Shown piece after piece: positions 1 through 14,326 of a DNA stretch of 14,326 nucleotides. Below the pieces are notes generated by a model. That model saw only the letters and a program-made list of their open reading frames with translations, was not told where the DNA came from and ran no database searches. Made by a program: the position numbers and the translations under genes. Source of the stretch: an uncultured archaeon (GTDB taxonomy: Archaea; Thermoplasmatota; Penumbrarchaeia; JASLWR01); assembly GCA_964342815.1 (NCBI GenBank), contig CAYFHS010000051.1, positions 1-14,326 on the forward strand, given 5' to 3'. Positions within the stretch are counted from its first letter, which is position 1; each line of letters opens with the position of its first letter.

Positions 1-26
1 ATGAGAGGAGCGAGGCAAGAGCTAGG

Positions 27-518
27 ATGCTGAGGGAAGGGCAACTGGAGCTAAAGGGATTAACTGAAGAGATGGCAAGAGATATGAAAAGGCATTTCAA
101 CGAACTGATGAAAGAACTACCATATCCGTCAAGTATGTTAAAGAAACGCTCTACACTAATAATGGAATACCGATGCGAATCTAACGGAGAACTAATCGGG
201 ACCATCAAGGACCAGAAGTGGAAGAGGTGGCTTCACATGGGAATAGCCGGTGCAATGCTGGGTGCATCTGTTGCTACCTTCCAGGCTGAAATCGGAATAA
301 AAGGACTCAAGAAACTTTACAAGAATTTCACCGGTAAATCAAATGAAGATATTCCGACAGAAAAGTTATTCCTTACATCTGAAGAAAAGGACAGTATGGT
401 GACAAAGCTGCGGGAGAACGGCATTTTGGGAAAACTGCATTATTGTGCGGAATGCGGTAAATGGATATGCGAGGAATGTTATGATTTCGATTCAAAGCAG
501 TGTTATGAGCATGATTGA
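27..518 (+). CDS. Hypothetical protein with a C-terminal Cys/His cluster (putative zinc finger); may extend off the left edge
   Basis: 163-aa ORF ending in CAEC-x4-CEEC-x7-C-x2-H, with a central Gly/Ala-rich hydrophobic segment (MGIAGAMLGASVATF). The frame is open from position 3, so the true start could lie upstream; a GAGG at 12-15 makes ATG27 plausible. Confidence 0.7.
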   Translation: MLREGQLELKGLTEEMARDMKRHFNELMKELPYPSSMLKKRSTLIMEYRCESNGELIGTIKDQKWKRWLHMGIAGAMLGASVATFQAEIGIKGLKKLYKNFTGKSNEDIPTEKLFLTSEEKDSMVTKLRENGILGKLHYCAECGKWICEECYDFDSKQCYEHD

Positions 519-653
519 AATATAATCTACAATAAAATCATGAGTGAGTAATGAAAATGCAACCGGCTGTGAATAATATGTGTGAATATAATATGAATTT
601 GGCTAGTGGGGTGGAGAACATTTATCGATAATGTAAAAAGCTTTCCGCTCGTA

Positions 654-1205
654 TCAAACCCGCCACACGATAAGCCTGAATGTAGCATCATTCACAAGTC
701 CGTTGAAGCCGCCAAAATTTCCATCTGCAGCGGTGAAGGTTTCAGGTTGGTACGTTGAAGCGATCCTGCTGTCTCGCAGATCGAATATACGGCTGCCGTT
801 ATGTATTACCTCGAAAATATAGTAATATTTGTCATCATTGGTCTTTTTCAACAGATCGTTCACATGTTCCTCGATACCGTTTTCGAGGCTTTTTTTATCT
901 GCTGTTCCCATTTCTCTGGCCAATAGATCGAAAAGGAGGAGATACGGCACTGTTCGGTTATAAAGTTCGATAATCTCACTGTTACTATCCATGTAATCAA
1001 CGTTGTAGATAGTGCACTGGACCACTGTTGAGAACGCGTCTTCAGTATATCGTATCTGGGCTTCATCGTCACGCATTTCCTCCATTCCCGAAGGTTTTTG
1101 AACCGCCACGATAAGTACCGTGGAGGCTATGCCCAGTATCATGAAGAACAGCAGGGCATCGAAGAAAGATGCCTGAGCCCCTCTATGATCCTTGATATTC
1201 GTCAT
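654..1205 (-). CDS. Pilin-like membrane-anchored protein (class III signal-peptide-like N-terminus)
   Basis: Start moved to ATG at 1205, preceded by SD-like GGAAGTGA overlapping the upstream stop. N-terminus MTNIKDHRGA|QASFFDALLFFMILGIASTVLIVAV is a short basic leader plus one hydrophobic helix, followed by a soluble domain. CDS is solid; the pilin call is inference. Confidence 0.6.
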   Translation of the reverse strand: MTNIKDHRGAQASFFDALLFFMILGIASTVLIVAVQKPSGMEEMRDDEAQIRYTEDAFSTVVQCTIYNVDYMDSNSEIIELYNRTVPYLLLFDLLAREMGTADKKSLENGIEEHVNDLLKKTNDDKYYYIFEVIHNGSRIFDLRDSRIASTYQPETFTAADGNFGGFNGLVNDATFRLIVWRV

Positions 1206-1212
1206 ACTCGTA

Positions 1213-1725
1213 TCACTTCCATAAGGTGATCCTGAGGAACGCACCATGCAAGCAGGTCTGTCGATGATGGGGTTCAATAGAAGTATAGATATTCACCGGG
1301 TAAATGATCCGAAGACGGAACTCCACATTCTCATGGACTCCCGGAACCTTCGATGTGTTGAATGTATAATTCTCCCTGTCGGGATAGTCGCTTACGTCCT
1401 CGACGTATATCTCGTACTCGAATTCCGTAAAAATATCCCTTTCAAGGTCCTCAATCGTTAGATTTCTTAGCTTACCCCGATCGAATGTTCCATCCTTGTA
1501 TCCATCTTTTGTAAGTCCGGAATATGAGATGATGGCCTCCAGCAGCTTCTGACCTTCCTGGGGGTCATCCTCGAATTGAGTGACACTGTAGTTCATGAAA
1601 GCGTTGATCATGCTGGCAAAAAAAATTGTAACCCCTATGACAACTACCATCAACGCAGGTATATCTTCAAAAAAACCGGCAACAGCGTCTTTTCTTACCG
1701 ACAACGTTTTGCGCGGGATCGACAT
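1213..1725 (-). CDS. Pilin-like membrane-anchored protein (class III signal-peptide-like N-terminus)
   Basis: Start moved to ATG at 1725. MSIPRKTLSVRKDA|VAGFFEDIPALMVVVIGVTIFFASMINAF is a basic leader plus hydrophobic helix with an early acidic residue. Stop lies 7 bp before the next gene, implying an operon. Confidence 0.6.
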   Translation of the reverse strand: MSIPRKTLSVRKDAVAGFFEDIPALMVVVIGVTIFFASMINAFMNYSVTQFEDDPQEGQKLLEAIISYSGLTKDGYKDGTFDRGKLRNLTIEDLERDIFTEFEYEIYVEDVSDYPDRENYTFNTSKVPGVHENVEFRLRIIYPVNIYTSIEPHHRQTCLHGAFLRITLWK

Positions 1726-1784
1726 CGGTATTAGGAATACTAACTCATGATAAATAACTATCGGCAAAAGATATCCGCCGCCCC

Positions 1785-2330
1785 TCAATATGATATTTCC
1801 CTAGCAACGATGTGGGTCATTGTGCTGGTGATACCCTCGATAATGTGGATCGTGTTCGATATAAATGAATATAGGGAAGGAACATCTGTGGATTCTATGC
1901 GGATTATTACGTCGTATTCTCCGGTTGTACACGCCACCCGGGTCACGGCTGAGGCTTCGCTGGTGGCTTTTGAAAGAGAGGTTAGCACTTCATTTATCTT
2001 CCCAACCTCCACTGTCATCAATATATAACATTTCAGGGAATCCGTGCTCTCCTTCACGATTTTTTCAAGAGGAGGTTCGTGAGTCACCACCTCAGTTATG
2101 GTGGAAGTTATCCCGTGGACACCTTGAAGGTCCCTGACGATGAAATTATGCAGATCAACCATCTTCTCAGCTTCGATCATGGTAAAAACATCGAACTTCC
2201 CGGTAGTGGAATCAGCATAAATCGTGTTTACCGTTGGGTTTCGATTAACGACCTTTTTTAAATCTTCGATTACACTGTCAATCATACCGGTTTTCACGTT
2301 GATTAGGATAAATGCGGCGATCATGCCCAT
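1785..2330 (-). CDS. Stand-alone Lrp/AsnC ligand-binding (RAM) domain protein with two tandem domains and no HTH
   Basis: Two ~80-aa repeats: AFILINVKTG...TTGKFDV...VHGITSTIT and CYILMTVEVG...TTGEYDV...IEGITSTMT. SD AAGGAGG lies 8 nt upstream of ATG2330; the longer ORF's extra N-terminal residues overlap the promoter. Confidence 0.85.
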   Translation of the reverse strand: MGMIAAFILINVKTGMIDSVIEDLKKVVNRNPTVNTIYADSTTGKFDVFTMIEAEKMVDLHNFIVRDLQGVHGITSTITEVVTHEPPLEKIVKESTDSLKCYILMTVEVGKINEVLTSLSKATSEASAVTRVACTTGEYDVIIRIESTDVPSLYSFISNTIHIIEGITSTMTHIVAREISY

Positions 2331-2372
2331 GAGTCCTGCCTCCTTGAGATCATTCAGCTGATAAATCAATTG

Positions 2373-2381
2373 CTTATAAAG
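2373..2381 (-). promoter_or_regulatory. Archaeal TATA box for the tandem RAM gene
   Basis: CTTTATAAG on the minus strand about 45 nt upstream of ATG2330, placing a predicted TSS just before the AAGGAGG SD. Confidence 0.6.
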
Positions 2382-2486
2382 TAATGAAATTAATAATAAC
2401 AATATATTTATATCTTCTATAACTTTTTTCACTCAGCAGGAATCCTCAAGCGTTAGTAATTTATCACATTTTTTCTATTAAGCCAA

Positions 2487-3065
2487 ATGGTGTCCAAAAT
2501 GATAGTGGTTCTGGAAGGTATTGATAACTCCGGCAAGACCTACCAGGCCAATGAACTGAAGAGAATACTGGAAAGGCAGGGAACTGAAGTAAATATCAAC
2601 AAGGAATTTTTTTCAAAGATCCGAGGGGTCATGACAAAGATGGTTAATGACGGACGAATACCATCGGTCGTACAAAAAATATTGGAGATAAAAGTTGTTG
2701 GTCATGAATCCAAAAACTGTAATTGGCCGCCAAGGGAGTTGATCATCATTGACCGATTCATCCACACGGTTCTTGCATATGCAAAGGTTAATGATTATTA
2801 TATGAACCTCTGTGAAACCCTGAAGAGATATCGGTTGTACGACCTTGCGATCTATGTGGATATTACAGCGGACGAGGCACTTGAAAGATCGAGAATCGCA
2901 AATGATAATATGGATTATTCCTGGGATTATCTAAATTCGGCCAGAATGAATTATTTAAAATTCGTAAAATCGGATGGGCTGAAACTTCTGGATGGAATGA
3001 GATCCAAAGAGGAAGTGACCGAGAGCCTAATTGCTCTTATTAAGGATCATTTCAACCACCATTAA
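2487..3065 (+). CDS. tmk: Thymidylate kinase family protein (dTMP kinase-like, divergent)
   Basis: P-loop VVLEGIDNSGKT, IIIDRF motif, AY motif and DLAIYVDI...EALER segment; 192 aa fits the TMK fold. Several substrate-site motifs deviate, so orthology to tmk is uncertain. Confidence 0.75.
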   Translation: MVSKMIVVLEGIDNSGKTYQANELKRILERQGTEVNINKEFFSKIRGVMTKMVNDGRIPSVVQKILEIKVVGHESKNCNWPPRELIIIDRFIHTVLAYAKVNDYYMNLCETLKRYRLYDLAIYVDITADEALERSRIANDNMDYSWDYLNSARMNYLKFVKSDGLKLLDGMRSKEEVTESLIALIKDHFNHH

Positions 3066-3125
3066 GGAAGAATCATTGAATCCAGAGTAATATATGTGGC
3101 TCTCTTGTCGTTAATCCAAGGAATT

Positions 3126-6100
3126 TTACGGATCAATATCCGGACCTTCACCGGTTTTCAGATCGATATTTTCCGAGGTATCAGGCCGATCATTCTTAAC
3201 AATCCTTTTACGAACGACAACTCGTTTTCTATTTTCAACCTTTTTTCGCATGGATTCACTTTCCGATGGGCCCGTTCCGGGTATGCCGCTCCCGGCCCTA
3301 TTTCTCTTCCTGTGGCGTTTCAAAATCATCAAAACAACAATTATCAGTAACAGAACCGATAGTACTATTACTGCCTGGATAACACTTCCCAAAGCTGCTT
3401 TTTCACCGACACCCTCTCCCTGCCCACCTGCTCTACCATTATCATCATCGGCATCGATATCATCGTCTTCATCGATTATGGGATCATCATCTTCATCATC
3501 TATCGGTTCGGGATCGCCATCCCCCGGACCATCGGGTAGATTCACATCCACAGGAATGTCCGGTTTTTCCGATTCTTCCACATCGTCATCCCCATCCGGC
3601 TCTCCCGTATCATTATCGTCATCATCTTCTTGCCCAACTGTGCCCTCTTCCTCTACATATTTCAAACCCCAATGAGTATTAGTGGGATTCACTTTGATAC
3701 GATGGGAATCCGACTGGACCGTGTCATCCGGCGAATACATGGGAAATACCAGAGCCGGAGGTGAGACGAACCTTCCAGGAAGCATGGGTACCACTTCATA
3801 CTCCATCTCCAGCTCATCGAGAGTGCTTATAAAGAAGGTCACATGGTCGTCGGAGATCTCAAACGAGAGGACATTGCCGTTACTGTTTTCCACAACGGTC
3901 TCGAGAGACGTTTCATCTACTTTAAAGCCTGGACAAATATAGTCTTCCACCGCCACAAATCTCAGGGTTTCATCGGACCATGCCTTGATCTTGACCGTTA
4001 TGGGGGAAAACAGTTCCACACTGGTATCGGAATAGCTCCTCTGAATGAAATAATCACTGGAGCTGACGGTTAGAGCAGACCCTTCAGCATATGTCAATAC
4101 ATTGTCATCAGCCATGAGAACCGCTGTTCCAAGGTCCCCCCGATAATCCTCCGGGCAGCTCACCTCGTAACTAAACTCCTGGTAATCCTTCGAAGTGTCC
4201 ACGGCGAATTCGACGAAGTTTTCCCCCGTAAGTTCCACATTCCCCTGTGAGAGTGAAGCGGGTAGGTGATCCCGGATCCGCACACTCCCCATTCCATCTC
4301 TCTGTTCCTCCGTTCCCTCGATTGATACCTTCAGTTTAATATTCATATCATTATTTGTCCGCATAGCGAACGCGTCAGCGCTCTTTTCAAGTTTGACCGA
4401 TATACCCGGACCACCCGACAATCCTCTCGTGTCAGTACCCCTTGTTGGCATATTTTGGACCTTCACCGTGACAGGTCCGTAGTATTTCGTTATAAGCCCG
4501 CTCTCCCTCTGACCCGCACTCAATTTATAATTTACTATTATAGGTGATATCTTCGCGGTCCCGGCCCCCGCACCGAGGAAATTAAAGCTGAATTTCCTTG
4601 ATGAATCCGAATCCGCCGGATGGTCCGATTGGGAGTTTAAATAGATCAAATTTCGCCCGGAGCTCACACGAACGTCCAGGTCAATGACCTTAACGTTCTT
4701 TGAGTTCACGGGATCCGCCGTTACTTCGAAACTTAAGGTATCTCCCCGGTACATGGATAGATTGGTATCGAAGTTCACAACCACGTCCTTCCTCAGGTAT
4801 TCCACCGTGGTAAGCTCATAGAACAGCTCGCCGGTTCCATCCTTGCTTATGCTGATATTGTTGGGTCCATCAGTATTGAGATATTCAGTTATATCCATTG
4901 CATCCATCTTATTGTAGAAATTTCGGTAAGTACGATCATTCACGTGTTCCCTGGCAATGCGTTTGCCGTTCACCGTGACCGTTATATCCATATCGATGGG
5001 TTGGGCGTTCCTCAAAACCTCCAGTACAGCGAACATGTATGCAACCGTTGCGGTGGTGGTGCCAAAATCACCGGTTGAAAGGCGCCGGGAGTTCAACCAC
5101 TCCAGCAGTTCCCTGATGAGAGCCGGATCGTCGTTTGCTTTTGCTGCAAGGTAGAGTACCCATGCAGTACATTCCGTTTGCCCTCCCAGGGCGTTGTCGC
5201 TTTCGAAATGCGAACCTATCTTCATATCGGTAAGGTCGGCCATTATCGGAGCAATCTGCTGTCCGCCCAATTCAGTATCACCGAGACCGTAGTGTGAGAG
5301 GCCGTACGGGGTAAGGTTGCCCTCCTGCATTATACGCTGCAGGGATTGCTCTGTGGGTTGCGGGGCGGGGATTCCGGATCTCGCCAGGGAAAAATAGAGA
5401 AAAGCCGTAAGAGCCACGTCGTCCATATCATCACCGGGACCCGGCATCCATGTACCGTCCTCACCTATTCTCATCATCAAAAAATCCTGGCAGTCCGCTA
5501 TGGACTGCGGGTCTACAAAAAAACCTGAATCCTTGGTGGTGGACAGCCCCAACAGCACCCACCCGCTCATCCAGAGACTGGAATCATCTCCCTTCCACCA
5601 ACCCCAGCCGCCATCCAGGTGCTGTTTTGCCAGAAGAGATTGAAGTTCGGTGTATATCTTGCGGGTGAGATATCGGTCTGTCCACCGTTCCAGATCCCCC
5701 GTTTCCTTAAGATATTCGCGGTACAGAACTGCGGGGATCATCCGGGAGGTTATCTGCTCGGTACAGTCGTACGGATATCCCGCAAGCATGGAGAAACCCA
5801 TCTTTAAGAGTCCCTGGTATCCAGGTGCCAGGCGAAGAACCGTTTTCTGTGTACCGTTGATCAATTCCTCGTGGAAATCAAAAATCTCTGTTACGGTTGG
5901 ATCAACAGCTCCCGTGGCATGGCTCACGAGAAGAGCCCCGTTGGGCTTTACGAAAACCTCTTTTCGTACTGCATCGGTACTGCCCTTGAAATCGCTGGCA
6001 ATGAATGTTAAATTATTTTTCATGGCACCGAATATTTTCATGCGGTAGAGATGTTCAGCAATGGAATTAGCAGGTATCTTCACCTTGATCTGAACCTCAC

Positions 6101-9100
6101 CGAAAACCTTTATCCAATCGTCTGCGGATACACCGAGTTCCGCTTCTATTTCGGTATCATGAAAGTTATACAGGAGAACCTTCATTTCTATTTCGTCGTC
6201 CTGGGTCATTTTATAAGGCAGTTTCGGCTCGATAAAGAAGACTTTACTTACGTTGAAAGTGGCAGTGTTCTCACCTCCCACCAATCCCTGGGTAAGCCCG
6301 GTTCCTCTTATTCTCCACTTGCCGATATTATCGGGTAGGGTTAGATCGATAATTGCTCTTCCGTCCTGCCCAGTTGTAATCCAGGGGAGCCAAAGAGCCG
6401 TATCGGTGAACCATTCCCGAACGTCGGTGTTGTCAAGCTCGGACTGAAGCGCATCGCCTAGCTCAGCATCCTTAGGTGCTTCTTCCCCCTCATATCCTCC
6501 ACCCTGGCCCTGGCCTGCTCCATTCTCTGCCATTCCATCGCCATCGGCGTCTCCAAGAGGATCCGGTTCGATCCCGTTAAGCTTAATATTCGGCCAGTAC
6601 GAAACAGTCTCTGACGGGAGCGATTCCGGGTACCATGTATCGCTGTCCCAATTCAGTATCGTACGGTAGCTCCATTCAAAGGCCCAAGGAGTGACGAGGT
6701 TATCATAAAATGTTTTCGCGGAAAAGTCCTGGAAAATCTCGAAAACCGCTGCATCGACTACGGAAATAGAGACCTGGACACCAGCAGCAGGAAATCCATC
6801 GCTCTCCAGAACGGTTACGGTCAACTTTGTACTCTCCCCGGGTTCATAGGCCGGTTTATCCATCTCGAGAATTAATTCCAAAGGACGTATTCCATAATTA
6901 ATAACGGCACTGGAGGTGATCAGACGCGCCATATCGTCTACCAGGAATACGGTCAAATCAATGTCATGATGCCAGTCCTTCGTCGTGAACGTAAACTGGG
7001 CCGCCCGCCCGTTAACATACCTGTTTTTTGTTATAACGTCCCATCCGGCCGAAACAGACAAATAGACGAAACCTGTGAACTCCTCCGATAAATCAAGCTG
7101 AACGTCGATAATATCTCCAGGGAAATATTCCAATTTCGAGGGGATTAGAGTAATCTCGAGCGGGGATTTATCCACCACTTCAACGGGATGATCTATGACG
7201 GTTTCGTGTTGACTGTTCTCGAAGCTAACCCTGATAATATACCTCCCGCTCTCAAGATGCTCCGGCAGACGCCACGTGACATTGATCAGCCCAACAGCTT
7301 TTCCGGATACGGCGAACACGGGTGAAGCGTCGTAGAATGAATAGTAATAGTTATCATAATAACCATAATATCTCTCCCGCTTGAATACGCTCAGCGTATA
7401 GTTGTAATCAGCATCTATAGTGGGGACCAATGATTCCGCTCCCAGTGTGATTGTGGCATTCGATCCGGGTGCGAAGGCTGCCGGGGCGTTTCTTACGGTA
7501 TAGATAACAGTGTGAACGAAGAACTCGTACTCCATGGACACTGGAGGTGTATTGTCGGAAGCCGTAGATACAGCAATCTTGAAGTAGTACCGTCCCTGGG
7601 CCGACAGGTTGAAAACGTCCACCCCCGCAGCCGCCAGATCGATTTGAGCAATTCCGTTCCGGTCAGTGGTCACATTGAATAACGTTTCCGCTCTTTCAGG
7701 CAGCCATCCTTCATTTTTCCCTATCATCCCGAATGACGTGACATTGATCATTAGGGTTGTGCTAATGTTAGCGATCCTTTGGACATCGATCTCATCCGTA
7801 CCTTTTTCAATTTCCCGGTAATTATATGTATTTAGGGTGAATTTTGGTTCATCCGTGGCCACAAAGGGTTCTTTCGACGGTACAATATCGATACCGGTCT
7901 TGAGGTCCGGGTCGGGAGCTTCTCCCACGTAATATGTCGTTGCGGCTTCGCATGAGTGATCATAATCATCAGAAAATACCGCCTCCAACTCGATCCGGTT
8001 AACTCCTTTGGGAATATCTAACGTGGTATTGGCCCAACCGTTCTCTACGGTTTCGTTTATCTCCAGTGTGATCAGAGGGGCCGGGTCGTTCCACCATCCA
8101 CCCCAATAATCGCCGTCACCTCCGCTATAAATTCCGTCCATATCTATTTCACCCCACCAGTACCAGGGATTGTATTCATACCGGTTCTCGTATCCCTGTA
8201 TCAGATAACTCACCTCACCCTGGTACACCGGCGCCCCGAACATGTATTCAACTTTAACCGGTATCTCCACCACGCCGGTCCTCAGTGAGATGTCTTCGTC
8301 GAAAACTATCCTCGTATCCGGGGTCTCGTAGTATCTAACACCCACATCTCTGCCCACTACATAGCTGCCGTCATGGTATACCGCAATTCGGTATGTGCCC
8401 CAGGGGGCGTCCTTTGATATGGGAAACTCGGTTTCGGCCGTACCAAATTCATCCAATACCAGATTCTCCCTTATAATATCCTTACCGTTACCATCATAGG
8501 AAAGTCGAACATCGATCGGCCCACCCAGCGGGATGGCATTATCCATATCATAGAGTGTGAATTGCGCTAAAATGGTATCCCCAGGCAGATAAACGGGTTT
8601 ATTCGTGTGAATATACCCCGAAAATTGCTCGGATCGGATCCACGCATAGGTTTCCACTTTTCCGGTCAGCGCCCCTTTGGATGCCGTTATCTCCAAACGA
8701 TAGTAATTGCCTGCAGGGGGCAAAAAGCTCAATGAAGCAAGTCCGTCCACCCCGGTTTTACCTGTAGTCATACGCCTCCGGGGAACGGAACGTCCCGACA
8801 TGTGTATTTCGATATTGGCATTTTCCACGGGAACTATCCCCGAGCCGTAAACCAGGACCGAGACATTTGCAGAATGACCTTTAACCAGTGTCGAGGGAGT
8901 ATTGATATAGAGTAAAAAATCCTTGACCTGAAAAGTTGTATGGCCGATCCAGTTATATGGGAAATTCTTAGCCCCAAGGGCCTCAACGATGGTTCTCGTT
9001 TTCGGTGAGAAAATCGCCACGGCTCTGAAATCGTGTTTGCCTTTTGCCAATTGTCCAAGGTCCACGGTCTTGTCGTAATCAGCAAACAATTCAGTACTTG

Positions 9101-10688
9101 AGTATCCGCCGTCCAGGTAAACCGCGAACTCCCAACTTGCCATTGAACCGGCTCCTTTGGTACCTGTTACGGAAACATTCGAACCGGTGTCGGTGAAATA
9201 GACATTCCCTGATTTGAAGGCATTCAGGTAAACGTCGCTCCCACAGTTGAAATAGTGAAGTCGGTTGTAATTAGAAGAAAGTTTGTATCCGTTCCATGTG
9301 TAGATCGGGAAGGTTCCTTGCGGGTGATGGGGCTGTTGTGGGTGGAAATTTGCAGCGGCGATATACCTGCCAGGAAGCTCGAATTCGTAATTAGTTGAGG
9401 CAAGTCCTTTGAGGGTCAACGACCGGTCGAACATTGTATAGGCCGTTGCTCCGCTTCCGGGGACGTACACGTAATAGAAAAGTGAAAGCCACACGTCGGT
9501 ATCGTATGGATCGGCATGCTCGGGATGTGCTACAGCGATCCCTCTCAGGCCGCCGTTGGCATACCAAAGAGAAAAATCAGATTCGTTCATTGTAGTGGTG
9601 ATGGAATATTTATGGAGTTCGATGGATACGTTATCGTAAACGTCAGGTTCAGGATTATCCAGCTGGACCCAGCTGACAGTCGGATTCATCACGTAGGTAT
9701 ATGCACGGGAGTATGGGAATTTCACGGAATACGAGAAATCCCAGGGTATAGGTACGTCATATGCGGTAACTGCAAGATTGTATCGGCCGATCTGTTCGAG
9801 GGTTATATTGTAATACAAGCCTTCGAGAGGTATATTTACCGACGTCTTATTCAGAAGGGAACTTTTGAAAAGATGAAGGTATGCGGTCCCATTCGCAGGA
9901 GTATACAGGGAATCCAGCACGGGTGATGGAGTATGGTAACCTGTGAAGCGGGAGAGAAATTCATATGTATTGTCAGAAGGCGAATAAGCAAAACGTTGAA
10001 TGTAATAATGGGCTCTGTGACCGGGCAGAAGCGTAGGATAGATGCTCTTGACCGTTGTAAATAATTCAGGATATGCGGAACCTTTTACGTAACCAATCTT
10101 CATCTCACGGGAAAGTCGGGCTATCTCGTTTGTCCTTGCATGGACGCCGAGAGTGACCTTGGAAGCATTCACACCGAGTATGAAGTAATATTTGGCGGGC
10201 TCATCAGCTATGTGTGTATAGGTATAGGTTCCGTTAATAATCGTGATTTCCTTTTTCAGTGATCGATCCAGAGTATAATAAGATCGGGTGGCATAAACGA
10301 ATAACGTTGCATCAAGGGTTTCGGGTATTACATTTGTACCATCCGGCAGGACCCGGGAGACGGTAAAGGAAACATTGAACTCCTCAAGGGCTTTTATCAC
10401 GGGAATTTCCAGTTTTCCCTGAATATCCCATGTTTCCCATATTTCTTCAGTATTCAACATGCCGCCTTTGGGAGTGGGATCGTCAGCATCGGGAATCCCG
10501 TCCGCATCTGTGTCGGGATTGTTTGGGTCGGTCCCAATAGCTTCCTCATAACGGTCGGAAAGCCCGTCAAAATCCGAATCCGGCTCCTCGGCTTCTGCAT
10601 TTGAGCCGGTTAATCCCAAAGCGGAAAGCAGCATCAGCGCAACCACTGAAATCGATATAATTCTTAGGTATGTCTCTCTAGATACCAT
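3126..10688 (-). CDS. Alpha-2-macroglobulin family thioester protein, secreted and C-terminally membrane-anchored
   Basis: Signal peptide (IISISVVALMLLSALGLTGSNAEA|), DxDxDG repeats, MG2 YIHTNKPVYLPGD, DKPAYEPGE...VVDAAV, bait region, VREWFTDTALW...LPDNIGKWRI, FFIEPKLPY, thioester YPYDCTEQ (5754-5777), TED QHLDGGWGWW, C-terminal MG domain with PMY, acidic linker, TM helix at 3321-3398. Start set at ATG10688 (SD-like AGGGGCGA); the ORF track starts at 10721. Confidence 0.95.
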   Translation of the reverse strand: MVSRETYLRIISISVVALMLLSALGLTGSNAEAEEPDSDFDGLSDRYEEAIGTDPNNPDTDADGIPDADDPTPKGGMLNTEEIWETWDIQGKLEIPVIKALEEFNVSFTVSRVLPDGTNVIPETLDATLFVYATRSYYTLDRSLKKEITIINGTYTYTHIADEPAKYYFILGVNASKVTLGVHARTNEIARLSREMKIGYVKGSAYPELFTTVKSIYPTLLPGHRAHYYIQRFAYSPSDNTYEFLSRFTGYHTPSPVLDSLYTPANGTAYLHLFKSSLLNKTSVNIPLEGLYYNITLEQIGRYNLAVTAYDVPIPWDFSYSVKFPYSRAYTYVMNPTVSWVQLDNPEPDVYDNVSIELHKYSITTTMNESDFSLWYANGGLRGIAVAHPEHADPYDTDVWLSLFYYVYVPGSGATAYTMFDRSLTLKGLASTNYEFELPGRYIAAANFHPQQPHHPQGTFPIYTWNGYKLSSNYNRLHYFNCGSDVYLNAFKSGNVYFTDTGSNVSVTGTKGAGSMASWEFAVYLDGGYSSTELFADYDKTVDLGQLAKGKHDFRAVAIFSPKTRTIVEALGAKNFPYNWIGHTTFQVKDFLLYINTPSTLVKGHSANVSVLVYGSGIVPVENANIEIHMSGRSVPRRRMTTGKTGVDGLASLSFLPPAGNYYRLEITASKGALTGKVETYAWIRSEQFSGYIHTNKPVYLPGDTILAQFTLYDMDNAIPLGGPIDVRLSYDGNGKDIIRENLVLDEFGTAETEFPISKDAPWGTYRIAVYHDGSYVVGRDVGVRYYETPDTRIVFDEDISLRTGVVEIPVKVEYMFGAPVYQGEVSYLIQGYENRYEYNPWYWWGEIDMDGIYSGGDGDYWGGWWNDPAPLITLEINETVENGWANTTLDIPKGVNRIELEAVFSDDYDHSCEAATTYYVGEAPDPDLKTGIDIVPSKEPFVATDEPKFTLNTYNYREIEKGTDEIDVQRIANISTTLMINVTSFGMIGKNEGWLPERAETLFNVTTDRNGIAQIDLAAAGVDVFNLSAQGRYYFKIAVSTASDNTPPVSMEYEFFVHTVIYTVRNAPAAFAPGSNATITLGAESLVPTIDADYNYTLSVFKRERYYGYYDNYYYSFYDASPVFAVSGKAVGLINVTWRLPEHLESGRYIIRVSFENSQHETVIDHPVEVVDKSPLEITLIPSKLEYFPGDIIDVQLDLSEEFTGFVYLSVSAGWDVITKNRYVNGRAAQFTFTTKDWHHDIDLTVFLVDDMARLITSSAVINYGIRPLELILEMDKPAYEPGESTKLTVTVLESDGFPAAGVQVSISVVDAAVFEIFQDFSAKTFYDNLVTPWAFEWSYRTILNWDSDTWYPESLPSETVSYWPNIKLNGIEPDPLGDADGDGMAENGAGQGQGGGYEGEEAPKDAELGDALQSELDNTDVREWFTDTALWLPWITTGQDGRAIIDLTLPDNIGKWRIRGTGLTQGLVGGENTATFNVSKVFFIEPKLPYKMTQDDEIEMKVLLYNFHDTEIEAELGVSADDWIKVFGEVQIKVKIPANSIAEHLYRMKIFGAMKNNLTFIASDFKGSTDAVRKEVFVKPNGALLVSHATGAVDPTVTEIFDFHEELINGTQKTVLRLAPGYQGLLKMGFSMLAGYPYDCTEQITSRMIPAVLYREYLKETGDLERWTDRYLTRKIYTELQSLLAKQHLDGGWGWWKGDDSSLWMSGWVLLGLSTTKDSGFFVDPQSIADCQDFLMMRIGEDGTWMPGPGDDMDDVALTAFLYFSLARSGIPAPQPTEQSLQRIMQEGNLTPYGLSHYGLGDTELGGQQIAPIMADLTDMKIGSHFESDNALGGQTECTAWVLYLAAKANDDPALIRELLEWLNSRRLSTGDFGTTTATVAYMFAVLEVLRNAQPIDMDITVTVNGKRIAREHVNDRTYRNFYNKMDAMDITEYLNTDGPNNISISKDGTGELFYELTTVEYLRKDVVVNFDTNLSMYRGDTLSFEVTADPVNSKNVKVIDLDVRVSSGRNLIYLNSQSDHPADSDSSRKFSFNFLGAGAGTAKISPIIVNYKLSAGQRESGLITKYYGPVTVKVQNMPTRGTDTRGLSGGPGISVKLEKSADAFAMRTNNDMNIKLKVSIEGTEEQRDGMGSVRIRDHLPASLSQGNVELTGENFVEFAVDTSKDYQEFSYEVSCPEDYRGDLGTAVLMADDNVLTYAEGSALTVSSSDYFIQRSYSDTSVELFSPITVKIKAWSDETLRFVAVEDYICPGFKVDETSLETVVENSNGNVLSFEISDDHVTFFISTLDELEMEYEVVPMLPGRFVSPPALVFPMYSPDDTVQSDSHRIKVNPTNTHWGLKYVEEEGTVGQEDDDDNDTGEPDGDDDVEESEKPDIPVDVNLPDGPGDGDPEPIDDEDDDPIIDEDDDIDADDDNGRAGGQGEGVGEKAALGSVIQAVIVLSVLLLIIVVLMILKRHRKRNRAGSGIPGTGPSESESMRKKVENRKRVVVRKRIVKNDRPDTSENIDLKTGEGPDIDP
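10460..10590 (-). repeat. Thrombospondin type-3-like Ca2+-binding repeats at the mature N-terminus of the A2M
   Basis: DSDFDGLSDRYEEAIGTDPNNPDTDADGIPDADD contains two DxDxDG units linked by the typical GTDPxxPD segment. Confidence 0.8.
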
Positions 10689-10745
10689 TATATTCGCCCC
10701 TGATATGTGTGATTTAATCAATACAACAACGTTAAACTGCCGTGG

Positions 10746-10753
10746 TATATAAA
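10746..10753 (-). promoter_or_regulatory. Archaeal TATA box of the A2M gene
   Basis: TTTATATA on the minus strand, 58 nt upstream of ATG10688; matches the TTTAWATA consensus. Confidence 0.7.
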
Positions 10754-10764
10754 TATAGATTATG

Positions 10765-10802
10765 GTACGATAATCGAACTGAACTAGGACGATATTCGAA
10801 CT
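10765..10802. promoter_or_regulatory. Pair of quasi-palindromic operator-like boxes upstream of the A2M TATA box
   Basis: GTACGATAATCGAAC (10765-10779) and GGACGATATTCGAAC (10787-10801), 22 bp apart; a third half-copy GTACGATAAT lies at 10826-10835. Confidence 0.6.
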
Positions 10803-10848
10803 ATTCTGCTAAAATCCTTAAGAGAGTACGATAATATTTCGTTTTCAA

Positions 10849-11433
10849 TCAAATAATACCGGTATAACCCAGTTTCGCCAAAGCCTCCCAAACTTTCGAT
10901 AGAGGAAGTCCCATTACGTTGAAATAACACCCTTCGATCCTTTCTACCAGCAGACCGCCTTTGCCCTGAATGGCGTAGGCCCCCGCTTTGTTTTTATACT
11001 CTCCCGAATCCAGATAGAAATTTATCTCCGCGTCCGAATAGGGACGCATGAAGACATTGGTGACCGCGGTATCATTTTGAACTAAACCCTTGTAATGAAC
11101 TGAAAAACCTGTAATTACCTTATGGCATCTTCCACTAAGAGCCGAAAGAATCCCGAAAGCGTCCAGGCGGTCAACTGGTTTTTTTAATGTAGTTCCGTCC
11201 AGATCCCCAAGAGTGTCGGCCGCCAGGAGCGGGCGATCCCCAATCTCGTCAGCGTGGTTTTCCAACACGTGGGCCGCTTTCAAGCGAGCAAGATGCAGAA
11301 CCATTTCTTCGGGTGACGACATTTCGGTATTATTCTCATCGATACCCGGAACCAGTATCTTTACGTCAAAACCGGCATTCTTCAGAACCTCGTATCTCGC
11401 CGGGGAGCCGGAGGCGAGCACTATTTTCCCCAT
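10849..11433 (-). CDS. maf: Maf-family nucleoside triphosphate pyrophosphatase (YhdE-like, dTTP/UTP)
   Basis: IVLASGSPAR, LAADT (catalytic Asp followed by Thr), TLKKP, LSGRCHKVITG, YKNKAGAYAIQG, GCYFNVMGLP; SD GAGGTGA at 11438-11444. Confidence 0.95.
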   Translation of the reverse strand: MGKIVLASGSPARYEVLKNAGFDVKILVPGIDENNTEMSSPEEMVLHLARLKAAHVLENHADEIGDRPLLAADTLGDLDGTTLKKPVDRLDAFGILSALSGRCHKVITGFSVHYKGLVQNDTAVTNVFMRPYSDAEINFYLDSGEYKNKAGAYAIQGKGGLLVERIEGCYFNVMGLPLSKVWEALAKLGYTGII

Positions 11434-11437
11434 CCTT

Positions 11438-11444
11438 TCACCTC
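11438..11444 (-). promoter_or_regulatory. Shine-Dalgarno site of maf
   Basis: GAGGTGA 4 nt upstream of ATG11433, within the 23-bp gap after the PPP stop codon. Confidence 0.75.
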
Positions 11445-11456
11445 GTTCTCAAAGAG

Positions 11457-12641
11457 CTATTGCCCGGGATCCCCCTCCATGGTTTCCACAGGGTCAAGCG
11501 ATATCTCTTCGATGCTGAACTCCCCATCATGATCGAGAACCGCAATGGCCCCTGCATTGCCCTGCCCGCGATAGTCCGGGGCGGAGAAAATCCGTAATAG
11601 TCTACCATCAAAGTAATATTCAAATCCCTTGGATACTGCCTTGTGCGCCACGACCATCCTTTTCAATCCGTTATTTTTAATAAAAATATCAAAGACCTTT
11701 CTGCCGAACAGCCGGGCCCTGTCACCCCGGGGGGACGGCTCGAATCCCACATTCTCGTCCACAGGATCGTTCCACAGTATCTCGAAGAGAATATCGTCCT
11801 CGCTGAGCTCGGTGTTGGCTTCCAGCGAATTTATCTCGCGTATGTCCTCGAGCAGGCGGGGTATCCCGCCGTGCAGTGCGAGAGTCTCGCCGCCATGGAG
11901 AACGGCCAGGGGCAGCAGGGCGAATATCTCGTTGTACCAGTTGAATACCTTTTCATGATGCTGCTCCAGAAATTTCTCCTTTATCTCATCCAAAAATCCA
12001 TAATGAAAGTTTATTGGAAGCGTCTCGTTATTACCCCTGAGGAGAATGATCCTTTCGGGATCGGCCAATTTCTCCAGAAAAAGGCGGTTGACGACCTTTA
12101 GCGAGTCTTTCCCCGCATCGACGTAATCCCCGAGGAATACCAGATGTCGTATATCGGAACCATAGCTTCGATAGCGGTCCAGTATCCACACCAAAGCATC
12201 GTAATCCCCGTGAATATCCCCTGCGAAGATTGTGGCGCTCCCGCCAACTTCCACCAGGTTGCCTTCTCTCTCCAGAATGTCGGATACACCAATTAGAAGC
12301 TGCATGGTGAGAAAGGAATCGAACTTGTCGATAAAAGTTGGATTGGAAATGAAATCGTTGATGACAGCGGGTGTGAAGAAGGGTTTTCCCGGTACGAAGG
12401 TTTCCTCCACCTCGATATGTTCCCGGGCTTTCAGGGCTTCGGCCCGGGCTTTCGGGTCTTCTTCGGTCATGTAATTTATTGGATAGCTTTTTTCCGTGTC
12501 CTCGGGTAGTAATAAAGGAGGTTTCTTCTTTTTCATAACGTTATCTTCATCTGCCGGATCGGCCTTTTCCTCGGTGTTTTTTTCTTTTTCCGACGTCATT
12601 TCCATCGCTCTCGGGGATCTTGGTATATGGGAGATATTCAA
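11457..12641 (-). CDS. PPP-family (PP1/PP2A-like) Ser/Thr phosphatase homologue with substituted catalytic residues
   Basis: GDIHG, FLGDYVDAG, LRGNNE, LHGGI, ILWNDP, SPRG, AH and FSAPDY occur in canonical order and spacing. Start is uncertain (TTG12641, ATG12605 or ATG12599). Confidence 0.9.
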   Translation of the reverse strand: MNISHIPRSPRAMEMTSEKEKNTEEKADPADEDNVMKKKKPPLLLPEDTEKSYPINYMTEEDPKARAEALKAREHIEVEETFVPGKPFFTPAVINDFISNPTFIDKFDSFLTMQLLIGVSDILEREGNLVEVGGSATIFAGDIHGDYDALVWILDRYRSYGSDIRHLVFLGDYVDAGKDSLKVVNRLFLEKLADPERIILLRGNNETLPINFHYGFLDEIKEKFLEQHHEKVFNWYNEIFALLPLAVLHGGETLALHGGIPRLLEDIREINSLEANTELSEDDILFEILWNDPVDENVGFEPSPRGDRARLFGRKVFDIFIKNNGLKRMVVAHKAVSKGFEYYFDGRLLRIFSAPDYRGQGNAGAIAVLDHDGEFSIEEISLDPVETMEGDPGQ

Positions 12642-12769
12642 TTAGAAATCTGATTCCCGTAATGCTGAAGCTGCAATATATTATTTCTCTCCTTTTCCGT
12701 GGAGGAAGCCTGTAAACGTTTGTAGCGACCTGGATTAAGAAAAAAACGAAGCGGCATCCAGAAATAACA

Positions 12770-12786
12770 CGAAAAAATAAATATAT
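12770..12786 (+). promoter_or_regulatory. Putative BRE/TATA promoter of tRNA-Cys
   Basis: CGAAAAAA followed by TAAATATAT about 40 nt upstream of the tRNA 5' end; an imperfect consensus match. Confidence 0.45.
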
Positions 12787-12825
12787 CCATGCAGAGTATA
12801 TCCGCTCCCTCTGCAGGAATAACAA

Positions 12826-12897
12826 GGAGAGGTGACAGAGCGGCTATGTGCGCGACTGCAGATCGTGTCTATGGGAGTTCGAATCTCCCCCTCTCCA
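12826..12897 (+). tRNA. tRNA-Cys (anticodon GCA), intron-less, CCA not encoded
   Basis: Acceptor GGAGAGG/CCTCTCC; D-arm ACAG-AGCGGCT-ATGT; anticodon stem CGCGA/TCGTG with loop CT-GCA-GA (anticodon 12858-12860); T-arm GGGAG-TTCGAAT-CTCCC; followed by a T-rich tract. Confidence 0.95.
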
Positions 12898-13012
12898 CTC
12901 TTTATTTGGGGTTATATATAGAACTCAGATTTTACCATAAAAGCTCTGATTTATTCCTGAAACCATCAAAATATCGGTGAATACCTGGGAATATGATCTA
13001 TATTTTCTTAAA

Positions 13013-13130
13013 AAGACCCTTGATCCTTGCTCTTTCCAAGGATTTCTAGCACCCCTCAGACCCGTATTAAGCACTCTCAAGGATATTCAGCACCCTCAAG
13101 ACCCTTGCACCTCAAGCACCTAGAACCCTT
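13013..13130. repeat. Degenerate 16-21-bp tandem repeat array with a 7-7-7 inverted repeat
   Basis: Units gatccttgctctttccaag / gatttctagcacccctcaga / cccgtattaagcactctcaag / gatattcagcaccctcaag / acccttgcacctcaag share a GCAC-n-CTCAAG core. AAGACCCTTG occurs twice (13013, 13098). ATCCTTG-7nt-CAAGGAT spans 13023-13043. Confidence 0.6.
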
Positions 13131-13189
13131 CTTGGACTTCTCAAACCCCTATACTCTTTCGTTTGTTCAAGTATTGCACACACATGAGT

Positions 13190-14326
13190 TTAGGATTTTG
13201 TCCCTTGCATCTCTAAAAAATTTATCAATTCTGACTTTTTATTATTATAGGATTCAACTTGGAATTTCCAATGCTTCATCATTATCAGGTAAAAATCTTT
13301 TTCTTCTCGTATTAAGGAACCTTGTATCATAAATGCGTCTAATACTTTATTAGCCTCACCTATGGAATTTGTATATTCATCTACAAGATTATGAAAATCT
13401 TTTAAAAGAGGATCAAATATTTTCTGAACATTTCCCACCTTTTTTTCATCGCTTACATATTTAGAAATTTCATTCTTTATTAAATCCATTTGATCAATGA
13501 CTAATTTTGCTTTATTAGTAATACTGATGTCAATTTCTTTTAAGTGACTAATTGTAGTATTACCAATATAATCATGTAAAAACCTATTTTTTATCTCTTC
13601 ATTATTCAAGTAACCTAGCATTATTTCCAATTCTAAATTACTCAACCAATCCTCTCTATTAGCTTCCGATACTTTTAATAAAACCAACTCAAATATAATA
13701 AATATTATAAATATTTTTAATGAAAAAACAACTAAATTATTATGCTTAATTATGTTTGAAATTATTCCAACGTTATAAACGGCGGAAATTAGAATAATAA
13801 TATATAATAGTAGAAGAAAAAATAAAACAAATTTCTGGAAAAAGAAAGCCTTTTTTGACGTAAACTGAAATGCAGGAATTTCATATTTTTGAAGGTTTTC
13901 TTTTTTAAATACCTTTTTCAATTTGATTCGGAATCTAATGTAAAGAATTGATTGCAACAAGATAAATATTCCTATAAGCAAATAAGGGATAGGGGAATAT
14001 CCAAATTTTCTAATATAAAAAGCAGTAAAAAAATTAAGGATTGACATTAATACAAAATTTATATGGACCAAAATTTCAACAACTTTTTGTTCTTTTTCAC
14101 CAAGTTTACTTTTCAACCTTCTTGTAAACGGAAAGATTAAAATTATCATTAGAAGTGCAAATATCAATAATAATAATAAGAATACATTTAGGATGTTCGT
14201 TATTATTGTTATTGTTAATTTATAGTTCAAATATATTTGTTCGATTTTATTCGGATTTTTTATCATGTCTATAAATAGATAAAAAATTATTGCGATCAAT
14301 CCATATATTGTTATTCCCGAAATCTG
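13190..14326 (-). CDS. AT-rich polytopic membrane protein with a helical C-terminal domain (5'-truncated by the window edge)
   Basis: The frame has no stop through position 14326 (QISGITIYG precedes the TTG at 14299). About six hydrophobic segments are followed by ~120 aa of charged helical sequence. No family recognised. Confidence 0.75.
   Translation of the reverse strand, partial: QISGITIYGLIAIIFYLFIDMIKNPNKIEQIYLNYKLTITIITNILNVFLLLLLIFALLMIILIFPFTRRLKSKLGEKEQKVVEILVHINFVLMSILNFFTAFYIRKFGYSPIPYLLIGIFILLQSILYIRFRIKLKKVFKKENLQKYEIPAFQFTSKKAFFFQKFVLFFLLLLYIIILISAVYNVGIISNIIKHNNLVVFSLKIFIIFIIFELVLLKVSEANREDWLSNLELEIMLGYLNNEEIKNRFLHDYIGNTTISHLKEIDISITNKAKLVIDQMDLIKNEISKYVSDEKKVGNVQKIFDPLLKDFHNLVDEYTNSIGEANKVLDAFMIQGSLIREEKDFYLIMMKHWKFQVESYNNKKSELINFLEMQGTKS

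Follow-up and report, generated by a model that had tools for sequence, protein, structure and literature searches.

A long-form, membrane-anchored alpha-2-macroglobulin of a marine Thermoplasmatota archaeon and its probable role as a surface protease trap

The gene and its neighbourhood

The alpha-2-macroglobulin (A2M) gene examined here occupies a single uninterrupted frame of 2,520 codons on the minus strand of the window, by which we mean the whole 14,326-nucleotide stretch of DNA that was analysed. Of the two possible starts, the ATG and a TTG at position 10721, the former is favoured by the N-termini of orthologs (MISRE.., MLSRD..) and by a GGGG run that resembles a Shine-Dalgarno sequence (Table 1). 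The genes around it are housekeeping in nature and encode Maf, a metallophosphoesterase, thymidylate kinase, an Lrp/AsnC protein and tRNA-Cys. When the locus was compared with two orthologous loci (L092 and L094), Maf was the sole neighbour kept beside the A2M gene. The context gave no hint of function. At these three loci the gene for PBP1c (pbpC) was absent, and no dedicated regulator or protease partner adjoined the A2M gene.

Table 1. Features of the A2M gene and its product, with positions in the window
Feature	Residues	Positions	Strand	Basis
Long-form archaeal alpha-2-macroglobulin, whole CDS (2,520 aa + stop)	1-2520	3126..10688	-	ORF, Pfam, homologues
GGGG Shine-Dalgarno-like run, 8 nt upstream of ATG		10697-10700	-	weak, by eye only
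TATATTTATATA, putative TATA-box-like element, ~64 nt upstream of ATG		10746..10757	-	weak, by eye; inference
Sec-type signal peptide, cleavage site AEA/EE	1-33	10590..10688	-	sequence, ortholog N-termini
Thrombospondin-type-3-like (TSP3-like) Asp-rich module, calcium-binding type	34-80	10449..10589	-	sequence, orthologs
N-terminal extension, ~six MG-like beta-sandwich domains	81-690	8619..10448	-	model, fold matches
MG2 and stretch to bait-region domain	691-772; 773-1179	7152..8618	-	Pfam for MG2; rest inference
Bait-region domain (A2M_BRD)	1180-1336	6681..7151	-	Pfam, model
Candidate bait, disordered Gly/Asp/Glu-rich loop (67 residues)	1337-1403	6480..6680	-	model, orthologs
A2M (MG7) domain	1430-1518	6135..6401	-	Pfam
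Thioester domain (TED), alpha/alpha toroid	1623-1892	5013..5822	-	Pfam, alignment, model
Thioester motif CTEQ within GYPYDCTEQ	1642-1645	5754-5765	-	alignment
Two beta-sandwich domains between CUB and last MG domain	~1975-2214	4047..4766	-	model
bMG10 (terminal MG/RBD-like)	2230-2334	3687..4001	-	Pfam, orthologs
Met-Tyr pair in bMG10	2317-2318	3735-3740	-	homologue comparison
Acidic disordered stalk, ~44% D+E	2345-2430	3399..3656	-	composition, model
Single C-terminal transmembrane (TM) helix	2431-2456	3321..3398	-	hydropathy
Cytoplasmic tail, 64 aa, basic start KRHRKRNR	2457-2520	3129..3320	-	sequence, topology

Domain architecture and the thioester pocket

Five Pfam domains were matched above their respective cut-offs: MG2 (residues 691-772, 2e-16), A2M_BRD (1180-1317, 1.9e-8), A2M or MG7 (1430-1518, 7.5e-18), TED (1632-1748, 5e-14) and bMG10 (2230-2321, 1.9e-10). 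An AF2 model of residues 1175-2345 (pLDDT 84.4, pTM 0.73) matched the structures of A2ML1, CD109, A2M, C5, TEP1, ECAM and Sa-A2M with E values from 1e-38 to 1e-29. The TM-scores of this model were 0.47-0.48 against native forms versus 0.32-0.34 against activated forms, and the fold of the core as modelled is nearer to the native than to the activated forms of its solved relatives. The archaeal protein is a genuine member of the A2M/thioester-containing protein superfamily. A preliminary description of this DNA had proposed an A2M reading frame of about 2,520 residues and a full A2M domain series with an intact CxEQ motif; the frame is real, and the series is borne out by the five Pfam domains, the CTEQ motif and the AF2 fold matches.

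The candidate bait occupies the position of the bait in the A2M family, before MG7. It was modelled with pLDDT below 50 between confidently predicted domains on either side, and it is variable among orthologs, with insertions and deletions. The loop is acidic and poor in lysine and arginine. The N-terminal extension gave no Pfam match; an AF2 model of residues 75-700 (pLDDT 79.7) resembles the MG arrays of C3/C4/C5, A2ML1 and ECAM at E ~1e-17. Residues 773-1179 are presumed to form further MG domains, and the two beta-sandwich domains that follow CUB are specific to the long-form clade described below. The TSP3-like module at the N-terminus is mostly invariant among orthologs, and related genomes encode many further secreted proteins that carry such a module.

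The CTEQ motif was invariant in all eight aligned orthologs, and the YPY that precedes its cysteine matches Sa-A2M in an alignment (GYPYDCTEQ versus AYPYGCLEQ). In bMG10, Tyr2318 was invariant across 44 diverse homologues. When the corresponding regions were pulled out of long-form and related proteins by local BLAST, the Met-Tyr pair was present in all 13 sequences that bear the thioester motif save one, the bacterial P0117, which has Y-Y. YPY and M2317-Y2318 are the residues predicted to shield the thioester. Three long-form relatives, P0062, P0072 and P0075, lack CxEQ. The Met-Tyr pair is changed in P0062 and P0072, both of which also lack the thioester cysteine, and the bMG10 region of P0075 gave no match in the local BLAST extraction.

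The loss of CxEQ in these three relatives indicates that the scaffold can persist without a thioester. The protein might be a glycoprotein of the envelope, structural or associated with the S-layer, in which the A2M fold is kept and no reactive thioester is used; it is large, presumably glycosylated and anchored as envelope proteins are. We regard such a role as improbable, however, since the cysteine, the glutamine, YPY and the Met-Tyr pair of bMG10 are strictly kept in this A2M and in all of its close orthologs. That Met-Tyr is changed in two relatives without the cysteine suggests that selection acts on a functional thioester pocket in the present protein.

Export, glycosylation and membrane anchoring

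The signal peptide has a basic n-region and a hydrophobic core at residues 8-28, and it contains no lipobox because the first cysteine of the protein is residue 482. There are just two hydrophobic segments in the whole protein, one at each end; the C-terminal one has a Kyte-Doolittle value of 3.26 and is followed directly by a basic stretch. Judged from these sequence features, a type-I membrane topology is supported. The predicted ectodomain holds 26 N-glycosylation sequons as compared with 15.6 +/- 3.6 in shuffled sequences, the fraction of shuffles that reached 26 being 0.0035, and 21 of these sites recur in four or more of five close orthologs. A Sec signal peptide without a lipobox cysteine, many NxS/T sequons, a C-terminal transmembrane helix and a basic tail of about 60 residues had all been noted in the preliminary description, and all of them held up. 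Processing by an archaeosortase (PGF-CTERM-like), whose substrates end in a tripartite signal with a very short basic tail, was considered and rejected, as the 64-residue tail is too long and PF09721 gave no match; in a genome that is 89% complete, this missing match does not prove the absence of the enzyme.

The same description had suggested that the tail could relay a signal after cleavage, and this was not substantiated. Tails of orthologs vary from about 4 residues in P0008, which belongs to the same family and ends with KYKSKKRR directly after the helix, to about 80 in P0007; their sequence is not conserved, and they hold no Pfam domain. The tail of the present protein, in which K+R make up ~25% of the last 60 residues, contains no Pfam domain at E <= 0.1, and nothing else in the genome matched it significantly (best E 0.014). 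A signal peptide combined with a C-terminal transmembrane segment was found in 158 open reading frames of at least 300 residues in this genome, versus 72 with the N-terminal segment only, and almost every long-form relative retains the C-terminal helix, as does an Asgard clade. The C-terminal anchor and tail are best read as the generic surface-protein format of this lineage and not as a signalling device. A protease-sensing receptor, in which the membrane helix would pass on cleavage of the bait or a conformational change to the basic tail as an intracellular signal, is therefore very improbable, all the more as no regulator gene is conserved beside the A2M gene. What speaks for it is a short V-V-(R/K)-K-R-V-V-K-like stretch shared by the tails of the closest orthologs, together with distant bacterial A2Ms that are fused to an anti-sigma zf-HC2 domain and encoded beside an ECF sigma gene; these fusions make signalling A2Ms plausible in principle.

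Function and relation to known thioester proteins

In animals, innate immunity relies centrally on alpha-2-macroglobulins and on thioester proteins of the complement type. To our knowledge, work on bacterial A2Ms has been confined to lipid-anchored guards of the periplasm that are paired with PBP1c. The archaeon that carries the present gene has one membrane only and subsists on the extracellular degradation of protein.

We propose that a marine Thermoplasmatota archaeon most likely uses the A2M gene product as a tethered trap that captures proteases covalently at its surface. This function had been put forward in the preliminary description, and we consider it probable as the one that best fits the domain series, CTEQ, the bait loop and the topology. 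The protein would be exported by the Sec pathway, cut after Ala33 and N-glycosylated, and its C-terminal helix would retain it at the cell on an acidic stalk of ~85 residues. Cutting of the bait (~1337-1403) by a foreign or self protease would then set off the conformational change of the A2M family and expose the Cys1642-Gln1645 thioester. The thioester may react directly with lysines of the protease, as it does in A2M, A2ML1, CD109 and ECAM, because the catalytic histidine of C3 and TEP1, which stands about 110 residues beyond the thioester cysteine, is missing: in an alignment, 'vwHkdmqGG' of TEP1 corresponds to 'tWMPG-PGDD'. The protease would thus end up covalently fixed at the cell surface.

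Several observations were counted against a trap. The ~800 extra beta-sandwich residues and the calcium-binding-type N-terminal module also occur in adhesins, the nearest solved protein by sequence is the opsonin TEP1 (1.6e-20) and no inhibitor, and to these were added the composition of the bait and the housekeeping neighbours. Some of these features would suit a covalent adhesin or opsonin similar to C3 or the TEPs, in which the thioester, once activated, would label foreign surfaces, for instance those of viruses, other cells, particles or prey. With the protein anchored in the membrane, a labelled target would be covalently tied to the archaeon, and captured material would stay on the cell. 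The ~six extra MG domains, the two extra beta domains and the TSP3-like module resemble the architecture of adhesins, and many giant adhesin-like surface proteins are encoded in the genome. Nevertheless, the histidine by which C3, C4B and TEP1 attack hydroxyl groups is the very residue that is missing, Pfam detected neither an ANA nor a C345C/NTR domain, the bait-region domain with its long unstructured bait is the layout of an inhibitor, and the structures that match best are those of the inhibitors A2ML1, CD109 and A2M. A covalent adhesin or opsonin is in our view unlikely, if the most credible of the alternatives to a tethered protease trap.

The likening of this protein to lipidated YfhM of E. 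coli and to GPI-linked CD109 proved apt, since the PDB calls YfhM a lipoprotein and CD109 ranks near the top of the structural matches. Structures of bacterial type I A2Ms are available for ECAM/YfhM (PDB 5a42, 4ziq, 4rtd) and Salmonella Sa-A2M (4u48). The archaeal protein shares with them a prokaryotic origin, tethering to a membrane, the order of MG array, BRD, bait, MG7, CUB, TED and terminal bMG10, the YPY-C-x-EQ context of the thioester and the fold (E ~1e-32), whereas sequence similarity is weak (E 3e-5). It differs in being anchored by a C-terminal helix instead of an N-terminal lipid, in having no PBP1c gene nearby, in its length, which exceeds theirs by ~870 residues and includes six additional N-terminal MG domains and two additional beta domains after CUB, and in its host, an archaeon that lacks an outer membrane. 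CD109 (8s3o) and monomeric A2ML1 (7q1y), both protease inhibitors that depend on the thioester (PMC12927315, PMC7960916 for CD109; PMC9156758 for A2ML1), came out on top in the structural comparison (E 1.5e-38, TMq 0.48 against native forms). CD109 too is fixed to the cell surface at its C-terminal end, through a GPI anchor rather than a transmembrane helix with a cytoplasmic tail; CD109 and A2ML1 are animal proteins of ~1,450 residues with identity of 13-17% to the archaeal one. With TEP1 and C3-C4-C5 it has in common the MG, CUB and TED folds; in contrast to them, an unstructured bait takes the place of the convertase site.

The statement that no archaeal A2M has been biochemically characterised agreed with the literature searched, in which we found none. 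The novelty of an archaeal A2M as such was overstated, however, since a paper of 2021 had already presented archaeal homologues with intact CxEQ (PMC8416519). The available part of that paper, by Makarova et al., describes 27 proteins, mainly from Halobacteria and Methanomicrobia, that were predicted from sequence to have a signal peptide, a TED with intact CxEQ and lineage-specific domain architectures. We found no ~2,500-residue Thermoplasmatota clade with a C-terminal transmembrane helix in this part, and the gene neighbourhoods it reports (PTS-like, Ig proteins) were not seen at the present locus (PMC8416519). What is new here is the long-form Thermoplasmatota A2M clade. It is marked by the ~six extra N-terminal MG domains, the two extra C-terminal beta domains, the calcium-binding-type N-terminal module and the lack of a PBP1c partner, and it represents a clearly defined archaeal A2M design in which a type-I topology is combined with a greatly lengthened MG array and the lack of a partner gene. 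Should the thioester prove to work, bacteria, archaea and eukaryotes would all be shown to trap proteases covalently at the cell surface, and CD109 could be compared with a monomeric, membrane-tethered counterpart. In practical terms the gain is limited, since public annotation already assigns the family automatically and since the anchor is generic for the lineage. NCBI gives relatives the name "alpha-2-macroglobulin family protein", and close relatives are labelled Thermoplasmatota or Thermoplasmata archaeon.

The long-form clade was monophyletic in a quick IQ-TREE tree of the A2M family, which was used for this point alone and had SH-aLRT support only, many rows of odd composition and a long eukaryotic branch. 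A broader reading, to which we give little credence, is that the anchored A2Ms of the long-form Thermoplasmatota and of Asgard archaea form a native archaeal system for covalent capture at the surface, complement- or TEP-like, within a mainly archaeal radiation that lies nearer to eukaryotic TEPs than to the sampled bacterial A2Ms. Were this true, whatever cleaves such an anchored A2M would be tethered to the cell, and eukaryotic thioester immunity would have archaeal roots, not the reverse. Two accessions of the 27-protein set described above carry prefixes that we take to be those of Asgard genome submissions. In a scan of genome contigs, the matches listed were distant, mostly bacterial loci with 21-30% identity.

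Gene start, domains and predicted fold

The A2M gene occupies one long frame on the minus strand, which spans 3126..10721 if translation begins at a TTG and 3126..10688 if it begins at the first ATG, the latter encoding 2,520 residues. Since ortholog N-termini (MISRE.. or MLSRD..) coincide with the ATG position, and since this codon is preceded by a GGGG run 8 nt away and by a TATATTTATATA element at a distance of about 64 nt, the start was taken as 10688. The earliest cysteine is residue 482, so the signal peptide has no lipobox; beyond it, the only strong hydrophobic segment is at 2431-2456. The features recorded in the preliminary description, namely a signal peptide without lipobox, A2M domains, CxEQ, sequons, a C-terminal transmembrane (TM) helix and a basic tail, were all found. 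The ectodomain carries 26 N-x-S/T sequons as opposed to 15.6 ± 3.6 in shuffles, only 0.35% of which reach 26, and 21 of them are retained in at least four of five close orthologs.

Features of the long-form A2M, its surroundings and its relatives (residues are those of the 2,520-aa protein unless another protein is named)
Feature	Residues	Coordinates	Strand	Remarks
Sec-type signal	1-33			Basic n-region, hydrophobic core 8-28, AEA|EE cleavage site
Thrombospondin-type-3 (TSP3)-like Asp-rich module	34-80	window 10449-10589	-	Matches CglD model region 261-309
Further copies of this module		G000:C11:85386-85499, C23:56208-56336, C7:133802-133918
MG2	691-772			Pfam E 2e-16
A2M_BRD	1180-1317			Pfam E 2e-8
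A2M	1430-1518			Pfam E 7.5e-18
TED	1632-1748			Pfam E 5e-14
Thioester motif CTEQ	1642-1645	window 5754-5765
bMG10	2230-2321			Pfam E 2e-10
C-terminal TM helix	2431-2456			Followed by KRHRKRNR and a 64-aa tail
Maf-family gene		window 10849-11433	-	Directly upstream of A2M, same strand
Metallophosphoesterase gene		window 11457-12641	-
P0117, distant bacterial A2M, 1,593 aa		L096:10001-14782		Intact CxEQ, eukaryote-type A2M_recep domain
Hydrophobic stretch in bait region, P0131	~808-1027
Hydrophobic stretch in bait region, P0094	~738-932
Hydrophobic stretch in bait region, P0117	~798-850

The core (residues 1175-2345) was folded from a 44-sequence alignment, giving a model with pLDDT 84.4 and pTM 0.73. 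The best Foldseek matches to this model in the PDB were native A2ML1 and native CD109 (E 1.5e-38, TMq 0.48), followed by native frog A2M, C5, TEP1, ECAM and Salmonella A2M (all E ≤ 1e-29). Activated structures of the family scored lower, with TMq of just 0.32-0.34, and the model therefore resembles the native state in which the thioester is buried. Residues 1337-1403 form the main low-confidence stretch amid well-modelled domains, the sole other being a 13-residue loop at 2081-2093. This stretch is rich in Gly, Asp and Glu and varies by indels between orthologs; its position and character are those expected of a bait, and we regard it as the candidate bait. Residues 75-700 have no Pfam match. 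Their model (pLDDT 79.7) consists largely of beta-sandwiches, which match MG1-MG6 of C4/C3/C5, A2ML1 and ECAM (E about 1e-17) and make up about six additional MG domains. Two further modelled beta-sandwiches, at residues ~1975-2214, are largely restricted to the long-form clade as judged by alignment occupancy.

The thioester and its likely shield

The context of the thioester motif, GYPYDCTEQ, matches YPYGCxEQ in Salmonella A2M. In a set of 44 diverse homologues, E1644 and the bMG10 residue Y2318 never vary, and C1642 and Q1645 hardly do. The cysteine is gone in three long-form members (P0062, P0072 and P0075), and the bMG10 Met-Tyr is changed as well in P0062 and P0072, the two whose bMG10 could be compared. 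Met-Tyr is kept in 12 of 13 thioester-bearing sequences compared, the exception being the bacterial P0117 (Tyr-Tyr). In C3 and the bacterial A2Ms, residues of MG8 and MG10 shield the thioester; the sample is small, but its co-variation is that expected of a Met-Tyr pair covering a working thioester. Where TEP1 has its catalytic His, which C3 and C4B also have, this protein has W-M-P-G and no His. Direct aminolysis by lysines is the predicted reaction, as in the family's inhibitor branch.

Surface attachment and the C-terminal tail

The genome that contains the window (4.35 Mb in 116 contigs, 89% complete) has 158 ORFs of 300 aa or more that combine an N-terminal hydrophobic segment with one C-terminal TM helix and none between, versus 72 of this size with the N-terminal segment only. 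A C-terminal helix is thus the default surface attachment of this organism. The tails of these 158 range from 0 to 130 aa, with a median of 34 aa. The preliminary description had proposed a surface protease trap whose tail might signal. The trap is likely, and we consider the protein a putative one, but the signalling tail is unsupported: tail length among orthologs varies from about 4 aa in P0008, whose genome belongs to the same family, to about 80 aa in P0007, and these tails have little sequence in common; a Pfam search of the tail at E ≤ 0.1 gave no domain, the tail has no significant match elsewhere in its own genome, and no archaeosortase was found in that genome (89% complete). The tail looks non-functional as a signalling element. 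The nearest working analogues are ECAM/Sa-A2M, as a prokaryotic tethered monomeric trap, and CD109, as a C-terminally anchored thioester inhibitor.

At the other end of the protein, many positions of the TSP3-like module are invariant among orthologs. In related genomes, numerous other ORFs have the module behind their signal peptide. Its pattern, DSDFDGLSD.YE..GTDPNNPDTD.DG, is also N-terminal, at 40-65% identity, in dozens of further large ORFs of this genome and of class relatives. It may be a calcium-binding or docking module shared by secreted proteins of the lineage.

Relatives and genomic neighbourhood

Full-length orthologs (48-84% identity) come from the same family of genomes, and NCBI annotation already names a partial ortholog, relatives being listed there as alpha-2-macroglobulin family proteins. 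An exhaustive profile-free search returned 11,107 relatives. The long form (~2,400-2,800 aa) comprises about 14 clusters at 50% identity, nearly all with a C-terminal TM helix. Asgard archaea, Hodarchaeales and a Lokiarchaeial MAG among them, have another group of proteins with a C-terminal anchor, ~1,950-2,080 aa long. A sample of 151 genomes from across the phylum contained 20 with an A2M/TED match at E ≤ 1e-15. About 10 of the 20, belonging to six families, reach long-form level (E ≤ 1e-60), and their frames exceed 2,400 aa when complete. In a quick tree of the MG7-TED region, the long-form clade (SH-aLRT 99) and the Asgard clade (SH-aLRT 100) are each monophyletic, and a well-supported split sets both apart from 25 named bacterial A2Ms. 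Sharing their side of the split are at least one bacterial protein (P0117) and a long branch of eukaryotic sequences.

The long form adds a new architecture to a known family, as a distinct, fairly widespread clade. Its family had already been assigned in annotation, archaeal members had been published, and the anchor is one that the organism uses generally. Makarova et al. 2021 (PMC8416519) described archaeal homologues, among which 27 proteins, encoded by 24 genomes, have CxEQ intact; signal peptides and lineage-specific architectures were noted as well. No description of the long Thermoplasmatota form was found in the accessible portions of the literature searched. Nor did the literature searched yield a biochemical characterisation of any archaeal A2M, in agreement with the preliminary description.

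Several relatives are unusual. Eukaryotic CPAMD8 groups in the quick tree with the prokaryotic A2M_recep-bearing A2Ms P0094, P0117, P0131 and P0147, on the Thermoplasmatota/Asgard side of the strongly supported split and away from the 25 named bacterial A2Ms; given the long eukaryotic branch and incomplete taxonomy, this sequence grouping is only a lead. TM-like segments lie within the bait region, between A2M_BRD and A2M/MG7, in P0117 (one), P0094 (five) and P0131 (six). In P0117, an N-terminal anti-sigma zf-HC2 domain (residues 3-37) is followed by a TM helix at 83-110. The P0117 gene lies directly downstream of an ECF sigma-70 gene (L096:9431-9955, in the same bacterial locus), and the protein is a candidate protease-sensing anti-sigma factor.

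The neighbours of the A2M gene in the window encode Lrp/AsnC, thymidylate kinase, Maf, a metallophosphoesterase and tRNA-Cys. Maf is kept directly 5' of A2M in both orthologous loci (L092 and L094) and the metallophosphoesterase in one (L094); downstream genes vary. This adjacency is probably inherited synteny rather than an operon partnership or functional link. No PBP1c or regulator gene is linked to A2M in the window or in these two loci. Elsewhere in the window, positions 13001-14326 have a GC content of ~29% (~47% in the remainder) and include an open-ended 378-aa ORF without Pfam match (13190..14326, minus strand) just past the tRNA-Cys gene (12826-12898); this stretch beside a tRNA gene may be foreign or integrated DNA. 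Three further ORFs of 171-207 aa have no Pfam match, at 3-518 (plus strand), 654-1277 and 1213-1788 (both minus strand), the latter two overlapping by 65 nt.

What the first reader, a model, noticed from the sequence alone, without database searches (positions are those of the whole stretch)
11457..12170. Candidate natural PPP pseudophosphatase: intact metal site, catalytic Arg->Ala and His->Asn
Seen: GDYVDRG reads GDYVDAG (GCG at 12114-12116) and GNHE reads GNNE (AAC at 12027-12029); the RAH(E/Q) motif reads VAHK. All six metal ligands (DxH, D, N, H of HGG, H of AH), the second phosphate-binding Arg (SPRG) and SAPxY remain. Established: these positions are PP1 Arg96 and His125 (PP2A Arg89/His118; lambda phosphatase Arg53/His76), a phosphate-binding Arg and the general acid, and substituting them is a standard way to inactivate PPP enzymes. 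Inference: a phosphoprotein-binding 'reader' or substrate trap, or an enzyme with switched chemistry such as a phosphodiesterase. PPP pseudoenzymes are, to my knowledge, undescribed in archaea.
Basis: partly seen in the sequence, partly recalled or inferred. Interest (0 to 1): 0.8.

Follow-up and report, generated by a model that had tools for sequence, protein, structure and literature searches.

The report
Archaeal PP1-like phosphatase with dismantled active site
A marine archaeon's only PP1/PP2A-type protein phosphatase gene has lost two residues needed for catalysis, and its orthologues have lost still more while staying under strong selection, so it is probably a "dead" phosphatase kept for binding rather than hydrolysis, a kind not found described for archaea in the papers searched.

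Summary
The gene (window 11457-12599, minus strand) encodes a true PP1/PP2A-fold protein reading GDYVDAG, GNNE and VAHK. All six metal ligands, Asp95, Arg221 and Tyr272 (PP1 numbering) are intact. Contigs from an independent marine sample carry both odd codons, and three orthologues (66-80% identity) share them.

In 255 other PPP homologues, Arg96 is kept in 251 and His125 in 254. The protein belongs to a narrow 13-member Thermoplasmatota clade:
- Two members are canonical.
- One has only His->Asn.
- Four, including the window, have Ala and Asn.
- Three have lost Asp92, Arg96 and Arg221.
- Three have also lost three to six metal ligands.

dN/dS is 0.11-0.13 even in the metal-less group. The only superfamily-conserved columns released in the clade are eight active-site or substrate-contact residues. 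His->Asn arose at least twice.

No canonical PPP, PP2C, SpoIIE or DSP was found in this genome (89% complete), although it has about 21 Hanks-type kinases.

Best reading: a pseudophosphatase (about 0.6). Rival: an enzyme with residual or altered chemistry (about 0.3). Activity was not tested. PPP pseudophosphatases are known in eukaryotes (PfPPP8, kinetoplastid PPPs). I found none described for archaea. The scan did not note this protein before.

The parts
11457..12599 (-). PPP-like gene (380 aa from ATG 12599; alternative ATG at 12605; the ORF is open up to TTG 12641; stop TAG at 11459-11457)
   Evidence: ORF. Pfam Metallophos E 6e-23. PDB sequence hits BSU1/PP1/PP2A at E 1e-44 to 1e-36. Database copy P0002 is 380 aa. 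AF2 model pLDDT 83.8, and Foldseek matches PP1/PP2A with target-normalised TM about 0.9.
12441..12599 (-). Charged, low-complexity N-terminal tail (residues 1-53), predicted disordered
   Evidence: pLDDT below 50 over residues 1-47. Poorly conserved within the clade.
12339..12440 (-). Clade-specific conserved N-terminal segment (residues 54-87, R..I.VE.T..PGKPFFTP.V..F...P), absent from other PPPs
   Evidence: Invariant or nearly invariant in all 13 clade members. The same columns are gaps in most of the 255 other homologues.
11484..12338 (-). PP1/PP2A-type catalytic-fold domain (residues 88-372)
12204..12221 (-). Motif I GDIHGD, intact (metal ligands equivalent to PP1 Asp64 and His66)
12111..12131 (-). 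Motif II GDYVDAG. Asp92 and Asp95 are kept; Arg96 is replaced by Ala (GCG 12116-12114)
   Evidence: Independent contig with no differences.
12024..12035 (-). Motif III GNNE. Asn124 is kept; the general-acid His125 is replaced by Asn (AAC 12029-12027)
   Evidence: Independent contig with no differences.
11871..11873 (-). His of HGG (PP1 His173), metal ligand, intact
11727..11729 (-). Arg of SPRG (PP1 Arg221), the second arginine of the phosphate clamp, intact here but lost in sister subclades
11640..11651 (-). VAHK. The metal-ligand His248 is kept; Arg246 of the RAH motif is replaced by Val, as in every clade member
   Evidence: Arg246 is R in 253 of 255 other homologues and V/S/T/I in all 13 clade members.
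11571..11585 (-). SAPDY motif (PP1 Tyr272), intact
11434..11456 (-). 23-nt spacer between the PPP-like stop and the Maf start, with a GGTGA Shine-Dalgarno-like run. Probably one transcript.
   Evidence: Sequence. The two genes abut or overlap in orthologous loci.
10849..11433 (-). Maf-family nucleotide pyrophosphatase gene, the conserved downstream neighbour
   Evidence: Pfam Maf E 1.9e-51. PDB Maf/YhdE/YceF E 1e-30. Directly downstream in 10 of the 11 degenerate members; P0005's truncated downstream ORF was not identified.

Best explanation
The gene encodes a pseudophosphatase. It is a folded PP1/PP2A-type protein whose hydrolytic machinery has been disabled, and which selection keeps for a function that does not need phosphate-ester turnover.

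Shown:
- It is a true PPP homologue.
- Two residues are replaced: the first arginine of the two-arginine phosphate clamp (Arg96) and the general-acid histidine (His125).
- It is one stage in a graded series of orthologues running from canonical to metal-ligand-free.
- All stages are under purifying selection.
- The constraint released in the clade is confined to active-site and substrate-contact residues.

Inferred:
- The window's copy keeps all six metal ligands, Asp95, Tyr134, Asp208, Arg221 and Tyr272. It therefore probably still holds two metal ions and can still dock a phosphate-bearing ligand. Without leaving-group protonation and with half the clamp, it would bind far better than it cleaves, acting as a phospho-ligand binder or trap.
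- The more eroded sister orthologues sit in the same operon context. Whatever function the clade shares therefore rests on other conserved surfaces: the clade-specific N-terminal segment, NRLFLEKL, WYNEIF and the R294/R296 pair. The partner is unknown.
For: - Homology and fold.
- Rarity of the changes: Arg96 is kept in 251 of 255 and His125 in 254 of 255 other PPP homologues.
- Roles of the residues: the His125-Asp95 dyad protonates the leaving group, and Arg96/Arg221 contact the phosphate (PMC7599070; PMC8249667). The same His->Asn change in lambda phosphatase (H76N) is used as a catalytically inactive control (10.1101/2023.06.12.544643).
- Graded erosion among 13 orthologues: P0012 and P0015 are canonical; P0013 has H125N only; the window plus 3 have R96A and H125N; P0006-8 have D92N, R96H/Y and R221L; P0009-11 have H66L, D92N, R96T/A/V, N124K and R221S, plus D64G, H173Q or H248R/Q in some.
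- Purifying selection: omega is 0.11 for window vs P0003 (dS 1.1) and 0.13 for P0009 vs P0011, the pair lacking metal ligands (dS 0.81). The neighbouring Maf enzyme gene gives 0.15-0.17.
- Released columns: only eight columns are at least 90% conserved in the other PPPs but variable in the clade. They are D92, R96, H125, Y134, D208, R221, R246 and Y272. Thirty-two other conserved columns are retained and 48 columns are clade-specific.
- H125N arose at least twice: the AU test rejects a single clade of Asn-bearers, p 0.0018.
- The dead-site orthologue P0009 is predicted with the same fold, pLDDT 82.3.
Against: - No activity measurement exists.
- In the window's four-member subclade all six metal ligands, Asp95, Arg221, Tyr134, Asp208 and Tyr272 are invariant across dS above 1. 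The metal/phosphate pocket is therefore itself under selection, which also fits residual or altered catalysis.
- The genome has about 21 Hanks-type kinases, and no canonical PPP, PP2C, SpoIIE or DSP was found. This leaves the gene as the only recognisable Ser/Thr-phosphatase-family candidate.
- Clade-specific arginines (R294, R296) next to the Arg221 loop could in principle replace Arg96.
- Convergent His->Asn, rather than random replacement, hints that Asn itself is useful.
- The AF2 fold of the dead orthologue leans on an alignment of active PPPs.
- No binding partner is identified.
Confidence: 0.6

Rival explanations
1. It is still an enzyme. One form of this reading is a weak protein phosphatase that serves the cell's many Ser/Thr kinases. 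The other is a metallophosphoesterase with changed chemistry, acting on substrates with good leaving groups (phosphodiesters, nucleotide polyphosphates, pyrophosphate). Such substrates need no general acid and no Arg96. The Maf nucleotide pyrophosphatase encoded just downstream may be functionally linked.
For: - All six metal ligands plus Asp95, Arg221, Tyr134, Asp208 and Tyr272 are invariant in the window's subclade across dS 1.1.
- It is the only PPP-family gene in a genome with about 21 Pkinase hits, and no PP2C, SpoIIE or DSP was found. The same-genus genome G001 likewise shows 18 kinase hits and only the degenerate PPP.
- The Maf operon is conserved.
- His->Asn arose twice.
- Loss of the motif II arginine moves the site back towards the ancestral diesterase-type metallophosphoesterases described by Kerk et al. 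(PMC8249667).
- Recalled, not checked here: E. coli YfcE and Methanocaldococcus MJ0936 are active diesterases with GNCD in place of GNHD.
Against: - Orthologues in the same operon have lost three to six metal ligands yet are equally constrained. The shared function therefore cannot need the dinuclear centre.
- The lambda phosphatase H76N mutant is treated as inactive.
- Arg96 and His125 are 98-100% conserved in 255 homologues, including archaeal ones.
- The Maf linkage predates the erosion. The H125N-only member P0013 is also directly followed by Maf, and the canonical P0012 has Maf one gene further on. The linkage therefore says nothing specific about a new chemistry.
- NCBIfam ApaH and PrpE models score far below their cut-offs.
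Confidence: 0.3
2. It is an artefact or a decaying gene. The odd codons would then be assembly errors, or the copy would be a pseudogene drifting after loss of function.
For: GCG versus CGG is an adjacent-base swap, and the window comes from a metagenome-assembled genome (116 contigs).
Against: - Independent-sample contigs are identical over both codons.
- The same protein is seen on 8 contigs.
- Three orthologues at 66-80% identity share Ala and Asn, with synonymous differences around them.
- The 380-codon frame is intact, and omega is 0.11.
Confidence: 0.02
3. It is a non-catalytic partner or regulator of the co-transcribed Maf pyrophosphatase. This is a specific version of the pseudoenzyme reading: the dead phosphatase fold binds Maf, or its nucleotide substrate or product.
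For: Maf lies directly downstream, abutting or overlapping, in 10 of the 11 degenerate members (P0005's truncated downstream ORF was not identified), and one gene away in canonical P0012. No such pairing is seen at PPP loci of more distant relatives.
Against: No fused PPP-Maf protein was found. The linkage is older than the erosion, and G002 has the two genes unlinked. Operon membership alone does not show a physical or functional interaction.
Confidence: 0.12

Closest known systems
PfPPP8 of Plasmodium falciparum and its apicomplexan homologues (PPP-type pseudophosphatase; Morano et al. 2023, PMC10317984)
   Same: Both have a PPP-family domain with a degenerate motif II (GNLINRG in PfPPP8) and are conserved in a lineage. 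PfPPP8 was proposed to bind rather than hydrolyse. Subclades B and C of the archaeal clade also carry GN in motif II.
   Different: PfPPP8 is a large eukaryotic basal-complex protein that keeps the motif II Arg and loses the Asp metal ligands. The window protein keeps the metal ligands and loses Arg96 and His125. It is archaeal and single-domain, and it lies in an operon with Maf. PfPPP8 inactivity was measured; this protein is untested.
Kinetoplastid-specific PPPs and the degenerate calcineurin A2 (TriTryp phosphatome, PMC2175518; earlier scan note e1-653965)
   Same: Both are PPP paralogues with substitutions at catalytic residues, predicted from sequence to be pseudophosphatases.
   Different: The kinetoplastid proteins are eukaryotic and coexist with many active PPP paralogues. 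In this genome no canonical paralogue was found.
Archaeal 'eukaryotic-like' PPPs (Kerk et al. 2021, PMC8249667), such as the canonical archaeal hits P0017-P0057 here
   Same: They share the fold, about 35-42% identity, all six motifs in register, and the SAPxY C-terminal motif.
   Different: Those proteins keep Arg96, His125, Arg221 and Arg246. The Kerk survey selected sequences for having all the motifs. They are about 260-290 aa and lack the conserved N-terminal extension of this clade.
Engineered inactive PPPs, for example lambda phosphatase H76N
   Same: It carries the identical His->Asn substitution at the general-acid position, and is used as a catalytically dead control.
   Different: It is a laboratory point mutant of a bacterial-type PPP. 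The window protein is a natural double substitution fixed and conserved in a lineage.
Metallophosphoesterase-fold proteins with non-catalytic roles (Vps29; B subunits of eukaryotic DNA polymerases). Recalled from general knowledge, not checked here.
   Same: The calcineurin-like fold is reused as a scaffold after loss of catalytic residues.
   Different: These belong to other branches of the superfamily, not the PPP family, and they are eukaryotic.

Membership tests
PPP (PP1/PP2A-type phosphoprotein phosphatase) family, by homology and fold | Calcineurin-like metallophosphoesterase domain with best similarity to PP1/PP2A/BSU1 | tested here: met
   Pfam PF00149 E 6e-23. PDB phmmer E 1e-44 to 1e-36 against BSU1, PP2A and PP1.
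PPP (PP1/PP2A-type phosphoprotein phosphatase) family, by homology and fold | PP1/PP2A catalytic-subunit three-dimensional fold | tested here: met
   AF2 model pLDDT 83.8. Foldseek E 1e-28, TM (by target) 0.85-0.92, against PP2Ac, Glc7 and PP1.
Catalytically competent PPP enzyme | Motif I GDxHG with Asp and His metal ligands | tested here: met
   GDIHGD.
Catalytically competent PPP enzyme | Motif II GDxVDRG with Arg96, the first arginine of the two-arginine clamp | tested here: not met
   GDYVDAG. Arg is present in 251 of 255 other homologues.
Catalytically competent PPP enzyme | Motif III GNHE with the general-acid His125 | tested here: not met
   GNNE. His is present in 254 of 255 other homologues.
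Catalytically competent PPP enzyme | Remaining metal ligands (Asn124, His173, His248), Arg221 and Tyr272 | tested here: met
   All are present. However, Arg246 of the RAH motif is Val.
Catalytically competent PPP enzyme | Measured phosphomonoesterase activity | not testable with these tools
   Needs recombinant protein.
Pseudophosphatase (pseudoenzyme of a phosphatase family) | Clear homologue of active phosphatases lacking residues essential for catalysis | tested here: met
Pseudophosphatase (pseudoenzyme of a phosphatase family) | Maintained by purifying selection, not a pseudogene | tested here: met
   Omega 0.11 and 0.13. The frame is intact in all 13 members.
Pseudophosphatase (pseudoenzyme of a phosphatase family) | Loss of constraint specific to the active site across orthologues | tested here: met
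   Eight released columns, all catalytic or substrate-contact residues.
Pseudophosphatase (pseudoenzyme of a phosphatase family) | Demonstrated lack of catalytic activity, and a non-catalytic function | not testable with these tools
ApaH / PrpE / bacterial-type PPP (nucleotide polyphosphatases) | Score above the NCBIfam equivalog cut-offs | tested here: not met
   Best score is 23 bits against a cut-off of 176.
Known anti-phage defence components | Match to a PADLOC model | tested here: not met
   No hit for the PPP-like protein or for Maf.

The most novel reading that the evidence does not exclude
A kinase-rich lineage of marine Thermoplasmatota (about 20 Hanks-type kinases per genome) has no conventional Ser/Thr phosphatase at all. 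Its single PPP has been turned, step by step, into a phosphate-binding reader or scaffold. This would be the first prokaryotic PPP pseudophosphatase. Living orthologues preserve every stage of the conversion, from active enzyme to metal-free shell.
Probability: 0.3. Interest if true: 0.75.

Novelty: new variant of a known kind. Interest (0 to 1): 0.6.

Why it matters
Pseudoenzymes of the PPP family were recognised experimentally only in 2023 and only in eukaryotic parasites. This archaeal clade would extend them to prokaryotes.

The clade is also an unusually clean natural series. Within one orthologous gene, all under selection, it runs from canonical, to one residue lost, to the clamp and general acid lost, to the metal site lost. 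Such a series lets one ask three things:
- in what order an active site is dismantled;
- what replaces the metals (for example the Asn124->Lys change);
- which surfaces carry the surviving function.

A second puzzle can also be tested. These genomes encode about twenty eukaryotic-type kinases, but none of the Ser/Thr-phosphatase families searched was found. Either this crippled PPP still works by an unorthodox mechanism, or phosphorylation in these archaea is reversed by something unknown.

Tried and rejected
- Assembly error: rejected.
- Pseudogene decay: rejected.
- Canonical PPP paralogue in the same genome: not found with the protein itself, with PF00149, or with a PPP profile on all PF00149 loci. 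The genome is 88.9% complete, so absence is not proven.
- PP2C, PP2C_2, SpoIIE, DSPc and Tc-R-P families: no hits in the own genome. Two LMWPc hits exist.
- Fused or longer forms of the clade protein: none.
- More clade members: a profile search of 5.8 billion proteins and an exhaustive HMM search of 1.84 billion representatives added none beyond the 13.
- Defence-system models: none.
- RNA evidence: no RNA holder listed among the public runs, so expression is untested.
- DNA for P0004-7, P0010 and P0013 could not be fetched because the sample files were too large. dN/dS therefore rests on two informative pairs; most deeper pairs are saturated at synonymous sites.
- Relationships among the three degenerate subclades are unresolved. 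It is therefore unclear whether Arg96 was lost once or several times.
- The earlier-findings index holds no note on this protein.

Full report
**What is in the sequence.** The minus-strand ORF 11457-12641 encodes a 380-394-aa protein. All homologues start at the Met encoded at 12599, and the public copy P0002 (100% identical) is 380 aa. The DNA reads GAT-GCG-GGG (GCG at 12116-12114) in motif II and AAT-AAC-GAG (AAC at 12029-12027) in motif III. The motifs therefore read GDYVDAG and GNNE, and the RAH motif reads VAH(K).

**It is a true PPP.** Pfam gives Metallophos at E 6e-23. The best solved relatives by sequence are BSU1, PP2A, PP1, calcineurin and PP5 catalytic domains, at E 1e-44 to 1e-33. 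NCBIfam ApaH, PrpA/B and PrpE models score far below their cut-offs. An AlphaFold2 model (pLDDT 83.8, disordered only over residues 1-67) matches PP2Ac, Glc7 and PP1 with target-normalised TM of 0.85-0.92.

**The changes are far outside normal variation.** I aligned 268 homologues to one profile. In the 255 proteins outside the window's clade, each of the six metal ligands is kept in at least 253. Arg96 is kept in 251, His125 in 254 and Arg246 in 253. The window protein keeps Asp64, His66, Asp92, Asp95, Asn124, His173, Arg221, His248 and Tyr272, and it also keeps Tyr134 and Asp208. It has Ala for Arg96, Asn for His125 and Val for Arg246. The roles of these residues are established:
- The His125-Asp95 dyad protonates the leaving group, and Arg96/Arg221 hold the phosphate (PMC7599070; the "2-arginine clamp" of PMC8249667).
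- The same His->Asn change in lambda phosphatase (H76N) is used as a catalytically dead control.

**It is not an artefact.** Contigs of a marine metagenome from another study cover 11741-12037 and 12098-12330 without a single difference. The protein is seen on 8 contigs. The orthologue P0003 (80% identical) keeps GCG and AAC while neighbouring codons differ synonymously.

**The clade.** Two searches found the same 13 clusters and nothing else close: a search of 5.8 billion proteins, first with the single sequence and then with a profile, and an exhaustive HMM search of 1.84 billion representatives. The next hits drop from at least 515 to at most 288 bits. All 13 share a conserved N-terminal extension (R..I.VE.T..PGKPFFTP) and Val/Ser/Thr/Ile in place of Arg246. 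Their catalytic columns form a graded series:
- P0012 and P0015 are otherwise canonical.
- P0013 has only H125N.
- The window, P0003, P0004 and P0005 have R96A plus H125N.
- P0006-8 have D92N, R96H/Y and R221L (P0006 also D95N and H248N).
- P0009-11 have H66L, D92N, R96T/A/V, N124K and R221S, and some add D64G, H173Q or H248R/Q.

A maximum-likelihood tree supports the clade (100/98). It pairs P0012 with P0013 (93/91 and 86/92 in two runs) and recovers the three degenerate groups, but their mutual order is unresolved. An AU test rejects putting all Asn125 proteins in one clade (p 0.0018; the group was named after the tree was seen). His->Asn therefore arose at least twice.

**Selection.** The Nei-Gojobori omega is 0.11 for window versus P0003 (dS 1.1; 0.09 on the folded part alone). 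It is 0.13 for P0009 versus P0011, both of which lack several metal ligands (dS 0.81). The adjacent Maf gene gives 0.15-0.17. The dead-looking proteins are thus as constrained as a neighbouring enzyme.

Across the clade, exactly eight columns are at least 90% conserved in other PPPs but variable here. They are D92, R96, H125, Y134, D208, R221, R246 and Y272, all metal, phosphate or substrate contacts. Thirty-two other conserved columns are retained and 48 columns are conserved only in the clade. This is the expected signature of a pseudoenzyme. P0009 is still predicted as the same fold (pLDDT 82.3), although that prediction leans on an alignment of active PPPs.

**Context.** The window is a whole 14.3-kb contig of a 4.35-Mb, 88.9%-complete genome. 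NCBI labels one orthologue as Candidatus Thermoplasmatota, and the holders are marine and seawater metagenomes.

Downstream of the gene lies a Maf gene, after a 23-nt spacer with a GGTGA run, followed by a 2531-aa alpha-2-macroglobulin-like gene. Maf follows directly, abutting or overlapping, in 10 of the 11 degenerate members; for P0005 the truncated downstream ORF was not identified. In the canonical P0012 genome one hydrolase-like gene is inserted between the two, and in the P0015 genome they are unlinked. The Maf linkage is therefore older than the erosion, and it is not evidence for a new chemistry.

**Genome inventory.** With the protein itself, PF00149 and a PPP profile, no other PPP was found in the genome. 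The same-genus genome G001 (93% complete) also shows only its degenerate copy. G003, by contrast, carries a fully canonical paralogue. Yet G000 has 21 Pkinase hits over cut-off, many in giant ORFs, two FHA hits and two LMWPc hits. It has no PP2C, SpoIIE, DSPc or Tc-R-P hit. G001 has 18 kinase matches, counted like G000's 22. This is unexplained, and it is the main argument for the rival reading.

**Weighing.** The orthologue series, with equal constraint on members that cannot bind metals, argues that the function shared by the clade is non-catalytic. The window's subclade keeps the full metal site and the second clamp arginine under selection. I therefore infer that it still binds metals and a phosphate-bearing ligand but turns it over poorly, if at all, acting as a binder or trap (confidence about 0.6). 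The rival is that it remains an enzyme, either a feeble protein phosphatase or an esterase for substrates with good leaving groups. This rival is kept at about 0.3 because of the retained pocket, the missing phosphatase in a kinase-rich genome, and the convergent choice of Asn. Artefact or decay is excluded.

**Relation to the known.** PfPPP8 was published in 2023 as the first PPP-type pseudophosphatase (GNLINRG; PMC10317984). Kinetoplastid PPPs and a degenerate calcineurin were predicted to be dead in 2007 (PMC2175518; earlier scan note e1-653965). The survey of archaeal eukaryotic-like PPPs selected sequences that keep all motifs (PMC8249667). Two full-text searches found no archaeal or bacterial PPP pseudophosphatase. 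I therefore class this as a new variant of a known kind. It is prokaryotic, it has a different pattern of loss (clamp and general acid first, metals later), it has no active paralogue, and a complete natural erosion series is preserved.

Noticed in passing
whole genome G000 (for example C20:61985-67852, C5:59000-59743): There are 21 Hanks-type kinase domains over the Pfam cut-off, many inside ORFs of 1500-2750 aa, plus 2 FHA and 2 LMWPc hits. No PP2C, SpoIIE, DSPc or canonical PPP was found (88.9% complete). Same-genus G001 has 18 kinase hits, G003 has 24 and G002 only 3.
   Followed up: partly
L024:792-1910, L031, L032, L033 (genus g13 of the same class): This is a second, independent group of PPP-like proteins (343-373 aa) with a degenerate site. 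They read GNYIDL(C/S)PP, that is D92N and R96L, with R221I and Y272F, and SHAAFP in place of HGG. Canonical PPP paralogues are present in three of the four genomes (L019, L021, L022).
   Followed up: partly
window 10849-11433 (-): The Maf protein reads SGSPAR where B. subtilis Maf and E. coli YhdE have SxSPRR. Orthologues read SGSRAR or SGSKAR, so the first Arg of the motif is replaced throughout this lineage.
   Followed up: no
window 3126-10721 (-): A 2531-aa alpha-2-macroglobulin-like protein with a CTEQ thioester motif. Orthologous loci keep it downstream of PPP-Maf, with Pfam MG2, A2M, TED_complement and bMG10. Thymidylate kinase and an AsnC-type regulator lie beyond it, as in the window (2487-3065 and 1785-2432).
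   Followed up: partly
window 13001-14326: GC falls to 0.29, against about 0.47 elsewhere, just beyond tRNA-Cys (12826-12898, +). The 369-aa ORF 13190-14299 (-) there is very hydrophobic and Ile/Lys/Asn-rich and has no Pfam match. It is possibly an integrated foreign element.
   Followed up: partly
L014:2509-3972 and L015:3-1322: In the two genomes with canonical orthologues, the gene is followed by a conserved secreted or membrane alpha/beta-hydrolase-like protein (GHSTGG motif) instead of Maf.
   Followed up: no
window 12339-12440 (-), residues 54-87: The N-terminal segment (EVEETF.PGKPFFTP.V..F) is invariant in all 13 clade members, including the canonical ones, and absent from other PPPs. 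Its role is unknown; it may be a docking or self-binding peptide.
   Followed up: no
window 12620-12690 (-): Two A/T-rich TATA-like boxes lie upstream of the start. CATATA lies about 20-25 nt before the ATG at 12605, which would fit a leaderless archaeal mRNA, and AAATAATATATT lies about 75 nt upstream. Neither was tested.
   Followed up: no
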